Source: a virus
Reading direction: 5' to 3' (one strand)
Length of the DNA stretch: 64,000 bases
Virus record (IMG/VR): IMGVR_UViG_3300042197_003251
Location: 17,018 to 81,017 of that record
Below are positions 1 through 64,000 of this stretch, one piece after another; the stretch's first letter is position 1; every line of letters starts with the position of its first letter. The translations under genes and the position numbers were made by a program. Below the pieces are notes generated by a model. That model was given only the letters and a program-made list of their open reading frames with translations. It did not search any database and was not told the DNA's origin.

Positions 1-108
1 ATAGTACTTAATCCACATTCCGCCACTTAACTATATATCCACAAATATAATTGTTTTTGTCTAACTTTCAAAATATTTATATAAAAATAAAAACTAATTT
101 TTTTAAAA

Positions 109-279
109 ATGGTACAAAAAGAACAAGTATTAGGTTTAATTAGACACGCACTTACATTTATCGGTGGAGTCGTTGTTGCTAAAGGTTTAGCGACTGATAG
201 TCAAATGATGGATATCGTTGGTATGACTATGACTCTTGTAGGTGCAGTATGGTCTGTTATGTCTAACAAAACTGCTTAA
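109..279 (+). CDS. Small two-TM membrane protein, putative holin (56 aa, not in ORF track)
   Basis: MVQKEQVLGLIRHALTFIGGVVVAKG...VGAVWSVMSNKTA; two hydrophobic segments; TATTTATA upstream (74-81) and terminator downstream. Confidence 0.65.
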   Translation: MVQKEQVLGLIRHALTFIGGVVVAKGLATDSQMMDIVGMTMTLVGAVWSVMSNKTA

Positions 280-304
280 TTTAAAATTTACATTTTTTTA
301 AAAT

Positions 305-334
305 GTGGGGTGCCCGTATTGACACCCCACTTTT
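305..334. terminator. Intrinsic terminator hairpin between convergent genes
   Basis: GTGGGGTG...CACCCCAC stem followed by TTTT. Confidence 0.7.
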
Positions 335-339
335 GTTTA

Positions 340-1089
340 TCAGATATATGTTTCAGCGAGTTCCCACAATTTTGTATTAATCATTGTGTCCATAGTAAGA
401 GATGTGATTGGTCTAACTGTACGAACGTTTGAGCCATTTCCTCTTACAAACCCACCGCGAATTAGTTTCTCCTGTATAACATTAAATGTATTCCAAAGTG
501 TATCATCTTTATCACCATCACGAAGTGGGCTGATGATTGTTTCAAGTTGGAGTGTTGATACGTCTTCAACATTTTTCCAACGAATTCCAATTGCTTTGTT
601 TGCGAAGTCAATTTTCTTTTCGGTGTCCATTTTAACATCCATCATTTTAACAACCGACCTTTCAATAACTGGTGCCATTTTGATGAAGTTTTCTGTAATT
701 TGGTTAACCTCGTCCATCTGAATATTCATATGTCGTTGGTTTAGGTTACCAAAATCTTGCATTGGAACCACAAGTCCGTTTGAACATACAAGTCGGAATA
801 AACCAGCTCCGACTTGGAGTTTTGTTCTTCCATCATGTGAGTTAGTTATAATCGCTTCAACAAGTGAATCACCTACTTTTGGTAATTCGGAGTTACGGAG
901 TCTCACCGAATGTTTCGCGTATTTGCTAATTCCAACTTGTTTTGCTCCTGATACTTCCCAACCTGCGTTCATAAATTGGTTTACGACATCAATTGTTGGG
1001 ACAACTGAATATCGGTCTGATAGTTTTGCAGCTTTTTCTGTGTTAAACACCGAAGGTGTTAGTGATTGTAGTTCTGATAGTGTAATCAT
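340..1089 (-). CDS. DUF932/DUF945-family protein
   Basis: NSHDG...GLFRLVCSNGLV...H motif and LWNTFNVIQE; Bacteroidota-type TATATTTG promoter upstream. Confidence 0.85.
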   Translation of the reverse strand: MITLSELQSLTPSVFNTEKAAKLSDRYSVVPTIDVVNQFMNAGWEVSGAKQVGISKYAKHSVRLRNSELPKVGDSLVEAIITNSHDGRTKLQVGAGLFRLVCSNGLVVPMQDFGNLNQRHMNIQMDEVNQITENFIKMAPVIERSVVKMMDVKMDTEKKIDFANKAIGIRWKNVEDVSTLQLETIISPLRDGDKDDTLWNTFNVIQEKLIRGGFVRGNGSNVRTVRPITSLTMDTMINTKLWELAETYI

Positions 1090-1162
1090 AATTTTATTGG
1101 TTTTAATTGTGAGTACAAATATACAACCAATAATTGATTCTCCAAACTTTTTTTAAAAAAAA

Positions 1163-1894
1163 TTACTTTTCTATTCTTGGGGGTTTAATTTTTTTTGTTT
1201 TTAAAACTTTTAATACCAAATCTCCTGTTCCCCATGTTTTCAGGTCAGAACTACATCCCGCAATTTTTTCAGCCCCAACGTCATTTCTTAAACCATTAAT
1301 AATACAAGGATATCTTTTATTTAAAAGTGTTTTAATTGTCGCCTCAATTCCAATATCTTTTGATGAATAATTTTTAACTCCAACTTTATTGTAGTCAGAT
1401 ATTCTTGGGTCATCTTTCATGCCTTGTGTGGTGTTAAATGGGTTGTTTTTTGCCTTAGCTCCTTCTGCCTGTCTCCAAGCATAAAGAAATTTAAAATTTT
1501 CATCCGTGTATGGAGCATCAATTCCGTCAAGTATTTTTTTGTAAAAATCTTTGTCTGCAACTCCCTCTACATCAAATTTTGTTTCAACTTCTTTTTCTGA
1601 ACTTTTTTCTCCCCTTGAAGTTTTTTCTTTTTTATAACCGACTTCTTTTTCTAATTCATCTCTTTCACTGGAAGTTAATTTTTTTAATTTATCTAACACA
1701 CCTTCTTTATCATCCGAATCATCCGAACCTGTTATTTTGTTTATCATATCAATTGCCTTTCCACCTTTATCTTTTATAAAATTATAAAGGTCAACAAACC
1801 AAAGCCCTTCATTAAGATTTTTATCTTCATTAATTTGATATAAATTTCTTATTTGTTTTTTTTCTTCTTCTGATATGATAATTCTTTTGCCCAT
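1163..1894 (-). CDS. Putative lysozyme-like cell-wall hydrolase with N-terminal leader
   Basis: C-terminal AWRQAEG...NNPFNTT...NYSS..GIEATIKTL resembles lysozyme-superfamily domains; leader IIISEEEKKQI. Confidence 0.55.
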   Translation of the reverse strand: MGKRIIISEEEKKQIRNLYQINEDKNLNEGLWFVDLYNFIKDKGGKAIDMINKITGSDDSDDKEGVLDKLKKLTSSERDELEKEVGYKKEKTSRGEKSSEKEVETKFDVEGVADKDFYKKILDGIDAPYTDENFKFLYAWRQAEGAKAKNNPFNTTQGMKDDPRISDYNKVGVKNYSSKDIGIEATIKTLLNKRYPCIINGLRNDVGAEKIAGCSSDLKTWGTGDLVLKVLKTKKIKPPRIEK

Positions 1895-1926
1895 AATTTT
1901 TTATTTATAAATATTATGAAAAATAA

Positions 1927-1950
1927 AAAACCCACCATTTGGTGGGTTTT
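1927..1950. terminator. Intrinsic terminator downstream of dnaK
   Basis: AAAACCCACC-attt-GGTGGGTTTT perfect inverted repeat. Confidence 0.8.
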
Positions 1951-1968
1951 AACTATTTTTAATTTATG

Positions 1969-3849
1969 TTATTTTGCCGAAACTTCCTCAAAATCCACAT
2001 CCTGGACTTCAGAGTTTGCATCACCTGTCATATTTGAAGCCATATCTTGAGCTTGTTGATACATCTTCATTGAAATATCTTGGAAGGTCTTATTTGTTTT
2101 TTCAACACATTCTTTGATTTTTTCAATGTTCTTGTCGGCGTTTGCCTTTTTAAGTTCATCAAGACTTTCATTAATTTGGGTTTTTTCTTCTTCTGAAATT
2201 TTATCTTCCAAATCTTTTAATGATTTTTCAACTTGGAATACAGTTGCGTCCCCAGTGTTAATTGTTTCAGCTTCTTCTTTTGCCAATTTATCTGATTCAG
2301 CATTTGCTTCAGCCTCTTGTTTCATCTTTTCAATCTCTTCTTTTGATAGTCCTGAAGATGATTCAATTCGGATATTTTGTTTTTTGTTTGTTCCCTTATC
2401 AAGAGCTGATACATTTATAATACCATTTGCATCAATATCAAACGATACTTCAATTTGCGGAACACCTCTCATTGATGGTGGAATTCCATCAAGGTGGAAC
2501 CTTCCGATTGTTCTATTGTCTTTCGCCATTGACCTTTCTCCCTGAAGAACGTGAATTTCAACTGATGGTTGATTATCAACTGCGGTTGAAAATACTTGGG
2601 AAGCTTTGGTTGGAATTGTTGTGTTTGCATTTATAAGTTTTGTAAACACTCCGCCCATCGTTTCAATTCCAAGTGATAATGGTGTTACGTCAAGAAGAAG
2701 AACATCTGTTACATCACCAGCAAGAACCCCTCCTTGAATTGCCGCTCCAAGAGCAACAACTTCATCAGGATTAACTCCTTTTGATGGTTCTTTTCCGAAG
2801 AATTTCTTAACCGCATCTTGAATTGCCGGAATACGAGTTGAACCTCCAACCAAAATAATCTCATCAATATCGCTGATTTTTAGATTTGCATTTGCCAATG
2901 CTTTTTTACAAGGTTCAATAGTTCTTTGAACTAATGGGTCAACAAGTTGCTCAAATTTAGCCTTTGTTAATGTTCTAACCAAGTGTTTTGGAACACCATC
3001 AACTGGCATAATGTAAGGAAGATTAATTTCTGTTGATTGTGAAGATGATAATTCAATCTTTGCTTTTTCTGCCCCTTCACGAAGACGCTGAAGAGCCATT
3101 GAATCTTGTGTTAAATCAATACCATTTTCATCTTTAAATTCTGAAACAAGCCAATCAATAATTGACTGGTCAAAGTCATCACCACCAAGATGTGTATCAC
3201 CATCGGTTGATAATACCTCAAACACACCATCACCTAAATCCAAAATGGATACATCGTGAGTTCCACCACCACAGTCAAATACAACAATTTTTGAATCTTT
3301 TCCTTTCTTGTCAAGTCCATACGCAAGTGCTGCTGCTGTTGGTTCATTAATGATACGTTTTACTGTAAGTCCCGCAATTTCACCAGCTTCTTTTGTTGCC
3401 TGTCTTTGGGCATCGTTAAAGTAGGCCGGTACTGTAATAACCGCCTCTGTAACTTCTTGTCCCAAATAATCTTCTGCGGTTTGTTTCATCTTTTGAAGAA
3501 CAATTGCCGAAATTTCTTGGGGGCTATACTTTTTGTCATCAATTTGAACTCTTGGTGTATTACCCTCACCTTTAACTACTTTATAAGGAACTCGTTTTGC
3601 TTCCTTTTTTGTTTCATCATAAGATGACCCCATAAAACGTTTAATTGAATTAACAGTTTTATCAGGATTTGTGACCGCTTGTCTTTTTGCTGGGTCACCA
3701 ATCTTTCTTTCACCACCTTTTGTAAATCCTACGATTGAAGGGGTGGTTCTTTTTCCTTCACTGTTCGCAATAACTTTAGGTTCTCCGTTTTCCATAACGG
3801 CTACACATGAATTTGTAGTTCCTAAATCTACACCAATAATTTTTCCCAT
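1969..3849 (-). CDS. dnaK: Molecular chaperone DnaK (Hsp70)
   Basis: [57 protein letters not shown]-terminal DVDFEEV. Confidence 0.99.
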
Positions 3850-3914
3850 AATTTTTTTTATTTAATAATAAAGTTTATTTTAATGGAATCAAGTTCCAAA
3901 AAAATATTTCTTAA

Positions 3915-3951
3915 AAAATATGCCAAACTTACTAACCTGACAGATTGTCAG
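3915..3951 (-). promoter_or_regulatory. Candidate regulatory element upstream of dnaK
   Basis: Palindrome CTGACA-gat-TGTCAG (3937-3951) plus TTGGCA on the minus strand (3921-3926). Confidence 0.45.
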
Positions 3952-4024
3952 TGTTTTTTTTATTTTTATGACAATAATTAAACTTAACGCTTTAATAATC
4001 GCCTACTGAAGATTAATGTCAGGA

Positions 4025-4318
4025 TTAATTTAAAATAATCATAAAATTAGTAACGGTTAGTACCATAAATATTAAAGGGTACCAATCACTTCTTTCAATT
4101 TGTTTTTTAGGTTTTAGACTTATTTCACCTTTTTTATTTGTAATAGTTTTATAATTAGTCATAGGAAAAACATTGTAATTCACATTAACTTCATCAAAAC
4201 TAACAACCGCGGCTTTTAACTTTTTTACTCTATTTGACATTTCTAAGTTAGATGCATGTATAACTGAATCTTTTGTAATTTTTACAGTAGTACTATCAAT
4301 CCAATTACTTTGATTCAA
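4025..4318 (-). CDS. Hypothetical protein with C-terminal TM segment, probably 5'-truncated
   Basis: TTG start only; in-frame stop 4 codons upstream; hydrophobic C-terminus. Confidence 0.4.
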   Translation of the reverse strand: MNQSNWIDSTTVKITKDSVIHASNLEMSNRVKKLKAAVVSFDEVNVNYNVFPMTNYKTITNKKGEISLKPKKQIERSDWYPLIFMVLTVTNFMIILN

Positions 4319-4765
4319 TTCATTATTTCAGGTTCTTATGAACAAGATTGGTCTTCACTTATTAATATTTGTAAAAAACTGAAAATAAATTACAAAATAG
4401 ATAGATTCATTACAAATAAAAACCACAAGTATTCTAGATTCTTAATACATAGGAATGAAGATGTTCTGAATTTTGGAAACTTCATATACTCAGGAAAAAA
4501 TTTAGGTCTATCAAGAAAGTTTGGAAAATTTTTTGAGATTAAGCAATATATAATGGAGAAAAAAACAAACCTTTTTCAATGCTTTGACAAAAATAATATA
4601 TTAATAAAGAATTTTGATTCTTTGAAATCCGCGTCTGACTGGATTAATAGAGGTAAGTATGTTGGCAGCTCAATTAATGACTGTATAATTGACCGCCAAC
4701 CTACCGCATATGGTTATATGTGGAAAAAAATTAAAACTGAATTACCTCCCATTCACCAGTTTTGA
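4310..4765 (+). pseudogene. 5'-truncated LAGLIDADG-type homing endonuclease with C-terminal NUMOD1-like domain
   Basis: ...FIYSGKNLGLSRKFGKF resembles the LAGLIDADG C-terminus; FDSLKSAS...INDC...TAYGYMWK is NUMOD1-like; catalytic GxFDGDG helix absent; in-frame TGA at 4265. Confidence 0.55.
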
Positions 4766-5426
4766 AGTCAAAATCAATAGTTATTGGTTTCTGCATGTAT
4801 TGATATTGTTCATCAAGCACTGAGGCGTTTATAAATAATGTTCCATTATCAAAAACAATATTACGCCCACTATGGATATGACCACAAACGTGAATTTTAG
4901 GTTTGATTGTTTTAATACGATTGGTTAAAAGTTGACAACCAAGATTTTCATATGAACCAACAACTCTATCGTTATAACCAAATGCCGGTCCGTGTGTTAC
5001 CAAAATATCAACATCATCAGGTACCATATTCCATTTTTCACTTAACTCATTTCCGTTTCTTGGAAGATTAAATGCCCAACTATGAAATTCTGGTTGCCAA
5101 GGACTACCATAAACTTTTATAAGTTCATCCAAATTTGGTGCAAAAGATAGATAATCGTCCTGAAGATAATTAATCCACTTATAAGAGTTTAAAATTTCTT
5201 CTGTTTCTAAAACTCTATCTTGAAATCCAAAATCGTGATTTCCAGCAATGAAAACTACTGTAGTATAGTTGTTCAAACCATTAAGCCACTTACAAAAGTT
5301 TTTAATTTCGTGTCTATGACCCATTGAAGATATATCACCGGCGTGAATGAGCAAATCTCCACCAGGTAAATCTTTAGTAATCTGATTGTGCTTATTGTGT
5401 GTATCTGATATGAATGTTATTCTCAT
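4731..5426 (-). CDS. Calcineurin-like metallophosphoesterase
   Basis: SDTH, HAGD, AGNHD, THGP, GHIH motifs. Confidence 0.93.
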   Translation of the reverse strand: MRITFISDTHNKHNQITKDLPGGDLLIHAGDISSMGHRHEIKNFCKWLNGLNNYTTVVFIAGNHDFGFQDRVLETEEILNSYKWINYLQDDYLSFAPNLDELIKVYGSPWQPEFHSWAFNLPRNGNELSEKWNMVPDDVDILVTHGPAFGYNDRVVGSYENLGCQLLTNRIKTIKPKIHVCGHIHSGRNIVFDNGTLFINASVLDEQYQYMQKPITIDFDFKTGEWEVIQF

Positions 5427-5443
5427 ACCACAAATATAAGAAA

Positions 5444-6307
5444 TTAAATTAAATTAACCAAATCTTTAAATTGTTGTTTGTTGTCTTTAATCCATTTTAA
5501 CATATCTGGACGAATTTTGTTTGAGTATGGTCCAAATATTTTTGAAATTTCATTTTCTTCTTGATTAATTGTTAAAAATTGGTCATATTCTTTTTGTGAA
5601 ATTCTTGGAACCACAATATCAAATGTGTTTCCCTGTGTTCTAACCGCCGAACTTTTAATTCTAATTTGATGGCCTCCCTTTTGTTTTGGTGCCGAGCAAT
5701 TTGAAGCTCTTGAAAAAACTTCAACAAATTGTTCTTTTGTAAAATAATGACTTCTTATTCTGTCAGGAAGTTTTGTTGAAACACAAACAACATCGGCAAT
5801 TATATTTTGTAGTATTAGTTTTTTAATGTCAACAATTTCTGGGTCTTCAATTAAAAATAAATTTGTTTCATTGTAGTCTGACATTACCTTATTTACAATT
5901 TGATTTACGTTTTCTCCCATCTTTGATAAAACTGTTTTGTATCCACCAATAACTGGACTTTCTCCATCATCTTCAATATACTTTTGTTCAACCGTACCAA
6001 TATCAACTCTGTAGTCCCAACTTCCTGATTTATCCTTGTTCAATTCTCCATTATAAATTCCACACATAAGTCCTTCAAAAGAATGCCCTCTAATTTCTTT
6101 ATATTTAACAATCCTGTTAATATAATCTTTCATTCTCATCTTATTAACCGTATCCAACTGGTTTAGGTCAGCAGTTTTTCCAAATTCAAATGACATTCCA
6201 TGTACCATCATAATTCTTTTAATAACTTCAGTTGCCTCTTGTTTAACAATAGGAATTGGGTTATATAAATAAAATTTGTTCTTATCTTCTTTAATTACTT
6301 TTTTCAT
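5444..6307 (-). CDS. Hypothetical protein, possible PD-(D/E)XK restriction-endonuclease-like fold
   Basis: RGHSFEGLM...WD...VEQK spacing fits E...D...ExK. Confidence 0.4.
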   Translation of the reverse strand: MKKVIKEDKNKFYLYNPIPIVKQEATEVIKRIMMVHGMSFEFGKTADLNQLDTVNKMRMKDYINRIVKYKEIRGHSFEGLMCGIYNGELNKDKSGSWDYRVDIGTVEQKYIEDDGESPVIGGYKTVLSKMGENVNQIVNKVMSDYNETNLFLIEDPEIVDIKKLILQNIIADVVCVSTKLPDRIRSHYFTKEQFVEVFSRASNCSAPKQKGGHQIRIKSSAVRTQGNTFDIVVPRISQKEYDQFLTINQEENEISKIFGPYSNKIRPDMLKWIKDNKQQFKDLVNLI

Positions 6308-6615
6308 TTTCCAATAACTAATTCATTATAATTAAGCGTGTCCATTCCTTTCATGTCATCTGTTATTTCGTCATACATATAAGCTTTAACAACACTTGTA
6401 ATTGATTGTTCGGCTTGAGCAATTTTGCTTTCCATCCAATCATCAAGTTCCTCATCTTCGGGCATTTCTTCCCACATTTTATATGCAAGAGTTGCAATAA
6501 TGAATAATTGTTGTTTTGCCATATAATTTCCATCCTTCCCCTCCTTAACTTCACCTTTGGTGATTGTTTCTTGGAGTTTCTTTAATTGGGATTCACTTAA
6601 TATAAATTTTGCCAT
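6304..6615 (-). CDS. Phage hypothetical protein
   Basis: 103-aa ORF; TATTTATA promoter upstream; ILSESQLKKLQE leader. Confidence 0.75.
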   Translation of the reverse strand: MAKFILSESQLKKLQETITKGEVKEGKDGNYMAKQQLFIIATLAYKMWEEMPEDEELDDWMESKIAQAEQSITSVVKAYMYDEITDDMKGMDTLNYNELVIGK

Positions 6616-6649
6616 TTTTCTTTTTTTATATAAATAGATTGTTATAACA

Positions 6650-6677
6650 AAAAAACAGGACCCGAAGGTCCTATTTT
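6650..6677 (-). terminator. Intrinsic terminator
   Basis: AGGACC-TTCG-GGTCCT followed by a T run on the minus strand. Confidence 0.85.
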
Positions 6678-6732
6678 TAAGCCCATCCTCCGAAATTTGG
6701 AGGAGTCCACCACTTTGTTAAACAAAGATTAT

Positions 6733-6990
6733 TTAAGCCTTTAATTTTGCCAATACTTGTTCAGTATGAGTTACTTTGGTTGGGGTTGTGAATATTAAAC
6801 ACTCTTTAAGTATTTTGGAAGGAATTTGAATAAGAGTATCAGTCACATTAAAGTGATGAAACCCTTTATCTGAATCAATTGACGCTTGAACCATTCCCAA
6901 AAATAATTTGGTCTGTGTAGCATCAGAAAAAGTTTCAGTCATTATCGTTCCAAATTCTGGATGTATTATGTTCAGAGTTGTAATTTTCAT
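6733..6990 (-). CDS. Hypothetical protein
   Basis: 85-aa ORF directly after a TATATTTG promoter (near-leaderless). Confidence 0.7.
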   Translation of the reverse strand: MKITTLNIIHPEFGTIMTETFSDATQTKLFLGMVQASIDSDKGFHHFNVTDTLIQIPSKILKECLIFTTPTKVTHTEQVLAKLKA

Positions 6991-7026
6991 ACCACAAATA
7001 TACGGCTAAATTATTGTTGAACCAAA

Positions 7027-7290
7027 TTATTTTTCAACTTTGACTATAAAATCAGTCTTGCTTTTTGAAAAATCTTCTTCTTTGATTTCATTCCAGGTTA
7101 ATTCATTCAAAAAACTTTGAAAATCCTTATCCTTTATTTTTTTTAGGTATTTGAGTAAGTCCTCTTCCGTCGCATTAGGATTTACCTCAAGAAATTGTTT
7201 GATTAAAGGGAACTTTTCCAAATCTACTATTTGGAGTTCTCTTACCCCTTTGTAGTAGTGCGATTCTACTACGCCAATTTTAATTTCCAT
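7027..7290 (-). CDS. Hypothetical protein
   Basis: 87-aa ORF, TATTTATA upstream. Confidence 0.7.
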   Translation of the reverse strand: MEIKIGVVESHYYKGVRELQIVDLEKFPLIKQFLEVNPNATEEDLLKYLKKIKDKDFQSFLNELTWNEIKEEDFSKSKTDFIVKVEK

Positions 7291-7334
7291 ATCAATAGAT
7301 TGTTATCTATAAATATTTTTAAAATCGTTAATGT

Positions 7335-7628
7335 CTAATCTTGGTAAGTAAAATCTATATTAACTGATAGGGGTAAATTCGCAATATCCTCATTACAAGT
7401 AAATCTGCCAGTATCACCGACTATAAAAATAATTTTCATAAGGTCATTATCTTGTAAGTCTGAATCCGTTTTAATGAAAACATTTGTCTTAAATATTCGT
7501 CTATCTTCATCGTCAGACCATAGATAAACACCTTTATCATATTCAATATCAAGAACTTCAGTTTTTTCAAACTGCTTCTTAACTTGTGAATTAATTATTT
7601 TGATATAATTTTTACTTATTTTATTCAT
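7335..7628 (-). CDS. Hypothetical protein (start moved to MNKISK)
   Basis: TATATTTG promoter at 7633-7640 lies inside the longer ORF call. Confidence 0.65.
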   Translation of the reverse strand: MNKISKNYIKIINSQVKKQFEKTEVLDIEYDKGVYLWSDDEDRRIFKTNVFIKTDSDLQDNDLMKIIFIVGDTGRFTCNEDIANLPLSVNIDFTYQD

Positions 7629-7644
7629 AGAGCAAATATACGGC

Positions 7645-7672
7645 AAAAAAAATGGTGAGCCAAAAGCTCACC
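7645..7672 (-). terminator. Terminator of the tRNA/small-RNA transcript
   Basis: GGTGAGC-tttt(g)-GCTCACC followed by a T run on the minus strand. Confidence 0.8.
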
Positions 7673-7680
7673 TTATTTTT

Positions 7681-7780
7681 ATAGTCCATAGTGTTCACAT
7701 TTACCACTACGGAAGATTACGACCAGTCAAGTTGTGATTCTTACTTTATGTTGCCCGCAACAGGTGCAATCTACTTCTAT
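7681..7780 (-). ncRNA. Candidate ~100-nt structured RNA between tRNA and terminator
   Basis: Stems AGATTGC-ACC/GGT-C-GTAATCT, TGTTG/CAACA, AGT-AAG/CTT-G-ACT, TCCGTAGTG/CACTATGGA; loops TCACA and TGTGA are complementary. Confidence 0.55.
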
Positions 7781-7782
7781 AG

Positions 7783-7855
7783 TTGCAACTGAAGGATTCG
7801 AACCTCCGACCTTCAGGTTATGAGCCTGACGAGCTGGCCTCTGCTCTAAGTTGCG
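7783..7855 (-). tRNA. tRNA-Met(CAT), initiator-like (C1:A72 mismatch), CCA not encoded
   Basis: CGCAACT TAGAGCAGAGGCCAGCTCG TCAGG CTCATAA CCTGA AGGTC GGAGG TTCGAAT CCTTC AGTTGCA A; full cloverleaf. Confidence 0.93.
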
Positions 7856-7885
7856 ATGTAATAGTTAAACATTAAATATCTAACA

Positions 7886-7920
7886 ATACAAATATACTAA
7901 TAATTTTCACATTTGTCAAT
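7886..7920 (-). promoter_or_regulatory. Bacteroidota-type promoter for the tRNA
   Basis: TTGACA...TATATTTG on the minus strand matches -33 TTG / -7 TAnnTTTG. Confidence 0.75.
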
Positions 7921-7967
7921 TTTTTTTAAAAATCGGTATTTTACTTTTTTTACGGATATTTATTAAT

Positions 7968-8123
7968 ATGAGACCAAGATTAGACGAAACAAAAAAAAGA
8001 GTTAAAGTATCAATAACTCTTAGTCAAAAAATTAATAATAAATTAGAAGGAGACATAATTAACAAATCAAAATTAATTGAAAAATTATTATCGGATTACT
8101 ATGGTAAAAAAGATTTGCAGTAA
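7968..8123 (+). CDS. Small ribbon-helix-helix-like protein (51 aa, not in ORF track)
   Basis: MRPRLDETKKRVKVSITLSQKINNKLEGDIINKSKLIEKLLSDYY; alternating beta-strand then N-K-S-x-L-I-E helix; overlaps HNH start. Confidence 0.75.
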   Translation: MRPRLDETKKRVKVSITLSQKINNKLEGDIINKSKLIEKLLSDYYGKKDLQ

Positions 8124-8784
8124 ATGTAGTATCGAAAAAAATACTAATGAGTTTCAAAAAAACAAATACTCCAAAGATGGATTCAGAAGTGAGTGCTCTG
8201 AGTGCTCCAAAAAAATAAAGAAACTAAAATCTAAAGAACTTATTAGAGAAGAATCAAAAAGATACAGAGAAAAAAATAGAGAAAAATTAAAGGAAAATTT
8301 CAAAATTTATTATATAAATAATAAGAAAAAAGAAAACGAACGAAGTAAAAAATATAGAGAAAAATTAAAAAACAACAAAGAAAATGCGTTACCAGTAAAA
8401 AAAGAACCGTCAGTTCCTTGGAGGGTGAAAAACAAAAATTTGTTCAATAATAAAAAAAAAGAAAAATATCAAAAAGATATCATCTTTAGGTTATCAACAA
8501 ATCTTAGAAATAGGTTGAATAATTTTCTTAAAACAAAAGGTTATAATAAAAATAGTAAAACTTTTGAAATTATAGGTTGTTCCCCTCAACAACTATTAGA
8601 ACATTTAGAAAACCAGTTTGTACCAGGTATGAGTTGGTCAAATAGAAATGAATGGCATATTGACCATATTATCCCCTTATCTTCAGCTAAAGATGAATCT
8701 GAAATATATAAATTATCTCATTACACAAATTTACAACCGCTATGGAAGGTGGATAATCTAAAAAAGGGTTGTAAGTTAATTTAA
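8101..8784 (+). CDS. HNH homing-type endonuclease with N-terminal Zn finger
   Basis: CSKC...CSEC, WHIDHIIPL, HYTNLQPLW..DNLKK; paralog of 45593-46213. Confidence 0.88.
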   Translation: MVKKICSKCSIEKNTNEFQKNKYSKDGFRSECSECSKKIKKLKSKELIREESKRYREKNREKLKENFKIYYINNKKKENERSKKYREKLKNNKENALPVKKEPSVPWRVKNKNLFNNKKKEKYQKDIIFRLSTNLRNRLNNFLKTKGYNKNSKTFEIIGCSPQQLLEHLENQFVPGMSWSNRNEWHIDHIIPLSSAKDESEIYKLSHYTNLQPLWKVDNLKKGCKLI

Positions 8785-8786
8785 CG

Positions 8787-9640
8787 AAGCCTGAGATTAC
8801 AGCTTTTATTGAGTACCTTTAGAGTCATTATTTTTTCTACTCTTATCCACAAGATTTTGTCTTGTATTACTCATCGCCAATTGGTTAGGCCAATCAATCC
8901 TTGACGATACAACTACTCTCTTACTACTCAGCTCTCTTTGAGAATGCCTTCCCAATTAATCCTTGCGAGATTAGAGGTTTTTCGTAAAAATACAGTTCAA
9001 CTTGGGGTCTCACTATGCTCAGAACATCTCTAAGCTATGTGGGCGACTTCCGTTGTACCGTGATGGACACTTTTCCTTTAATTATTTGTAATAATTTAAG
9101 TTTTGTGTCGTGGATGTGTCAGAGTAGTGGTCCACCGTAAGCTCCGTCTCCTTTTGGGCGACAGAATACTAAACTACTCCGTGAAATATCCCTATTTCCA
9201 TACTCTCAGATTACTTCATAAAGTGACCTTGGTAGGTCATCCTTAGGGGTAGTAGCGACACCACTCGTTCTCTACCTTACCTTTCGGTTTTAAGTACCCT
9301 TTGGTATTGGGACCCGCAATTGTGTAGTTGGAGCTACATTTCTTGCTTGGTTCCTATGGGTTATTCTTGTTGGTGTTCCCACCTCAACCTGACAATCCAC
9401 TTTGCCAAGTCACCTGACCACTTTCCCTACAGTGTTACCCTCGGTACTAAAGGTCTTGCGATATCCCACTTGTGTACTTGAGTTCAAATCCCCTTTCGGG
9501 TTTTTAAACCGCAACCTCCTCAACACGGGGGAAGTCACTTTATCCTACTTTCGTAGTTTATTTAAAGACCATACACGGCCCATTATCGTTTATCAGTTAT
9601 CATTATCCCGAAGGACTACTTTCACTGAATGGATAATCTA
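8787..9640 (-). ncRNA. Large structured non-coding RNA (~850 nt), GOLLD-like
   Basis: No credible ORF; visibly GC-richer than flanks; minus-strand tetraloop hairpins GTCC-TTCG-GGAT (9605-9616), CTAC-GAAA-GTAG (9545-9556), CCC-GAAA-GGG (9491-9500), ACC-GAAA-GGT (9279-9288), AATCTC-GCAA-GGATT (8958-8972), plus stem TGACCT/AGGTCA (9224-9239); near a tRNA in a phage. Confidence 0.72.
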
Positions 9641-9642
9641 AC

Positions 9643-9670
9643 TTTCAAAGAACTTTTCGGACATTTCCGA
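9643..9670 (-). promoter_or_regulatory. boxB-like hairpin plus boxA-like antitermination leader
   Basis: TCGGA-aatg-TCCGA hairpin followed by GTTCTTTGAAA. Confidence 0.55.
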
Positions 9671-9675
9671 TTTCG

Positions 9676-9915
9676 TTTTACAAATTTAAGTCAAATTTTT
9701 CGTTCTGTCAAATTTTTCTTAAACTTTTTTTGAGATTTTGGATTTTTCATCGTTTATGAACCTTCATCTCAAATGTTTTACAAATTTACTATCTTTTCTT
9801 TCGTATGTCAAGTACTTTTGTAATTTTTTTTTAGATTTAACTTCCGAGTATCTTTCATTACCTTTAGGTGTCAAATCTTTTACAAATGTAAGTATAAATA
9901 TTGTCAGAACAAGCA
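9676..9915 (-). promoter_or_regulatory. Three tandem Bacteroidota sigma-70 promoters ~100 bp apart
   Basis: TAAATTTGTAAAAC (~9676-9688 and ~9776-9788), TACATTTGTAAAAG (~9877-9890); TTGACA upstream of the first two, TTG upstream of the third. Confidence 0.75.
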
Positions 9916-9918
9916 AAA

Positions 9919-10311
9919 TCAAAAAATTATTTTCAAAATAAATTTTTTTAAACTTTCAATCATATTAAGGTCTTCTATTTCTTTTCTTGTATAATAATTA
10001 CATTCTGTATGTTCATAACCATCCATTGCTTTATTTAAGTCAGGTTGGATTTTTGAATCTGTTTCAAATAAAAATATATGCATTATTTTTTTAACTCTAC
10101 CCTTTTTTAAATTTTTAATTCTTCCCAAATATTTTATCTTGTCCGTTATTTCCAAGTTTGTTTCTTCATAAAACTCTCTATATGCACATTCAAGTGGAGT
10201 TTCACCTTCTTCCATATGACCCATAGGAATTGCCCAAGAACCATCATCCGACCTTTGACAAATTAACAATTTGTTACCACTTTTTACGGCAATTCCCGCA
10301 GTTTCTTTCAT
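9919..10311 (-). CDS. NUDIX hydrolase
   Basis: Nudix box GHMEEGETPLECAYREFYEET; start moved to MKETAG. Confidence 0.92.
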   Translation of the reverse strand: MKETAGIAVKSGNKLLICQRSDDGSWAIPMGHMEEGETPLECAYREFYEETNLEITDKIKYLGRIKNLKKGRVKKIMHIFLFETDSKIQPDLNKAMDGYEHTECNYYTRKEIEDLNMIESLKKFILKIIF

Positions 10312-10322
10312 TTTTTTTCGTA

Positions 10323-10334
10323 TATTTATAAATA
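10323..10334. promoter_or_regulatory. Palindromic divergent phage promoter TATTTATAAATA
   Basis: Overlapping TATTTATA on both strands between the divergent Nudix and DUF192 starts. Confidence 0.55.
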
Positions 10335-10684
10335 TGTTTGTAAAAATAAATAACGACATTAATTTAAAAGTAAAAACTTGCATCTCCAAAAATGAAATAT
10401 CAAAAGGGATGATGAATAAAAGATTTAGGGATTTTGATGGAATGTTATTCTTTATGGGTCCTGATAGTCATTGTTTCTATATGAAAAATTGTATTATACC
10501 CCTTGATATTATTTTTATTGATTCAGATTTAACAATATTAAAAATTTTTGATAATTGTCCTCCATGTATGGAAGATGAATGTGAACATTATTGCGCCGAC
10601 GGCAAATATGTTTTGGAAGTCCCTGGTGGTTTTTGTGAAAAAAACAATATAACCGAAGGTGATATGTGTTCCATAGAATTTTAA
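10334..10684 (+). CDS. DUF192 family protein
   Basis: GMM...GMLF...FYMKNCIIPLDIIFID...YVLEVPGG. Confidence 0.9.
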   Translation: MFVKINNDINLKVKTCISKNEISKGMMNKRFRDFDGMLFFMGPDSHCFYMKNCIIPLDIIFIDSDLTILKIFDNCPPCMEDECEHYCADGKYVLEVPGGFCEKNNITEGDMCSIEF

Positions 10685-10708
10685 AATAAACTTTAAAAAT
10701 TAAATATT

Positions 10709-11281
10709 ATGAAAAAAACTTATTTTTTCTTATCTCTATTACTATTACCTGTCGCTTGGTTAATTTTGAATAGTTTTTCAAATAAAACAAAAACAATTAA
10801 TGAAGAACTTTATGAAATTGGGTCTAATGAAAATGCTCTGCCTTGTGAAAGAATGTATTATCTAATTGAAACTTATTCAGATAGTTTTTGTGTTCCAAGA
10901 TATATCGCATATAATGTGGCATATACTGAAACAAAATATAGAGGTCCCCTTGATACATTATATAACCCTTATCTTAAATCAAAAGCTGGAGCGATTGGGG
11001 CAATGCAAATTATGCCACAATATGCATCATACTTTGCCGGAAGAAATATCACCAAAAATGAATTGATGCATAACCTTGAAACAAATGTTTGGTTGTCCAT
11101 GAAAATACTTGCAATGCATTATGAAAAATATAATAGCTGGTCTCTTGCTTGCGGAACATATAATACAGGTAAACCTAAATTAAACAAGTATGCAAAGTTT
11201 TGTGGAAGTAATATTGAATTTGTTAATAAGTGGGTTAACCTTGATTCTTTGATGACTCAATCTTTTCTTGCAGAATTTTAA
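10709..11281 (+). CDS. Lytic transglycosylase (SLT domain) with N-terminal signal/TM
   Basis: catalytic ET, SKAGAIGAMQIMP, YNTG motifs. Confidence 0.88.
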   Translation: MKKTYFFLSLLLLPVAWLILNSFSNKTKTINEELYEIGSNENALPCERMYYLIETYSDSFCVPRYIAYNVAYTETKYRGPLDTLYNPYLKSKAGAIGAMQIMPQYASYFAGRNITKNELMHNLETNVWLSMKILAMHYEKYNSWSLACGTYNTGKPKLNKYAKFCGSNIEFVNKWVNLDSLMTQSFLAEF

Positions 11282-12647
11282 CAAATTCATTTTGCAACAT
11301 CTTTAAAAACTTGATGTATGCGGCATCTTCTTTTTCGGGGTCATATTTGTATTTTCCTTGTGGTGGTCTTTTTGCTCTTCCAAAGAAATTAAGACCAGAT
11401 ATATTGGTTATACACTTATGACCTCCACTATTTGCTTGAATAATGTCCCAAGCCGGTACTGAAATTTTATCAAGAGCTTCCCATTCATTTTCATCCAATT
11501 TTTCAGATGGTTTTTCCATTAAGTTTTTAATCTCAAGAAGATATTTTGTCCCATTTTCCATATCCAAAAATTTTTCTCCATAAATGGCGGCAAAATCTTT
11601 AAATGTGAACCCGACTGAATCTTCACCTATGCTTCCTTCTGAAACCCATTTTATTGTTGATAATGGAACTTTTCTATCTTTTAATTGACCTTCCCATTTT
11701 GATAATACTTCTTGAGCAATATCACCAAGATTAACTCCCTTTAATTCCCTTTCTTTTTTAAATGGATTACACGATGCTTGTAGAAGCCCTAATGGCCATG
11801 CAATAACAAGAAAATCTGCTTCAGGGTTGTTTCTAAATGGTGTATATCTATCATAAGAACCTGGTTTTATCATACTACCTCCACCATATTGAACTATAAT
11901 ATTGTCCTGAACGCTGGGGTATGATTTCATTCTTTCAACATAATCTTCTTTGTTTTTTTCAAGTGATTGTAAATTAGCATAACCTTTTTCTTCCATTATT
12001 TCCTTAATCTTTAAAAATAAATTAAGGAGTGAAGGTTTTGACTCCATAACAAGTCTCTCAAGAAACTGAGGTTTGTTTTTAAATGCCAGTAATAATTTAT
12101 TGGTAACTAAACCAAGCATCATTCTATTTTTTCTTGCCGATATGTCTTTGTCAAACTTATAAACATAATTCATCACAATCTCAGGTGTAATTTCATTTTT
12201 GGCAAAATCGGCGCTGTCAACCATTGAAATTGTTGCAACGTCTTCTGGCGTAAAAATTTCACTAGGTGAAACTATTTGGGATATGGTTTCAACGTTTGAC
12301 CTAGCTTGTCTGAAACTAGTAGTTTGGGTTTCTTCAGCGCCTGCCTGTCTATCGTGGTGGTCCAAGTGAATTTGAAACATTGGTTTTCCGTGAGCAAAAT
12401 CACATAAACAATAAAGAATTTTTTCGTTGGGGTCTGATTTTTTAAGTGACCATTCTTTATCCCCGTATTGTATAACTTGAGCTCCTATTACTTTAAATCC
12501 ATATTTTTCAAAGTAACTTTTCATTCCCAACCCACTGACCACTCCATCCAAATCTTGGTGAAACACAATCATTACCTTATCAAACTCTTCTCGTAGTTTA
12601 TTAATATTTTTAAGTCCTGATTCTTTAATTAGCATTTTCAATTTCAT
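11235..12647 (-). CDS. DHH-family phosphoesterase
   Basis: HQDLDG, CDF, LDHH, SGGH motifs. Confidence 0.82.
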   Translation of the reverse strand: MKLKMLIKESGLKNINKLREEFDKVMIVFHQDLDGVVSGLGMKSYFEKYGFKVIGAQVIQYGDKEWSLKKSDPNEKILYCLCDFAHGKPMFQIHLDHHDRQAGAEETQTTSFRQARSNVETISQIVSPSEIFTPEDVATISMVDSADFAKNEITPEIVMNYVYKFDKDISARKNRMMLGLVTNKLLLAFKNKPQFLERLVMESKPSLLNLFLKIKEIMEEKGYANLQSLEKNKEDYVERMKSYPSVQDNIIVQYGGGSMIKPGSYDRYTPFRNNPEADFLVIAWPLGLLQASCNPFKKERELKGVNLGDIAQEVLSKWEGQLKDRKVPLSTIKWVSEGSIGEDSVGFTFKDFAAIYGEKFLDMENGTKYLLEIKNLMEKPSEKLDENEWEALDKISVPAWDIIQANSGGHKCITNISGLNFFGRAKRPPQGKYKYDPEKEDAAYIKFLKMLQNEFVKILQEKIESSKNQG

Positions 12648-13389
12648 TAATTTTTAAAGAGCATTTTATTCCTTTCTTTAGATTTTCTTTTGCCGGAATT
12701 ACTTCCAAATTTTTAACCCCACCAATTAATTCAGGAGATATGTTATTTTTAAACCCTTCATAAATTGAGAATTTGTGGTCCAAATGGAAATTTTTACCTC
12801 TTCTATATCTATTTGGATTTATCTCATTTCTGTTTTTTATATAGTTTTTTTCGGAATAATACCAAACAAGAAAATAATACCGTTCCCACCCTTCCTTATT
12901 CTTAATAGAATTTTCTAATTTATTATTCTCGTAACATACTCTACATCTTTTACCTTTATTCCAATTGTTCCAAGTTGTGGTCAAATTGTGGTTTTTATTG
13001 CAAATAATATTCATTTTAAACTGCGATTTATTATTTGCAGAATTATATTCATCTTCCGTTGTTAGTAATTTATATCCAGAATCAACTATAGACTTTTCAA
13101 AAAAATTAAAAGGAATAAAATTATTTTTTACTTTATATTCAGAATATCGGCTCCTACAAGACCTACACATTTGTTTATCTAATGTATTAAGATATGTGTT
13201 ATGATTAAAAAAAACTTTTGATTTTGTAGTTTCTAGTTTACAAGAATTACATTCATCACAGTAATATCTGACCGTCCATCCTGTTTTTTTTTCTGAAACC
13301 ATTTTTTCAATAGAAACTAGTTCATAGTTTGAGGTCGTTTTAACCCCATTAATCATAGTAAATTTAGGTTTCCAAATAGAGTGAATCAT
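12625..13389 (-). CDS. Zn-binding HNH-like homing endonuclease
   Basis: Several CxxC pairs, ICNKNH...WNKGKRCRVC, HLDHKFS...NL...ENLKKG. Confidence 0.75.
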   Translation of the reverse strand: MIHSIWKPKFTMINGVKTTSNYELVSIEKMVSEKKTGWTVRYYCDECNSCKLETTKSKVFFNHNTYLNTLDKQMCRSCRSRYSEYKVKNNFIPFNFFEKSIVDSGYKLLTTEDEYNSANNKSQFKMNIICNKNHNLTTTWNNWNKGKRCRVCYENNKLENSIKNKEGWERYYFLVWYYSEKNYIKNRNEINPNRYRRGKNFHLDHKFSIYEGFKNNISPELIGGVKNLEVIPAKENLKKGIKCSLKINEIENAN

Positions 13390-13390
13390 T

Positions 13391-13762
13391 CTATTCTAGT
13401 GTCAAAAGATATTTCAATTTATTAAATCCATGCAACATCTCATCTCTTAAATTTAATAAATCTGAATCTTCCTGTTGGTCAAAAATTTCTGTAAACGAAA
13501 TTAAAAATAGACAAACACCATCCACAAAATTTTGAACTGATATTTCAGATATGTCTTGTCCCTGTATTGTATATCCCCCTTGATAAGATGGTCTACCGTG
13601 TTTACCCATACAAGCTTCTACAAAATCATCAATAAGTTCATCTAAGTCTCCATATAGATTTCCATAAGCTTGGTGTTTAGCGTATGATTTGGTTTGCCAG
13701 TGTAAGAATTTTAATTGTATTTGCAATTCTACGAGTCTTTTAATAATTTCTGAGTGATTCAT
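13391..13762 (-). CDS. Ferritin/Dps-like four-helix bundle protein (DUF5856-like)
   Basis: LHWQT..YAKHQA....Y..LDELIDDFVE...LLNLRDEM....KLKYLL. Confidence 0.82.
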   Translation of the reverse strand: MNHSEIIKRLVELQIQLKFLHWQTKSYAKHQAYGNLYGDLDELIDDFVEACMGKHGRPSYQGGYTIQGQDISEISVQNFVDGVCLFLISFTEIFDQQEDSDLLNLRDEMLHGFNKLKYLLTLE

Positions 13763-13838
13763 ACTTTTTTTTAATAAATATTAAATATTTTTGTTTGAGT
13801 GATTTTTTTTTGTATATTTGTACTCTAAATTAAAAAAA

Positions 13839-14384
13839 ATGAAAAAACTCACTTTCTTCTTTGTTTTTTTGTCCACACTTTGTTTTTCTCAAACAACTAA
13901 ACCTGTAAAAACTTTTCCAGTTGTTGAGAAGGCGGTTTTTGAATCAATTAATAAATATAGAGAAGAGAAAGGTCTTAAAAAAGTTATTTGGTGTGAAAAA
14001 GCCTATCAAGCTGCCTACCATCACTCTTATTATCTTTCAGATATGAAGAAGATTCCCAAAATTATACATGAGGAAACAGTTGATGTAGAAAATTTTGAGG
14101 AATTAGTTTATTTAGGTGATAGATTGAGAAAATATATTTCACATGGTGGTTCTCCATATGGAGTAGAAAATATCATTACAAATAATTTTAACGATTGGTG
14201 GTTTCAAAGAAAGGATATAGACCCTATTGAGACTTATATTAGATGTATCTTCGGTAATTGGAAAAATTCTCCTGGCCATAATGAAAGTATGCTAGACAAA
14301 AGAGTAACCCACGGGGCAATTGCCATTGTTCGGGAATTAGATGGTTCTTATTGTAGGGTTGTTATGGTTTTTTATAAATATTAA
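13839..14384 (+). CDS. Secreted CAP (SCP/Tpx/PR-1) domain protein
   Basis: Signal peptide; INKYR..KGL, HS.YL, ENI, WKNSPGHNESML. Confidence 0.85.
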   Translation: MKKLTFFFVFLSTLCFSQTTKPVKTFPVVEKAVFESINKYREEKGLKKVIWCEKAYQAAYHHSYYLSDMKKIPKIIHEETVDVENFEELVYLGDRLRKYISHGGSPYGVENIITNNFNDWWFQRKDIDPIETYIRCIFGNWKNSPGHNESMLDKRVTHGAIAIVRELDGSYCRVVMVFYKY

Positions 14385-14409
14385 AAGGGGATAAACCCCC
14401 TTTTTTTTT
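14383..14409. terminator. Bidirectional terminator
   Basis: AAAAGGGG-ataaac-CCCCTTTT plus T run between convergent genes. Confidence 0.7.
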
Positions 14410-15535
14410 ATTGTTGTGCGTAGGTAGTTCCCCAATTTGTAATAATTTGTTGGTACATATCTTCACCAACCTCTTTTCCAGGTATGCTCCAATCAGTTCC
14501 TTCTCTACCTTCTCTATATCTGTAAGAATAATTTGGCCATTTATCATAAAAAGCCTGACAATTTTCTTTATCTTTTCCTGAAGTTTCATACTGAAAACAT
14601 TTCATTGCGCCACCTGCAAATTCTCCAGTTCCAAGTTCAGCTTGACTTCCAGTCCAAACAATTCCTCTTTTGGTATCCGATGGAGGTATAGGAATCCATC
14701 TTGTGGTTCCTTTAACAACATTATCACCATTATTAGAATAATACAAAGCCTTCCAACCATTATTTGGGCACATATATACACCGTTCGTTTGAGTGTAAAA
14801 TCCACTAACACAAAACTCAACAAATCCTATATTAGGGAGATTACCTATCGGTAATACTCTATATGGTTGGAATGATATATCTCTTCTTGTCTCAATATTT
14901 ACATCACCTTTTGCACTTATTCTTATTTTTACAAATTGATAAGGTTGATATTGGGGTTCGGTGCTTTTATTTGTACCAGGAATATATTCAGGTCCTTGAT
15001 GAGCCCCTGTTATATCTTCAGAGTATTTTACTTGAGATTGTAATTCAGGGTCCAAAATGGTATCTAAATATGTTTTTATCACATTATTTCCTGTGTTTGC
15101 TCTTTTTTTAGCCAATTCAGTATTAAAAGTTTTTCTTTCTTCATCTGTTTTTCCAGGACCTGATTTAGAACTCCCTGCAATTACTGTTACTGAAATCTCA
15201 GCACCCAAAAAATCCGTACCATCAAACCAATTTTTAATTTTAGTTTCATCTTCTTCTGAAAGTTTGACGTATTTATCTTCGAATTTACCAGGGTCAAACT
15301 CAACATTAAGATTTACTAATAAATCTGGTTTTTTTACTTTTTTTACTGATAATATTTTACCATCCTCAGTCATTGATTCTCCAGGTTGGAGTTTTGGTGG
15401 CTCGTGTTTTTCCAATAAAACTTTTCGGATTTTATTTTCTAAAGTCTCAAAATAATTATTTTCATTTCTAACACTTTCATGAAGTGTTAATATTTGACTT
15501 TTTTCTGATTCTGAAATATATGTTCTGTTATTCAT
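14408..15535 (-). CDS. Phage protein with divergent OmpA-C-like domain
   Basis: VEFDPGK...AGSS...NTELAKKRA; leader YISESEKSQILTLHE. Confidence 0.5.
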   Translation of the reverse strand: MNNRTYISESEKSQILTLHESVRNENNYFETLENKIRKVLLEKHEPPKLQPGESMTEDGKILSVKKVKKPDLLVNLNVEFDPGKFEDKYVKLSEEDETKIKNWFDGTDFLGAEISVTVIAGSSKSGPGKTDEERKTFNTELAKKRANTGNNVIKTYLDTILDPELQSQVKYSEDITGAHQGPEYIPGTNKSTEPQYQPYQFVKIRISAKGDVNIETRRDISFQPYRVLPIGNLPNIGFVEFCVSGFYTQTNGVYMCPNNGWKALYYSNNGDNVVKGTTRWIPIPPSDTKRGIVWTGSQAELGTGEFAGGAMKCFQYETSGKDKENCQAFYDKWPNYSYRYREGREGTDWSIPGKEVGEDMYQQIITNWGTTYAQQ

Positions 15536-15544
15536 AACTTTTTA

Positions 15545-16090
15545 TTATTTTGGTAATTGAAAATTAACTTTAACCCACTGGTCCTGTAAATACTTTGGGT
15601 CATCTGGATTTCCTTCGTATGGTATTTTTCCCTCCTCATATCTACCAGAAAATCCAGTAAAATTACTATCATCAATTAAATTATTTCTTTCGAGTTCCGA
15701 TTTTATATAATCTCTAATGTTACTCAATCTTTTTTTTGCATAACCCCATCTATCAACACCTTTAGCCGCAGGAATTAATGATTCAGAAGCAACAGTACCG
15801 AAACCCATAATTTTTTTATTTTTACTTTTTAAGTAATTTATAATACCCTTTACAAATTCATCAAACTCATTTTTGTTAGTTATTGAATTCACATCGGTTT
15901 TACCCTTTTCAAAAAAAAATTGGTTTTTCAAATTAGGTAAAACTTCGTGGTGCGTTTTTGTGAATTGTTGACTCATACTCACTTCAGCTTCTGGTTCAGT
16001 TCCCTCAACCTCGAAAAGATAATTTCTTTTAGTTGCATTTATATGCATTTTAAGTATTCTTTCTCTTTCCTCATTCAAGATTTTGAGCAT
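15545..16090 (-). CDS. Phage protein with divergent OmpA-C-like domain, paralog of the neighbour
   Basis: FFFEKGKTDV...ASES...YAKKRL; ends PKY..QWVKV like PQY..QFVKI in the neighbour; leader ILNEERERILKMH. Confidence 0.5.
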   Translation of the reverse strand: MLKILNEERERILKMHINATKRNYLFEVEGTEPEAEVSMSQQFTKTHHEVLPNLKNQFFFEKGKTDVNSITNKNEFDEFVKGIINYLKSKNKKIMGFGTVASESLIPAAKGVDRWGYAKKRLSNIRDYIKSELERNNLIDDSNFTGFSGRYEEGKIPYEGNPDDPKYLQDQWVKVNFQLPK

Positions 16091-16135
16091 AATCTAATTT
16101 TATAATATAAATACTTTATATAATAAAAAAGGAGG

Positions 16136-17005
16136 TCATTGACCCCCATTTTCAAATACTATTTCTTGTTGTTTCTTTTTATCCACAAAGGCTTGTATTC
16201 TTTCCCTAGCAATTTCTGTGTAGTTTGGACTGAGTTCAATTCCAATCCATCTTCTTTCTAATATCTCGGCAGCAACACAACTTGTTCCACTTCCATTGAA
16301 TGGGTCAAGAATAACGTCATTTTTATAACTCAATATCTTAATCGCCTTTGTTGGAATATCCATACTAAAAGTTGCCTTGGTTAGTGGTCTACTATCATTA
16401 AGATATTTCCACTGCCCAAATACCAGTTCCATAAATTCTTTCTTGTCTTCTTCCTGATAAACTACTTTGGTTTTAAATGTTCCATCCTCCTGTTCTACTT
16501 GTGTTGGAACTCCTTTCCATTGCGGTTCACCTTTAACTTTTTTGATGTGGTGTTTTTTGTATGCAAGAATTACACATTCCTTTGGGTTATAAATATAAGG
16601 GCTAGACGGACTCATCCACGAACCCCAAGCCGTTGTCTTACTTCTATGGGGACTATCTTCTTCCAAATCCACAATACCAAAGAATTTGAAACCAATTTGT
16701 TTCATTACCTGATAAACTTCGGAAACCAAAAATATTCTTCCACCTTTTTCTTGTCTATTAATCTCGTAAGGAATGTTTAATGCGATACGACCATCATCTT
16801 TTAAAACTCTAAAGGCTTGAGTCATCCAATTACGAGTGAAGTCCAAGTATTGGTCTATCTCCATATCATCATCATGAACATCGTATTTAATATTAACTCC
16901 ATAAGGTGGTGATGTGACAATCAAATCAATAAATGAATTGGGCATTTCCTTCATTACCTCAATGCAGTTACCATTGAGTATTTTACCTACGTAATTTTCA
17001 ATCAT
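16136..17005 (-). CDS. DNA methyltransferase, N4-C/N6-A beta class
   Basis: VTSPPY motif IV before ILDPFNGSGTS motif I. Confidence 0.95.
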   Translation of the reverse strand: MIENYVGKILNGNCIEVMKEMPNSFIDLIVTSPPYGVNIKYDVHDDDMEIDQYLDFTRNWMTQAFRVLKDDGRIALNIPYEINRQEKGGRIFLVSEVYQVMKQIGFKFFGIVDLEEDSPHRSKTTAWGSWMSPSSPYIYNPKECVILAYKKHHIKKVKGEPQWKGVPTQVEQEDGTFKTKVVYQEEDKKEFMELVFGQWKYLNDSRPLTKATFSMDIPTKAIKILSYKNDVILDPFNGSGTSCVAAEILERRWIGIELSPNYTEIARERIQAFVDKKKQQEIVFENGGQ

Positions 17006-17232
17006 TTTTTTTCTAAATTTTGTATTTTTCTATCAAGGTACCATGCCGCTTTTTTTAAATCCTGTAATTCTTTATCGGCATCTTTCTTACCCGCTCTTGC
17101 AACATACTTAACCACATTGAATAAGTATGCGTCTTTATCTAATGACCAAGCCTCGCATACCTTAACGACCTCGTAAACATTCTCCTCTCCGCCATAATGG
17201 TCAGGATGATTTACCATTTCTTTATTTTGCAT
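17002..17232 (-). CDS. DUF3310 protein
   Basis: VNHPDHY...NVVKYVARAGKK...QDLKKAAWYL. Confidence 0.9.
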   Translation of the reverse strand: MQNKEMVNHPDHYGGEENVYEVVKVCEAWSLDKDAYLFNVVKYVARAGKKDADKELQDLKKAAWYLDRKIQNLEKK

Positions 17233-17299
17233 AATTTTAAAATTTTAAAAGTAAGTGATGTGCTTTTGGACTCATTTACACCATAATTAACTTTGGCTT

Positions 17300-17479
17300 T
17301 CACTTACTTTTTTGTACGTAATACCCACTTTCTTTTTCAACAATTAGTTCATCTTCAATCATTTCATTTAAGATTTCTTTGGTTTGAAACAGAGTTAATT
17401 TTGTTATGTTCTCTGAAATAAAAGAAATGTGAAGAGGACTTCTTAATTTAGCTAATAGGGTTTGTTTTAAGGAATTCAT
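17300..17479 (-). CDS. Small winged-helix-like protein (59 aa, not in ORF track)
   Basis: MNSLKQTLLAKLRSPLHISFI...ILNEMIEDELIVEKESGYY; overlaps upstream gene. Confidence 0.6.
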   Translation of the reverse strand: MNSLKQTLLAKLRSPLHISFISENITKLTLFQTKEILNEMIEDELIVEKESGYYVQKSK

Positions 17480-17615
17480 CTTTTAAAGTTTCAAATTCTT
17501 TTTCTACTTCTTCGTCTGAAAAATTTATTGATTCAGCTCTCAAATATAATTCAATTATCGCGGGATGTGATTTTAATTCCTCAATAACTGCTTTATTTAC
17601 CAATTTTTTATTCAT
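17448..17615 (-). CDS. Small hypothetical protein (55 aa, not in ORF track)
   Basis: MNKKLVNKAVIEELKSHP...; fills the operon gap with overlapping start/stop. Confidence 0.55.
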   Translation of the reverse strand: MNKKLVNKAVIEELKSHPAIIELYLRAESINFSDEEVEKEFETLKDEFLKTNPIS

Positions 17616-18378
17616 TATTTTGTTTTTTTAAATTTTCAATTGTTTTTCTTTGTATTAAATAACTCAATACTTTTCTTTTTGATGCGGGTATTAACGAAGC
17701 TTCAAAAGGAAAATCATAAGTTGCCGTTATAAGAAAAACTGGTAATTTTTTTCTTCCATCGTGAAGTTCTATCAATGTATTAATATCGTCCAAATTTTCG
17801 GGAATGTCAAGTTTTGTCAAATTCATTTTTGTGTCAATTGTCAACCTGTCCCTTTTTTCAATATCATATATCCATAAATGATTTTCTTTTCCTTTTTTCA
17901 TATGGATAAAACCTGAATTAAGATTGAAATTCTTTTCGTTCTTGGTAATTTGAACTGATATTGAATCGTAAATAATTGTATAGACTGATTTTACGATGTT
18001 GAAATAATTTAATATTTTTTGTCCAGCAAATTTAACTATCTCATTAAATTCATCAAACTCTTTTTCTGATTTTATCTCTAAAGGTTTATATTTTAATTCT
18101 GATATCAAAATTTCATCATCAATATTTTGAAATACTTTGGTAAAGTATAAAGATTTAAATTCATTTGATATTGATTGAAGATTTGCCAAATGAAGTGAAA
18201 TTTCTGTGTATATTGGGTAAATTTCAAACTTCTCTATCTTTTTGTCGGCGTATTGAAGAAAATCATAAAGAAGGTATTGTTTATGCTCAAAATCAATTGG
18301 TTCGGATAAAATCCAATTTGTTTCAAGTTTAAACATTGGTTTTTCTTTCTTTTTTCTATTTTTTTCAGTTGTCACCAT
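17608..18378 (-). CDS. Phage hypothetical protein
   Basis: 256-aa ORF, translationally coupled. Confidence 0.8.
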   Translation of the reverse strand: MVTTEKNRKKKEKPMFKLETNWILSEPIDFEHKQYLLYDFLQYADKKIEKFEIYPIYTEISLHLANLQSISNEFKSLYFTKVFQNIDDEILISELKYKPLEIKSEKEFDEFNEIVKFAGQKILNYFNIVKSVYTIIYDSISVQITKNEKNFNLNSGFIHMKKGKENHLWIYDIEKRDRLTIDTKMNLTKLDIPENLDDINTLIELHDGRKKLPVFLITATYDFPFEASLIPASKRKVLSYLIQRKTIENLKKQNNE

Positions 18379-19709
18379 TAATTGTGTCTAAATATATAAT
18401 AATCTTCTCCATTAAATTCAATAGTGTCATAATCACTATTGTAACTTGACATTTGACCATAATCTTCGTTTCTCATAAGATAATTGGTTAGTTCATCTTT
18501 GTCAACATATTTTTTTATATCATACCCCATATTACTTAAAAATTCATCGTAATTGTCAACATAGTAATCTACAGTTTCTTCAACTTTTTCATCAATCGCA
18601 TCTTCACTATAATCTCCATCAGGTGAGTCTTTAATTTCATCAATTTCAACTTCTATTTCTGAAATTCTATCTGTTGTTTCATCATATTCTTCATCTTCTG
18701 GATTCATTCCTTCCAATTTTTCTTCAAGTTGTGATTTTTCTGTTTCAAGATTATTTATTTCTTCTTCTTGGGCTCCACTTAATTCTTTATCTTCATCACT
18801 TAAATAAGCTTCAGGATTGTCCCTAACATCATTTTCATAAACGTCTTCAATATCACTTCTTAATTCATCCATATCTATACAATCTTCAATAACGTGTCTA
18901 TTAAATGCTTCTAAACCAACATCGTCAATATATTGTCTCCAATAGTCCTTAAAAGCGACATCAACTTCATTTGAATTGGCAATAAAATATTCTTCACCTT
19001 CTGAATCTGTAATCATTGATTTAAAAGCGGCAAGACCATACATTTCACCATCAGGAATTAAATCATAAACATCCCCATAATCTTTATCGTTTAATTCATC
19101 TATTTGACTTTCAATTTGATTTATTTGTCTTTCTATTTCATCGTATTCATCTCCAACACTATCAAGTTGTTCTTGTCTAATTTCAAGTTCAGATTTTCTA
19201 TTTTCAAGTTCATCAATTCTTTCTTGTAAATCTTTGGGTCTTAATTCAACTCCGTCTCTATTTTTTAAGTATTCAAAAAGAGCATGAGCCTTTGCATTAT
19301 AACCATCAGATAAATCATCCCAATCACCATCCTCTCTTCTTGATTGTGCAAGTGCTTTTATTTGCGCCTCTTCTTTAGCTTTCTTAATTCTCCATCTTTT
19401 TGAGTTATAATCAGAAACATATCCAGTTGTTTCAATTCCTTCCAAAGAAGCAATTTCTGTCCCTGAAATATCAAGCCTTCCAGTAACTTTAACTATTGGT
19501 CCTAAATTTTGAATTTTTGGGTATAATGATAAGTCAAGAGGTCCGTTAACAACTAATTTTTTTCCCCTGAATTTTGGTATTCTTGAAAGTCCATTTAAAT
19601 TACCTGACATTAATTTTAAGAATTCTAACACTTCATCTTGAGTAATGAATGCATAATCTTCTTCGGATTGTTCTTTTAATATTTTTGATACCAAATTAAT
19701 TAAGTTCAT
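18378..19709 (-). CDS. Very acidic coiled-coil phage protein
   Basis: 443 aa, D/E-rich; leader LVSKILKEQ; TATTTATA upstream. Confidence 0.8.
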   Translation of the reverse strand: MNLINLVSKILKEQSEEDYAFITQDEVLEFLKLMSGNLNGLSRIPKFRGKKLVVNGPLDLSLYPKIQNLGPIVKVTGRLDISGTEIASLEGIETTGYVSDYNSKRWRIKKAKEEAQIKALAQSRREDGDWDDLSDGYNAKAHALFEYLKNRDGVELRPKDLQERIDELENRKSELEIRQEQLDSVGDEYDEIERQINQIESQIDELNDKDYGDVYDLIPDGEMYGLAAFKSMITDSEGEEYFIANSNEVDVAFKDYWRQYIDDVGLEAFNRHVIEDCIDMDELRSDIEDVYENDVRDNPEAYLSDEDKELSGAQEEEINNLETEKSQLEEKLEGMNPEDEEYDETTDRISEIEVEIDEIKDSPDGDYSEDAIDEKVEETVDYYVDNYDEFLSNMGYDIKKYVDKDELTNYLMRNEDYGQMSSYNSDYDTIEFNGEDYYIFRHN

Positions 19710-19814
19710 GAAACACTTTTACTTATAAATATGCAAAAATAAGATATACTATTTCCTTTTGAAACTTTAATTAAAATATTTATCAGTAATAAACTAAACT
19801 AAAAATTAAACAAA

Positions 19815-19964
19815 ATGGCAGGATGTGGGTGCAAGAACAACCAAAAAACTGAGCCTGTTAACGTTCAGACAAGTGAGGCTCAAAAATCACAGCAAAATGA
19901 ATCAGTTCAAAAAGCTGTTCAGCAGACTATTGAGAAATATTATAAACAAAAAACAAAAGGTTAA
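19815..19964 (+). CDS. Small protein MAGCGCK... (49 aa, not in ORF track)
   Basis: A-rich leader, ATG, then hairpin terminator at 19995-20020. Confidence 0.65.
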   Translation: MAGCGCKNNQKTEPVNVQTSEAQKSQQNESVQKAVQQTIEKYYKQKTKG

Positions 19965-19994
19965 AACTTTTGTTATATTTCCGACTAGTCAATT

Positions 19995-20020
19995 AAAAGG
20001 GGGATTATTTCCCCTTTTTT
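19995..20020 (+). terminator. Intrinsic terminator
   Basis: AAAAGGGG...CCCCTTTTTT. Confidence 0.75.
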
Positions 20021-20058
20021 TATATTTATAGGTAATAAACCATTTAAAAAATAGTACT

Positions 20059-20106
20059 ATGAAAAACGGTGGTGGTAATGGCGGTGGTTGTGGATGCGGT
20101 AAGTAA
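20059..20106 (+). CDS. Candidate 15-aa peptide MKNGGGNGGGCGCGK
   Basis: Own TATTTATA (20023-20030) and own terminator (20138-20164); GC-rich island in an AT spacer. Confidence 0.5.
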   Translation: MKNGGGNGGGCGCGK

Positions 20107-20137
20107 TCCTAACTACAAAAAAATTAATCTAGATTGT

Positions 20138-20164
20138 AAAGGGGGGAATATTTCCCCCTTTTTT
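20138..20164 (+). terminator. Intrinsic terminator, near-copy of 19995-20020
   Basis: AAAGGGGGGAATATTTCCCCCTTTTTT. Confidence 0.75.
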
Positions 20165-20177
20165 AGTATTTATATAT

Positions 20178-21599
20178 ATGGATTTGCAGACAGGTGACTA
20201 CATAATTGTAAGAGATTGGGACAAAAACAATTTTTTTCGTAATAAGTATTATAAAGATTTAGAAAATAAACCAACAAGAGTTTGGGATTGGGGTGACGGA
20301 AGAATTTTTATTGCTCATCCTCATTTAGATTTAGTAGAATTACACGATGATGTAGTTTATGATAAAATTATAAACACCGATGATTTACCCGACCACAAGG
20401 GATATAAAAATAAAGTAAAGGAATTTAGCAAACTCACAACGGGTCAAGATATTAAAAGTGAAAAACCTTTATTGAAATTTTTGAAAAAAAAATCTTTAAA
20501 AGAAGAACAAGAAAAAACTTTATCTAAAAATGATGAAAAAATTATTAACTTAATTGGTTCAATAGAAAATGGTGAATTTGAAGTTGGGTATTTAGATAAA
20601 ATGTTTGGAAGTTTAGATAATTTTATTAATCTATTGAAAAAAAGAAATCTTTTAGAATATATTAATCCATATGATTCAGCATATGAAGAAATTCAAAATA
20701 AATTATTTTACGAAATTTACTTTAATGATAATAATTTTGTATGGGAATTAGTTGATAAATTTATGTCTGACGCGATTAAAATTGGAAATGACTATTACCT
20801 ACAATTAGATGAAGATGATTTATCTGATTTTTTTGAAACTTCTTGGAGGAACGATGTAAGTAAAGAATCAATAAAACAAATTTTAAGTGGTGAATACAAT
20901 TTTGATTTTTGGGATTTAGATGCAAATGAATACGAAGATGTATATGACGATTTGGTCCCTGAAAATAAAAAAATTGTGGATAATGTAATAGTTTCTGAAT
21001 TGAAAAACATAAAAAAACTTGATGTTACTTCAAAAACTCCAAGTTTAATTGATAAAATTGCTTTAGAGCAGGGAAATGAAGGTGAAATTCAGTTAAATGA
21101 TGATGTAATTTCCAGATTAATGGATGATGATGAATGTATTGAATACTTAATAATGGAAGAATTTCCTGATGATATAAAGTCAAATTTATATAGTCTATAT
21201 AGTAGTTGTTATAGTGGCACATTATATGATGAGTGGTATGATGATTTGATGAACGAGCTTGAAGGTTACATTATTGACTCTAGAAATGCTGAAGATTTTT
21301 CTTATGAAAAAGAAACTTGGGATAAAGAAGGTAAAAGAATTAAAAAAACTTTTTATGCTAGAAGGTATAAAGCAACAAATTGTATTTATGACATAATATC
21401 TGGTTGGCTTTATGATAATAAAGATAAAAATGGATATTCCCAAAATTCTTTAGACTACTTTGGTAGTATTGCTCAAGTATTAAAAGATTCCACAGAATAT
21501 GGCTCAAAGGATAAATTAAGAGTCCCGAATTTGAGCGATTATCCGGACCATACAAAAGTAGATAATTGTATGAATGAAAATGTTGGTGATTATTTTTGA
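20178..21599 (+). CDS. Acidic phage hypothetical protein
   Basis: 473-aa ORF, TATTTATA immediately upstream. Confidence 0.8.
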   Translation: MDLQTGDYIIVRDWDKNNFFRNKYYKDLENKPTRVWDWGDGRIFIAHPHLDLVELHDDVVYDKIINTDDLPDHKGYKNKVKEFSKLTTGQDIKSEKPLLKFLKKKSLKEEQEKTLSKNDEKIINLIGSIENGEFEVGYLDKMFGSLDNFINLLKKRNLLEYINPYDSAYEEIQNKLFYEIYFNDNNFVWELVDKFMSDAIKIGNDYYLQLDEDDLSDFFETSWRNDVSKESIKQILSGEYNFDFWDLDANEYEDVYDDLVPENKKIVDNVIVSELKNIKKLDVTSKTPSLIDKIALEQGNEGEIQLNDDVISRLMDDDECIEYLIMEEFPDDIKSNLYSLYSSCYSGTLYDEWYDDLMNELEGYIIDSRNAEDFSYEKETWDKEGKRIKKTFYARRYKATNCIYDIISGWLYDNKDKNGYSQNSLDYFGSIAQVLKDSTEYGSKDKLRVPNLSDYPDHTKVDNCMNENVGDYF

Positions 21600-21640
21600 A
21601 ATTAGTTTATAAATAAAAATTTAATTACTAAATTTGTTAT

Positions 21641-22348
21641 ATGAAAAGATATAAACTCAATACAAGGCAAGGTATGTGTAACTTTTTTGCCGAATATGTT
21701 TCTAATGAAATTAGTGAAAATGGAAAATATGATACTGTAATTTCAGTTTCAGATTGTGAATCATTACTTTTGATAAAAGGATATACAAGTAAAGAAGAAG
21801 CAAGAGATGTTAAAGAAATAGTAAATAAATTTATATCAAATTATTCGGTTGAATTTGATTTTGTTGACTTAACAAAAATTAGTACCATTGACATGGTTAC
21901 CTTTAATGAATCAAAAAAGTTTAAAAATAAAAAGTTAGATTTTAGATTTGATAGAGATGTTAGTCATCCCAAGTATAATCTTAATATGGTTAATTTACCG
22001 ATTATAACATCCGAGTTTCCTTATGGATTTTCTAAAAACTATTTAAAAAACTTATACTTTTATTTGGAGCATATTCTTTATAACGCTCAATCGCATTTTA
22101 TATACAATTTTATTGAGTTGTCGGTTGAAGAAGATGGTGATGGAAATGTTGAAATAACAAATATTATAACTGACTCTGTGTATAACCCTCAGAAATTAAA
22201 GTCAATTATTTATGACAATTTCCAAATGAACGTTAAAGAAATTTCACGAACACTTGAAAATCATAACATAGTTCATGACTTGCTATATTCACTCAATAAC
22301 TCGCCTTGGTTGTTTAAAAAAGAAAATTCGGAATTTTTGGTTGTTTAA
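21641..22348 (+). CDS. Hypothetical protein, weak resemblance to the SAM-synthetase (MetK) N-terminal fold
   Basis: GMCNFFAEYV...LLLIKGYTS....DVKEIV echoes MetK KICDQISDAI...VLVGGEIT....DIEEI; catalytic GHPD absent. Confidence 0.35.
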   Translation: MKRYKLNTRQGMCNFFAEYVSNEISENGKYDTVISVSDCESLLLIKGYTSKEEARDVKEIVNKFISNYSVEFDFVDLTKISTIDMVTFNESKKFKNKKLDFRFDRDVSHPKYNLNMVNLPIITSEFPYGFSKNYLKNLYFYLEHILYNAQSHFIYNFIELSVEEDGDGNVEITNIITDSVYNPQKLKSIIYDNFQMNVKEISRTLENHNIVHDLLYSLNNSPWLFKKENSEFLVV

Positions 22349-22872
22349 ACTCTTTTTGAGTGTCCAACCACCTGGTAGAAATCTTTTTTCCCGTCGCAAT
22401 AGTCTTCCATAAACTTTAGAAGATTTTTAAACATAAACGCTCCAGACGTTCTTTTTTCGCAACGAATAAAAAGTTCAATAAATGCGGATAATGTTTCAAC
22501 AGAATAACCTCCATCGTTATTCATTTCTTCATATTCCGTAAGATGTTTTTTGTTGTAAATAAGTTTATAAGAATTTCTTTCCTCCTGTGTTTCAAAAGGA
22601 AATATTGTGTCGTAAATTTCAATCCATTCTTTAATGTATTTGCCGACAAGTATTGGTTGTTTTTGTGATTTTAAAAGTAAATCAACAATCCAATGAGTAT
22701 GTGATGGAGCCCTTAATCTTTTATTTTTTTCCTTATACTTTAAAATGAAATCCAAATCCGGTCTTTCACCTCGTCCACCCTGATAAATGGCAACAACGAC
22801 CCCATCTTCCATTAACCAATGATTGACGGGTTCGTGTCTTGTGCCTTTCTTATTGAAGATTAATTCCTTCAA
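22345..22872 (-). CDS. Hypothetical protein
   Basis: 175-aa ORF in operon. Confidence 0.75.
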   Translation of the reverse strand: MKELIFNKKGTRHEPVNHWLMEDGVVVAIYQGGRGERPDLDFILKYKEKNKRLRAPSHTHWIVDLLLKSQKQPILVGKYIKEWIEIYDTIFPFETQEERNSYKLIYNKKHLTEYEEMNNDGGYSVETLSAFIELFIRCEKRTSGAFMFKNLLKFMEDYCDGKKDFYQVVGHSKRV

Positions 22873-23138
22873 ATTTTTTGTTTGATGATGTTCAACGCTT
22901 CGTCTAGTGTTTTGTAATCCATTTCAGCTGCAAATAATTCTGAGTTTTCTGTATTCTCATCATCAATTATCATAAAACTTGGAACAAAATCATTTTTTGC
23001 ATTTTTAAACATTTCATATTCTTCAGGATGTTGGTGAATATCCCTATCATGAAATTCTATTTTGTTTTCATTCAACATTCCTTTAAAGTGTTGGCAATGT
23101 CCGCAACCTTGCATTGTAAAAAGAACAATCTGTTTCAT
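22869..23138 (-). CDS. Glutaredoxin-like protein
   Basis: CGHC active site, FVP cis-Pro motif. Confidence 0.85.
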   Translation of the reverse strand: MKQIVLFTMQGCGHCQHFKGMLNENKIEFHDRDIHQHPEEYEMFKNAKNDFVPSFMIIDDENTENSELFAAEMDYKTLDEALNIIKQKI

Positions 23139-23437
23139 TATACATTCTCCATTATAAGTTTATTAATATCTTGAGCCATTTTAACTCCTACAGTTGTACT
23201 AACAACTGAACCCTCTTTAAACATTTTCATAGTAGGGACAGACCTAACATTATGTTCTTTTGAAAAATAAATGTCTTCTTCAGCGTTCACCCTATATATA
23301 GGGGTAGTTGTTGTGACTTTTTTTAGTTCTTCTTTTAACATCTTACATGGACCGCACCAGTCCGTGCTAAAACTAACCAACATTGTTTCTTTGTTTGCAA
23401 TTTTTTCTCTTAATTCTTTAATTGATATTTCTTTCAT
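23138..23437 (-). CDS. trxA: Thioredoxin
   Basis: WCGPCK, VRSVPT. Confidence 0.92.
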   Translation of the reverse strand: MKEISIKELREKIANKETMLVSFSTDWCGPCKMLKEELKKVTTTTPIYRVNAEEDIYFSKEHNVRSVPTMKMFKEGSVVSTTVGVKMAQDINKLIMENV

Positions 23438-23440
23438 TTT

Positions 23441-24100
23441 TTATATTTTTTTCCATCTAATATTTGTCCTAATTTCTTGGAAAAGTCCTTTTCTTATTTC
23501 AGGATAAATTTCAGATAATTGTTTATTTGTTAAACCTTCAGATATCTTATCTTTTATATCTTTTATTATTTCTATTTTTATTTTTGATTTTGCCTGTGTT
23601 TTTTTTCTTATATTTTCTTCTCTTTGAACCCTTTCTTCCGCAGTAAGATTTTCCCAACCTTTTTTTACTGACAACTTTCTTTTATTTTTTTCTTCTTCAG
23701 CTCTATCCCCATATAAAACCTCATATGTTTTATTTTTATGAGAATTACCGTTTTTTGTATTTTCAGAAATTTTTTTTCTTGTCGTTTCAGAATGTTTATA
23801 ACCTAAACATCCTTCACCACCAGTTGTCGTATTTAAACCATTTTCAAAAGTACCTAAATTTTTAATATAAAATTGCTCCATTTGATAAATTTTATCTATA
23901 TCACACTCCTCAATTAATTCTATCCTAAAATTTTCTAATCCATACTTTCTAATAGAGTTACAAAATTTTGTATTTGAGTCAGTATTTAAACATCTATAAA
24001 AGTGCTCATTCAGTCTTTTAGTTAACGAATAAATTGTACATCCCACATATTGCTTACCATTAACCTCATTTATTACTTTATATATTTTTCCCGAGTCCAT
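23441..24100 (-). CDS. GIY-YIG homing endonuclease (NUMOD3)
   Basis: KIYKVIN..NGKQYVGCT, R..EH, E...I, GLNTTTGGEG, HSETTRKKIS. Confidence 0.9.
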   Translation of the reverse strand: MDSGKIYKVINEVNGKQYVGCTIYSLTKRLNEHFYRCLNTDSNTKFCNSIRKYGLENFRIELIEECDIDKIYQMEQFYIKNLGTFENGLNTTTGGEGCLGYKHSETTRKKISENTKNGNSHKNKTYEVLYGDRAEEEKNKRKLSVKKGWENLTAEERVQREENIRKKTQAKSKIKIEIIKDIKDKISEGLTNKQLSEIYPEIRKGLFQEIRTNIRWKKI

Positions 24101-24140
24101 GCTAATTGGTGTTATTTACTTATAAATATCACCAAGTTGC

Positions 24141-24473
24141 CTATTTTTTAAAACTTGTTAATAATAAATTTATTTGTTGTCTATCTTTATAATCATAATA
24201 AATCCTCATTTTATAAGCATCCTGTCCATCAAGATTAACAATTGTACTTAAAGTTAAGTAAATATAATATAATCCCTGCACTTTACAAATATATTCAAAA
24301 ATAGTTTCTTTTCTATCGTTTATGATAGAATTTTGAAGTATAACAACTACATTCTTTTTTTCTGTAAGAATTTCAGGTGTAAATCCGTGAGTATCATTGT
24401 ATTCAATAATACTCATATTTGGATTGTTATTTAATATTATATTTTCTTTATCAAATGACATCATAATAGTCAA
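24141..24473 (-). CDS. Hypothetical protein
   Basis: 110-aa ORF in operon. Confidence 0.6.
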   Translation of the reverse strand: MTIMMSFDKENIILNNNPNMSIIEYNDTHGFTPEILTEKKNVVVILQNSIINDRKETIFEYICKVQGLYYIYLTLSTIVNLDGQDAYKMRIYYDYKDRQQINLLLTSFKK

Positions 24474-26109
24474 ATTCTTCTTTTAATGCTACCATAGCTG
24501 TTATGCTTCCGCTTAAATCCCAAGTTAAATTAATTGGTCTTTTTGATTTGAAATTAATATAATAAAGATTTGGTAATTGGAAATCCGTAACATATGATAA
24601 TTTATTTTCAACAACTGAAATGGCCTCATTCCATTTTTCAGATGGTTTATAATTGAACCTTGCTCTTGTTTGGGCGTTTTTCCAAGTTACTTTTCCGTTT
24701 TCAAACTTTTTAGGGATAAATTGCATTGTAAGTCTTTCGTTATTTTCATCTCTTAATGAAATAATTATTGACCCTATGTTTCCATTATAAGTTTTAACAC
24801 AATTTGATTGATGAGCACTTTCCTCAATATATTGCGCGTTTGTTTGAAGTAAAACTGGTGAATACCTTAGTCCATCAACAATAAATGGTTGTTGAATGTA
24901 ATTCAAAAAACTTTCATTATACTCTCTTTCATAATATCCTTTAGTGTAAAAACTATACTTATCGGCAAAGATGGAATGTTCGGTGCCAAAGGTTTCTGAA
25001 TCAACAGAGTTCCATCTAACATTTTCATATTTACTTATTTCTTTATAAAATTTTATATGGTCGTTAAATGCATGGAGGCCAAAGTCATGTTTATAAAATG
25101 ATAATAGTGTTTGGTATATATTCATTTTTTCTTTTTTGGTGACCTTGTTTATGAATTCGGTAACTTCACTTACTCCTTCATAAAAATGAAGAAAATTTGG
25201 ACTTTCTATTAAAAATGTAAGTTCAGTTTCAGGTCTCTGTGTTAGAAAATCAATACCAAATAAATTAATAAGATTTTTAATTTCATTAAAATCAAGTTTG
25301 TTAACCTTATGTAATACCTTTCTAAACTTATCTCCTTTAATATCATAATATTGCATATAAGTTTCAACAAGTTTGTTTCCATTTTTCTTAAACAATCTTG
25401 CCGGAGGTTTTTTTCCTGCGTGTTTATATGTCATAAAATTGTTTGGTGCTTTTATCTGTTTGTCTTTAAGATATTTTGAATACAAATCAGAAGTTATATC
25501 ATAATAATTGTCTCTTTTGTCTATTCCCAATTTTAAATAAAACTTTGAATAAAGTTCATTTATTTGGTCAATCAGAGGATTTGGTTCCTTACTATTAAAT
25601 TCTTCGTTTGGTTGTCGTAATAATACAATCATTGAACTATAGGCGGCATTCATATGATTATAAAAATGGTTACAATTAATTTTTTTTGACTTTTTTCTTT
25701 TGTCGTAATTTGAAATTCGTCCAGAATAAAAGTTTTTAGTTTTCTTGTTATAGGTAACAAAACTTATATCACTTTTTCTTTTAAACCATGTACATCCAAC
25801 TCGTCTACTTTTTGAAGTTTGAAAAAATTTTAATGAAATTTTATTTTCATCTTCTTCTAAACAAAGTGTACCTCTTGAAATGTCTACACTACATAAGGGA
25901 TTACCAAAATCTTTTAGTGTTTTATCCTCATCTAAATATCTAAGTTTGAATACCCATTCATTATTTTTTGAAAGTTTAATACCTGTATAGTTAATTCCAA
26001 GTATTTCGTCTTCAAAAGAAAGGTTTTCGGGTTTTTCTGGTAGAGGACAATGGTCAAGATATTCTGTAACCCATATTTTTTCAATTACAATTTTATCAAT
26101 CGTTTCCAT
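24451..26109 (-). CDS. PcfJ-like domain protein
   Basis: C-terminal EESAHQSNCVKTY...IISLR...T...Q.RARFN. Confidence 0.7.
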   Translation of the reverse strand: METIDKIVIEKIWVTEYLDHCPLPEKPENLSFEDEILGINYTGIKLSKNNEWVFKLRYLDEDKTLKDFGNPLCSVDISRGTLCLEEDENKISLKFFQTSKSRRVGCTWFKRKSDISFVTYNKKTKNFYSGRISNYDKRKKSKKINCNHFYNHMNAAYSSMIVLLRQPNEEFNSKEPNPLIDQINELYSKFYLKLGIDKRDNYYDITSDLYSKYLKDKQIKAPNNFMTYKHAGKKPPARLFKKNGNKLVETYMQYYDIKGDKFRKVLHKVNKLDFNEIKNLINLFGIDFLTQRPETELTFLIESPNFLHFYEGVSEVTEFINKVTKKEKMNIYQTLLSFYKHDFGLHAFNDHIKFYKEISKYENVRWNSVDSETFGTEHSIFADKYSFYTKGYYEREYNESFLNYIQQPFIVDGLRYSPVLLQTNAQYIEESAHQSNCVKTYNGNIGSIIISLRDENNERLTMQFIPKKFENGKVTWKNAQTRARFNYKPSEKWNEAISVVENKLSYVTDFQLPNLYYINFKSKRPINLTWDLSGSITAMVALKEEFDYYDVI

Positions 26110-26135
26110 ATTTGAATAATAATAAAAAAATTTGA

Positions 26136-26432
26136 TTAGTTCAAATTTAAATCACCCCATTTTGTTTTGTGTATTGGAACCAATACTTCTTTTAGAGTTT
26201 GTCTTTTTGACTCTCCATGAAATTTAACAAGAATATCTAAAATTTGTTGTTGAGTAAGGACAATATCTTCTCCATTGTCAAAATTCTTATAGACTGCAAT
26301 TCTCAACTGCATATAAAATTTTTCTTTATCTAATTCGCCTATAAGGTTTTTTAAGTCCTTTGGATTTTTGTCAAAGAACCCAATCAAACCTGAAATATAA
26401 ATTTCACAATCCACATTGTTTTTCATTTTCAA
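26136..26432 (-). CDS. Hypothetical protein
   Basis: 98-aa ORF. Confidence 0.7.
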   Translation of the reverse strand: MKMKNNVDCEIYISGLIGFFDKNPKDLKNLIGELDKEKFYMQLRIAVYKNFDNGEDIVLTQQQILDILVKFHGESKRQTLKEVLVPIHKTKWGDLNLN

Positions 26433-26462
26433 ATATTTTTTGGACTGCTAATATAGTGAATA

Positions 26463-27821
26463 TTACTCTTCTTTCCTAAAATAAAGTCCATTTCCAATAT
26501 CGTCAAACTTCTCAACAATCCCATTTGGTAATTTAAGATTTGAGTCACAGTTTTGTATATTAATAAATGTAAGTTCTCTCATTTGACTAATTGAATCAGG
26601 TAAATTCTTTAATTCTTTATTATTAGGTAATGACAAGAAATTAAGTGAAGAACATTTTGAAACTTCGTCTGATAATGACTTAACAATATTGTCAAGCATC
26701 AATGTTTCCAAACTTTGGAATCTTGCGATTGACGGTGGAATGTCAATAGCCGCAGATGATTTTTTATTTTCAATAATTAAACTAGTAATATCATCAGGTA
26801 GATTATCAAATATTTCAGTTGCACCATAAAGAGCAATGAACTTACCTGCCGCGCTATCAGGAATTTGAATTGTAACTTTTCTTTCTCCACTTGAAACAAG
26901 TCCTTTCGCAAACTCAGGCTTAAAGTAATCTTTCAATTCTTTAAGTTTACCATTCAACATATCTACAAGATTTACTTGGTGGTCATGTCTATCCATAAAT
27001 TGTGAATCAGGGAAGTGGAATTGGTATCTTTCAACTGGAAGACCTGATACTTTACCCAAGTCAGAAGATTCATTTGGAAGGATTACATAAAGTGGTCCTT
27101 TACCCAAATATCTTTTCCACCAATCAGCTCCAGGTGCAGATGTACACCATCTTGATTCACCTTTTTCTGATTCGTGTGAACCACCATAGAAACAAGCCGC
27201 ATCTTTTTGAAGTTGCGATGTTCCTTCAATTTTAACTACGGTCCAGTTTTGTCCACGAAAAACTACATCAGCACCAGGGTGTTCATAACTTTTTTTAGCC
27301 TCTTCTTTTTCAGCCTTAGATGCTTTTTGTTTTTCCAAACTTAAATCTTTAACAAGTTCAAAAACATCATCTTTTGATAATTTTGCAATATCCCTTTTTT
27401 CTTGTGGGAATGTTCCTTTAAATCTTTCAAATTTTTTGAGGTCATCTGTTACTTTATACAAATCTTCCAAAAACAAATTCTGATACGCCTTTACAGCCTG
27501 ACTATAAGCCCTTTGGTCTTCAGGATTTGCCTGAATATTTGATGGCTTCATAAAGTTTTTAATAAGCCAGTTAGTGTATTTACCAACTTTAACATTTTCC
27601 ATGTCTTCAACTGAAGCCGTATCAATGTTAACTTCTGTACCTCTTGGAACTACAGTTGTAGGGTCAGCAAAGATTAATGCCTTTAATACCTCAAAAGGAA
27701 TTTTCTTTGGGTCGGGTTTTGATTTCCCTTCAGGTGATGACTTTTGTACCAAAGTATCATATAATACTTTAAACCTTGAATTCTCAATAATTAACGATTT
27801 TAAAATATTTGTAAATTTCAT
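26463..27821 (-). CDS. Phage protein with RWCT domain and C-terminal leucine-rich repeats
   Basis: AACFYG...SRWCTSA...YQFHF; IPPSIARFQSLETLML, LNFLSLPNNKELKNLPDSISQMRELTFINI. Confidence 0.75.
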   Translation of the reverse strand: MKFTNILKSLIIENSRFKVLYDTLVQKSSPEGKSKPDPKKIPFEVLKALIFADPTTVVPRGTEVNIDTASVEDMENVKVGKYTNWLIKNFMKPSNIQANPEDQRAYSQAVKAYQNLFLEDLYKVTDDLKKFERFKGTFPQEKRDIAKLSKDDVFELVKDLSLEKQKASKAEKEEAKKSYEHPGADVVFRGQNWTVVKIEGTSQLQKDAACFYGGSHESEKGESRWCTSAPGADWWKRYLGKGPLYVILPNESSDLGKVSGLPVERYQFHFPDSQFMDRHDHQVNLVDMLNGKLKELKDYFKPEFAKGLVSSGERKVTIQIPDSAAGKFIALYGATEIFDNLPDDITSLIIENKKSSAAIDIPPSIARFQSLETLMLDNIVKSLSDEVSKCSSLNFLSLPNNKELKNLPDSISQMRELTFINIQNCDSNLKLPNGIVEKFDDIGNGLYFRKEE

Positions 27822-27846
27822 AGATAATTTTTTATATATAAATATA

Positions 27847-28698
27847 TCAATAATTCATAATTAACAATTCCTCTCCCATATTTTGAGCCTTTCCTTTTTT
27901 TGCCGCCGCAGCTTTAGCAAATTCTTTCTTTTCCCATCTATATTGGTCTTGGGGAAACCACTCGTGCAAAAGTAAAAAATCATAGTAAGATAATGAAAAT
28001 TTTCCTTGAATAGTTTTCAACACATTTGCTAAACGTTCATGGTCATTTCTGTCAAAATCATGATTTGAATAATAATCACCTTCTCCGACTACGAAATATG
28101 GTGGGTCATTGTAAAAATACGTAGTTGGTGAATCGTATTTTTTTATTACGTCCTCAAAATCCATATTTTCAACAAAAGTGATTTTTTCAAACATTTTGTG
28201 CCATTCAGGATTTTTGAGTTTATTTTTGAATGAAGTAAATTTAGAATGATATTTTCCTTTTAAATCAATGAATTTGGATTTTGCCGGATTAGCTCCTGAA
28301 AAAACTTGGGTTAATACGTACACATATTTTGCAGCAACTTCATAATTTGGCTCATCTCCAATATTTAAATCTTCAGAATAAAGTTCTTTTTGAAAATTAT
28401 TAAAATTTTCTTTACATATTGGGTTAGTTGGTTGGGTATCTTTTTGTTGAACAATTATTTTTTCACATTCTTCAAGTAGTCTTTGGTGATTACTGATACA
28501 TCTATATAGATTATAATTTAAAGGATTAAAATCGTTGTAAACTACTGTTTTTAAATTTGGGAAATCTGCCAAATTCATACCAAAAAAAATCCAAAATTGC
28601 CCACTAAAGCTCTCAACATAAGTTTCAATATCTTTTGGTATTAATGGGATAATCCACGACTGCATTCTTTTTTTACCACCAATATAACTAATACACAT
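27847..28698 (-). CDS. dam: Dam-like (D12 class) DNA adenine methyltransferase
   Basis: YIGGK, YVESFSG, VYNDFN, NDPPY, EELLIMNY. Confidence 0.9.
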   Translation of the reverse strand: MCISYIGGKKRMQSWIIPLIPKDIETYVESFSGQFWIFFGMNLADFPNLKTVVYNDFNPLNYNLYRCISNHQRLLEECEKIIVQQKDTQPTNPICKENFNNFQKELYSEDLNIGDEPNYEVAAKYVYVLTQVFSGANPAKSKFIDLKGKYHSKFTSFKNKLKNPEWHKMFEKITFVENMDFEDVIKKYDSPTTYFYNDPPYFVVGEGDYYSNHDFDRNDHERLANVLKTIQGKFSLSYYDFLLLHEWFPQDQYRWEKKEFAKAAAAKKGKAQNMGEELLIMNY

Positions 28699-28699
28699 A

Positions 28700-29479
28700 T
28701 TATTTAAATTTTTCTTTTTTTCTTATTAAGAAGTTATCTTCAGATGAATTATACAAAATATTTTTAATTATCTCAATGTCTGAGGCGGAATTAATCTGAA
28801 TTACGTAAATATTATTTTTTTTACTGATTTTTGGTTTTTTAATAACCCCATTATCATTAAAATACCCCAAAATCCAAGTTAAAACTTCTTTAGTACCTAA
28901 TAAAGTAAATTTTAATCTTCCGTTGTATTTTCCGATACTTCCATCACCATCAAAATAACCTCTAATAAAATGGCTAATGAACTCATTTTCTAACTTTGGT
29001 GGCAATAATATTAAACTTTTATTTGTCACACACCCTAAATTAATTAAATCGTCCGCCATTTTTGAACTATTAATTTCTAATTTATAACTTAAAAAATTGT
29101 CTTTAATACTTTTTCTAAGTTTATAATTTGAATTAAGGTCTTTGATAAATTTTTCTATTAGATATTCGTCTCCATTTTTTAAAGATATTCCAACAACACC
29201 ACCTTGTTTATGTTTACCATTACATTGTTTTCTTTTTCTGACATATCCATCCGCATATAATAAACCTAACCAATACGCCTTTTCATTACTATCAATCTTT
29301 TCAAAATAATCTTCATTACAATCATATTTACGTATTCTAGATTTGATATTTTGTTTAATTAAAATATTTCCAATACTCCAAGGGCTAACACTATACTTTT
29401 CAGATAAAAATTTGTAACTGTTACCTAACAAATATTCATTGCAAATGTTAATACAATCAATTTCACTTAATCTTTTCAT
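28700..29479 (-). CDS. LAGLIDADG homing endonuclease (two motifs)
   Basis: AYWLGLLYADGYV and HFIRGYFDGDGSI. Confidence 0.93.
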   Translation of the reverse strand: MKRLSEIDCINICNEYLLGNSYKFLSEKYSVSPWSIGNILIKQNIKSRIRKYDCNEDYFEKIDSNEKAYWLGLLYADGYVRKRKQCNGKHKQGGVVGISLKNGDEYLIEKFIKDLNSNYKLRKSIKDNFLSYKLEINSSKMADDLINLGCVTNKSLILLPPKLENEFISHFIRGYFDGDGSIGKYNGRLKFTLLGTKEVLTWILGYFNDNGVIKKPKISKKNNIYVIQINSASDIEIIKNILYNSSEDNFLIRKKEKFK

Positions 29480-29615
29480 AATACTCCTTTACCAAATTCT
29501 GTATGAATTTGGATACGCTAATTTTTTCTAATCTCATTTTATCAAAAAGATACTTGTCAATACTAATCCCATATTTGACTTTTTTATCTTTTTCTTCTTT
29601 TTTTGGTCTTCCCAT
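29463..29615 (-). CDS. Small ribbon-helix-helix-like protein (50 aa, not in ORF track)
   Basis: MGRPKKEEKDKKVKYGISIDKYLFDKMRLEKISVSKFIQNLVKEYY; overlaps LAGLIDADG start. Confidence 0.75.
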   Translation of the reverse strand: MGRPKKEEKDKKVKYGISIDKYLFDKMRLEKISVSKFIQNLVKEYYEKIK

Positions 29616-29711
29616 ATTATATAAATATCATGAAAATTAGTAAAAGTGCGTTATTAAATAAAAAAATAATTTTCTGTTGAAAAGTTAATTACGTTTTATT
29701 ATTAATTACAT

Positions 29712-29954
29712 ATGGAAAATAACGATTTAAAAAACAATATTAGTAAAGTTTTAAATGCTAATGTTATTGAAGATAGTAAAACTTGCAAAAGTTGCGGTAA
29801 AGGTAATTCAACTGAAGAAAAAAAATGTAGAAGTTGTAATCAAGTTAAAAAGAAATTGACGCCATATATTTTAATTTCAGTTGGTGTTTTTATGTTTATG
29901 GTTTACGGAATTTATAAAGCTGCGGTTGAAATAATTTCATCATTTACCCAATAA
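29712..29954 (+). CDS. Small Cys-motif membrane protein
   Basis: CKSCG...CRSC followed by a C-terminal TM helix. Confidence 0.65.
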   Translation: MENNDLKNNISKVLNANVIEDSKTCKSCGKGNSTEEKKCRSCNQVKKKLTPYILISVGVFMFMVYGIYKAAVEIISSFTQ

Positions 29955-30407
29955 CCTTTTAAGTAGCTCTTGTTTTGTAATTACGTTTGAATTTTTTACG
30001 GAATTAACTTTTTTGTTTTCAGTAACAACTTTGGTTGGTTTTGATTCTTCTTTTTGTTCTACGACCTGAACTCTCATTTTAGGTTTTTCTTCCTCTTGTT
30101 CAGCAATTTGTACACTTACCTTCTTATTTGTAACTACTGAAAAGTCTGAAGACCACGGCTCAAAATATACATCATCAGCGATTACTTCAAGTCTCATGTT
30201 TCCAATTTTTCCTTCTTGTAGGAAATTTTTTGTTTTGGGTATGGTTACTTCACATTCACCATTGCTCTGAATTGAACCTTTAAACATAAAGGACATTTCA
30301 TCCGATTCAATTACTAATCTTACTTGTGATTTTGCTAAAGAAGTTCCTTCTACTTCAATATTGCAATTAAACTTGTTTGGTTTGTCAGTATATAATTTAT
30401 AAGCCAT
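29940..30407 (-). CDS. Phage hypothetical protein (beta-rich)
   Basis: 155-aa ORF. Confidence 0.75.
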   Translation of the reverse strand: MAYKLYTDKPNKFNCNIEVEGTSLAKSQVRLVIESDEMSFMFKGSIQSNGECEVTIPKTKNFLQEGKIGNMRLEVIADDVYFEPWSSDFSVVTNKKVSVQIAEQEEEKPKMRVQVVEQKEESKPTKVVTENKKVNSVKNSNVITKQELLKRLLGK

Positions 30408-30408
30408 A

Positions 30409-30735
30409 TCACTTTATAAATATATTGACTTTTACATTTTTCTGTTCTTTAAGTGACAATTCTATATCTTTTAATTTAATTTTTACTTTGGTGTTTTTGT
30501 TCTTGTTAACTCTTTTTTCAAATTCAATTTCATCAACATTAAGTCTAAGAAAAAGTTTTATTAAAATCTCTTTTTCATCGTCAGGAAGAGCATCTAATCT
30601 TTCCCTTATTTTATAAGAAGAAATGGCGCCACCACCTTTTAATAATTTTTCAATTATACACCCCTCAGCCCAAGTAAATGGTGCATCTAACCAAGCGTAT
30701 GGAGCATCATCCCACGCATAACATATTGTTGCCAT
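30409..30735 (-). CDS. Phage hypothetical protein
   Basis: Repeated WxDAPxxW at N-terminus; TATTTATA upstream. Confidence 0.7.
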   Translation of the reverse strand: MATICYAWDDAPYAWLDAPFTWAEGCIIEKLLKGGGAISSYKIRERLDALPDDEKEILIKLFLRLNVDEIEFEKRVNKNKNTKVKIKLKDIELSLKEQKNVKVNIFIK

Positions 30736-30754
30736 TAGTTATAAATATGAAAAA

Positions 30755-31681
30755 CTACAATCTGGTGTGTTTAACATATAATCTGACATACAAGTCCCCA
30801 TTCTCATTTGGGTAACCTTTTCCTTTAACTTTAAGTGGAACGCTTGTGTCCACAGTTTGTGGCATCTTAATTTTTAGTTCTCCGTGTGGATGCGGAATTT
30901 TAATCTCATCCAAATTCAAATCATTTATTGATAAGAAATTATTAAAAACCAAATCACCGGCGACTTTTTCAAAACCATCTTGTTGATTAACATTAATTTT
31001 GAAAATCATATCTCCAAACATTCCATTTGCAAAATCTCCCATAGATTGCGCTCTAACCAATTGTCCATCAGAAACTCCAACTGGTAAATTCATGCTTATT
31101 GTTTGATGTTCATCAATTCTTCCATCACCTCCGCAATGATTGCAAGTTGATTTAAAATGAAACCCTCTTCCACCACATGCCCCACAAGCTGTTTGAATTA
31201 TGTTTTGCATAAAATGATTTCCAACTCTTTGCATAATCCGGCCAGAACCTCCACAGTTTGAGCAGGTTTGTCTTTCCCCTCCTTGCCCACCACAAGGGTC
31301 ACAATTTATTTTTCTTGTAAAATTAACATCAATTTTCTTTCCCAAAAATGAATCAACCGCTCCAACCTGAATGTCCATAACTCTGTCTGGTGCTCTTCTT
31401 TGTTGTTGTCCCCCAAAGATATTTGAAAATATGTCAAACGGATTTCCGCCCCCACCCATATCAAAACCAAACTGACTAAAAGGATTGTTGTTTCTATTAT
31501 CATATTCATTTTTTTTCTGTTCGTCTGACAGAGTTGAATAAGCTTCATTAATTTTTTTAAATACGTTTTCGTCCCCACCTTTATCAGGATGAAATTCTTT
31601 TGATTTATTTCTAAACGCTTTTTTTATTTCATCTTGTGTTGCGGTTTCCTGAACCCCAAGAATATCATAATATGTTTCCAA
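30755..31681 (-). CDS. dnaJ: Chaperone DnaJ
   Basis: J domain HPDKGG, G/F region, four CxxCxGxG repeats. Confidence 0.96.
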   Translation of the reverse strand: METYYDILGVQETATQDEIKKAFRNKSKEFHPDKGGDENVFKKINEAYSTLSDEQKKNEYDNRNNNPFSQFGFDMGGGGNPFDIFSNIFGGQQQRRAPDRVMDIQVGAVDSFLGKKIDVNFTRKINCDPCGGQGGERQTCSNCGGSGRIMQRVGNHFMQNIIQTACGACGGRGFHFKSTCNHCGGDGRIDEHQTISMNLPVGVSDGQLVRAQSMGDFANGMFGDMIFKINVNQQDGFEKVAGDLVFNNFLSINDLNLDEIKIPHPHGELKIKMPQTVDTSVPLKVKGKGYPNENGDLYVRLYVKHTRL

Positions 31682-31719
31682 AACTATATTTTTTTAAATT
31701 TTATTATATTATATATACG

Positions 31720-32361
31720 ATGAATAACTTTAACTTTCAAGTCATCCTTTTTAAAAATAATAAAAAAAAGAAAATTCTCAAATCTTTTATTACAGAAAAA
31801 AGGGCAAATGAATTTTATAACAAAAAAATTGATGAGTCATCTAAAGTGATTTTTCCAGTTGAAATGGAAAATGGTAAAAAATGTAAATTTAAAATCGCTT
31901 TAGTTTCAAGTGAACCCAATTTTGACAACATTTATTATTTGGATGAACTCGGAAGAAATGTGTCAATTAATCCAAAAATATCTGATTCACTATACATTAA
32001 AAAAATTAATACATATAATAAAGAAGAAAAAATTTTTGATGTCCTAAAAAAAGAAAAACTAACAACAAACCAATTCTTTAAAAACTATATTAAGAAGGGT
32101 GAAAATTATTTGTTATCAAAACTTAATAACAAACTTATTCTACAGAACGATGAAAATTTTGTTTTGTTTTCATTAAAAACGGATGATGATTGTGGCAGAT
32201 TTTTAAATTGTATTGAATATTCTTCTATACCAAAAACTTTTATGATAGTAAGGGATGTTTCATCACCTCAACGAAAATACATTTACGAATTACTTAAAAA
32301 CGCCGGATTTGATATTGGGTTTTTATACAGGAGTTCTACGACTCATCCAAAAGAAAAATAA
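31720..32361 (+). CDS. Phage hypothetical protein
   Basis: Start moved to MNNFNF to avoid overlap with dnaJ. Confidence 0.75.
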   Translation: MNNFNFQVILFKNNKKKKILKSFITEKRANEFYNKKIDESSKVIFPVEMENGKKCKFKIALVSSEPNFDNIYYLDELGRNVSINPKISDSLYIKKINTYNKEEKIFDVLKKEKLTTNQFFKNYIKKGENYLLSKLNNKLILQNDENFVLFSLKTDDDCGRFLNCIEYSSIPKTFMIVRDVSSPQRKYIYELLKNAGFDIGFLYRSSTTHPKEK

Positions 32362-32560
32362 AGTCCATACCTGAAATATCAACTTTAAACTCTTTTACAT
32401 CAGCGTCTGGAACATCTTCAAATTCCAAAAGCACTCTTCTAAAATCATTATATTTTAATTCAAGTACGAGCGTAGCTTTTGCGGTTAATTGAGTTTGTAT
32501 CTCGTCCGTTAGGGTTGCAAGTTTCTTTAGAAATTGAGGGCTCTTTTTATTCTCTGCCAT
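32336..32560 (-). CDS. Hypothetical protein
   Basis: 74-aa ORF in operon. Confidence 0.65.
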   Translation of the reverse strand: MAENKKSPQFLKKLATLTDEIQTQLTAKATLVLELKYNDFRRVLLEFEDVPDADVKEFKVDISGMDFIFLLDES

Positions 32561-32706
32561 AAACTTAATTTTTTTTCTTTTGGGATTATGTCGTCCTTTG
32601 TTTTTCCGACCAAATTAGAAATTAACTCTTTTTTATATTTTTCAATCTCTGCTTGGTCACTATTCTTGGACTTCTCCAAGTATTTCAACATTCTCTGATG
32701 TTCCAT
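32527..32706 (-). CDS. Small hypothetical protein (59 aa, not in ORF track)
   Basis: MEHQRMLKYLEKSKNSDQ...KLSLWQRIKRALNF; bridges the operon gap. Confidence 0.6.
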   Translation of the reverse strand: MEHQRMLKYLEKSKNSDQAEIEKYKKELISNLVGKTKDDIIPKEKKLSLWQRIKRALNF

Positions 32707-33103
32707 TTGGTTTTAAAATGCTTTTCTTTGTTTGTTTTAAGTCAAAAGATAAATTTTTTAACTGGTCTAATGATTGATTGTTAAATATATTTTTAAGTTC
32801 ATCAATTTTTGATTGGAGCAGGTTTTCTTTCATTTCTCTTTCCAAATTATAATTGATAATCCCAATAATGTTATCATGTGTTTTTTTAAGTGCTTCTGAA
32901 TTCATTTCACTAACGAAAGAAAAAACATTTTTGGTTCCATCTTCGTTAATTCCCTGAGTTACAAATTTGTCTTCTATTACAAATTTTTTGAGGATTTTCC
33001 AAGAATTTGGAAACTCAATATCAAATATCAAATAATCTTCCAACTTTCTTATTTGCTGAAGATATTCAAGTATATTACCTATTTCAAGATTTAAACTTTT
33101 CAT
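32660..33103 (-). CDS. Hypothetical protein
   Basis: 147-aa ORF. Confidence 0.75.
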   Translation of the reverse strand: MKSLNLEIGNILEYLQQIRKLEDYLIFDIEFPNSWKILKKFVIEDKFVTQGINEDGTKNVFSFVSEMNSEALKKTHDNIIGIINYNLEREMKENLLQSKIDELKNIFNNQSLDQLKNLSFDLKQTKKSILKPNGTSENVEILGEVQE

Positions 33104-33282
33104 GATTGGATTAAATATGTGATTATATAAGATAAACTTAAACCTAAAAATAAAAGCCCTGTTTTACCTAAATCAAAAAGTTCCGGCTTAACGAGGGCTT
33201 TTATAAATTTAAAAATTACATTGACAACATATAAAATGCTGAATATAAAGAAAAAGACAAATATTGTTTCTAAATTAAACAT
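33100..33282 (-). CDS. Small two-TM membrane protein
   Basis: Two hydrophobic helices. Confidence 0.7.
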   Translation of the reverse strand: MFNLETIFVFFFIFSILYVVNVIFKFIKALVKPELFDLGKTGLLFLGLSLSYIITYLIQS

Positions 33283-33451
33283 TATCTTTTCTTTCTTTCA
33301 GAACTTCACCTCTAAAAGACTGCAATAGAGCTTTCAATTCCTGAGCGGTTTTGCGAGCTCTTGTACCAGCACTCTTATTTCCGTTATAAAATTTACCAGC
33401 ATCAAGGGCTAGAGTTTCTGTCAATGATTTGATTTTTTCAACTGTTTCCAT
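33275..33451 (-). CDS. Histone-H1-like (Hc1-type) nucleoid protein (58 aa, not in ORF track)
   Basis: DAGKFYNGNKSAGTRARKTAQELK matches the Hc1-family GNKAAGTRARK motif. Confidence 0.85.
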   Translation of the reverse strand: METVEKIKSLTETLALDAGKFYNGNKSAGTRARKTAQELKALLQSFRGEVLKERKDNV

Positions 33452-33501
33452 TTATCAAATATTAAAAAATGTTTATTACAATATCAATATTAATACTTTT
33501 T

Positions 33502-33981
33502 TTAACTATGTAAATTATTATTCTCCAAATTTTTATCTAACGTATAATAAATGTTTTGTAATAAATCAAGGTCTGACATTGTATGCGTTGCATCCAAATT
33601 AAATATTTCTTGAAAAAACTTATTTAAGGAATATTTTACTTCAGTAATTTTTTGGTTGTAAAAAGTTTCAGCGATAAAGTTTTTTAGGAAATCGTAATGT
33701 ATTCCACTTTTTTTAAAAAATATTTTTTCTTTTCCAAAATTATCAATGACTTTATCCCAACACCAATTGAAGTGATTTTGATTATCACTTTCGTCTAATC
33801 TAATATTTGTTGTCTTATCTATATCATTACCCAAATAAGTTTCATACATTATTAAAATAAGTGAATTAACAAAATCTGAAAAAAGTTCAAATTTTTGATA
33901 ACAAATATTGTTCTTATCAATCCAAAGTTGAAAATCTTCTTTATCTACTGGTTTAGATATATACGCAAAAAAATCCTCCAT
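33502..33981 (-). CDS. Phage hypothetical protein
   Basis: 159-aa ORF. Confidence 0.75.
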   Translation of the reverse strand: MEDFFAYISKPVDKEDFQLWIDKNNICYQKFELFSDFVNSLILIMYETYLGNDIDKTTNIRLDESDNQNHFNWCWDKVIDNFGKEKIFFKKSGIHYDFLKNFIAETFYNQKITEVKYSLNKFFQEIFNLDATHTMSDLDLLQNIYYTLDKNLENNNLHS

Positions 33982-34024
33982 ACATTATATATGGAGAATA
34001 TAGTTCATTTATTTTTTTTGTAAA

Positions 34025-35410
34025 TTATTGAGTCTTTTTGTTATAACCCATCATATTTTTCATTTTCATCATTTCTTCAGATAAAATTTGTTTTTCTTCT
34101 GTAGATTCACCAAGTTTTTTGAACATGTTATCAAGTTTACCTGATTTAGTATTTTCACCAGCAATATCAACTGGTTGTTTTACTCTGTTGTAACTTTTTC
34201 TTTTTTCTTGATTATATAAACCTAATTTTCTTCTTTTGTTAAGTTTTTTCCCTAACCCTGTATCTTCAGCGTTTGCATACTTTGGTGAATTTCCTGTCAT
34301 TTCAGAACCCTCAATTGTTTTTTCTAACCAATCTTCATTGTATCCAACTTCATCTGGGTCCAAATCTAACATTCCACCACCATAAGCAAAAGTATCAATA
34401 TACTCCTCAACAGCGTCTGATGGGATATAACTCTTTTTATCCATTTTAGCAAGTTGTCCATTACCTTTTGGAAAATGTTTTGGGTTTTCTTCAAAACTTC
34501 CTTTTGAACCTGCCTTAACGTAATCCCTCATTTTCTTAAAAGACTCTTGGTTTGCTTTTTTATTAATATCGTCATCTTTTTTATGAACTCTATCATATTC
34601 AACCATACCTTTTGACCTACCACCTGATGACTTTAAATTTGTTTTCTTTTCCTCAATAATGATTTCTTCAATCATACTAACAAGTTCGTTTTCGGATAAG
34701 GTAAGTTCTTCTCCACCAAAATTAATTGTATATTTATATGATTCATTTTTCACATCAAATTCTTTATTACCAACTTTAAATGTGCCTTTACCTTCCTCTT
34801 TCGCCCTTGCAAGTGCTCCAGTAAAAGCGTTTCCTTCTTCCATTTCATCGCCCTCAATTGATTCTTTAGTTTCTTTTTTATTACTCCTTAACACCTCAAA
34901 GTCTTTTGCATCTATTTTATTTGTAGGCTTTGCCTGTTTTGCAATATATTTTTGTCCTTTAGAGTATTCTTCATCTTCATCATCGTCTTCATCGTCCTCT
35001 TCGCCCTCATAGTCATATTTTTTCTTTAAACTTGCAGGAAATTTTTCACCAGGATGTTTTTTAGTGTAAGCCCTTTTTAATGCCTTTCTAAATTTTTCAC
35101 CTTCTTTCATTTCACCACAATCCCCTTCCATACATTCTTTTTCTTGTACATAATCAAACTCACCTGACATAACATCAGTTTCTTCTTCAAGTTCAATATC
35201 TGATAATGAATCATCAGTATCCATATTTAACTTTTTATCTAATAATTTTTTAAATCTTCTATAGTCTGGCATATCTTCCTGTTCATAATCATAATCTTCA
35301 GGACCAAAATCCTCATCCATTTCACCATTTATTTTTTTTGTAAGTTCTTCCGCCTTCTCATTTAAAGACTCCATTAGAACTTTTTTTACGATGTTATCTA
35401 TTTCTCTCAT
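34025..35410 (-). CDS. Acidic, largely disordered phage protein (candidate head/scaffold-associated)
   Basis: E/D/K-rich with many x-x-E sites; TATTTATA upstream. Confidence 0.7.
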   Translation of the reverse strand: MREIDNIVKKVLMESLNEKAEELTKKINGEMDEDFGPEDYDYEQEDMPDYRRFKKLLDKKLNMDTDDSLSDIELEEETDVMSGEFDYVQEKECMEGDCGEMKEGEKFRKALKRAYTKKHPGEKFPASLKKKYDYEGEEDDEDDDEDEEYSKGQKYIAKQAKPTNKIDAKDFEVLRSNKKETKESIEGDEMEEGNAFTGALARAKEEGKGTFKVGNKEFDVKNESYKYTINFGGEELTLSENELVSMIEEIIIEEKKTNLKSSGGRSKGMVEYDRVHKKDDDINKKANQESFKKMRDYVKAGSKGSFEENPKHFPKGNGQLAKMDKKSYIPSDAVEEYIDTFAYGGGMLDLDPDEVGYNEDWLEKTIEGSEMTGNSPKYANAEDTGLGKKLNKRRKLGLYNQEKRKSYNRVKQPVDIAGENTKSGKLDNMFKKLGESTEEKQILSEEMMKMKNMMGYNKKTQ

Positions 35411-35434
35411 TTGAATATTTTTTTATATAAATAC

Positions 35435-36283
35435 TTATTTTTTTGTGTTTTTTCTTACATCCTCAATAATAATTTTCATAATCAACTTTTCACTAATTCC
35501 GTATTGTTCTGCCAATTTTTTTGCTTTTTTCTTAACAATTGGACTTCTACTCAATTTAAGAGCGTTAATGTCCCCCTGATTGCAATAAGGGAATGTTTTA
35601 CACTTCTTTTTAACCTGAACAAATGCTCCACCAGGTATTTGTGTTTTTGACCTACCTCTCCAATCTTTTGGACTCATAGATTTTGCTCCAAATGCCGGTC
35701 CTGAATATTGTCCAGAAGAAGATGAACTTGTCGCTTCCTTTGTTTCTTTTTTTTCAACTTTTTCTAATTTATCATAATAAAATGGATTTTCTTTTAAATG
35801 GTCTAAAGCGATTTGTTTTGCTTTTGATATTCCCATATCGTGTTCCATTTCAACTTTTGTTCCTTTTTTAAATTGCGTTTGAATTATTTCAAGCATTTTT
35901 TCAATCTTTTCCTTTTGACTTTTACCTTCAGCGTCTTTGGAGTGTAATCTTGCAAGGTCTTTTAATTTTGCAATTTCTGTTCTTTCTGCTTCAGTTAAAT
36001 TTTCTTTTAATTTCTTTTTTCTTCCTTGACAATGGGCTCTCTGACTAAAACCTTTTGGGTTTTTACAATCAATACTTCTTTTGTATTTTTCAGACCATTT
36101 TTCTTTCATTTCTCCTGAAATTGGCGGTTCAAATGCGCCTGCTCCTCCACTACCAGTCGCTTCTTTATTTTCACTTTTTTTAATCATATTTTTAATATCT
36201 CGTAAATCTTCTTGACTTTTTGAGTCAGTATTACTTGAAAATGCTTTATCAAGTGCTTTCATAGTATTTTTTTTTATATCCAT
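35435..36283 (-). CDS. Phage protein with DUF5661-like domain
   Basis: GTKVEMEH...AKQIALDHLKENPFYYDKL; also WSEKYKRSIDCKNPKGFSQRAHC motif. Confidence 0.65.
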   Translation of the reverse strand: MDIKKNTMKALDKAFSSNTDSKSQEDLRDIKNMIKKSENKEATGSGGAGAFEPPISGEMKEKWSEKYKRSIDCKNPKGFSQRAHCQGRKKKLKENLTEAERTEIAKLKDLARLHSKDAEGKSQKEKIEKMLEIIQTQFKKGTKVEMEHDMGISKAKQIALDHLKENPFYYDKLEKVEKKETKEATSSSSSGQYSGPAFGAKSMSPKDWRGRSKTQIPGGAFVQVKKKCKTFPYCNQGDINALKLSRSPIVKKKAKKLAEQYGISEKLIMKIIIEDVRKNTKK

Positions 36284-36284
36284 T

Positions 36285-36533
36285 TTATCTTACGTTTTTA
36301 ATTCTTGGTTCCCAATAACCTCTTTGAGTCCACATAAATTGATAAAATTCAGAAAACATTTTTGCAACCAAATCTTTTACTTCAGTTCCAACTTTTCCTC
36401 TTTTGATTTCCTTATTAATTAAATCAACCATATGTTCTTCAAATTGTTTTAAAGTATTAGAAGCAAGAAAATCTTTTATTTCTTTTCTAGCAATTGTTTC
36501 TATTTCTTTTTTTTCAGAAGCTGTAAGTGCCAT
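36285..36533 (-). CDS. Hypothetical protein
   Basis: 82-aa ORF. Confidence 0.7.
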   Translation of the reverse strand: MALTASEKKEIETIARKEIKDFLASNTLKQFEEHMVDLINKEIKRGKVGTEVKDLVAKMFSEFYQFMWTQRGYWEPRIKNVR

Positions 36534-37132
36534 TACTTATTAACTTTTTGTGATGTCTTTTTTCTACCAGCAATTACTTTAGCCCATTTTGATTTGAACT
36601 TTTCGTAATATGTCTGTAGTTTATTAATCATATCAAGGTAATTTTCGTCAACTTTCATCATTTGACCCGATATATAAAGTCCATTACTCTCACCAATTGT
36701 GAAGTAAAACTCAACATCAAAATCAACTACAAGACCTGACCAGTCTGCGTTATTACTATATAAATTAAGCTGTCCAAAATTTGCCATATCTGACACTTCA
36801 TTAACGAACTCGTCCATAGTTTCTTGAAACGCAATTTTATCATCAGTTGTTAGTTCAGTTTCTTTTTTTGAGTCTCCGTGAATAACAAGAATTCCACCTG
36901 AAATTCTATAACCTTCACTAAAATCATTTGGTTTTCCTTCACTATCCTCAATATCTTGTTCTGTTGATTTAGGGACATTATATCTTTGAATGTCTCTTGG
37001 ACTATCTTCGTCTTCTGTAATCAAATATCCTTTTTTAATTTGACTAATATGTTCGGATATAATAGGATTACTACCATCTTTTAAATCGTTGATGGCTTTA
37101 AGTTGTTTTTTAATTAACTCAATTTGGTTCAT
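36533..37132 (-). CDS. Phage hypothetical protein
   Basis: 199-aa ORF. Confidence 0.75.
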   Translation of the reverse strand: MNQIELIKKQLKAINDLKDGSNPIISEHISQIKKGYLITEDEDSPRDIQRYNVPKSTEQDIEDSEGKPNDFSEGYRISGGILVIHGDSKKETELTTDDKIAFQETMDEFVNEVSDMANFGQLNLYSNNADWSGLVVDFDVEFYFTIGESNGLYISGQMMKVDENYLDMINKLQTYYEKFKSKWAKVIAGRKKTSQKVNK

Positions 37133-37721
37133 CTTCTATCAGTTTTTTAAACTCGTCAAAATTAAATGACGGGTTTGGGTCAGTATATTTATTATCATAG
37201 TTGCTACGGCACACTATACCATTAAATATCTTGATACCATCAACTTTTGTGTTGTGACCGATAAAAGTTTTGTTAATTGAGAATTTTTTTAATAATTTTT
37301 TTGAAATTTCAACGAGTGAATTAAATTGATTGTCTGTATAGTTGTCCCAATATAGTTTATCTCTCCATTTTTTTTCGTATGGTTTACCTTCAAAAAAAGA
37401 ACCAATCCAATTTACAAAATGAGTTTCAATAGGAATTTTTTTTAACCATCCTAAATTTTCAACAACTATTATTATTGAATTTTTATTTACCTCAACATCG
37501 TGAAAAAAATTTGAATATGAATCATCAGGAAGAATACTAATTACGTCACCTTCTTTTGTTATAAGGTAATTTGGGATTTTTCTGTAATTACCATTAAATC
37601 TATATTTTAAACTTGCAAGATATTCGTTTTTTGGTCTTGAAGTGTTACAAAGGATTATCTGTTTTTTATTTTTGTTTTTTTCAAAGTTTTTAAACTCACC
37701 AAACTTTATAACATCAATCAC
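37119..37721 (-). CDS. N-acetylmuramoyl-L-alanine amidase-like protein (Amidase_2 fold)
   Basis: PNYLITKEG, NSIIIVVENLG, YTDNQFNSL, IGHN, DPNPSFNF. Confidence 0.8.
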   Translation of the reverse strand: MIDVIKFGEFKNFEKNKNKKQIILCNTSRPKNEYLASLKYRFNGNYRKIPNYLITKEGDVISILPDDSYSNFFHDVEVNKNSIIIVVENLGWLKKIPIETHFVNWIGSFFEGKPYEKKWRDKLYWDNYTDNQFNSLVEISKKLLKKFSINKTFIGHNTKVDGIKIFNGIVCRSNYDNKYTDPNPSFNFDEFKKLIEDEPN

Positions 37722-38646
37722 TTTTTTTAAAATAGTTTAAAACTTTATATTTTTGGTCAGCGTCAACTGGTTCAGGTTTAATATCTTGAACCTCTGTTTC
37801 ATTTTCTGATATTTCTTCAGGGACTTCCTTTTCTTGCTCTGAAATTGTTTCCACAATATTTTCTTCAAGATTATTTTCAACTGGTGTTGTAGGTTCAGTT
37901 TTATTATGAATATTAAATTTTGGCTTACTCAATATTTCTTCAAACTTTTTAATATCTTCTTCAGTTGGTTCGTATCTTAAATTATCGTAATCAATATTTT
38001 CTTTTATTGGTCCCTGATATCCTATTTTACTTAAAAAATCATCAAACTTTTTAATATCTTCTTCAGTTGGTTTATACCTTATCTCGTCCTCTTCCTTTAT
38101 TTTATTTTTAATAAATTCTTCTTTTTGTAATTCATAATCTTCAACATTAACTTCATCTTCAGTAGTTTGTTTTAATTCAGCGTTTTGTTCAGAATATTTA
38201 ACAAGCATATGAGCAAAAGTTAATGATATGATTGGAAGTAGTCCACCAGTTAAAAAAGATAAAATTAATTTGTGTGATGCAATGTCGTCAACTTCAACTC
38301 CCATATTTTCAAAAAGACCTCCGACCATTGAAACCCAATCTTTAAAAATTTCAGAAGTTTCGTCAATATATGAAAAAGAAAAGAATACATTACCAATCAT
38401 TTGTATTAATGTGACAATTAAAAATGGTATATAGATAAATCTACCCATTCTGACTGATACTGCGGCAAGAGCGGACAAAGCCGCAATTTCAATACCGACT
38501 GATAAATAAAGAGCCCAACTCCAAGGGTTACTTATACCATAAAAACTTGTTACGTGTGATATAGAAACAAACGCAACAAGTAGTATGGGGATAACGAATG
38601 CAAAAACAATTATGTTTTTAAGATTTCTCTTAATCCAATTCCTCAT
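37714..38646 (-). CDS. Multi-TM membrane protein with acidic tail and internal repeat
   Basis: About four TM helices; RY(K/E)PTEEDIKKF repeated. Confidence 0.75.
   Translation of the reverse strand: MRNWIKRNLKNIIVFAFVIPILLVAFVSISHVTSFYGISNPWSWALYLSVGIEIAALSALAAVSVRMGRFIYIPFLIVTLIQMIGNVFFSFSYIDETSEIFKDWVSMVGGLFENMGVEVDDIASHKLILSFLTGGLLPIISLTFAHMLVKYSEQNAELKQTTEDEVNVEDYELQKEEFIKNKIKEEDEIRYKPTEEDIKKFDDFLSKIGYQGPIKENIDYDNLRYEPTEEDIKKFEEILSKPKFNIHNKTEPTTPVENNLEENIVETISEQEKEVPEEISENETEVQDIKPEPVDADQKYKVLNYFKKSD
37941..38072. repeat. 30-bp direct repeat within the membrane protein gene
   Basis: CAAACTTTTTAATATCTTCTTCAGTTGGTT at 37941 and 38043. Confidence 0.85.
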
Positions 38647-38921
38647 CGTTTTACCTCATTCTTGTAATGATTTATTGGCATATTATTTTTGTCTGACAAT
38701 TCTTCAACTTCAAGTGTTTTCCATAAAGTTGTATTTTCAAGTAAATTAATCATTTCCTGTTCTGTAATGATTAAATTTGTAAGTGAATCCACTTTTTGAT
38801 TTAATGATTTATTTTCTTTCATTAAAGTTTTAACTTGTGTAGCGGTTCCGCAACTCTTTAGGAATACCAAGAAAACCATTACAAGTCCAGTAATCATTAG
38901 AATTTTTTGTATTTTTTCCAT
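38643..38921 (-). CDS. Membrane-anchored coiled-coil protein (possible lipoprotein/spanin-like)
   Basis: N-terminal hydrophobic helix ending FLKSCG, then coiled coil. Confidence 0.55.
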   Translation of the reverse strand: MEKIQKILMITGLVMVFLVFLKSCGTATQVKTLMKENKSLNQKVDSLTNLIITEQEMINLLENTTLWKTLEVEELSDKNNMPINHYKNEVKR

Positions 38922-38964
38922 AATCTTTTTTATTAAATATTAGATATATAAATTTATTTGTAAA

Positions 38965-39783
38965 TTAAAGATAGTCAAAAAGGGTTGATGACTCATTTCT
39001 TAACTTGCGAAGTCCTCTTTCTTTAATTTGCCTAACCCTTTCTTTTGTTAAGTTAAAATCCATCCCTATGTCTTCAAGTGTTCTCGGTGTTCCCGATAGT
39101 CCATAGTAATCCATAATAATGTTTTTTTCTCTATCATCTAAAACATTAAGTATTTCCATAAGACCTTCTTTAACTTGTTTATCACTATTAAAAACATGGT
39201 CGGGTCGGAGTGAGTCTTTATTCTCAATTAGGTCAATCAAGGTGTCCCCATCTTCATTAATATTTGTTTCAAGATTAATTACCGAAGGTAAGTTTAGGAA
39301 CCTGTCATCCATGTCTCCACCTGATTTTTCAACCCTTTTCTTTTCCTTATGTAGGTCTTGTACTACATTGACGGGAATTCTAATTGTTCTGGAATTTTCA
39401 TTCAAGGATTGAAGGATTGATTGTTTAATCCACCAAACTGCGTATGATATAAATCTCAAGTTTTTGGACCAATCAAAACTATTAATTGCCCTCATAAGTC
39501 CAATATTACCTTCGGCAATTAAATCAGACAAATCAACTCCCTGATTTTGATATTGTTTTGCGATTGTAATAACGAACCTTAAATTACCTTCAAGCAATTC
39601 TTTTTCAATCTCTTTCTTTTCATTAAGCGAAATGTTTCCTGATTGAATTAGTTTTGATAATTCTTTTTCCCTTTCAGGTGTCATTACCTTAATTCTCCTC
39701 AATTCTTTAAGGTAATATTGAATTTCGTCTTGGTTAATTGCGGACACCATTTTGTCCTGTGTTTCATCCTTTTGAGTACTCAT
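38965..39783 (-). CDS. RNA polymerase sigma-70 factor (RpoD/RpoS-like, no region 1.1)
   Basis: NLRFVITIAKQY, DLIAEGNIGL, RFISYAVWWIKQSI, RTIRIP, TLEDIG...LTKERVRQI. Confidence 0.95.
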   Translation of the reverse strand: MSTQKDETQDKMVSAINQDEIQYYLKELRRIKVMTPEREKELSKLIQSGNISLNEKKEIEKELLEGNLRFVITIAKQYQNQGVDLSDLIAEGNIGLMRAINSFDWSKNLRFISYAVWWIKQSILQSLNENSRTIRIPVNVVQDLHKEKKRVEKSGGDMDDRFLNLPSVINLETNINEDGDTLIDLIENKDSLRPDHVFNSDKQVKEGLMEILNVLDDREKNIIMDYYGLSGTPRTLEDIGMDFNLTKERVRQIKERGLRKLRNESSTLFDYL

Positions 39784-40303
39784 TTAATAATTGTGTTTCT
39801 ATTTCTGTTAAGTTGTTAATTCCGACTTCATTTATTTTGTCAAGAATTTGGTCTAATGTTGGGGGTGTTAGTTTTTCCAACACTTCTTCAATATCCGCAA
39901 TTCTTTTTACAAAGTTTCTAATTTCTTCTTCGGTCATAGTACGATTTTCATTTTGTGGCTCCGATTCCAAATTATGTTCCATACCTTGTGTCTCTGACAA
40001 AATGTCATGCTCTTCATCGGGTCCCATAAGTTGGTTACAAATTTCTTCGTCTTGTATTCCGAAAATAACATCTTCTGTAAGCGGCGTTATAAAATACATC
40101 GCCGAAAATAGTGACAAATAACTATATAGATGTTCATCAATTTTGTCTGAACTATCCAACGATTCAAAATTGAATATTCCTCCCGTTGCTCCTAACCTAT
40201 ATCTAACTTCACTAGTTGATATTCTAGACACAATTTCACCAATCTTTTCAAGAACAAAATCATTTTCATCATAAGTCCCGAATACAAATAATAGATATTT
40301 CAT
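39764..40303 (-). CDS. Hypothetical protein with C-terminal DUF6576-like motif
   Basis: LDQILDKINEVGINNLTEIE. Confidence 0.65.
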   Translation of the reverse strand: MKYLLFVFGTYDENDFVLEKIGEIVSRISTSEVRYRLGATGGIFNFESLDSSDKIDEHLYSYLSLFSAMYFITPLTEDVIFGIQDEEICNQLMGPDEEHDILSETQGMEHNLESEPQNENRTMTEEEIRNFVKRIADIEEVLEKLTPPTLDQILDKINEVGINNLTEIETQLLNEYSKG

Positions 40304-40352
40304 ATTTAATTTTTTACAAAAGTATTACTGAAGTTTCAATTTACCAAAAAAA

Positions 40353-42725
40353 CTAATTAACAATTTTACTGATGTTGTCAATTTTCTTTACTTTAATTGT
40401 GTTGTCAGCCCACTGCGAAATTAGTGGATTGTGGGTAATAACCAAAATATTTTCAAAATATTCTTTAATCTTAATGAAGAACTCATAAACCATTTCAAGA
40501 TTGTCATTTGATATTTTTCCAAATACTTCATCAAATACGACTATATTAGGTTTGGGTAAAGAACAAACTTTTGATAAAACAGCCCTTAATGCTAATGATG
40601 CGATTGTTTTTTCATAACCTGAACCACTGGCCATTAATTTTTCAACTTGTGTATTATTATCAATCATCCAAAACTCAACTTCATTTTTTTCAGATATTCT
40701 GACTTCCAATCTGAAATAACAAGAGTCTTGTAAAAGTCTTTGTAATTCTGAATTGATAAGTGGCATCATATTTTTCATTATTCTTTTTGAAATACCATTC
40801 TTACCATATAGTTCCAAATAGATTTTATATTTTGACTCTTTAGCTTGCTCGTCTTTTATTTTATCAATAAGTTCAAGATTTTTAATTACCTTTTCATTAT
40901 TTTTAGATATTTCAAAATTCGCATTTGTTATTGTCCTTTCAGCATTTGATAATTCAGTTTTAAGTTCATTAATTCTGATGTCCGCCTTAACAATTAAACT
41001 ATCGGTGTTATTATTCTTTTGAACAATGTCTTGAACCTCATAATACCTTTTAAGTTTATCTTCAAGTAATATTTTTTTGCTTTCCAAACTTTCAATTGTT
41101 GCCTGATACTTTTCAAATACAAGTTTATTTTTTTCATATTCATCAAACTCTTTTTTAAGTTGAATAAATCCTTGCTCTTTGCCTGATAATTCTTGTATTA
41201 ACCCGTCAACCTTACCTTTCTGAGTAACAAAACCATCAAGTTCCGCAATTTTGGATTGGGTAATAGCTGCGTTCATAAGTTCAATTCCACAATATTCACA
41301 CTTTATTCCTCCGCTAACAGAACTTTTAAGTTTTTCAATTTCTTTAATTTTGCTCTCAACTTCAATCTTTGTTCTGAATTCTTTATTATATTCATCTTTG
41401 ATTTTGTCGTGTTGGTCTTCGTGATAATATTCTTTTGGTTCAACGATTTTAACATTGTCTCGGTCATTTGTGTTCTTATCAATTTCAAATTCATATTTTT
41501 TAATTTCATTTTTGGTGTTTTCTGGATTCAAAAGAGCAATTTCTTTGTCAACTGATACTTTAGATTTAAGAAGATTGTCTCTATATTCCTGTCCTTTTTT
41601 TAATCTTTCATTTGCTTCTTCAACTTTTTTTTCACCTTCCGATATTACATTTTTCAGATTTTCGTTGTTTTCTTTAACTTGTTCAATTTCTTGTTTCAAA
41701 CTTTCAGTATTATAAATGTTTGAAATCATAGATTTTGAAAATTCAGAATAAAGTTGTTTTCCCGTTTCTTCTTTTCTTTTAAGAAAATCTAACCCCAAAA
41801 ATCTAGAAATAACTTGTCCTCTTGCCGTTGGTTTTGATTCAAGTAAATCCTCAAGATTACTTCCAGTTGTCAGGATTGTCATTAAAAAGTCATCATACTC
41901 ACCAATTGATAGTTTGATAAAATTTTCAGTTTCTTTTCTTTGTTCTCCTGTAAATTTAACAAGTGAACCGTCAGGATATTTTTTAAAGAAGTCCAATTCA
42001 GTTTTGACATTCCATTCACCTGATTTTGCCTTTTTTCTTTCAAGTTCCCTTACAATTATGTAATCCTCACCATCAATAACAATTTGTCCTTCAACATATA
42101 CTTTATTGCTGTCAGAATACCTATTGAAAATTTCTTCAACCTTATTTGTCTTGGTTGTTGTATTAAAAAATAAAAACAATAAAAGGTCAACGGATAAAAT
42201 TGTCTTTCCTCCAAAATTTGGTGGGTCCGATTCAATTACGGTAATTCCTCCAAGTTTTGAAAACTCAATTTTTTGTTTTTCACCATATGATAAGAAATTT
42301 GAAAACTCAATTGTTTTAATATACCACTTTTTAAATGCTGGTATTTCTTCTTGTTCAGACAACATTTTATTTTCAACAGCATTGTCAATCTTAATAACTT
42401 CATCAAATAAGTCCGATTGTCCTTTTGATTCAAGAATACTTTTTAAAAGTTCATGTTGATAGTTTTTATCCATAATATTAATGGATACGTCAACATTGTC
42501 TTCTTTGTCTTCTTCAGATTTTTTAAGTTTGGTTACAACATTAACAGAGGTTGTGTTATATTTTTTCTGAAAATAATGTTTTACACTTTTAAGTTTTTCT
42601 TGTGTAAAATTTTCAGGATAGTCTTCCCACACAACTTGAATTGGCGGATTATCCAATGTTGTTAAATCCAAATCTTTAATCATTTTAATTTTTCTTAAAT
42701 CTAATGGTTTACTGAATAGGTCCAC
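40353..42725 (-). CDS. sbcC: SbcC/Rad50/gp46-like ATPase
   Basis: NFLSYG, variant Walker A NFGGKT, zinc hook CEYC, SGSGYE signature, VFDEVFG Walker B, ITHN. Confidence 0.92.
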   Translation of the reverse strand: MDLFSKPLDLRKIKMIKDLDLTTLDNPPIQVVWEDYPENFTQEKLKSVKHYFQKKYNTTSVNVVTKLKKSEEDKEDNVDVSINIMDKNYQHELLKSILESKGQSDLFDEVIKIDNAVENKMLSEQEEIPAFKKWYIKTIEFSNFLSYGEKQKIEFSKLGGITVIESDPPNFGGKTILSVDLLLFLFFNTTTKTNKVEEIFNRYSDSNKVYVEGQIVIDGEDYIIVRELERKKAKSGEWNVKTELDFFKKYPDGSLVKFTGEQRKETENFIKLSIGEYDDFLMTILTTGSNLEDLLESKPTARGQVISRFLGLDFLKRKEETGKQLYSEFSKSMISNIYNTESLKQEIEQVKENNENLKNVISEGEKKVEEANERLKKGQEYRDNLLKSKVSVDKEIALLNPENTKNEIKKYEFEIDKNTNDRDNVKIVEPKEYYHEDQHDKIKDEYNKEFRTKIEVESKIKEIEKLKSSVSGGIKCEYCGIELMNAAITQSKIAELDGFVTQKGKVDGLIQELSGKEQGFIQLKKEFDEYEKNKLVFEKYQATIESLESKKILLEDKLKRYYEVQDIVQKNNNTDSLIVKADIRINELKTELSNAERTITNANFEISKNNEKVIKNLELIDKIKDEQAKESKYKIYLELYGKNGISKRIMKNMMPLINSELQRLLQDSCYFRLEVRISEKNEVEFWMIDNNTQVEKLMASGSGYEKTIASLALRAVLSKVCSLPKPNIVVFDEVFGKISNDNLEMVYEFFIKIKEYFENILVITHNPLISQWADNTIKVKKIDNISKIVN

Positions 42726-42891
42726 TTGTTTTTTCTGTCATCTTGTTCTCTGTCGAGGCACTCATTTCATCAAGATATTTCATCATCTCACTTTCAAATT
42801 TTTTCGCGTAAGATTTTCTTGCTGCTTCAATTTTTTGATTTCTCGCTTTCACTTTTTGTTTGTGATTTTTTCTGTTTCGTGATACTGGCAT
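42709..42891 (-). CDS. Small basic hypothetical protein
   Basis: MPVSRNRKNHKQK... Confidence 0.65.
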   Translation of the reverse strand: MPVSRNRKNHKQKVKARNQKIEAARKSYAKKFESEMMKYLDEMSASTENKMTEKTSGPIQ

Positions 42892-42903
42892 AATATATAA
42901 ATT

Positions 42904-43263
42904 TTAATTGTTACTAGAAGAAGGTCGGTTCTGTTCAAACCATTCAATTATTGCGTTGATTGCCCATACAGCTCCTGATGATAATATACCATCAAAAAAC
43001 CAACTAATCCATAGGGGTAATGTGAAAATTTCTAAAGTTGGCGAATAAATGAACGCTCCAAGAAAAAATCCTCCCCAAGTAGAAAAACACATAGGGCAGG
43101 TTAAAATTCCTGAAATAAATCCTCCGACTGATTGAAATGGAGCATAATCATTATTTCCCCAATCAATAAAAAATTGTCTGAATTTTTTAAATATGGAACC
43201 ATACACCATAATGTTCATAAGCCCATAGCTTAAAATGAACCACGCTAAAATTTTTGTAATCAT
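42904..43263 (-). CDS. Membrane protein, DUF1360-like
   Basis: IFKKFR...ILTCPMCFSTWGG. Confidence 0.7.
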   Translation of the reverse strand: MITKILAWFILSYGLMNIMVYGSIFKKFRQFFIDWGNNDYAPFQSVGGFISGILTCPMCFSTWGGFFLGAFIYSPTLEIFTLPLWISWFFDGILSSGAVWAINAIIEWFEQNRPSSSNN

Positions 43264-43712
43264 AATCTTTCTTTTAAATTTGAGTTTTTAAGGTAAAAAG
43301 CATAAGAAGTTTTTGTTAAATTCTCAAGCTCTAACGTTTTTGCTGTTAATTCTTTTATTCTTGTATTCTTATCTCCAAGTTGTCTATTTAATTCCATTAC
43401 AGTTTCTTGTAGTTTACCACATTCAATTTCTTTTTGATTTTCCAATTTTCCTTTGAGGACATAGATTTCATTTTGAAGTTCTTCAATCTTTGATGTGTCC
43501 TCAACTTTAACTTCCTTTTCAAATTCTCTGTCTATCACTTCTGGAAGTTCACCCTGATTTAACATCCCGTATTTCTCTATGAAAAATCCTTTACGAAAAC
43601 ATAACATCATAAACCCATTTATGTCGGTGATTTCATTTGCATCGCAGAATGATTGAATGTCAAACGAATCACTTTTATTAATTTCAATAATTAACGAATT
43701 TTTCTGCTCCAT
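43260..43712 (-). CDS. Coiled-coil hypothetical protein
   Basis: 150-aa ORF. Confidence 0.7.
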   Translation of the reverse strand: MEQKNSLIIEINKSDSFDIQSFCDANEITDINGFMMLCFRKGFFIEKYGMLNQGELPEVIDREFEKEVKVEDTSKIEELQNEIYVLKGKLENQKEIECGKLQETVMELNRQLGDKNTRIKELTAKTLELENLTKTSYAFYLKNSNLKERL

Positions 43713-44463
43713 TTTCTATGTCCTCGTATGAATTAATTCTAAATGATAAGAATGGTTTTGGATTGTGTAAATCTATTGTTTGGTATTCATTTTTTTCAAC
43801 ATCATAAATTCCATATCCGTGTTTTGTTACGGTTTCCCCATAGTTTTGACAAATTGTGGAACCAATCATATACGCTTTCTTTCCCCCAGGAATATCAAAT
43901 ATTTGTCTTTTGTGAATATCTCCACAAAATACTAAATCACAACCTTCAAATTTTGAACTTTCAAACCCATCTTCAAATTTAAATCCAAGATTTGTTGTGA
44001 GTCCCTGAACCGGTCCATGAAAAAGCCCAATCTTAACTCTATCTGATTTTTCAATATCAGGTGGGATGTTGTGGTCCATAAGTGAGTAAACACACCAATC
44101 AATATTTTCATCCTCATAAACCCCCCTGTTTTTATAATAAACCAAGTTGTTATTTTTAAGTGAGTCAACAACTGGTGTTAATGCGTCAAGTCTTTCCAAA
44201 TTACTTTCAAGGAAGTCATGATTACCTGGTATAAGAATTGTTTTTGCAATTTTGGAACATTCACTTAACACCCAAGCAATAAACTCAACAAGTTCAGGTG
44301 TCATTTGATTTTTTGAATGAACCAAATCTCCCGTAAATACTATTCGGTCAGGGGCAATTTTTTTCCATTGTTCAAAAGCATCTGTTAAAATACTTTTATA
44401 AAGTGTATGGTCTTTATACAACCTTATATGAAGGTCACTAAAATGAATAATTTTTTTTATCAT
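43684..44463 (-). CDS. sbcD: SbcD/Mre11/gp47-like nuclease
   Basis: SDLH, TGDLVH, PGNHD, FHG, GDIH, GSTICQNYGE. Confidence 0.9.
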   Translation of the reverse strand: MIKKIIHFSDLHIRLYKDHTLYKSILTDAFEQWKKIAPDRIVFTGDLVHSKNQMTPELVEFIAWVLSECSKIAKTILIPGNHDFLESNLERLDALTPVVDSLKNNNLVYYKNRGVYEDENIDWCVYSLMDHNIPPDIEKSDRVKIGLFHGPVQGLTTNLGFKFEDGFESSKFEGCDLVFCGDIHKRQIFDIPGGKKAYMIGSTICQNYGETVTKHGYGIYDVEKNEYQTIDLHNPKPFLSFRINSYEDIENGAEKFVNY

Positions 44464-44699
44464 TATAGTTCTATTTTTGGAGCGTCTTCAAAAAATGGAT
44501 TTAAATCATCGTTTACATGTCCGCAATCTTTACATGCATAAGTTGGAAAAGGAACAATTGTATCTTGTTCTGAACCAGTTAAAAGTGCTGAAACTTTTTT
44601 TAACATTGTTACTTCGGTAAAAAGTTTACATCCACATTTTTCACAAGTAACAGGTGGAATTTTACTTAATTCAATTTTTGGTCTTATAATTTCGTTCAT
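44463..44699 (-). CDS. Zinc-ribbon protein
   Basis: CEKCG...CKDCGH. Confidence 0.75.
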   Translation of the reverse strand: MNEIIRPKIELSKIPPVTCEKCGCKLFTEVTMLKKVSALLTGSEQDTIVPFPTYACKDCGHVNDDLNPFFEDAPKIEL

Positions 44700-44736
44700 A
44701 ATTTTTTATAAAATATAGTTTATTTTTCTTTAATAA

Positions 44737-45591
44737 TCAAATCAAATATTTTTTCATATCCATATCAAGAATGGTGTCAATGACTTTTTGAGGAACTCTA
44801 AATTCTTCAAATTCTGAATCTTCTTTTAATAGAGTTATAATACATCCATATAGTTTTAAATTCTCATACTTTGTCCCTTCAAGCATTTTAAGTAATAACT
44901 TTCCGTAAAAAGGAAGTTGGAGGTAATAGTGTCCGAGCGCCGTATCATCAATATCACCGAATGGTTGTTTCATTTTTTTGGTGAATTTGGTTGGCATAAA
45001 GTTTTTTGGTTTATTTGTTTTATAGTCAGTTATCAAAAGCCCAAATTCATTACCTTTTTTATTTATTACTAGCCAAATTTTATCAGGAGTACCGACATAA
45101 CCAAATAATTGACTACCCAATATCATTTCAGTATCTAAAAGAACTACATTTCTGTCTTTCATTAATTTAAGAAATTTTTTACCAGCATTAATCATGCTGT
45201 CCCCTTTTAATATTTGAGTAAAATCACAATTAAATTCAGGTTTTCTAACAATTTTATCAATTTTAAAAATTTTATGGGACTCTTTTTCTAAAATATAGTG
45301 AACTCTACTACCCATATTTGTTGAGTAATCTCCAGCGGCAGCCCATTCCTCAATAAGTTGTTTTTTAAGTACAGGGTCTCCCTTAGATTTTTTTTCCGCA
45401 GCTTCATCAGTTGGGAATTCAAGATAAAACTTTTTTAAAACTTTAGATACTGAAGGCCAGTCACTCCTTAAATTACCATGTATGTCTACCATAGTGTACT
45501 TATGTGTTTCTTCTTCAAAAGTTAATTGTAATTCTTTTTGTTTTTGGGAAATTATTTCCAATAATTCTTTTCTTACTTTATATAAATCCAT
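44737..45591 (-). CDS. PD-(D/E)XK exonuclease (Cas4/lambda-exo-like)
   Basis: SVSKVL, GSRVH, E...GTPD...DYKT, YYLQL..Y. Confidence 0.88.
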   Translation of the reverse strand: MDLYKVRKELLEIISQKQKELQLTFEEETHKYTMVDIHGNLRSDWPSVSKVLKKFYLEFPTDEAAEKKSKGDPVLKKQLIEEWAAAGDYSTNMGSRVHYILEKESHKIFKIDKIVRKPEFNCDFTQILKGDSMINAGKKFLKLMKDRNVVLLDTEMILGSQLFGYVGTPDKIWLVINKKGNEFGLLITDYKTNKPKNFMPTKFTKKMKQPFGDIDDTALGHYYLQLPFYGKLLLKMLEGTKYENLKLYGCIITLLKEDSEFEEFRVPQKVIDTILDMDMKKYLI

Positions 45592-45592
45592 T

Positions 45593-46213
45593 TTAAACTA
45601 TTTTATCACTTTTTTTATAATTTTCTTCGGCCCATAAAGGTTGTAAATTAGTATAGTGACACAAATTGTAAATCTCCTCCTCTGACTTTGCGGTTGATAG
45701 CGGTATTATGTGGTCAATGTGCCATCCATAAAATCCGTAATTATCCCAAGACATTCCATCTTTGAATTGTTTTTCAATATGTTCTTTAACAATTTCAGGT
45801 GTCGCTCCGACTATATCAAAAGTTTCATTATTTTTATTTATTTTTTTAGTTTTTAAAAATAATTTTAACCTATTTCTAATATTTGTTTTTAATTTGAAAA
45901 TTAAATCATTATTATATCGGTTTTTTTCTCTTTTTGAAATTTTACTTCTATTATTTTTTCGGTATTCTTTTTCTTTTTCAGAATATTTTTTGTGTTTTGC
46001 CTTGATACGTAATAGTTCTTTATCATGGTTTTTATAGTAATACTTTTTATAACCTTCTCTTTTTTTTTCTATATTTTTTAAATAATATTCTTTGTGATAT
46101 TTTCGTCTACACATTTTGCATTTAGACATAATACCAATTTTATTTCTACTATCTTTGTCAAACTCACATATATTTTTTTCTTCCCCACATTTTTTACAAA
46201 TTTTTGTTTCCAT
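45593..46213 (-). CDS. HNH homing-type endonuclease with N-terminal Zn finger
   Basis: CKKC...CKMC, WHIDHIIPL, HYTNLQPLW..ENYKK. Confidence 0.88.
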   Translation of the reverse strand: METKICKKCGEEKNICEFDKDSRNKIGIMSKCKMCRRKYHKEYYLKNIEKKREGYKKYYYKNHDKELLRIKAKHKKYSEKEKEYRKNNRSKISKREKNRYNNDLIFKLKTNIRNRLKLFLKTKKINKNNETFDIVGATPEIVKEHIEKQFKDGMSWDNYGFYGWHIDHIIPLSTAKSEEEIYNLCHYTNLQPLWAEENYKKSDKIV

Positions 46214-46355
46214 ATTGTTTGTAATTTTCTAATAATTCATTTACTAAAGAGGAAAGATTAATATGGTAATTCCTATAATACCTTAATAGTTCGGGTTTAA
46301 TTGCGATAGAAATACTTTGTTTTTTTTCTTCATTATTTTTTTTTACTTTTCCCAT
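46194..46355 (-). CDS. Small ribbon-helix-helix-like protein (53 aa, not in ORF track)
   Basis: MGKVKKNNEEKKQSISIAIKPELLRYYRNYHINLSSLVNELLENY; overlaps HNH start. Confidence 0.75.
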   Translation of the reverse strand: MGKVKKNNEEKKQSISIAIKPELLRYYRNYHINLSSLVNELLENYKQYGNKNL

Positions 46356-46410
46356 ATTATATAAATATATTAATTTTCATAAAAATTGTTAAAATTAACA
46401 ATTTTTAAAT

Positions 46411-46752
46411 TCATAAATTAGAAAAAAAATTTTTTAAATAAAAAAATAGAAAAATAATAAAAATTATTGAGCAGTATATTCCAACTAAAAAAGTGAATAT
46501 ATATAATTTCTTACCGGTGTTAACTCTCTTTACTTTAATCCTGTAGTTCGGACCTTTTAACTTCATCAGAGCACAATATCTATGGTTCCCATCAATAATT
46601 TCATTGTCTTTTGACACAAAAATATAATCTCCATCATATTTAAATCCCTCCCTTAAAATTACATTTGTCATTACATTTTTTCGTTTTGGGTATATGTATT
46701 GGGTGCAACATAAATCACCAACATTTACTTCATCAATAGTTTTTTTAAACAT
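46411..46752 (-). CDS. ParB/Sulfiredoxin-like domain with C-terminal TM
   Basis: IIDGNHRYCA motif; hydrophobic tail. Confidence 0.65.
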   Translation of the reverse strand: MFKKTIDEVNVGDLCCTQYIYPKRKNVMTNVILREGFKYDGDYIFVSKDNEIIDGNHRYCALMKLKGPNYRIKVKRVNTGKKLYIFTFLVGIYCSIIFIIFLFFYLKNFFSNL

Positions 46753-46753
46753 G

Positions 46754-47650
46754 TTAATAATTCATTTTATAATAAAAATTGTTTATATCACCTTTTAAAT
46801 CACAAACATCTTTGTCTGTTGGTAATTTTAATATTTTGATTTTCCCTCCGAGTTTTCCCCCGTTAAGTTGATTATATATTCTTTTTGCATTATCCCACGC
46901 ATCCCCATCAAGACAAATAATAATGTCATTTTTTGATTTTTCATATAGTTCTGTAAATAATAATTCAGGAAGAACTTTTCCCAAAAGAGGTATTGAGTTT
47001 GGAAGAAAAAATGAATCAAATACTCCCTCACATAAAAAAATTGGTTCATTCCAATTTATTAAACTTTCATTAAAAATTATAAGTTCCTTTGGAGCTTGTG
47101 GGTTTTTATATTTGCTTTTTGTTTTAAACCAAGCCCGTGAAACAAAAAAATTAAGTTCCCCTTCTTTATCAAAAGATGGAACAATTATTCTTCCGTTATA
47201 TTCCCCTTCGCAAGCAAAACCTATTTTATATTTTTTTATAATCTCATCGTTTATTCCCCTACTTGCAAGATAATTTTTTGCTTGTTTATGTGGAACATGC
47301 AAAGGATTATAGTCGTCAAATGAAGTATATTCTTTTGGTAATTTTAAACTTACCCTTTCCCTTTTTTCTTTTTGGACTTCAACGGGTTTGAAAACATTAT
47401 ATATTTTTTTTTGTTTTTTGTTTCCAACAATATCAACAAGTTTTCCAAGAGCCCCTTGTGTTCCGTTTATCTCACAACAACTCCAGCATTTAAATACGTG
47501 TTGAAAAATATTAACCTCAAGATTTCCTTTGTTTCTTCCTTCGTCACAGACATAACAATTGAACGCAATTTGTCCTTTGCTCGGGTAGTATTGTTTTTCT
47601 TTTCCGAGCATGTCCCTAAACAAATCAACTAAAACTTCTTGTTCTTCCAT
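46754..47650 (-). CDS. DNA primase (Zn finger + TOPRIM)
   Basis: CYVC...CWSC, YLASRG, RIIVP, KYKNP, CEGVFD, LDGDA, KDVCD. Confidence 0.92.
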   Translation of the reverse strand: MEEQEVLVDLFRDMLGKEKQYYPSKGQIAFNCYVCDEGRNKGNLEVNIFQHVFKCWSCCEINGTQGALGKLVDIVGNKKQKKIYNVFKPVEVQKEKRERVSLKLPKEYTSFDDYNPLHVPHKQAKNYLASRGINDEIIKKYKIGFACEGEYNGRIIVPSFDKEGELNFFVSRAWFKTKSKYKNPQAPKELIIFNESLINWNEPIFLCEGVFDSFFLPNSIPLLGKVLPELLFTELYEKSKNDIIICLDGDAWDNAKRIYNQLNGGKLGGKIKILKLPTDKDVCDLKGDINNFYYKMNY

Positions 47651-47726
47651 TAATCAGTAAAATATAGGGCAAAAAGTAAAACAAATCAAACTTCACAAAC
47701 TTTTGTGTCTTTCTATATTTATGAAT

Positions 47727-47951
47727 ATGCCAACGAGTATCACAATTAATAATGTTACAGGTTCTTCACCATATGACGTTTATTTATCACCGATTGATGC
47801 AAATAATTTTTATTATATGACTCAAATTGAATCGGTTGATTTACCTTATACATTCATTGTGCCAAACTTACTTCAAAATTATAGTGAATATTGTTTGCAA
47901 ATTGAGGACGCTAGTGGTTGCATAATAACTAATTGTTTTACAATAACATAA
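47727..47951 (+). CDS. Small beta-sandwich virion-type protein, paralog of 59093-59371
   Basis: ITINNVTGSSPYDVY...LQIEDASGC vs IQINSISGTSPFDIY...VKIIDANGC. Confidence 0.7.
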   Translation: MPTSITINNVTGSSPYDVYLSPIDANNFYYMTQIESVDLPYTFIVPNLLQNYSEYCLQIEDASGCIITNCFTIT

Positions 47952-47952
47952 T

Positions 47953-50900
47953 TTGGCTTTAAATTTTTACATATTTTCTGCGTGTTGTAGTGGTACTTCA
48001 ACAACAAATTTTGAACTTCAAGTTCCTTCTGAATCATTTTCAGCATTTACAACAGGTAGTAGTTATTACATTTCAACTGACATATATGAAGGTTGTTCTG
48101 AATATATTTATAGTGCGGAAACTCCATCTGGTACAATTTCACAATATAATTTATTAGGTTTTACTGCGACTTCATATAGTTCTTGTACTGATTGTATAAC
48201 TTCAAATCCTTGTCCTGCTCAACCAGTTGTGACACCTTCTTTAACCTCGGCGCCGACCTCAACTCCTACTCCATCTATAACAACAACCCCAACTCTAACT
48301 AGGACTCCAACTGTAACTAAAACCCAAACTAGAACTCCAACAAAAACACCAACTCAAACTAGAACACAAACACCAACAAATACTCAAACTAACACTCCGA
48401 CAAAAACAATTACACCATCAAACACCGCAACTCAAACAAATACCCCATCAATACCACCAACTAATACCGTAACGCCATCAGTAACCGAAACCCCGACAAA
48501 TACCCCAACTAATTCTGTCACCCCAAGTATAACTCCGACAAATTCACTACAACCAACACCAATACCTACTTTTAATTATACATCATCAACTCCAACACCA
48601 ACAAGCACATTAACTCCAACTATTACACCAAGTCCGACAACTATAACATCATGCACGACTTATAGTTTTTATGTATTCACAAATTTTTCAGCAACAAGTC
48701 AATACGATGGAATATATTACAACTATGAATTAATTGATTCATCAACTTATGATGGAAAATCATTATTTTATTCACCATCAACAAATGCGGTAATATACTA
48801 TAATAGTGGTGATACAAGATGGTGTTTATCTGATTTACCAGGTGGGACATGCGTTTTATTTGGTTCAACCGAAAATTCATCATATTGTCCAGATTTGAAT
48901 AGTTCTTTTTTCTCTTCAAATCCACCAACTCCAAGCCCTTCAACTCAAATTTGTGATAGTTTTGATTTTAGCGCACTTTTTGATTGTACAATTAACCCTT
49001 CACCAACTCCGACTCCATCAGTTACTGTAACCCCATCAATAACCCCAACTTCAACCGTAACTCCAACAAATTATTGTTATGGAAAAGCAATTGATGTATC
49101 AGGGACTAGTTTCTTTTACACTTTAATAACACCAACACCATCTCCAACAACACCAAATAATAACAGAAATTGTGTAATCTCATCAACAACTGAATTTAAT
49201 ATTTTTGAAAAAAGTTTTGCAAGTTCGTATTCAAGACAACTTACAGATTGTTCAAATTCACTTACATATATAATATCAGAAGCCCTTCCGTTTGGGACAG
49301 GTGCAACATTCCAAGCAACAATTGACAATATTAGTGTCTGCGTAAATTATAGTTCAGATATCGCAGAAAACGCAATTAATATTCTTAATAGTATTGATAG
49401 TGGGGATTTATTTGAGTGTAGATTTTGTTCCCCAGTATTAAGTTTAACTCCGACTCAAACAAGTACAATTACTCCTACCATAACTCCAACAAAATCATTA
49501 ACCCCATCTAATACTTCTTGTCAACAATTTAATAAAGATTACCGATTTATTGTTGGGACTGGTTTATCAAGTAACTCATCAATATATCAAATACTTAAAT
49601 TATCTGCGGATAGTTACATTATCATTGGTGACTTTACATCTTATAATTCTTCATCGGCTAGAGGTATTGTTAAAATATCTTCAGTTACAGGTATAAAAGA
49701 TGATACATTTAATAGTGCCTCAGGATTTACCGCTGTTTCACCAACACTATTCGCTCCAAGCGAAGTAATAGAACAACCTAATGGTAAGTTAGTTTGTACA
49801 GGGTTCTTTAATGCGTATAGTGGAGTTCCTGTTAGTTATATTTGTAGATTAAATTCTAATGGAACACTTGATTCATCGGCATTTAACACTGGAACAAGTT
49901 TCAATAACTTTGTGTTTTCATTAGGCGAACAATCAGACGGAAAAATAATTGTTGGGGGTAACTTTACTGATTACGATGGAAATTCGGTTAATAGAATTTG
50001 TAGGCTTGATGTTGATGGTAACATTGATTTAACATTTAATTCAGGAGGGACTGGTTTTGATAATGTTGTATTTACAATAAATGTATTACCTGACGACTCA
50101 ATTATTGTTGGTGGTGATTTTACACTTTATAATGGAAATACATATAATAGATTAATTAAATTAAATTCAGATGGTTCAATTGATTGGACATTTGGAAGCA
50201 ATGTAGGTTTTGATAATCAAGTATTAACTACTTTTGTATCATCTGTTGGTGAAATATATATTTCCGGAATATTCACATCATTTGCGGGAAATCCTGTCCC
50301 AAATGGTTTGGTTAAATTGACTTCAGGTGGAAGTGTTGACAATCAATTTAATTTTAACTTTGGTACTCAAGGTTTATCTTCAGGATATCTAAAATCAATA
50401 ACTGAAGATTTAAATGGGGATATTTTATTATTCCCTCCATCAGGCTCTACTTTAAATGGTTGGGATTTTGGTGGTATAGTTAAAGTCTCATCAAGTGGTT
50501 TTGTAAATGGTCAAATTCAGGCTTATCCTGGATTTAATGGAACTATAACTAGTTCAATTGTTGATACTAATAATAAAATAGTTTGTGTTGGTGATTTTAG
50601 TTCATTTAATGGAATAACATCAAATGGAATTATTAGATTATTCCCATGTATAAATTCAAACGTAACTCCAACACCAACTCCAACACCATTAATTTGTCCT
50701 TACGTTATAAACACAATCATTGAAACATATCAACCCTTCTCAACTTTGGATGACGTTAATAATAGATTTACTTATGTATCATTTACAGATACCACAAATA
50801 TTTTTGTATATGACTCTAATTTAGTATTATCAAATGTTATTAACACATCTGATTATAATTCGTTTATGTTGTTCAATTATAATCATAATTTAATGTATTT

Positions 50901-52689
50901 TACTCAAACAAGTTTGGATACAATTTTAGGTTATGATTCAGTTAATCAGAATTTATTATACACTATTTCATTAACTCCAGGTAGTAATCCATCTTCATTA
51001 GCGTATGATAGTAGTTTAAATCAGATATTTAGTGTTAATACAGGAAATAATAGTATTTCAGTTATTGATTATGAGCTCGGATATTATACTGATGTTAGTA
51101 TAACTGGTTCTTGTGTTAATGGAAGAATTGCGGTTGATAATAATTCTACATCGTATGTTACTGACGCTAGTGGAGTATATACTGATGTTTATATAATTGA
51201 CGCATATTCAAACGTAACTTACTTGTCCGCAGGAACTGGAAACAATGTTGATGTTTTATACAACCCTATAGATAATTTAATATACGTGTTAGACGCGAAT
51301 GCAATACAACTAATAAGAATTAATTGTTCTACTTTAAGTGTTTTAGATACATACACTTTAAGTGCGTCTTCAGTAATATCTATGACTTACGATAACTTCC
51401 TTAATAAAATTTACATAAACTCTAATGATTCAACTGAACTTATTATATTCAATTGTTATATAAATGATGTAGTTACTACTGTAGGTAATATTAATATGGT
51501 TAGCGGTACAACTTCACAGATAAACTTTGAAAAATATAATGGATATATTTGGTATTTAAATTCATCAACGAAGGATATTAAACTACTATGTACTGACCAC
51601 ACCCCTATACCAACTCCAACAAATACCCCTACACCGACTTTAACTCCAACATCAACTAAAACACCTACACCAACTCTTACACAAACTCCAACTGTTACAC
51701 CAACTTTAACTAATACTCCAACACCTTCAACCACACCTATTCCTCCTTTAAACTTGATTAATACTTTTTCAACATCAATATCAACTTTTGATTCGGTAGC
51801 AAATTCAAATCAAATATTTGCATTTGGTCAAACTGGCTCAACCGCAACAACATTTGTTTATAGTGCGAGTTCACCATATTCGGCAATAACAAACTTTAGT
51901 GGAATTACTGGAAGCAGTTCGGTTACCGCTTCAATTACAAATACTCATATTTACAAAGCACCACACGGTAGTTCATTTATAGAAGTTATTGATATTTTAA
52001 CTTATACGTCAACAACATTAAATATTTCTGGTTTTTCAGGAAATAATGACAGCAATAAATCATCATATGATTCATCAACTGGAAAAGTTGCAATTTTACC
52101 ACTAGTTGGAAGTTCTATATTATTTATTGATGCAAATACTCAAAGTTTAAGTTCGGAAATTCCTTTATCTCCTTTGTCAGGATATAAAGGTGGTATTACC
52201 ACAGACAATAATGGTAACTTTTTTGTTGTAGGAATTGAAGGTAAACTTGTAATACTTAACTCAAGCGCTGAAACAGTTGTTAGTACAACTAATATAAGTG
52301 GAATAACGGAATATCAAACAGTAACATATGATTCAGTTAATGATAGACTATACATTTATTCTGCACCTAATAATGTGTATGTTTATAATTATTCATCAGG
52401 TACGGTTACTTATAATACATCAATTGATGTTTCGTCTTATAGTGCAAACAGTCAATCACAACAAGCATCAATTGTTTATAATCCTGACAATCAAATGGTT
52501 TATTTGGCAGTTGTAGATTTGTCGTATAATTTAATAATTGTTAAAATTAATACAAGTACAAATACTGTAGTTACTTCCAAAAATGATTATGGATTTACAT
52601 TAGGTTCGTCTGTTGTATTAAAATATAATTCAAATATTGGACTTATTCTTACAGTTGGAACTTCTTCGTTCTATTTGTTACAACCATAA
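47953..52689 (+). CDS. Large modular adhesin/tail-fibre-like protein (Pro/Thr linkers, delta-60 repeats, beta-propellers)
   Basis: TPT repeats; QSDGKIIVGGNFT...RL..DG.ID.TFN repeats; YDxxNxxIY propeller-type repeats. Confidence 0.85.
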   Translation: MALNFYIFSACCSGTSTTNFELQVPSESFSAFTTGSSYYISTDIYEGCSEYIYSAETPSGTISQYNLLGFTATSYSSCTDCITSNPCPAQPVVTPSLTSAPTSTPTPSITTTPTLTRTPTVTKTQTRTPTKTPTQTRTQTPTNTQTNTPTKTITPSNTATQTNTPSIPPTNTVTPSVTETPTNTPTNSVTPSITPTNSLQPTPIPTFNYTSSTPTPTSTLTPTITPSPTTITSCTTYSFYVFTNFSATSQYDGIYYNYELIDSSTYDGKSLFYSPSTNAVIYYNSGDTRWCLSDLPGGTCVLFGSTENSSYCPDLNSSFFSSNPPTPSPSTQICDSFDFSALFDCTINPSPTPTPSVTVTPSITPTSTVTPTNYCYGKAIDVSGTSFFYTLITPTPSPTTPNNNRNCVISSTTEFNIFEKSFASSYSRQLTDCSNSLTYIISEALPFGTGATFQATIDNISVCVNYSSDIAENAINILNSIDSGDLFECRFCSPVLSLTPTQTSTITPTITPTKSLTPSNTSCQQFNKDYRFIVGTGLSSNSSIYQILKLSADSYIIIGDFTSYNSSSARGIVKISSVTGIKDDTFNSASGFTAVSPTLFAPSEVIEQPNGKLVCTGFFNAYSGVPVSYICRLNSNGTLDSSAFNTGTSFNNFVFSLGEQSDGKIIVGGNFTDYDGNSVNRICRLDVDGNIDLTFNSGGTGFDNVVFTINVLPDDSIIVGGDFTLYNGNTYNRLIKLNSDGSIDWTFGSNVGFDNQVLTTFVSSVGEIYISGIFTSFAGNPVPNGLVKLTSGGSVDNQFNFNFGTQGLSSGYLKSITEDLNGDILLFPPSGSTLNGWDFGGIVKVSSSGFVNGQIQAYPGFNGTITSSIVDTNNKIVCVGDFSSFNGITSNGIIRLFPCINSNVTPTPTPTPLICPYVINTIIETYQPFSTLDDVNNRFTYVSFTDTTNIFVYDSNLVLSNVINTSDYNSFMLFNYNHNLMYFTQTSLDTILGYDSVNQNLLYTISLTPGSNPSSLAYDSSLNQIFSVNTGNNSISVIDYELGYYTDVSITGSCVNGRIAVDNNSTSYVTDASGVYTDVYIIDAYSNVTYLSAGTGNNVDVLYNPIDNLIYVLDANAIQLIRINCSTLSVLDTYTLSASSVISMTYDNFLNKIYINSNDSTELIIFNCYINDVVTTVGNINMVSGTTSQINFEKYNGYIWYLNSSTKDIKLLCTDHTPIPTPTNTPTPTLTPTSTKTPTPTLTQTPTVTPTLTNTPTPSTTPIPPLNLINTFSTSISTFDSVANSNQIFAFGQTGSTATTFVYSASSPYSAITNFSGITGSSSVTASITNTHIYKAPHGSSFIEVIDILTYTSTTLNISGFSGNNDSNKSSYDSSTGKVAILPLVGSSILFIDANTQSLSSEIPLSPLSGYKGGITTDNNGNFFVVGIEGKLVILNSSAETVVSTTNISGITEYQTVTYDSVNDRLYIYSAPNNVYVYNYSSGTVTYNTSIDVSSYSANSQSQQASIVYNPDNQMVYLAVVDLSYNLIIVKINTSTNTVVTSKNDYGFTLGSSVVLKYNSNIGLILTVGTSSFYLLQP

Positions 52690-52690
52690 C

Positions 52691-52720
52691 AAAAAACCCC
52701 AAAAAATTAATTTGGGGTCA
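52691..52720. terminator. Probable terminator between convergent genes
   Basis: ACCCCAAA...TTTGGGGT with flanking A run. Confidence 0.55.
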
Positions 52721-52745
52721 GATAAAAAACAAAAAAATTAACCGA

Positions 52746-53336
52746 TTATTTGCTATTAAGATAACTTAATACAACGGCATAAGAGTCGGACATATCAAAA
52801 TTTTCTTTCTTTAAAGTATTGTTTCTTGTATATAACCACTGAATTTGTGGTTCCCTTTTTGCAACAAGTTCCCAAACAATCTGTTTTTTATCACAATCTT
52901 TTGGGTAACCTCCAAACAAAACAAATTTACCTTTTTCATTCTTTTGCACAAGTTCAGGAAATGCTTTTTTTCTTGACTCATATGTTGACACATATTCAGG
53001 AACAATTCCAAGAACATCATAAACTTCTTTGCTAATTAAAGTATTATATCTTAATAGAGTTCCTATTGTATAAGCGTTATTTGAATTGAGCAATGGCTCT
53101 TCAATTATACATTTTATAATTCCAAGTCCTTTATATTCTTCAAGTTTTTTCCTGAAGGTTGTTGATTTTGTAAATAACTCTTCCATTTTATTATCAGGTA
53201 CAGGTTTTGGTCTCGGTGAAATGTGAGTTAGTTCAAGTAAGTCCCGTGAGGACATATCAAAAAGTGCCCAACCAATTGTTTTTGTTGACACATCAAGTCC
53301 CAAAATTTTGGGCGAATTTTTAATGCTTTTTGCCAT
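52746..53336 (-). CDS. RuvC-like Holliday junction resolvase
   Basis: LGLDVSTKTIGWA, IIEEP, DMSDSYAV. Confidence 0.85.
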   Translation of the reverse strand: MAKSIKNSPKILGLDVSTKTIGWALFDMSSRDLLELTHISPRPKPVPDNKMEELFTKSTTFRKKLEEYKGLGIIKCIIEEPLLNSNNAYTIGTLLRYNTLISKEVYDVLGIVPEYVSTYESRKKAFPELVQKNEKGKFVLFGGYPKDCDKKQIVWELVAKREPQIQWLYTRNNTLKKENFDMSDSYAVVLSYLNSK

Positions 53337-53375
53337 AAGTTAAAAGAATATTAATAAATAAGATTTTTTTGTAAA

Positions 53376-55574
53376 TTAAAAATCAAGTTTAACTACGGTT
53401 TGTTGGGTACCTTGTCTTATTTGGGGATATTGAAATTTGGAATACACAATCAAGTCCTTATCATCGTCATATAATCCAATTTCAGTCATATAAGTCGTTT
53501 GGCCTTCAGTCCAAGTCGGATTTGATGATTTAACAAACTGATTACCAGGCAAATTTATAAGATATCTCATTTCATAGATTGTTGCTTCAATATCTGTATT
53601 TATTGTTCCATAGAAAAAATATTCTTCTCCAAATTGAATTCTACCTGTACTATTTAATGTTGGAATTTGTAAATAAGTATTAATGTTGTATGTAGAAGCC
53701 GCATCATAAAGTGCTTTTGTTATTTTAAATGTATTAGACAAGAAATTTGATGGCACTATAAATCCGCTGGCATTTAATGTCAGTTGTGAGTTAAAATTAA
53801 TTATTTTCCAATTATTTGGTGTAGGTCTTGTTCCAACTGCTGTTTTTTGAGCGATTACATAAAACTTTTTTGCAACCCATCCTGTGGGAAAAGAACCACT
53901 TGTTCCCGCAACCATACAATTTAAATCACCCCCAAATGAAACTATTACATCCTGTTCGTCTGTTGTGCAACCAGAAACTGGTCCAATCTCTTTGGTGTAG
54001 TAATTACAATGCATTCCGTCCCAAACTCCATCACTATCAAAAAGATAAGTTACCCAAACACATTCTGTGTCATCAGCAAGTAACCCGTCTACAGTTAGAG
54101 TTTTTGTTGACGTTAATCTTGGTGCTGGTAAAGTGAAGTTTCGGTTTGAAACCATTGACATTGCGGCAATTATTTCTTCATCATCAAATACAATAATTTT
54201 ATCGTCAGGAAATACTTTTCCAACTCTGTTTGGTCTTCCTCCGTCATTTGCATTTGCGTTTGTATCATACAAATGATAATATCTTATTCCCGGATTATTC
54301 ATATCCGTATTTTTTGTTGACTGAATATAATAAGGTGTCAACAAATCAAGACCATCAAAATTTGGTGGGTCAATATAAAATTTCGCTCCACCACAACAAT
54401 TGCTATTTTTATGCCACATTAATGATGGAATGTTAACAACAAAATTTCTTGCTTGTCCTGTTCCACCTGGGTCAGTTGAGTCATATGCTTCAGTTGCAAA
54501 TTTTTCACCATAAAAATTAATAATTGTATTGTTTGTATAATGAACAATTGCAATTGCCTTTTGGTCTTCTGGTGCAACATTTATTTTATCACCAAAAGAA
54601 TTATAATAATATGTGCTTGATGTGTCAGTTTGTCCTGATGATGTTGAATAACCATAATATTCTTTTGTGCCCAAATAATTAACCGATGGGAAGGCTTCAA
54701 ATGTGTAGTTTGTTGATTGTGTTCCTGCGGGACTTTCCGACCAAGGAATATTCATATTCCATATCTTAACAATTCCATCTTCAGGCGTACAAATTGATTC
54801 AAAGTTTATTACACTTGATGCCCAATAATTTATTGGTGTTGGAAAATCATAATAACTAAAAGATGAAGGATAAAAAAACAATCTACCGTTTGCGGTCGGA
54901 CTAAATCCGTCTAATTTTGGTAAATATCTATCTACAGTTAGTGTTGTTCCGGTATAATTTTGTACTTTATAAGTTAGGATTGGTCTACAAGAATTCATAC
55001 ATGCACATAAAAAACTATCTGTAGCATTTTGCATAAAACTTGTAACATATGTATTTGCGGAAATAGTTCCGTTTGAATTATCAGTACAGGTTGTTGTGGT
55101 TGTCGCCAAAGTTGTTTTTGTAACACTATTTAATGTGCTTAAAGTAAAAACCCTTGACGAGTTATAAGTATAACCATTTGTTGGAATTGGAACCATATCT
55201 GCCGGAGTATAAATGGTACAACCTGTTGACGCTGAAAAAAATCCTGATGGTGCTGCCGTATTATAAACACTATCAATTGATGAAGCTTGAAATGGAATTC
55301 CATAAGTTACTCCACTTGAGCCTTGTAAATAATATGGGTATTTAACAGCATTTTTATTTGAAGCTGGAACTCCTGTATTATTTTGAGCGTTATACGAAGG
55401 TTCAATGACCATTGAGTTTGCAGCATCAAAGTTTGTAACTGCGGTATAGTTAACTTCACTATCACCAATTTGAAAATAACTTATGTTGAAATTTCCTTGC
55501 GAAATTTTTCTTCTTCCGACATCCGTTAATCTAGATATTATAAAACCTTGTGTATTTTTAATTACGTAACCCAT
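53376..55574 (-). CDS. Virion structural protein (baseplate/tail-associated)
   Basis: N-terminal LTDVGRRKI...YFQIGDSEVNY and C-terminal YMTEIGLYD..KDLI..SK, as in phage tail/baseplate proteins. Confidence 0.65.
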   Translation of the reverse strand: MGYVIKNTQGFIISRLTDVGRRKISQGNFNISYFQIGDSEVNYTAVTNFDAANSMVIEPSYNAQNNTGVPASNKNAVKYPYYLQGSSGVTYGIPFQASSIDSVYNTAAPSGFFSASTGCTIYTPADMVPIPTNGYTYNSSRVFTLSTLNSVTKTTLATTTTTCTDNSNGTISANTYVTSFMQNATDSFLCACMNSCRPILTYKVQNYTGTTLTVDRYLPKLDGFSPTANGRLFFYPSSFSYYDFPTPINYWASSVINFESICTPEDGIVKIWNMNIPWSESPAGTQSTNYTFEAFPSVNYLGTKEYYGYSTSSGQTDTSSTYYYNSFGDKINVAPEDQKAIAIVHYTNNTIINFYGEKFATEAYDSTDPGGTGQARNFVVNIPSLMWHKNSNCCGGAKFYIDPPNFDGLDLLTPYYIQSTKNTDMNNPGIRYYHLYDTNANANDGGRPNRVGKVFPDDKIIVFDDEEIIAAMSMVSNRNFTLPAPRLTSTKTLTVDGLLADDTECVWVTYLFDSDGVWDGMHCNYYTKEIGPVSGCTTDEQDVIVSFGGDLNCMVAGTSGSFPTGWVAKKFYVIAQKTAVGTRPTPNNWKIINFNSQLTLNASGFIVPSNFLSNTFKITKALYDAASTYNINTYLQIPTLNSTGRIQFGEEYFFYGTINTDIEATIYEMRYLINLPGNQFVKSSNPTWTEGQTTYMTEIGLYDDDKDLIVYSKFQYPQIRQGTQQTVVKLDF

Positions 55575-55610
55575 TTTTATCTATAAATAGTTTGTTTGTT
55601 TTTTTTGTTT

Positions 55611-58600
55611 TTATCCTGTGGCTGTATTACAAGGAGTTGGTTGATATCCAATATTATTAATTATTCTTGTACTTTGGAATGTTTCAGGAGGATATAAAGT
55701 ATTTCCTATCATTTTTAAACTTGCGGTATATTCGTCTTGAGGTGTGGGTAAAATATCTGTTAAGTAGTTAGTTCCATTCTGAAAATAATATTGAATGTCT
55801 AATGGAGCATTTGGAGGTTCAGGACAATTAATTGAATTAACGGTATGTAGTTTTATTTCAATTTGGAAGGCTAATCCCCAAGTATTACAATTATCTAAAA
55901 CTGAAGATAGAACTGAATAATCAGAATAATTAACTCGTATTTTACCATCGGTAGCAATTGAATCAAAAGTTATAGGTGAGGTTTGGCTTCCAAAAGTAAA
56001 AGTCCTTTCAACCACTAATGTACCATTAAGGGATAAAAGATAAGGGTATGCATTCATAGACCAGTTAATTGTTGCAGTATTTGTTGCCGGATTATTACAA
56101 AAAGTAGAAGTGCCGTTTGTATTATAAGTTGTATCTTTAAGAAAATTTGGCGGATACGTATTTGATGGTGAATATTGGTCAATAACATATACCAAACTTT
56201 GGTCATATAAATCTATCCATTCTTGACAAGTAGTTCCATTATACAAATCTCTCGCTGGACAATTATCTAAGGTCGGAAGAGTTGTAAAATTAATAAAATT
56301 AGTATTAGTAGTTGCTGCATAACTGCTACCATAAGGTGGAGGGTAAGAATTTCTAAATCCGCTAGCAGAACATGTTTTCCCAACATTTACCGCAAATTGA
56401 GTGTAATACCCTGTAACATCGCCAAAATTGGGAATAAAATTATTCAAATTAGTATTAACAGGATTAATACTATTTTGAGGATACGTGTCCGGTTGGAAAT
56501 AATCCTGTCCATTGTAAGTCATTAACCAACTACTATTGTCAGATGCAGCATATGGCATCCAAGTTTTAATTGGTCTTTGTATATTATCAGGTCCTGAATC
56601 AGTAATTAAACTGGTAACCTTATCCCAATTATTCATTCCTAAATAATAACCATCCCCATAATTAAGCGCCACGTACCCATCCCCTTGAATTCCTGGCCCA
56701 AAAGCTCTTTGCGTTAATAATTTAACCTCTATATACCCAGTAAGAGTACCAAGTGCTGAAGGATATTCAACATAATATTCAATATCTATCGGATAATCCC
56801 AAACATGCCTATTTGTTAAACTCTTTTGATAATCACCCGAAGCCACTAAAATTTGTTTTTCATCTTCATTTATATGAGTATAAGCAACAACTTTAATTAC
56901 CGGAATTGCGGTTATTTCTTCAGAAAAATTAATTGGAAGTTGATTAGTAGTTTGGTCTGATATATAAATTATATATGACCCTCCAACTAAATTATTGATT
57001 GTAATTGTTGGCCCGTTAAATGTTTGAATTGGTGATTGAAAAGTACCATCAAGATAGATTGAAACTTCATATGGTGGTGTCCCTCCAGCAACTGAAAATG
57101 TTATTGAACCAGTTGGGGTGGTGCAAGTAGGTTGTGTTACCGTTCTTGAACCTGAAAAACTTAAAGGCGCTGGCCCGCAAGAAATATTATTTAAAGTTTG
57201 ACTTACTATTGTTGATGTTTGCCCATCTGAACTTTCAACATAAAATTCATAAGTACCAAAACCATTATTTCCTGCAACACTTGCGGAGTTTGATGGATTG
57301 GATGAGCCGTAAACAGTAATTGTTTGGGTATTACTAACACTTGAAACGACATTCCATTGTAACGCCGTACTTTGTTGTTTTCTCCAATAGAATACGTAAG
57401 GTCCTGTAGAATTTGAAGAAGTCAATGTAAATGTGACAACACCTTGTTGGTCTTCCCAATTAGGACAAATATTAGTTGAAGAAGTTGTAACTGTTAGGTT
57501 TAAACAACTATTAATAATTGTAAAAGTTCCAATTGAACTTTGAGCTCCTGAATTATCAACCGCATAAACTTGGTAACTACCAGCAGCGGTTGATGAAGAT
57601 TGAATTGTTATTGGAGAAGGAACCGGTCCTGAATATGAACCAGTAGTTCCTTTTCTATAGAAGAACGAATATCCTCCCGAACCTCCATTTGCCGTTAATT
57701 CTATTGTAGCGTCAGAGTTAGGATTATTTTGACAGATTGTGTTATCAATAGCGTTTATAAATAAATTAACAGGACAAGAATTTTGAGACAAAGATATATT
57801 TGAAGCGCTCAAGTTTGTTAAATATCCTACCCCTCTACTCCAAGTAAAATTTTGTGGAAGAGCGGTTAATGGAATAGTTCCTCCTGCAGTATATGATGAA
57901 GTCAAACTAAAGGAGGGATTAGAAGATGAACAACTTGATGGATTGGTCGCAAATTGAGGTGGTCCTGATGTTGTTCCAGCAACGGATGTCCATCCTACAT
58001 TATCCCCACCCCATCTTATTTGAAAACCGTTTGGATTTCCTATGATACTTGCAGAATAAGAACTTAATACATATACAGGTCTATTATTGTATTGTCCTGA
58101 TTGAACTAATGTTAAATAAAACGTATTTTGAGAACCTGTTTGATTACATAATGTCATACTCAAACAAAGAGACGATGGATAATTGACTACTTGTCCTGCA
58201 GGAACCACGCAAGTTATAGGTGTTTCATTTGGGTCAAAAGTTCCTTGAGCGGTTTCAACAAGTGTATAAGAATAACTTCCCGATGTTAAATTATTAATAG
58301 TTATTGAGCCGTCAGCGGCTAAAGTATAAATTGACGCGCCATTACTATTTAACAAAGTATATGGAGGTATTCCACCTGTAACATTTATTGTAATTGAACC
58401 ATCATCCTCAAATGATATTGACGGAGCAACTCCCGAACAGGTAACACTTGCTGGAGCTGGAGGTGCGTCCAAAGTACAAGTAATATCAACAAAAAAATTA
58501 CCTTGTGAATCGGTTACGGTTAATGAGTAATTTCCTTCAGCTAGATTTTGTCTGACAATATAAGTATTTGGTGAATTCCAAGGTATCACATCATATACGG

Positions 58601-59051
58601 TTGGGTTATCCGTCAAATGTGTTCCGGCCTCATATGCAACATATGGTGCCACTCCTCCAATTATGTATAACCCTAAAATACCATCAGCTGTTAACTCACT
58701 TGTTGGTGGGTCAACTTCGCATTCAACAACCATTGGAAAAATTGTTTTTATATAACAATCAGTTGATGTTGCAATTGTTCCCGCTCCAAATTGTGATAAA
58801 AATATTGATTGTTCACTTGGGCATGTATGACTGCTATTACAATTTGTACAATCTGTAAATTCAGTCATCATAACAAGAGTGTATGTTGGTATTGAATAAT
58901 TTAATTTTGGTATTTCAACATACTTGGCACAAAAACTTTCACCTTGTAAAGTTTCAATATAATAAGTTTCAAATTCCTGAACTGAGGCAGGAATGCCTGT
59001 CAAATAAAAGTAACTTGATGAATTACAACAATCTTGAAAACCTAATGCCAT
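55611..59051 (-). CDS. Large SprB-repeat adhesin-like virion protein
   Basis: Repeated G.I.....GG.PPY...NL..G.Y....D units; Cys-rich N-terminal domain shared with 47953. Confidence 0.78.
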   Translation of the reverse strand: MALGFQDCCNSSSYFYLTGIPASVQEFETYYIETLQGESFCAKYVEIPKLNYSIPTYTLVMMTEFTDCTNCNSSHTCPSEQSIFLSQFGAGTIATSTDCYIKTIFPMVVECEVDPPTSELTADGILGLYIIGGVAPYVAYEAGTHLTDNPTVYDVIPWNSPNTYIVRQNLAEGNYSLTVTDSQGNFFVDITCTLDAPPAPASVTCSGVAPSISFEDDGSITINVTGGIPPYTLLNSNGASIYTLAADGSITINNLTSGSYSYTLVETAQGTFDPNETPITCVVPAGQVVNYPSSLCLSMTLCNQTGSQNTFYLTLVQSGQYNNRPVYVLSSYSASIIGNPNGFQIRWGGDNVGWTSVAGTTSGPPQFATNPSSCSSSNPSFSLTSSYTAGGTIPLTALPQNFTWSRGVGYLTNLSASNISLSQNSCPVNLFINAIDNTICQNNPNSDATIELTANGGSGGYSFFYRKGTTGSYSGPVPSPITIQSSSTAAGSYQVYAVDNSGAQSSIGTFTIINSCLNLTVTTSSTNICPNWEDQQGVVTFTLTSSNSTGPYVFYWRKQQSTALQWNVVSSVSNTQTITVYGSSNPSNSASVAGNNGFGTYEFYVESSDGQTSTIVSQTLNNISCGPAPLSFSGSRTVTQPTCTTPTGSITFSVAGGTPPYEVSIYLDGTFQSPIQTFNGPTITINNLVGGSYIIYISDQTTNQLPINFSEEITAIPVIKVVAYTHINEDEKQILVASGDYQKSLTNRHVWDYPIDIEYYVEYPSALGTLTGYIEVKLLTQRAFGPGIQGDGYVALNYGDGYYLGMNNWDKVTSLITDSGPDNIQRPIKTWMPYAASDNSSWLMTYNGQDYFQPDTYPQNSINPVNTNLNNFIPNFGDVTGYYTQFAVNVGKTCSASGFRNSYPPPYGSSYAATTNTNFINFTTLPTLDNCPARDLYNGTTCQEWIDLYDQSLVYVIDQYSPSNTYPPNFLKDTTYNTNGTSTFCNNPATNTATINWSMNAYPYLLSLNGTLVVERTFTFGSQTSPITFDSIATDGKIRVNYSDYSVLSSVLDNCNTWGLAFQIEIKLHTVNSINCPEPPNAPLDIQYYFQNGTNYLTDILPTPQDEYTASLKMIGNTLYPPETFQSTRIINNIGYQPTPCNTATG

Positions 59052-59092
59052 TACCTATAAATAATACAATATTTGATTTTGTGAAGATTAAA

Positions 59093-59371
59093 TTATGGAG
59101 TTGGTGAGGGTGTTATTGTTGGTGTTATTGTTGGTGTCGGTGTGGGTGTTGGTAAAATATAATATCTAAAAGTTTCACATCCGTTTGCATCTATTATTTT
59201 AACTATTAATTGATTAACTCCAATTAAAATTTGTGGAATATTAATTGTTATTGGGTAAGTTGGACTTGTTTCGGTTTGCATAAAAACGCATTGATTGAGT
59301 CCAATATCACAAAAATATATGTCAAAAGGTGAGGTACCTGAAATTGAGTTTATTTGAATTTGGCATGCCAT
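59093..59371 (-). CDS. Small beta-sandwich protein with PT tail
   Basis: Paralog of 47727-47951; ends PTPTPTPTITP. Confidence 0.75.
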   Translation of the reverse strand: MACQIQINSISGTSPFDIYFCDIGLNQCVFMQTETSPTYPITINIPQILIGVNQLIVKIIDANGCETFRYYILPTPTPTPTITPTITPSPTP

Positions 59372-59383
59372 ATTGTATAAGTA

Positions 59384-60244
59384 TTACCAACAAACAATTA
59401 AAACTAACCCATCTCCTCCTTTTCCCCCAGCTCCTCCTGTTGTTCCCGCTCCTCCTCCACCGCCACCTGAACCAATTGCTCCGTCTCCACCTTTTCCTCC
59501 TACTCCCGTTCCATTTGAACCTCCTCCACCGCCACCTGATGTGGAAAAAGGTTGTGATATTAAAAATCCTCCTTCACCATCTCCACCACCGGCAGCTCCA
59601 CCATTAACTTGTGGGGTAACAGCAGTTGAGGTTATTGACCCTCCTGAAAACGCCGTATCGTTTGTTCCTACGCTGGCTCCACCGGCTCCTGAACTCAATA
59701 ATATGTTGCCGCTTGGTGAATAAGTTATTGTAACACCAACCGCCCCCGTTGAGGTTCCTCCGTTTCCTCCCGCTTGGTTTCCAACAAAACCAGTCACTCC
59801 CAATGCCGATGGTATTGTGTTAAATATTGAGTTGGCTGATGACCCAAGTCCCCCGGATACACCGTTTCCGGCATTTCCGCCAGATGCATATAAAATTCTG
59901 GCAACATTTGTCGCAGTACCCCTTGCTGACGTTATTATAGTATCCGCTCCGACAATACCATTCGTCCCTGACGAACCTCCAGTTCCTCCAAGTCCAACTG
60001 TTATTGTTAAATTATCACTTATGACTGCGGCGGGAATTAAAAGTCTTGATGTATTACCGCAAGCTCCCCCTCCACCTCCATTTCTATTTGTTCCTGAGGC
60101 TCCTGATGCTCCTCCTGCTCCTCCACCACCAGCTCCAATAGCGTGAATATAAACCATAGATATTCCTTTTGGTTTTTGCCAAACTCCTGACCTGTAAAAA
60201 AATTGGGTTCTGTAATCGTTATTTGTTAAATTATATAAATCCAT
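59384..60244 (-). CDS. Glycine-rich tail-fibre/receptor-binding-type protein, copy 1
   Basis: W.KP.G.SMV.I..IGAGGGG ... GG.GGDGLV.I.CW. Confidence 0.8.
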   Translation of the reverse strand: MDLYNLTNNDYRTQFFYRSGVWQKPKGISMVYIHAIGAGGGGAGGASGASGTNRNGGGGGACGNTSRLLIPAAVISDNLTITVGLGGTGGSSGTNGIVGADTIITSARGTATNVARILYASGGNAGNGVSGGLGSSANSIFNTIPSALGVTGFVGNQAGGNGGTSTGAVGVTITYSPSGNILLSSGAGGASVGTNDTAFSGGSITSTAVTPQVNGGAAGGGDGEGGFLISQPFSTSGGGGGGSNGTGVGGKGGDGAIGSGGGGGGAGTTGGAGGKGGDGLVLIVCW

Positions 60245-60245
60245 A

Positions 60246-61085
60246 TTACCAGCATGTTATTATTACTAATCCATCACCACCCTTACCACCTGTACCATTA
60301 TTAGACGCTCCTCCGATTGGTGTATATCCTGCTCCTCCACCACCACATCCTTTCCCTCCATTTCCTCCTGTCGCCATAGGTCTAACTGAAACTCCTCCCG
60401 AGCCCGTTCCTCCATACGAATAAAAAGGTGAAAAATTTGTATATCCGTCATTACCTATTTGACCTACATTCCCCCCTGGCAAATCAGGTAATATTCCTTC
60501 AATACCAACTATTGTTCCTCCACTTGAACTTTGTGACCCTCCTCCAGTTGAAGCATACAATACTATCGTTGACGCACTTACAAATGTATTTGCCCCAGCG
60601 GAACCTGTGACCGCAACTCCTCCAGTAACTCCATTAGTACAAGACATTATCCCTAAAGGAGACCTCCTCATAGATAAACTAGCACAACTTCCTCCAGCAC
60701 CACCAACATTAGAATCAAAACCTCTAAACCCTCCATTACCCCCTGTGGCGTGAACTAAAAATTCATTTGTGGCTCTATTATATGTTCCTACAGTGGAAGA
60801 ACTTCCATTAGAGCCACTATTACCGGGAGTTCCTCCGGCACCTCCCTTTCCAATCGTTACTTCTAAATCGTCGGGAACAAACACCGCAGGAACAATCATT
60901 CTTGTTATTGCTCCACTACCACCTCCTGAACCTCCTCTGTCAGGACTACCTGCACTTCCTCCTCCACCTCCTCCACCGGCTCCAATACAAATTATTTCTA
61001 TCATGCATATTCCTTCGGGTTTTTTCCAAGACCCGTTTTCTGTGAATATTTGAGTTTTATAGGTATTATCAGGTAAATTAAACAT
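60246..61085 (-). CDS. Glycine-rich tail-fibre/receptor-binding-type protein, copy 2
   Basis: Same N- and C-terminal motifs as the neighbours. Confidence 0.8.
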   Translation of the reverse strand: MFNLPDNTYKTQIFTENGSWKKPEGICMIEIICIGAGGGGGGGSAGSPDRGGSGGGSGAITRMIVPAVFVPDDLEVTIGKGGAGGTPGNSGSNGSSSTVGTYNRATNEFLVHATGGNGGFRGFDSNVGGAGGSCASLSMRRSPLGIMSCTNGVTGGVAVTGSAGANTFVSASTIVLYASTGGGSQSSSGGTIVGIEGILPDLPGGNVGQIGNDGYTNFSPFYSYGGTGSGGVSVRPMATGGNGGKGCGGGGAGYTPIGGASNNGTGGKGGDGLVIITCW

Positions 61086-61086
61086 A

Positions 61087-61992
61087 TTAAAAAGATATTA
61101 TTATTACTAATCCATCACCACCTCTTCCTCCATTTCCAGCAGTTCCAGGTGAAGTCCCTGTTCCTCCTCCACCTCCACCTGAACCTATTCTACCATTTCC
61201 TCCTGTTCCTCCGTTTCCTGAAAAAGCAACAGTACTTCCATTTCCCCCTCCACCGCTTCCTCCTTCAGATATAAATCCATCATAAAATATTCTAAAAATT
61301 CCCTCATTTCCGATATTACCGCCAAGAGCTCCTCCCTCAATCGTTGGGACAAAATTAGCAACCCCTGTAATCGCTCCTCCTGCACCTGCAGTATTAGATG
61401 TGTTACAACCTCCTCCTGATGCCCCTCCACTTGTTGTCGGTGAAGACGCACCTCCAAAACTAACCGCATTACCGACTCCAGTTGTTCCTCCGACGGTTCC
61501 ATTTTGACCCGCAGTTGTTGTTGATGTTCCTAAAATTGCTGATTTTTGATTAACCGCTGAAGATGTTGCCCCTCCAGTTCCAGCTGCCCCTGCAACACCT
61601 GCGGACGCACTTCCTCCACCTCCTCCGCCACCAGTTGACCTTGCAAATACAAAAGCACTACTACCATTTTTAATTGATTCAACGTATGAAATTCCTCCTG
61701 TACCTCCACTTGTTTGTGCGGCGCCTCCTTCACCTCCTAATCCAACTGTAACGTATAAAGTGTCAGGTATTACGTAAGCAGGCAAAATATTGTTAAAAAT
61801 TGCTCCGGCACCACCCCCACCACCTCCTCCTCCATTCTGTCCTGTGGTTCTTGTAAATCCTCCGCCTCCTCCACCTCCGGCTCCAAGGCATAGAATAAAA
61901 ACCATAGAAATACCAGGCGGTTTGGTCCATACGCCTGAGGTGTAAAAAACTTGAGTTCTGTAATCGTTATTTGCTAAATCAAATAAACTCAT
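61087..61992 (-). CDS. Glycine-rich tail-fibre/receptor-binding-type protein, copy 3
   Basis: Start moved to MSLFDLANNDYRTQ by comparison with paralogs. Confidence 0.8.
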   Translation of the reverse strand: MSLFDLANNDYRTQVFYTSGVWTKPPGISMVFILCLGAGGGGGGGFTRTTGQNGGGGGGGGAGAIFNNILPAYVIPDTLYVTVGLGGEGGAAQTSGGTGGISYVESIKNGSSAFVFARSTGGGGGGGSASAGVAGAAGTGGATSSAVNQKSAILGTSTTTAGQNGTVGGTTGVGNAVSFGGASSPTTSGGASGGGCNTSNTAGAGGAITGVANFVPTIEGGALGGNIGNEGIFRIFYDGFISEGGSGGGGNGSTVAFSGNGGTGGNGRIGSGGGGGGTGTSPGTAGNGGRGGDGLVIIISF

Positions 61993-61994
61993 AA

Positions 61995-62177
61995 TTAAGG
62001 TGTTGCCCAAGAAGGATATGGCGGGTTCGTATCACTTACACCATACCCATAATTATCAACAAGGTCTAAAGTATTGCCATCTAAATCTGTTAATCGTATA
62101 ACATATCCGTTTGATATTTCTTGGTAACCCTCTTCAACTGGAGAGCCATAATCAAATCTAATTTTATAGTAAATCAT
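61995..62177 (-). CDS. Small hypothetical protein
   Basis: 60-aa ORF, coupled to neighbours. Confidence 0.65.
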   Translation of the reverse strand: MIYYKIRFDYGSPVEEGYQEISNGYVIRLTDLDGNTLDLVDNYGYGVSDTNPPYPSWATP

Positions 62178-62605
62178 TAGTAGTCCCCTCCTATTACAGT
62201 TACTTTAAATCCCGCAGCAACAGCAGTGCCTAATGTGACATAAATAATGTATCCTGATGGTAATGCAAACCCTAAAGGTAATTCATAGTTAATTTGAGCC
62301 GCGACTTGTGATACTGTTGCTGTTGCTAATGTGATTTCATCCCAAAGAGTGTTGTTTGCCGCAGTTCCAGTTGATGAACCATTATTAATCCATATGCGTC
62401 CTACTGTCGCAACATTTGTTCCCAAATGTCTAAATCTTATTTTTTGAACATAACTTCCGTTAGTTCCTCCTGTAAAAACAGGATATATTGTACCTGATGT
62501 TAAATCAGTTGTTGTGTTCGCGGATTGAACAATCGCATTTGTTGCGGTTGCCCATTGGATGTCTCCTGCGACACTAAAAATTGGTGAAGTATTTGGTGTT
62601 GGCAT
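62177..62605 (-). CDS. Virion/tail-associated beta-sandwich protein
   Basis: MP.PNTSPIF...GSYVQKIR...RIWIN...EI.L...V.VIGGDY. Confidence 0.7.
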   Translation of the reverse strand: MPTPNTSPIFSVAGDIQWATATNAIVQSANTTTDLTSGTIYPVFTGGTNGSYVQKIRFRHLGTNVATVGRIWINNGSSTGTAANNTLWDEITLATATVSQVAAQINYELPLGFALPSGYIIYVTLGTAVAAGFKVTVIGGDY

Positions 62606-62624
62606 TTTTAATTATTTTTTTTTA

Positions 62625-63998
62625 TTATAAAAAGTTAAAATTATTTGCTGTAGTGTAAACAGTTCCGAGCCCTGTTCCACCACCTGTTGAATTTATTGTT
62701 ACATTTCCTGTTCCTCCTGTTGGTGAAATTGTTATGTTTGTTCCTGCAATTATTTGGGTAACTCCTCCACCTCCCCCTGTTCCCGCACTGAATACAAGTG
62801 TATTTGTTGCGGCCGAGGTTATTGTAATATTAATTCCGCTGAAATTTAAAAATGTTCCTGTATCAGCCGAAAACTGTGTATTATTATCTACTCTTACCGA
62901 TTGAAAACTACTTGGTAAGTTTTGATATGTTGCAGCTGAAAATGTATTGGCAGATATTCCTCCTTCAAAATTAACTTGGTTTGTAAATGTTGATGTTCCT
63001 GTGACCGACAATCCATCAATCACATTAAGTGGTGATAATACATTAACAGGTGAACATCCACTAATATTTGTCACGTAAAATGTTGTTACGCAATTTGCTG
63101 ATGAACTACCAGGTAAGTTTTGATATGTTGTTGCGGATATTGTTGTCGATGTTAATCCGCTAAAAAATGGAGTACTTGTGTTATACCAAACTGGAGTTGT
63201 GCCTGCACTATATTGTAATATGTCATATGCGGATGGATTGGTTATTCTTACATTATGTAATTCATTTAATTCCCAACCATTATTTATACTAACAAATACC
63301 TCTCCTTGAGTTGTACCTGTTCTAACAACATATCCAATTGCAACAATATGGTCGGGGGCTTGAGGTTGCGTTCCTGTAAATCCTCCAAGTGTTGTTGGTG
63401 AAAGGTAAAGATATGAACCTGGTGTTATACCTGTTAAATTAAAACCTCTAACATTACCAAATGTAGTTACAAATCCTTCATTACCAACATTAATTGTTTC
63501 AGCGACCACTCCAAGAGCTGTTGATGATGTTGTTTCCGCAGATGCGATTGCTCTTTGGATACTCGGCCTATTCCCCTGATTTCCAATAATTGCAACTACT
63601 TGTCCTTTTGTTAGGTTTACAGTATCACCATTATAACAGAAAACAACATTTTGTTGTCCTATCTGTAAATCTATATTTCCTCCTAAAAGGGTCGTTACTA
63701 GCCCACCCTCATCCGCAACATACCTTAATCTACTTACTGAACTTGCAGCAGTCCCTCCCGATAACAAATCAAAATCTATATAATCAATACTTGATAAAGT
63801 ATTCGCTGTAACTCCTGCGGTAAACACAGTGCCTCCAGTTACGGTTCCTCCACTTAATGGAAGATATTCTCCGCTAATTCCAGTAGTACCTGTAAAATTT
63901 ACCCCAAAGTTTGGATAAGTTCCATCAATTTGAATATTTGTACCCCCTGTTAATGTTACGGTTTGGTCAGGAGCGGTGTTAATTATTGTTGTTCCAAA
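62625..63998 (-). CDS. Tail fibre protein, 5'-partial (runs off the window)
   Basis: Frame open to the window edge (FGTTIINTAPDQ...YLPLSGGTVTG); ELNELHNV, VTQIIAGTNITISP, repeated SAxTYQNLP. Confidence 0.8.
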   Translation of the reverse strand, partial: FGTTIINTAPDQTVTLTGGTNIQIDGTYPNFGVNFTGTTGISGEYLPLSGGTVTGGTVFTAGVTANTLSSIDYIDFDLLSGGTAASSVSRLRYVADEGGLVTTLLGGNIDLQIGQQNVVFCYNGDTVNLTKGQVVAIIGNQGNRPSIQRAIASAETTSSTALGVVAETINVGNEGFVTTFGNVRGFNLTGITPGSYLYLSPTTLGGFTGTQPQAPDHIVAIGYVVRTGTTQGEVFVSINNGWELNELHNVRITNPSAYDILQYSAGTTPVWYNTSTPFFSGLTSTTISATTYQNLPGSSSANCVTTFYVTNISGCSPVNVLSPLNVIDGLSVTGTSTFTNQVNFEGGISANTFSAATYQNLPSSFQSVRVDNNTQFSADTGTFLNFSGINITITSAATNTLVFSAGTGGGGGVTQIIAGTNITISPTGGTGNVTINSTGGGTGLGTVYTTANNFNFL

Positions 63999-64000
63999 AT

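What the first reader, a model, noticed from the sequence alone, without database searches (positions are those of the whole stretch)
7681..7780. Compact multi-stem RNA with a predicted kissing loop in the tRNA-fMet 3' trailer
Seen (minus strand): ATAG/CTAT ends; a three-way junction (AGATTGC-ACC/GGT-C-GTAATCT enclosing TGTTG/CAACA and AGT-AAG/CTT-G-ACT); then a 9-bp hairpin TCCGTAGTG/CACTATGGA. Loop TCACA is complementary to loop TGTGA. The element fills the space between tRNA and terminator. Known: some phage tRNAs have 3'-trailer ribozymes (theta, HDV-like), but I could not fit the HDV fold here. Inference: an undescribed small RNA or tRNA-processing ribozyme; the tRNA lacks encoded CCA and needs 3' processing.
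Basis: partly seen in the sequence, partly recalled or inferred. Interest (0 to 1): 0.7.

Follow-up and report, generated by a model that had tools for sequence, protein, structure and literature searches.

The report
New structured RNA behind phage tRNAs
The 100 bases after this phage's initiator-like tRNA are one copy of a conserved, intricately folded small RNA that giant freshwater phages carry as an optional extra in their tRNA gene rows; it matches no catalogued RNA family and its job is still unknown.

Summary

One sequence alone is unremarkable: fold z = -1.67, and the 5-nt loop match has about a 2.6% chance. Comparison decides it.
- The element recurs in 32 other IMG/VR contigs and one further metagenome contig, giving 19 distinct sequences.
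- 97% of cells pair, and 18 of 40 pairs change on both sides (0 of 500 shuffles). All 9 pairs of the long hairpin do so.
- 45 G·U cells place the RNA on the tRNA's strand.

It always starts 0-5 nt after a tRNA, a called tRNA(CAU) in 15 of 19. A terminator or the next tRNA follows. It is single-copy and optional: 10 relatives carry the same tRNA with the terminator directly behind it. Rfam 15 has no match.

It is not HDV-like or theta. The loop-loop pairing is conserved but shows no covariation.

Best reading: a new, tRNA-punctuated stable small RNA of GOLLD-carrying jumbo phages. A ribozyme role is untested and less likely. Unchecked earlier notes of this scan describe stem-closed RNA cassettes in other phage tRNA arrays; none resembles this one by sequence.

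The parts
7891..7919 (-). Sigma-70-like promoter TTGACA-17-TATATT, 35 nt upstream of the tRNA. It lies inside the inserted RHH-HNH cassette DNA.
   Evidence: 11 of 12 matches. The same promoter region precedes the tRNA-like gene in L015.
7782..7855 (-). tRNA-Met(CAU), initiator-like (C1xA72 mismatch), with no encoded CCA.
   Evidence: ARAGORN. Rfam tRNA at 63 bits. 100% identical over 89 nt to L011.
7680..7781 (-). The whole conserved structured RNA element, 102 nt, model R1 positions 1-102.
   Evidence: cmsearch at 120 bits, E = 1e-25. Covariation.
7777..7781 (-). P0 5' strand (UAUAG). It pairs with 7680-7684.
   Evidence: Pair 1/103 is GC:10, AU:5, UA:2 across 19 sequences.
7773..7776 (-). 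J0/1 linker AAGU. AAG is invariant; the last base is U in 17 of 19 and C in 2.
   Evidence: Alignments.
7763..7772 (-). P1/P1b 5' strand (AGAUUGC-ACC). It pairs with 7714-7724.
   Evidence: 5 of 10 pairs change on both sides. Columns 14-15 with 63-64 are mostly unpaired, forming an internal loop.
7749..7762 (-). P2 hairpin UGUUG-CGGG-CAACA.
   Evidence: 3 of 5 pairs change on both sides; 100% of cells pair.
7725..7745 (-). P3 hairpin AGUAAG-AAUCACAA-CUUGACU. Loop L3 carries UCACA at 7733-7737.
   Evidence: All 6 pairs are invariant in 19 of 19. The G/A at the bulge fits a U-R pair in the alternative register.
7714..7724 (-). P1b/P1 3' strand (GGU-C-GUAAUCU).
7685..7713 (-). P4 hairpin UCCGUAGUG-GUAAAUGUGAA-CACUAUGGA. 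Loop L4 carries UGUGA at 7695-7699.
   Evidence: 9 of 9 pairs change on both sides; 99.4% of cells pair.
7680..7684 (-). P0 3' strand (CUAUA).
7654..7672 (-). Intrinsic terminator GGUGAGC-UUUUG-GCUCACC followed by a U run. It is homologous to the terminator that follows the tRNA directly in L006, L010 and L012.
7968..8784 (+). Context only: a 51-aa ORF (7968-8123) plus a 235-aa HNH/endonuclease-VII-like ORF (8077-8784). Together they form a roughly 0.9-kb cassette inserted between GOLLD and the tRNA.
   Evidence: PHROG hit at 5e-22. The insertion is delimited. A DNA contig lacking it joins 7867 to 8783. The same two ORFs occur in L015.
8788..9181 (-). Context only: the conserved 3' domain of a GOLLD RNA. 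Homology to relatives' GOLLD runs from 9788 to 8770.
   Evidence: Rfam RF02032 at 300 bits. BLAST.

Best explanation
Window 7781..7680 (minus strand) is a member of an uncatalogued family of structured RNAs of about 100 nt, found in GOLLD-carrying freshwater jumbo phages.

Fold:
- A closing stem P0.
- A stalk P1 that ends in a three-way junction bearing P2 and P3.
- A 9-bp hairpin P4 that abuts both P1 and P0.
- An invariant L3 (UCACA) and L4 (UGUGR) that can pair.

Placement: the element occupies a 'tRNA slot'. It begins 0-5 nt after a tRNA, usually tRNA(CAU), and is followed by a terminator or by the next tRNA 6-12 nt later.

Proposed mechanism:
1. Here it is transcribed with the tRNA from the promoter at 7919-7891 to the terminator at 7672-7654.
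2. I infer that the host's ordinary tRNA-end nucleases free it. An RNase Z-type or RNase E cut would fall behind the CCA-less tRNA. In arrays, RNase P would cut at the next tRNA.
3. I infer that it persists as a compact stable RNA acting in trans on an unknown partner, not as a part the tRNA needs.

It is an optional cassette that recombination adds to or removes from tRNA 3' ends.

Shown: conservation, structure, strand, placement, optionality and single copy.
Inferred: co-transcription, excision, stability and action in trans.
For: Family size:
- 32 IMG/VR contigs (every one confirmed by the covariance model), plus metagenome contig L028, plus the window.
- 19 distinct sequences in all.

Structure:
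- 97.0% of cells pair and 18 of 40 pairs change on both sides (0 of 500 shuffles).
- Double-sided changes by helix: P4 9 of 9, P2 3 of 5, P1 5 of 10, P0 1 of 5.
- RNAalifold on a MAFFT alignment gives the same fold.
- 45 G·U cells (my sum) would be A·C mismatches on the other strand. The RNA is therefore read on the tRNA's strand.

Placement:
- An ARAGORN-called tRNA(CAU) ends 0-5 nt upstream in 15 of 19 distinct members.
- 2 of 19 follow an uncalled tRNA-like sequence that contains CAU.
- 1 follows tRNA-Ser(UGA) and 1 follows tRNA-Leu(UAA).
- Downstream there is a hairpin terminator (window, L015, L017, L028, L039, L120) or the next tRNA 6-12 nt on. Two members have neither: in L123 the next tRNA is 81 nt on, and L121 has none within 300 nt.

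Optional:
- The window-type tRNA lacks the element in 10 of 10 IMG/VR relatives.
- The L017-type tRNA lacks it in L080, and the L015-type lacks it in L060.

Copy number: one copy in each of the three related records that hold it (G006 and G007 complete, G010 71% complete) and none in two other complete genomes. There is one copy in the window's own record.

Signals and occurrence:
- Promoter and terminator are predicted.
- Independent DNA contigs hold the element nearly unchanged: X3 with 4 differences over 392 nt, X4 with 2 over 247 nt, X5 with 0 over 104 nt.
- One contig from an RNA library (X19, a riverine metatranscriptome) bridges the tRNA and the first 56 nt of the element, with 5 differences and 1 insertion. 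This is only a weak hint of co-transcription.
Against: - No raw RNA reads were available, so no discrete RNA species, RNA end or abundance is shown. The X19 contig could derive from DNA in the library and it stops inside the element.
- No binding partner or target was found.
- The family is narrow (most members 75-95% alike). Three of the four retrieval patterns fixed parts of the element (fixed P3/L3; one search fixed J0/1, P1b and P2). The invariance of P3 and L3 is therefore partly ascertainment. L4 UGUGR was never fixed by a pattern.
- The loop-loop pairing has no compensatory change.
- The fold energy of the window copy alone is not exceptional.
- Optional presence also fits a selfish cassette with no benefit to the phage.
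Confidence: 0.5

Rival explanations
1. A cis-acting maturation or stability module for the upstream tRNA. The compact fold resembles a tRNA in topology: P0 like an acceptor stem, P4 like a T arm, and L3-L4 like the elbow. It would either serve as an RNase P or RNase Z landmark that leaves a short tRNA trailer, or protect the precursor's 3' end. It would have no role of its own once cut off.
For: - It always starts 0-5 nt after a tRNA end and sits in the slot a tRNA would occupy.
- The upstream tRNAs lack encoded CCA in all contexts seen except L101.
- The order of P0, the P1 domain, P4 and P0 mirrors acceptor, D/anticodon, T arm and acceptor. This is my own reading.
- Outside group A, the flanks extend P0 by 2-5 A-U pairs.
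Against: - The same tRNAs occur without it.
- ARAGORN and the Rfam tRNA model do not recognise it.
- P4 (9 bp, 11-12-nt loop) is unlike a T arm.
- Strong conservation of P3, L3 and L4 suggests a specific interaction rather than a generic block.
Confidence: 0.2
2. A self-cleaving ribozyme of a new class that cuts at or near its own 5' end and so releases the CCA-less tRNA. This would be a functional analogue of theta (HDV-like) ribozymes.
For: - It lies directly behind phage tRNAs, mostly tRNA(CAU).
- Over 70% of tRNA-associated theta ribozymes sit with tRNA-Met, suppressor tRNA or tRNA-Leu, and 4.5% of their tRNAs encode CCA (PMC10879173; passages and section 7 read).
- Junction and loop nucleotides are invariant.
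- The fold is compact, with a possible tertiary loop-loop contact.
Against: - The topology is not HDV-like. The 3'-terminal strand pairs with the very 5' end, upstream of P1, and that pairing covaries. There is no J4/2 to hold a catalytic C.
- No Rfam ribozyme model matches at E <= 10 or E <= 1.
- The linker between the tRNA and P0 varies between 0 and 5 nt, and the first base of P0 varies among U, A and G.
- Identical tRNAs do without it.
- A CCA-adding enzyme domain was found in only 1 of 5 records searched.
Confidence: 0.12
3. A selfish or relic cassette that moves between tRNA 3' ends by recombination, perhaps carried along with homing-endonuclease traffic. Its RNA structure would serve its own spread or be a remnant, and it would do nothing for the phage.
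For: - Presence and absence vary at the same site behind three tRNA types.
- The window locus is a mosaic with an RHH-HNH cassette inserted 5' of the tRNA.
- The ends are short inverted repeats.
Against: - There is one copy per genome.
- No consistent target-site duplication is visible in the contexts.
- Compensatory changes and G·U tolerance show selection on the RNA fold.
- The HNH cassette accompanies the element only in the window and the L015 group. L017, L028, L039 and the array contexts lack it.
Confidence: 0.12
4. Chance hairpins in an ordinary AT-rich tRNA trailer.
For: - The single-sequence fold has z = -1.67.
- The loop match has a chance of about 2.6%.
Against: - 19 distinct homologues carry 18 covarying pairs.
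- Covariance-model scores are 89-123 bits.
Confidence: 0.01

Closest known systems
Theta ribozymes (minimal HDV-like ribozymes at the 3' end of gut-phage tRNAs; PMC10879173, passages and section 7 read)
   Same: - A structured RNA directly behind phage tRNAs that mostly lack encoded CCA.
- tRNA-Met is a frequent partner.
- Confined to tailed phages.
   Different: - The fold is two nested three-way junctions closed by P0, not a nested double pseudoknot.
- There is no J4/2 catalytic C.
- It is about 100 nt long rather than a minimal HDV-like motif.
- The habitat is freshwater rather than gut.
- It also sits between tRNAs inside arrays.
- Self-cleavage is untested.
Phage T4 'species 1' and 'species 2' stable RNAs (rnaD/rnaC) in the T4 tRNA gene cluster. 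This is recalled from memory and was not checked in any call.
   Same: Small stable RNAs of unknown function, co-located and co-processed with phage tRNAs.
   Different: The phage group and host are different.
GOLLD RNA (Rfam RF02032) and ROOL RNA: large ornate phage RNAs near tRNA islands (bioRxiv 10.1101/2024.12.08.627333, passages read)
   Same: - Same genomes and often the same operon: GOLLD-tRNA-element-terminator in L017, L028 and L039.
- The function is unknown.
- Both are associated with tRNA islands.
   Different: - The element is about 100 nt rather than more than 800 nt.
- It lies outside the GOLLD model (GOLLD ends at 8788 in the window, and 17 nt before the tRNA in relatives).
- It also occurs in tRNA arrays away from GOLLD on the same contigs.
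freshwater-1 RNA (Rfam RF02979)
   Same: A small structured RNA of unknown function from freshwater metagenomes. It was found just beyond the same tRNA array in L110.
   Different: It is a different motif of 62 positions, and the element does not match its model.
tRNA-linked small RNAs freed by tRNA-processing enzymes: E. coli 3'ETS-leuZ and MHV68 tRNA-pre-miRNA. Both are recalled from memory and not checked in any call.
   Same: The logic proposed here: an RNA released at no extra cost by RNase Z, P or E cuts that mature the adjoining tRNA.
   Different: Those are unstructured spacers or simple hairpins. This element is a conserved multi-helix fold.

Membership tests
HDV-like / theta ribozyme | Nested double pseudoknot in the order P1-P2-P3-P3'-P1'-P4-P4'-P2'. 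The 3'-terminal strand pairs with a segment that lies 3' of the P1 5' strand. | tested here: not met
   The 3'-terminal strand (columns 99-103) pairs with columns 1-5, upstream of P1, and covaries (GC:10, AU:5, UA:2). RNAalifold finds the same arrangement.
HDV-like / theta ribozyme | Catalytic C at the first position of J4/2 (PMC10879173, section 7). | tested here: not met
   The P4 3' strand (column 98) abuts the P0 3' strand (column 99) with no nucleotide between them, so no J4/2 exists.
HDV-like / theta ribozyme | The cleavage site (G1) lies within +/-5 nt of the tRNA 3' end. | tested here: inconclusive
   The element starts 0-5 nt after the ARAGORN tRNA end, so the position fits. Its first base, however, is G in 10, A in 6 and U in 3 of 19.
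HDV-like / theta ribozyme | Self-cleavage activity. | not testable with these tools
   Needs in vitro transcription.
Any Rfam 15 family, including hammerhead, twister, twister-sister, hatchet, pistol and HDV models | A covariance-model match. | tested here: not met
   Nothing on the element at E <= 10 in window 7550-8000 on the correct strand. Nothing at E <= 1 in L104, L116 or L110.
tRNA / tRNA-like structure | Cloverleaf recognised by ARAGORN or by Rfam RF00005. | tested here: not met
   Neither tool places a tRNA on the element.
tRNA / tRNA-like structure | An L-shape built from an acceptor/T-arm stack and a D-loop/T-loop elbow. | not testable with these tools
   Only the order of helices and the L3-L4 complementarity resemble this. 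No 3D model was made.
GOLLD RNA (RF02032) | The element forms part of the GOLLD model or transcript core. | tested here: not met
   The GOLLD hit ends at 8788. In 10 relatives it ends 17-18 nt before the tRNA. In 4 of 5 array-type contigs checked, the element lies elsewhere on the contig than GOLLD; the fifth locus (L074, 1,381 bases) was too short to judge.
MITE-like mobile DNA element | Many copies per genome, terminal inverted repeats and a target-site duplication. | tested here: not met
   One copy per genome or record. The 5-nt inverted ends are the covarying RNA stem P0. No consistent duplication appears in the contexts.
Riboswitch (aptamer plus terminator expression platform) | The aptamer's closing strand competes with the terminator stem, and a regulated gene lies downstream. 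| tested here: not met
   A 7-nt A-rich spacer separates P0 from the terminator. The terminators differ between members, and in arrays the next feature is a tRNA.

The most novel reading that the evidence does not exclude
The element is a new class of functional RNA tied to tRNA biology in jumbo phages. It could be a previously unknown self-cleaving ribozyme that trims CCA-less tRNAs. It could instead be a tRNA-shaped decoy or adaptor, with an L3-L4 'elbow', that engages a host tRNA-targeting defence nuclease or a tRNA-processing or modifying enzyme during infection.
Probability: 0.15. Interest if true: 0.85.

Novelty: new variant of a known kind. Interest (0 to 1): 0.58.

Why it matters
Phage tRNA islands are turning out to hold many unexplained RNAs, among them GOLLD, ROOL and freshwater-1. 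This adds a compact family of about 100 nt that is well supported by covariation, has a defined architecture and sits in a strict genomic position directly behind tRNAs, mostly tRNA(CAU), in GOLLD-carrying jumbo phages.

It is small enough for immediate biochemistry: cleavage assays, RNase P and RNase Z processing, chemical probing and structure determination.

Natural genomes with and without the element exist. Two complete genomes of about 322 kb from one sample differ in carrying it (G006 has it; G001 lacks it). That offers a ready comparison for function.

If the element proves to be a ribozyme or a tRNA mimic, it would extend the theta-ribozyme theme of phages equipping their tRNAs with RNA devices beyond the gut.

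Tried and rejected
Searches that found nothing:
- Exact 29-mer of the P4 hairpin in IMG/VR: 0 hits. Relatives differ there, as expected for a covarying stem.
- blastn (distant mode) of 7600-7960 against 50,697 phage records matched only the tRNA part.
- The downstream 98-aa ORF has no relatives in IMG/VR, so it gave no way to relatives.
- Metagenome scan 1 (tRNA end plus CTATAG): 0 hits.
- A pattern with an exact P1 strand and an exact P2 stem: 0 hits.
- Two genome-contig scans of 185,579 prokaryote species: 0 hits. This gives no sign of prophage copies at exact-pattern sensitivity, and no host clue.
- Search for extra copies in five related records found only an 18-nt chance match.
- Look-up of earlier scan notes by sequence: nothing.

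Other results set aside:
- Metagenome scan 2 gave 8 loci. Four of them (L022, L024, L025, L029) are unrelated chance matches, and I dropped them.
- A CCA-adding enzyme domain (PF01743) was found in 1 of 5 records. No association can be claimed, and three of the five records are incomplete or lack it.
- Read laying: all runs were contigs, so RNA ends, strand and level could not be read. Parts without cover mean nothing.

Readings considered and rejected:
- HDV or theta fold, by topology.
- Degenerate tRNA.
- Riboswitch.
- MITE.
- Part of GOLLD.
- RNase III 'clamp' stem. P0 is only 5-10 bp, too short by what I recall of RNase III substrates; this was not tested.

Limits on the literature check:
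- I could not see the supplements of PMC10690425, which lists 8,495 unnamed candidate RNAs from IMG/VR. This motif may be listed there without a name. Only passages of the main text were read.
- The original GOLLD paper (Weinberg et al. 2009) was not read and is recalled only.
- Searches behind 'not in print': plus Rfam.

Full report
WHAT IS IN THE WINDOW

The window is part of an 81-kb IMG/VR virus record that CheckV estimates to be 28% complete. Its G+C content is about 30%. The features below lie on the minus strand, read 5' to 3':
- A sigma-70-like promoter, TTGACA-17-TATATT, at 7919-7891.
- A tRNA-Met(CAU) at 7855-7782. It has the C1xA72 mismatch of bacterial initiators, and no CCA follows its discriminator.
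- The flagged stretch of about 100 nt.
- A 7-nt A-rich spacer.
- A clean intrinsic terminator at 7672-7654.

On its own the sequence is not remarkable. Its energy is -24.8 kcal/mol with z = -1.67, and 14 of 200 shuffles fold as well. A 5-bp Watson-Crick match between random loops of 8 and 11 nt turns up in about 2.6% of simulations. Rfam 15 finds only the tRNA in this region, even at E <= 10.

THE ELEMENT IS AN INSERT RELATIVE TO CLOSE RELATIVES

A pattern for the tRNA's 3' half found 11 IMG/VR loci. Ten of them (L002-L006, L008-L012) carry the same tRNA, 94-100% identical over 89 nt. In all ten, a terminator hairpin begins about 9 nt after the tRNA. In the same ten, a GOLLD RNA (RF02032, 315-325 bits) ends 17-18 nt before the tRNA. 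The common layout is therefore GOLLD, tRNA(CAU), terminator.

The window differs from that layout in two ways.
- A cassette of about 0.9 kb lies between GOLLD (Rfam hit 9181-8788) and the tRNA. It holds a 51-aa ORF and an HNH/endonuclease-VII-like ORF on the opposite strand, and it brings the promoter. About 14 nt of the GOLLD-tRNA linker are duplicated, imperfectly, at its two ends. One DNA contig in run X5 joins 7867 to 8783, which is the form without the cassette.
- The 102-nt element lies between the tRNA and the terminator.

HOMOLOGUES

A 21-mer from the middle hairpin found 8 IMG/VR loci. The whole element is conserved in them, behind three other tRNA sequences.

Further patterns were then used:
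- One for the metagenome collection. It gave 8 loci, of which 4 were unrelated and dropped.
- One for the GOLLD 3' end, which matched 85 stretches.
- One for the element's 5' block that fixes neither P3 nor L4, which gave 24 loci.
- A looser P3 pattern, which gave 32 loci.

I built a covariance model, R1, from the first five distinct sequences. It confirmed all 32 IMG/VR contigs listed at 89-123 bits. One of these, L021, is cut off at the contig end. With metagenome contig L028 and the window, the family has 19 distinct sequences.

The two exact-pattern scans of one genome per prokaryote species found nothing. DNA contigs from three other freshwater samples (two further studies) hold the window's version almost unchanged.

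STRUCTURE

Controls in which the 3' partners are slid pair at 26-46%. Eighteen of 40 pairs change on both sides, against a shuffle mean of 8.0, and 0 of 500 shuffles reach the observed number.

By helix:
- P4: 9 of 9 pairs covary.
- P2: 3 of 5.
- P1/P1b: 5 of 10. Two inner positions are mostly unpaired and form an internal loop.
- P0: 1 of 5. That one pair takes three forms (GC:10, AU:5, UA:2).
- P3: invariant.
- The five proposed L3-L4 pairs: four invariant, and one U·G (10 sequences) or U-A (9 sequences).

An alignment fitted to a model leans towards that model. I therefore also ran RNAalifold on a plain MAFFT alignment. It predicts the same helices, with 15 of 33 pairs compensatory, and a slightly different register for the P3 bulge.

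I count 45 G·U cells. These would be A·C mismatches on the other strand, so the selected structure is RNA read in the tRNA's direction.

Outside the window's subgroup, the flanking A-runs and U-runs extend P0 by 2-5 further pairs.

The fold amounts to two nested three-way junctions:
- An outer junction of P0, P1 and P4, with a 4-nt J0/1 (AAGU or AAGC) and no linker on the other two sides.
- An inner junction of P1b, P2 and P3, with J2/3 = UAA.
- Two invariant loops that could kiss.

The kiss is plausible and conserved, but it is not demonstrated.

GENOMIC GRAMMAR

The element starts 0-5 nt after the end of a tRNA. Among the 19 distinct members:
- 15 follow an ARAGORN-called tRNA(CAU), of roughly a dozen different sequences by eye. 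Some are initiator-like, some elongator-like, and one (L014) has a long variable arm.
- 2 follow an uncalled tRNA-like sequence that contains CAU (L015, L120).
- 1 follows tRNA-Ser(UGA) (L121).
- 1 follows tRNA-Leu(UAA) (L125).

There are two downstream settings.
- Setting A: an A-rich spacer and a hairpin terminator. This applies to the window, L015, L017, L028 and L039; L120 also has a terminator. In L017, L028 and L039 the unit is GOLLD-tRNA-element-terminator.
- Setting B: a short U-rich spacer and the next tRNA 6-12 nt later (Glu, Ala, Thr and others). Here the element fills a slot inside a tRNA array. Four of five such contigs checked carry an Rfam-level GOLLD elsewhere. The fifth locus was too short to judge.

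Two members, L121 and L123, fit neither setting: in L123 the next tRNA is 81 nt on, and L121 has none within 300 nt.

The element is single-copy in the three related records that hold it and absent from two other complete genomes.

It is also optional behind at least three tRNA types:
- The window type (10 loci without it).
- The L017 type (L080 lacks it).
- The L015 type (L060 lacks it).

WHAT IT IS NOT

- Not HDV-like or theta. That fold needs the 3'-terminal strand to pair downstream of the P1 5' strand, and it needs a J4/2 carrying the catalytic C (PMC10879173, section 7). Here the 3' end pairs with the very 5' end, and P4 abuts P0 with no linker.
- Not a match to any Rfam ribozyme or other Rfam family.
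- Not a tRNA by ARAGORN or by Rfam.
- Not part of the GOLLD model.
- Not a riboswitch. There is no overlap with the terminator, the terminators vary, and in arrays a tRNA lies downstream.
- Not a multi-copy MITE.

MECHANISM

Shown: a selected RNA fold, on the tRNA's strand, inside the same predicted transcription unit, in a tRNA slot, and optional.

Inferred: it is transcribed with the tRNA and set free by the cuts that mature the neighbouring tRNAs. These would be an RNase Z-type or RNase E cut behind a CCA-less tRNA and an RNase P cut at the next tRNA. It would then persist as a compact small RNA that acts in trans. I recall the T4 species 1 and 2 RNAs as the classical parallel, but I did not check this.

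The only expression hint is one contig of a riverine RNA library. It bridges the tRNA and the first 56 nt of a variant element, and this is weak evidence.

I give this reading 0.5. The rivals are:
- A cis-acting processing or stability module with tRNA-like topology: 0.2.
- A new self-cleaving ribozyme: 0.12.
- A selfish cassette: 0.12.
- Chance: 0.01.

NOVELTY

No Rfam 15 family matches. Three literature searches turned up no description of it.

A 2023 survey predicted 8,495 unnamed candidate RNAs from IMG/VR (PMC10690425; passages read).

Earlier notes of this scan, which are AI-made and unchecked, describe stem-closed small-RNA cassettes in tRNA arrays of other phages. None resembles this element by sequence. 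Notes on this same genome agree that an antisense RHH-HNH cassette separates GOLLD from the tRNA, which I confirmed independently.

VERDICT

The 'tRNA-processing ribozyme' half is not supported, though it is not excluded.

Noticed in passing
window 8770-9788 (minus strand); Rfam hit 8788-9181: A GOLLD RNA (RF02032, 300 bits). In 10 relatives it ends 17-18 nt before the same tRNA, so the usual unit is GOLLD-tRNA(CAU)-terminator. In the window it is cut off from its tRNA and terminator by an inserted cassette.
   Followed up: partly
window 7868-8782; ORFs 7968-8123 (+) and 8077-8784 (+): A cassette of about 0.9 kb holding a 51-aa ORF and an overlapping HNH/endonuclease-VII-like gene, inserted antisense between GOLLD and the tRNA. 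About 14 nt of the linker are duplicated imperfectly at both ends. The cassette supplies the tRNA's new promoter. The same two ORFs sit at the same place in L015 (321-kb genome). A DNA contig in run X5 shows the uninterrupted form.
   Followed up: partly
L110 456-518 (minus strand): A freshwater-1 RNA (RF02979, 76 bits) lies just beyond the tRNA-Met / element / tRNA-Glu / tRNA-Tyr array. It is another small RNA of unknown function in the same tRNA island.
   Followed up: no
L008 2012-2389, L011 10522-10899, L012 1327-1704, L015 5469-5846, L039 7826-8203: These phage contigs encode a full-length tmRNA (RF00023, 90-119 bits) within a few kb of the GOLLD-tRNA unit.
   Followed up: no
L015 about 4825-4897 (also L016, L018, L027): The tRNA-like gene before the element has a CAU anticodon loop but an aberrant T loop, and ARAGORN does not call it. 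Its relative in L060 has a normal T loop and no element. It may be a decaying tRNA.
   Followed up: no
L014 about 8405-8494; L120 upstream of 5701: tRNA(CAU) genes with a long variable arm (82 nt in L014). This is unusual for Met/Ile2-type tRNAs.
   Followed up: no
L110, the roughly 110 nt upstream of the element (894 onward, minus strand): The element is preceded by a sequence that ends like a tRNA T arm and acceptor strand, but no tRNA is called there. It could be an interrupted or degenerate tRNA.
   Followed up: no
G001 (L010) and G006 (L015), contigs 000001 and 000002 of one sample: Two complete genomes of about 322 kb from one sample both carry GOLLD. Only G006 has the HNH cassette and the element, which makes them a natural with/without pair.
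   Followed up: partly

Follow-up and report, generated by a model that had tools for sequence, protein, structure and literature searches.

The 64,000-nt stretch of phage DNA analysed here (hereafter the window; positions 17,018 to 81,017 of IMG/VR virus record IMGVR_UViG_3300042197_003251) carries on its minus strand a gene for a GOLLD RNA that is probably built like a small rRNA operon, in which a boxA element would load Nus factors for antitermination. The non-coding RNA, of approximately 866 nt, corresponds to positions 8788-9653 and lies downstream of three stacked promoters of the form TTG-N19/20-TAnnTTTG. The analysis establishes the class membership of the RNA, its covarying two-domain structure, the lack of a conserved ORF and the anatomy of the expression signals. 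To our knowledge, GOLLD has since 2009, when the class was reportedly first described by Weinberg et al., been a structural showpiece for which neither function nor biogenesis pathway is known. The present locus is silent on GOLLD function and offers a testable account of how the RNA is made, namely from host-type stacked promoters and with a leader that copies the rRNA leader word of the host phylum.

The RNA at 8788-9653 is almost certainly a GOLLD, as judged from its sequence. The Rfam model RF02032 (GOLLD) covered 9181-8788 on the minus strand with 300.2 bits (gathering cut-off 150, E = 6.7e-85) over model positions 1-416 of 416. On 7600-10000, GOLLD and tRNA alone reached their thresholds, and matches to any further Rfam family were lacking up to E = 1. 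The first-pass annotation of this DNA, which proposed an Rfam search, had named GOLLD and a new class of large RNA as the alternatives; the strong match upholds the former and rules out the latter and, as that annotation foresaw, confirms the RNA while lowering its novelty. The match, the shared 5′ domain and the compensatory base pairs thus indicate a known class and not a new one. The coordinates given earlier were accurate: the 3′ end of GOLLD falls at 8788, and 9912 marks the first promoter element. The RNA comprises the following parts.

8788..9181, minus strand: GOLLD 3′ domain, the part modelled by RF02032
9182..9642, minus strand: GOLLD 5′ domain, variable at about 9642-9585, conserved core from 9581
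9615-9606, minus strand: hairpin UCC-UUCG-GGA, in the variable part and absent from the consensus fold
9556-9545, minus strand: hairpin CUAC-GAAA-GUAG, covarying helix
9500-9491, minus strand: hairpin CCC-GAAA-GGG, covarying helix
9383-9372, minus strand: hairpin GGUG-GGAA-CACC, covarying helix
9288-9279, minus strand: hairpin ACC-GAAA-GGU, covarying helix
9198-9183, minus strand: hairpin GAAAUA-GGGA-UAUUUC, covarying helix

The 5′ domain gave blastn matches in 74 of 120 other viral GOLLD loci, among the matches listed (hand count). These 120 loci are the matches listed for one exact 3′ pattern and therefore form a biased sample. Covariation among homologs, to which the first-pass annotation had looked as a test, was present: in 30 aligned homologs, 139 of the 195 predicted pairs showed compensatory changes, helices of both domains covaried, and every helix between 9581 and 9183 carried such changes. 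The capped hairpins noted earlier on the minus strand were recovered as five covarying ones of the GNRA type plus one UUCG, and the raised GC content was likewise borne out (0.41-0.45 in 300-nt windows over 8850-9599, compared with about 0.21-0.31 in most flanking windows). No credible ORF had been seen, and 8788-9915 indeed holds only ORFs of 41-79 aa; no conserved ORF was found in the 30 homologs, whose longest stop-free stretches (55-127 codons) lay on different strands and at different positions in different homologs. A conserved ORF is ruled out by the short ORFs here and these inconsistent open stretches.

The GOLLD gene lies in a phage context, in an IMG/VR virus record and with a tRNA-Met downstream, which in relatives is 16-18 nt away. 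The carrier is most likely a large freshwater phage with a Bacteroidota host. Its DnaK-like protein is 68% identical to the counterpart in the 635-kb phage LR745206.1, which itself has a GOLLD and the same leader.

RNA libraries contained sequences of this kind. Contigs of at least 88% similarity covered 8778-9624 in four metatranscriptome runs (freshwater or riverine, four studies), with word depths summing to thousands, and there was little or no contig cover in bins 9625-10000 and most of 7931-8777. Because the contigs come from a pool of relatives with at least 88% similarity and the gaps fall in less conserved parts, nothing is concluded from them on 5′ processing, levels or absence of the leader. 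Leader sequence did occur in a few contigs, with joints 9563>9671 and 9592>9675. The earlier suggestion that the RNA is made in bulk fits the existence of these contigs, which are, however, no gauge of expression. Library X24 showed a peak of 259 at 8393-8469.

The expression signals upstream of the conserved core, in the order of transcription, are as follows.

9883..9912, minus strand: promoter P1, sequence-predicted, TTG at 9912-9910, 19-nt spacer, TACATTTG at 9890-9883
9834..9877, minus strand: P1 leader hairpin GAUUUGAC...GUUAAAUC, then an A-run, from the fold
9781..9811, minus strand: promoter P2, TTGACA, 17 nt, TAAATTTG
9729..9773, minus strand: P2 leader hairpin UUUGAGAU...AUCUCAAA, then an A-run, from the fold
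9681..9711, minus strand: promoter P3, nearest to the RNA, TTGACA, 17 nt, TAAATTTG, with the -7 box ending at 9681
9657..9670, minus strand: small leader hairpin UCGGA-AAUG-UCCGA with a 5-bp stem, in a boxB-like position
9643..9653, minus strand: boxA-like word GTTCTTTGAAA, with no further exact copy in either the window or the 81-kb record

The promoters are of the Bacteroidota -33/-7 form, as found ahead of Bacteroidota 16S genes. The three promoters claimed earlier are sustained by TA[AC]ATTTGTAAAA, of which the 64-kb window holds exactly three copies (9890-9878, 9788-9776 and 9688-9676), always on the minus strand, and two of the three have TTGACA 17 nt upstream of the box. The -7 motif was only mildly enriched over the whole window (51 vs 38.7 +/- 6.4), and TTGAC-N14-22-TANNTTTG gave five matches where 1.2 were expected, a number reached in 1 of 100 shuffles. 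A TAnnTTTG box terminates some 24-30 nt ahead of the boxA word in 55 homologous leaders. Tandem -7 boxes were present in many of 67 leaders, three in 10 of them and two in 32. The position of the P1 -7 box (-237 from the boxA word) is also occupied in loci L087, L107, L115 and L029, and that of the P2 -7 box is kept in L087, L107 and L115.

A hairpin follows each of the three promoters. The P1 hairpin (fold of 9830-9882) had a free energy of -10.2 kcal/mol (z = -2.74, equalled by 2 of 200 shuffles) and the P2 hairpin (fold of 9725-9780) one of -11.0 kcal/mol (z = -4.10, equalled by none of 200); in L121 and L075, a P1-type hairpin stands directly ahead of the boxA word. The small hairpin is by itself unexceptional (z = -1.24, with 24 of 200 shuffles folding as well), and its support comes from conservation across homologs and not from folding energy alone. 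A hairpin of at least 4 bp occupied the same place in 26 of 28 distinct leader segments of relatives, comprising 16 distinct sequences with variants such as UCAGGA/UCCUGA, CAGUA/UACUG and UUCGG/CCGAA. The earlier observation of a hairpin and then a motif just before the structured part is accordingly resolved into the hairpin at 9670-9657 and GTTCTTTGAAA at 9653-9643, so that the order within the predicted transcript is the P3 -7 box (9681), the hairpin, the word and GOLLD.

Among the 120 listed loci, GTTCTTTGAAA stood at the GOLLD 5′ edge exactly in 64 and with at most one mismatch in 72; by hand count, as for the exact copies, 30 of the remaining loci lacked the word despite enough upstream sequence and 18 were truncated. 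The flanks of the word vary on both sides, and its distance to the conserved core ranges from about 10 to 70 nt. The word is also retained in L057, L027 and LR745206.1, in which a tRNA takes the place of the upstream promoter.

Bacterial rrn leaders have tandem P1 and P2 promoters and the elements boxB, boxA and boxC, and the antitermination complex includes NusA, NusB, NusE/S10, NusG, SuhB and S4. Of 401 Bacteroidota genomes, 124 had GTTCNTTGANA at 40-300 nt ahead of the 16S 5′ primer site, compared with 0 for the reversed control, and about half of the matching genomes (63 of 124, hand count) had exactly GTTCTTTGAAA. Furthermore, many Bacteroidota 16S leaders have the same order, with a TTG/TAnnTTTG promoter, then a hairpin, then the word. 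The match is to an rrn word of the presumed host phylum; in the surroundings of a Flavobacterium MAG, with one family sampled, the rrn word was GTTCATTGA[CT]A, which differs from the GOLLD word. The first-pass annotation had read the gene as transcribed by host polymerase in the manner of an rRNA operon, with which the promoter form, the 16S-leader word and the hairpin-boxA order, as sequence features, all agree. In E. coli, boxA is the element sufficient for rrn antitermination, and the rrn elongation complex is described as assembling mainly in a boxA-dependent manner, with a chaperone ring at the RNA exit channel (PMC8632103). The rrn leaders of B. subtilis have a 5′ hairpin immediately before AUGAUCUUUGAAA, which is bound by NusB according to NMR (PMC13753749). 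On balance, GUUCUUUGAAA seems likely to function as a boxA at the present locus too, and we infer that GOLLD transcription may be subject to Nus-dependent antitermination.

The word could instead act in the mature GOLLD, in tertiary or long-range pairing or in a contact between cage subunits, its rrn likeness being a coincidence or a convergence of U-rich sequences, which we regard as improbable. It does not vary and abuts the structured RNA on its 5′ side; conserved purine-rich segments that could be its pairing partners are numerous, and RNAalifold paired UUGA (9648-9645) with UCAG (8794-8791) in a 4-bp helix to the 3′ loop. Since the word is invariant, covariation is unable to exclude pairing within the RNA; the 4-bp helix showed no covariation, and a search for complementary 6-8-mers returned many conserved candidates and singled out none. 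The proposed 3′ partner is, however, the terminal loop, which is described as engaged with P23 and J24/26 (10.1101/2024.12.08.627333). Moreover, word and core are separated by anything between about 10 and 70 nt, with the first stems sometimes wholly missing, the GOLLDs of Streptococcus lack the word, and an 11-of-11 match to the 16S leader word of the host phylum behind the same promoter and hairpin is implausible as chance.

Two further explanations concern the leader as a whole. It may be a processing or stability module, in which the hairpin would guard against 5′-end-dependent decay and the word would be a ribonuclease site or a site of the S1/Hfq type, with elongation unaffected. The hairpin behind each of the three promoters would suit such a module, and rrn leaders are processing substrates too. 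S1 has affinity for boxA (PMC8632103). On the other hand, the word is a boxA, an element sufficient for antitermination in E. coli rrn and bound by NusB in B. subtilis (PMC8632103, PMC13753749), and a stability role leaves the retention of the exact rrn word unexplained, so that elongation being unaffected appears unlikely; the stability and antitermination roles are nevertheless compatible with each other. It is highly improbable that the hairpin at 9670-9657 and the T-rich stretch form an attenuator or terminator limiting GOLLD and that the three promoters are repeats of another kind. A terminator scan did list 9670-9657 as terminator-like, but the stem has five pairs and the tail is AAAGTTCTTT, with no U-run directly behind the stem. 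The same arrangement stands ahead of 16S genes, contigs from RNA libraries cover the downstream body, and TTG precedes the -7 boxes at the distance found in Bacteroidota rrn promoters.

The leader is not shared by all GOLLDs. Neither GTTCTTTGAAA within two mismatches at the 5′ edge of the Streptococcus GOLLD in five genome loci nor the streptococcal rrn word GACCTTTGAAAAC within two mismatches in eight Streptococcus GOLLD loci (five genome and three viral) was found. The leader is thus a trait of one GOLLD clade and not of the whole class, and the proposition that GOLLD always carries a host boxA is ruled out by the Streptococcus loci. Another candidate, TTTGTTTGAGA upstream of the Streptococcus GOLLDs, was dropped, as it apparently lies in the promoter region. 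A pattern search of 41 Streptococcus genomes did not find TCTTTGANA ahead of 16S, because the streptococcal word is ACCTTTGA. In a genome scan for GOLLD, 38 of 44 matches were dismissed as chance by nhmmer. The five draft GOLLD-bearing genomes contained no 16S genes, and relatives were therefore sampled in place of a direct host-prophage comparison.

Downstream of GOLLD, the locus has the following features.

8077..8784, plus strand: endonuclease gene (phrog_1035 'endonuclease VII', E = 5.3e-22), within a 915-nt insertion between GOLLD and the tRNA
7889..7919, minus strand: tRNA promoter of the same type, TTGACA, 17 nt, TATATTTG, agreeing at 11 of 12 consensus positions
7782..7855, minus strand: tRNA-Met (CAT), directly downstream of GOLLD in relatives
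7654..7672, minus strand: intrinsic-terminator-like hairpin after the tRNA, eight pairs of which five are G-C, then ATTTTTTTTG with a T-run

The endonuclease gene product had no Pfam match. The 915-nt insertion is present in L029 and absent from L087 and L115, and in library X21 one contig has 7867 directly followed by 8783 and thus lacks 915 nt. The co-transcription with the downstream tRNA suggested earlier is favoured in relatives, as tRNA-Met follows GOLLD by 16-18 nt in L087, L115 and L107, and an identical tRNA sequence lies 17-18 nt past GOLLD in L087 and L115, followed by a terminator. In the present phage, however, the insertion with its opposite-strand endonuclease gene intervenes, and the tRNA has its own promoter.

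Taking these results together, we propose the following course of GOLLD expression. Host RNA polymerase would initiate at the three promoters of host-phylum type, and the nascent GUUCUUUGAAA would act as a boxA, loading NusB-S10 along with other rrn antitermination factors. The polymerase so modified may elongate the long, structured and untranslated RNA rapidly, escaping both Rho-dependent and pause-induced termination, and may help co-transcriptional folding, as described for rRNA. In the present phage, a mobile endonuclease gene would have parted the tRNA from GOLLD; the tRNA is now served by a separate promoter and might in addition be reached by read-through of antiterminated transcripts. 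A more far-reaching proposal, which we consider doubtful, is that such loci are pseudo-rRNA operons in one large clade of Bacteroidota phages, enrolling Nus factors, S10, S4 and SuhB both as antiterminator and as cage-folding chaperone in competition with host rrn; bulk GOLLD transcription would then tie cage production to host ribosome synthesis, or depress the latter.

If the word works as a boxA, rrn-type antitermination would be extended to a phage non-coding RNA, the escape of an untranslated 850-nt transcript from Rho would be explained, and NusB and S10 would be named host-factor candidates in cage formation. In practical terms, the leader shows where the true 5′ end region of the GOLLDs of this clade lies, beyond the reach of the Rfam model, and it points to Bacteroidota hosts. 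A literature search, which excluded Weinberg et al. (2009) and supplementary alignments, found no paper linking GOLLD to boxA or antitermination and nothing relevant on the word in combination with boxA, and the available parts of the GOLLD structure papers make no mention of promoters, boxA or antitermination (10.1101/2024.12.08.627333, PMC12990946). As neither the RNA class nor the mechanism of antitermination is novel, the locus represents a new combination and not a new kind of element.

Compared with the GOLLD class, the RNA itself shows no difference, the 5′ domain of env-38 being compared by description and not by residues. The match extends over the full-length model, and the RNA has the conserved 3′ domain and the more variable 5′ domain of the class. 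Its size of about 850 nt is close to the 833 nt of env-38 GOLLD, and both lie in a phage context beside a tRNA-Met (10.1101/2024.12.08.627333). Members with solved cryo-EM structures, env-38 as a 14-mer (10.1101/2024.12.08.627333) and that of S. agalactiae as a 12-mer (PMC12990946), are described as assembling without protein into cages of 12 to 14 subunits. ROOL, likewise a large cage-forming RNA of phages and prophages near tRNAs (10.1101/2024.12.08.627333), differs in that the Rfam search here gave no ROOL match.

The locus resembles a bacterial rrn leader in its stacked promoters, in the order of hairpin and then boxA and in the exact Bacteroidota 16S-leader word, and an rrn operon in its stable structured RNA cargo with a tRNA downstream in relatives. 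In LR745206.1, the word occurs a second time between the tRNAs and GOLLD, a placement that resembles the boxA of an rrn spacer. Unlike in an rrn operon, the cargo is a phage RNA and not rRNA, and the stretch after the GOLLD word (e.g., AGATTATCC) is unlike the G/T-rich stretch after the rrn word; no boxC-like element was recognised after the GOLLD word, there being no Bacteroidota boxC consensus to compare with. The B. subtilis rrn leader has the same order, and GUUCUUUGAAA is identical to its boxA at 10 of 11 positions, but it belongs to another phylum and its NusB binding is known for B. subtilis proteins (PMC13753749); the function of the word in Bacteroidota would itself follow by analogy with E. 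coli and B. subtilis.

Phages are known to borrow the host boxA, as in T7, which has a boxA behind the early promoters A0-A3 (PMC3709561). In the lambda nut sites and the T7 boxA, as proposed here, host polymerase makes a phage transcript in which a boxA counters termination, but these serve early mRNAs, with lambda also needing N (PMC3709561, PMC8632103). At the present locus, by contrast, no N-like factor is implied, and the boxA-like word heads a non-coding RNA in the order of an rrn leader.

The Rfam search proposed by the first-pass annotation placed positions 9181–8788 in family RF02032 (GOLLD) with 300.2 bits (E 6.7e-85) across all 416 model positions, against a curated cut-off of 150 bits. 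The window RNA is a member of the known GOLLD class; that annotation had offered GOLLD or a new large RNA class, and the former is upheld while the latter falls, the family being known.

8788–9653, minus strand, GOLLD RNA gene, long and non-coding

The RF02032 model spans the conserved GOLLD 3′ domain only, and the 460 nt upstream (9642–9182) had no match to any further Rfam family at E ≤ 1. In 74 of 120 other GOLLD loci, this 5′ half has a homolog in the sequence that precedes the 3′ domain; the 120 loci were fetched from the IMG/VR matches listed for an exact 3′-domain pattern and form a sample biased by that pattern. The closest 5′-domain relatives among the loci listed were L107 (93.5%), L115 (91.5%) and L087 (88.6%). 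The window was aligned with 29 of 35 cluster representatives (<88% identity) chosen from 72 motif-bearing loci, and RNAalifold predicted 195 pairs in 36 helices. Changes on both sides occurred in 139 of the 195 pairs, providing the covariation among homologs that had been called for, and all 5′-domain helices from 9581 to 9183 were among those with two-sided pair changes. The structured non-coding RNA recognized in the first pass is borne out by these covarying helices as well as by the RF02032 score. Its further observations also hold: no conserved reading frame was found in the GOLLD region among the window ORFs and the homologs, GC content was 0.41–0.45 within the RNA versus roughly 0.21–0.31 in the adjoining DNA, and the GNRA- and UUCG-capped hairpins are real according to the sequence and the RNAalifold fold.

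The Bacteroidota promoter has the form TAnnTTTG (the −7 word) with TTG upstream. An exact word search of the 64-kb window found exactly three copies of TA[AC]ATTTGTAAAA, all on the minus strand and ~100 nt apart, in agreement with the three promoters noticed earlier (P1 to P3, with P3 nearest the RNA). They and the related elements are as follows.

9890–9878, minus strand, TA[AC]ATTTGTAAAA copy of P1
9788–9776, minus strand, TA[AC]ATTTGTAAAA copy of P2
9688–9676, minus strand, TA[AC]ATTTGTAAAA copy of P3
9653–9643, minus strand, boxA-like word GTTCTTTGAAA, three bases past the hairpin at 9670–9657
7919–7889, minus strand, fourth promoter of the same kind, before the tRNA

TTGACA lies 17 nt upstream in two of the three copies, and P1 has TTG at 19 nt. 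Because enrichment of the −7 word over the whole window is mild (51 observed vs 38.7 ± 6.4), host-type promoters are concentrated at the RNA genes. Every one of P1, P2 and P3 is followed by a hairpin; those of P1 and P2 beat shuffled sequences (z −2.74 and −4.10, respectively), and the small P3 hairpin (9670–9657) is not exceptional by itself (z −1.24). The GTTCTTTGAAA at 9653–9643 has no second exact copy anywhere in the record, the window included.

Among the 120 fetched loci, the 11-mer stood 750–1000 nt upstream of the 3′ end of GOLLD in 78 when up to two mismatches were allowed, and was exact in 64. With up to one mismatch it was present in 72; of the 48 outside these 72, 18 end too near the RNA to judge and 30 are without the word. 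When loci were aligned on the word, it was constant and both flanks were variable. The usual upstream order was TTGACA-N17–19-TAACTTTGTAAAAC and then a hairpin, and downstream the spacing from the word to the conserved core (GGGCCGTGTATGGTC) varied between about 10 and about 70 nt. A hairpin with four or more pairs occupied the same place in 26 of 28 distinct leader segments, with 16 different sequences. The 67 leaders with 400 nt upstream carried three −7 boxes in 10 cases, two in 32, one in 19 and none in 6, and the window positions (−237, −135 and −35) recur in L087, L107 and L115. Since the word is invariant where present, covariation gives no answer on whether the word is additionally paired within the RNA, and a search for pairing partners there was uninformative.

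Not every GOLLD has this leader. In L057, L027 and LR745206.1, a tRNA and hairpin replace the usual promoter upstream of the word, and in another group of loci a tRNA directly precedes GOLLD and the word is absent. A few Bacteroidota-type loci carry the variants GTTCTTTGACT and GTTCTTTGATT, the word is deleted in L094, and a CRISPR-like array takes its place in L089. On this last viral contig, a 36-nt repeat, GTTGTAACAACCCTTAATTTGAAAGGTATATACAAC, present three or more times with spacers of ~30 nt, occupies the ~200 nt directly upstream of the GOLLD core, and the array runs into GOLLD where others have the promoter–hairpin–boxA leader. The Bacteroidota word was absent from the GOLLDs of Streptococcus prophages, represented by five nhmmer-confirmed genome loci, and the streptococcal rrn word, a hairpin plus GACCTTTGAAAAC read from 10 rrn leaders, was absent from the Streptococcus GOLLDs and three further viral loci.

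The leader was compared at phylum level with regions upstream of Bacteroidota 16S genes, the entry to the phylum being one Flavobacterium MAG contig carrying GOLLD (L136). The pattern GTTCNTTGANA occurred 40–300 nt upstream of the primer site at the 16S 5′ end in 124 of 401 genomes of this phylum, and its reversed pattern in 0 of 401 in the same search. Exactly GTTCTTTGAAA was present in 63 of the 124, and most others had either GTTCTTTGA[CT]A or GTTCATTGAnA. In the family sampled around the Flavobacterium MAG, the rrn word is GTTCATTGA[CT]A, not the exact GOLLD word. TTG with TAnnTTTG was also found before Bacteroidota 16S genes, and many Bacteroidota rrn leaders share the order of the GOLLD leader, namely TTG, ~19 nt, TAnnTTTG, a short hairpin and the word. 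At the level of sequence, these comparisons establish the anatomy and conservation of the leader as well as its identity to the rrn leader of the putative host phylum, Bacteroidota.

The tRNA-Met sequence of the window recurs unchanged in L087 and L115, where it lies 17–18 nt past the 3′ end of GOLLD with a terminator behind it; the tRNA-Met of L107, at 16 nt, is a different one. The window and L029 carry a 915-nt insertion between GOLLD and the pre-tRNA spacer, and after this insertion comes a promoter belonging to the tRNA itself.

About 7868–8782, insertion splitting GOLLD from tRNA-Met, absent in L087 and L115
8077–8784, plus strand (opposite GOLLD), endonuclease VII/HNH-like gene (phrog_1035 'endonuclease VII', E 5.3e-22)
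7672–7654, next terminator, beyond the tRNA

No terminator was found directly after GOLLD in the window. One RNA-library contig joins 7867 to 8783, the insertion-free form, and the insertion resembles a mobile cassette of the homing-endonuclease type. GOLLD is flanked by two exact copies, 880 nt apart, of a 12-nt direct repeat (TGGATAATCTAA, plus strand) at 8750–8761 and 9630–9641; one lies in the conserved 5′-domain start and the other in the endonuclease gene end, and the repeat may be due to chance.

Contigs at least 88% alike covering 8778–9624 were present in four metatranscriptome runs, each from a different study, of riverine and freshwater origin. Summed word depth was hundreds to about 35,000 over this interval and 16–76 in the tRNA bin, values from contigs pooled over relatives, which therefore do not permit inferences about ends, strand or level; most bins flanking GOLLD had no contig depth. 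RNA libraries thus contain GOLLDs of the window's clade, apparently in abundance. One run (X24) had contig depths of 259 and 65 in two bins within 8393–8546, inside the endonuclease gene, where the other three had none.

The source record is an 81,017-bp IMG/VR virus with a CheckV completeness of 28%, and the DNA runs containing the stretch are freshwater metagenomes.

1969–3849, minus strand, DnaK/Hsp70-like protein gene (phrog_22485, E 4e-259)
9919–10389, minus strand, NUDIX hydrolase gene, neighbour of GOLLD, ending at 9919
10271–10684, plus strand, DUF192 ORF, neighbour of GOLLD

The DnaK-like protein shares 67–68% identity with proteins encoded by the uncultured phages LR745206.1 (634,780 bp) and LR756502.1 (642,428 bp), and its 63–68% identity across uncultured phages of 635–735 kb (these two and LR756501.1) ties the record to these huge phages. 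The DNA of LR745206.1 and LR756502.1 likewise matches the GOLLD 5′ domain. Further GOLLD neighbours are SLT, DHH-like and metallophosphoesterase genes. The NUDIX and DUF192 ORFs as listed overlap by ~120 nt (10271–10389) on opposite strands, and one of the two starts probably lies further in. ARAGORN called phage tmRNA genes within a few kb of GOLLD in L042 (2090–2486) and L060 (5161–5566), and arrays of 5–15 tRNA genes lie in several loci (L042, L051, L059, L020 and L060). Three tRNA-like genes of L059 (10374–10448, 10477–10551 and 11474–11549) have irregular anticodon loops, with four-base 'gaag' and 'ggaa' and two-base 'gt' anticodons, and could be frameshift-suppressor-like or miscalls.

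The best-supported reading is rrn-type antiterminated transcription of GOLLD, with the action of Nus factors suggested by the leader, and we propose the following scenario. Up to three stacked promoters would serve as start sites for host RNA polymerase, and the nascent hairpin–boxA leader may recruit NusB–S10 and the remaining rrn antitermination machinery. The modified polymerase could then finish the untranslated, structured 850-nt RNA without Rho-dependent termination and, in relatives, also complete the tRNA behind GOLLD; it may furthermore aid folding.

Both components are already known, the GOLLD class having been described, as has the borrowing of boxA by phages, for T7 (PMC3709561) and lambda (PMC8632103). 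The literature search found no paper linking GOLLD to boxA or antitermination. The value of the locus is as a testable clue to how GOLLD is made. According to PMC13753749 (2026), B. subtilis rrn operons start with a small hairpin and, immediately after it, a boxA-like AUGAUCUUUGAAA, which binds NusB by NMR, and the E. coli form is UGCUCUUUAACA; the GOLLD word agrees with the B. subtilis consensus given there at 10 of 11 positions. The review PMC8632103 describes boxB–boxA–boxC sites in leader and spacer that nucleate the rrn elongation complex, with boxA as the main determinant; at the RNA exit channel this complex forms a ring that acts as a chaperone. LR745206.1 (L208, 418935–422155), a published, unannotated phage genome of 635 kb, has a GOLLD 3′ domain at 230.8 bits by nhmmer. 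Its order of promoter, hairpin, GTTCTTTGAAT, tRNA, hairpin, GTTCTTTGAAA and GOLLD is the fullest rrn-like layout, and its two word copies, one after the promoter and hairpin and one between tRNA and GOLLD, resemble the boxA sites that rrn operons have in their leader and their spacer.
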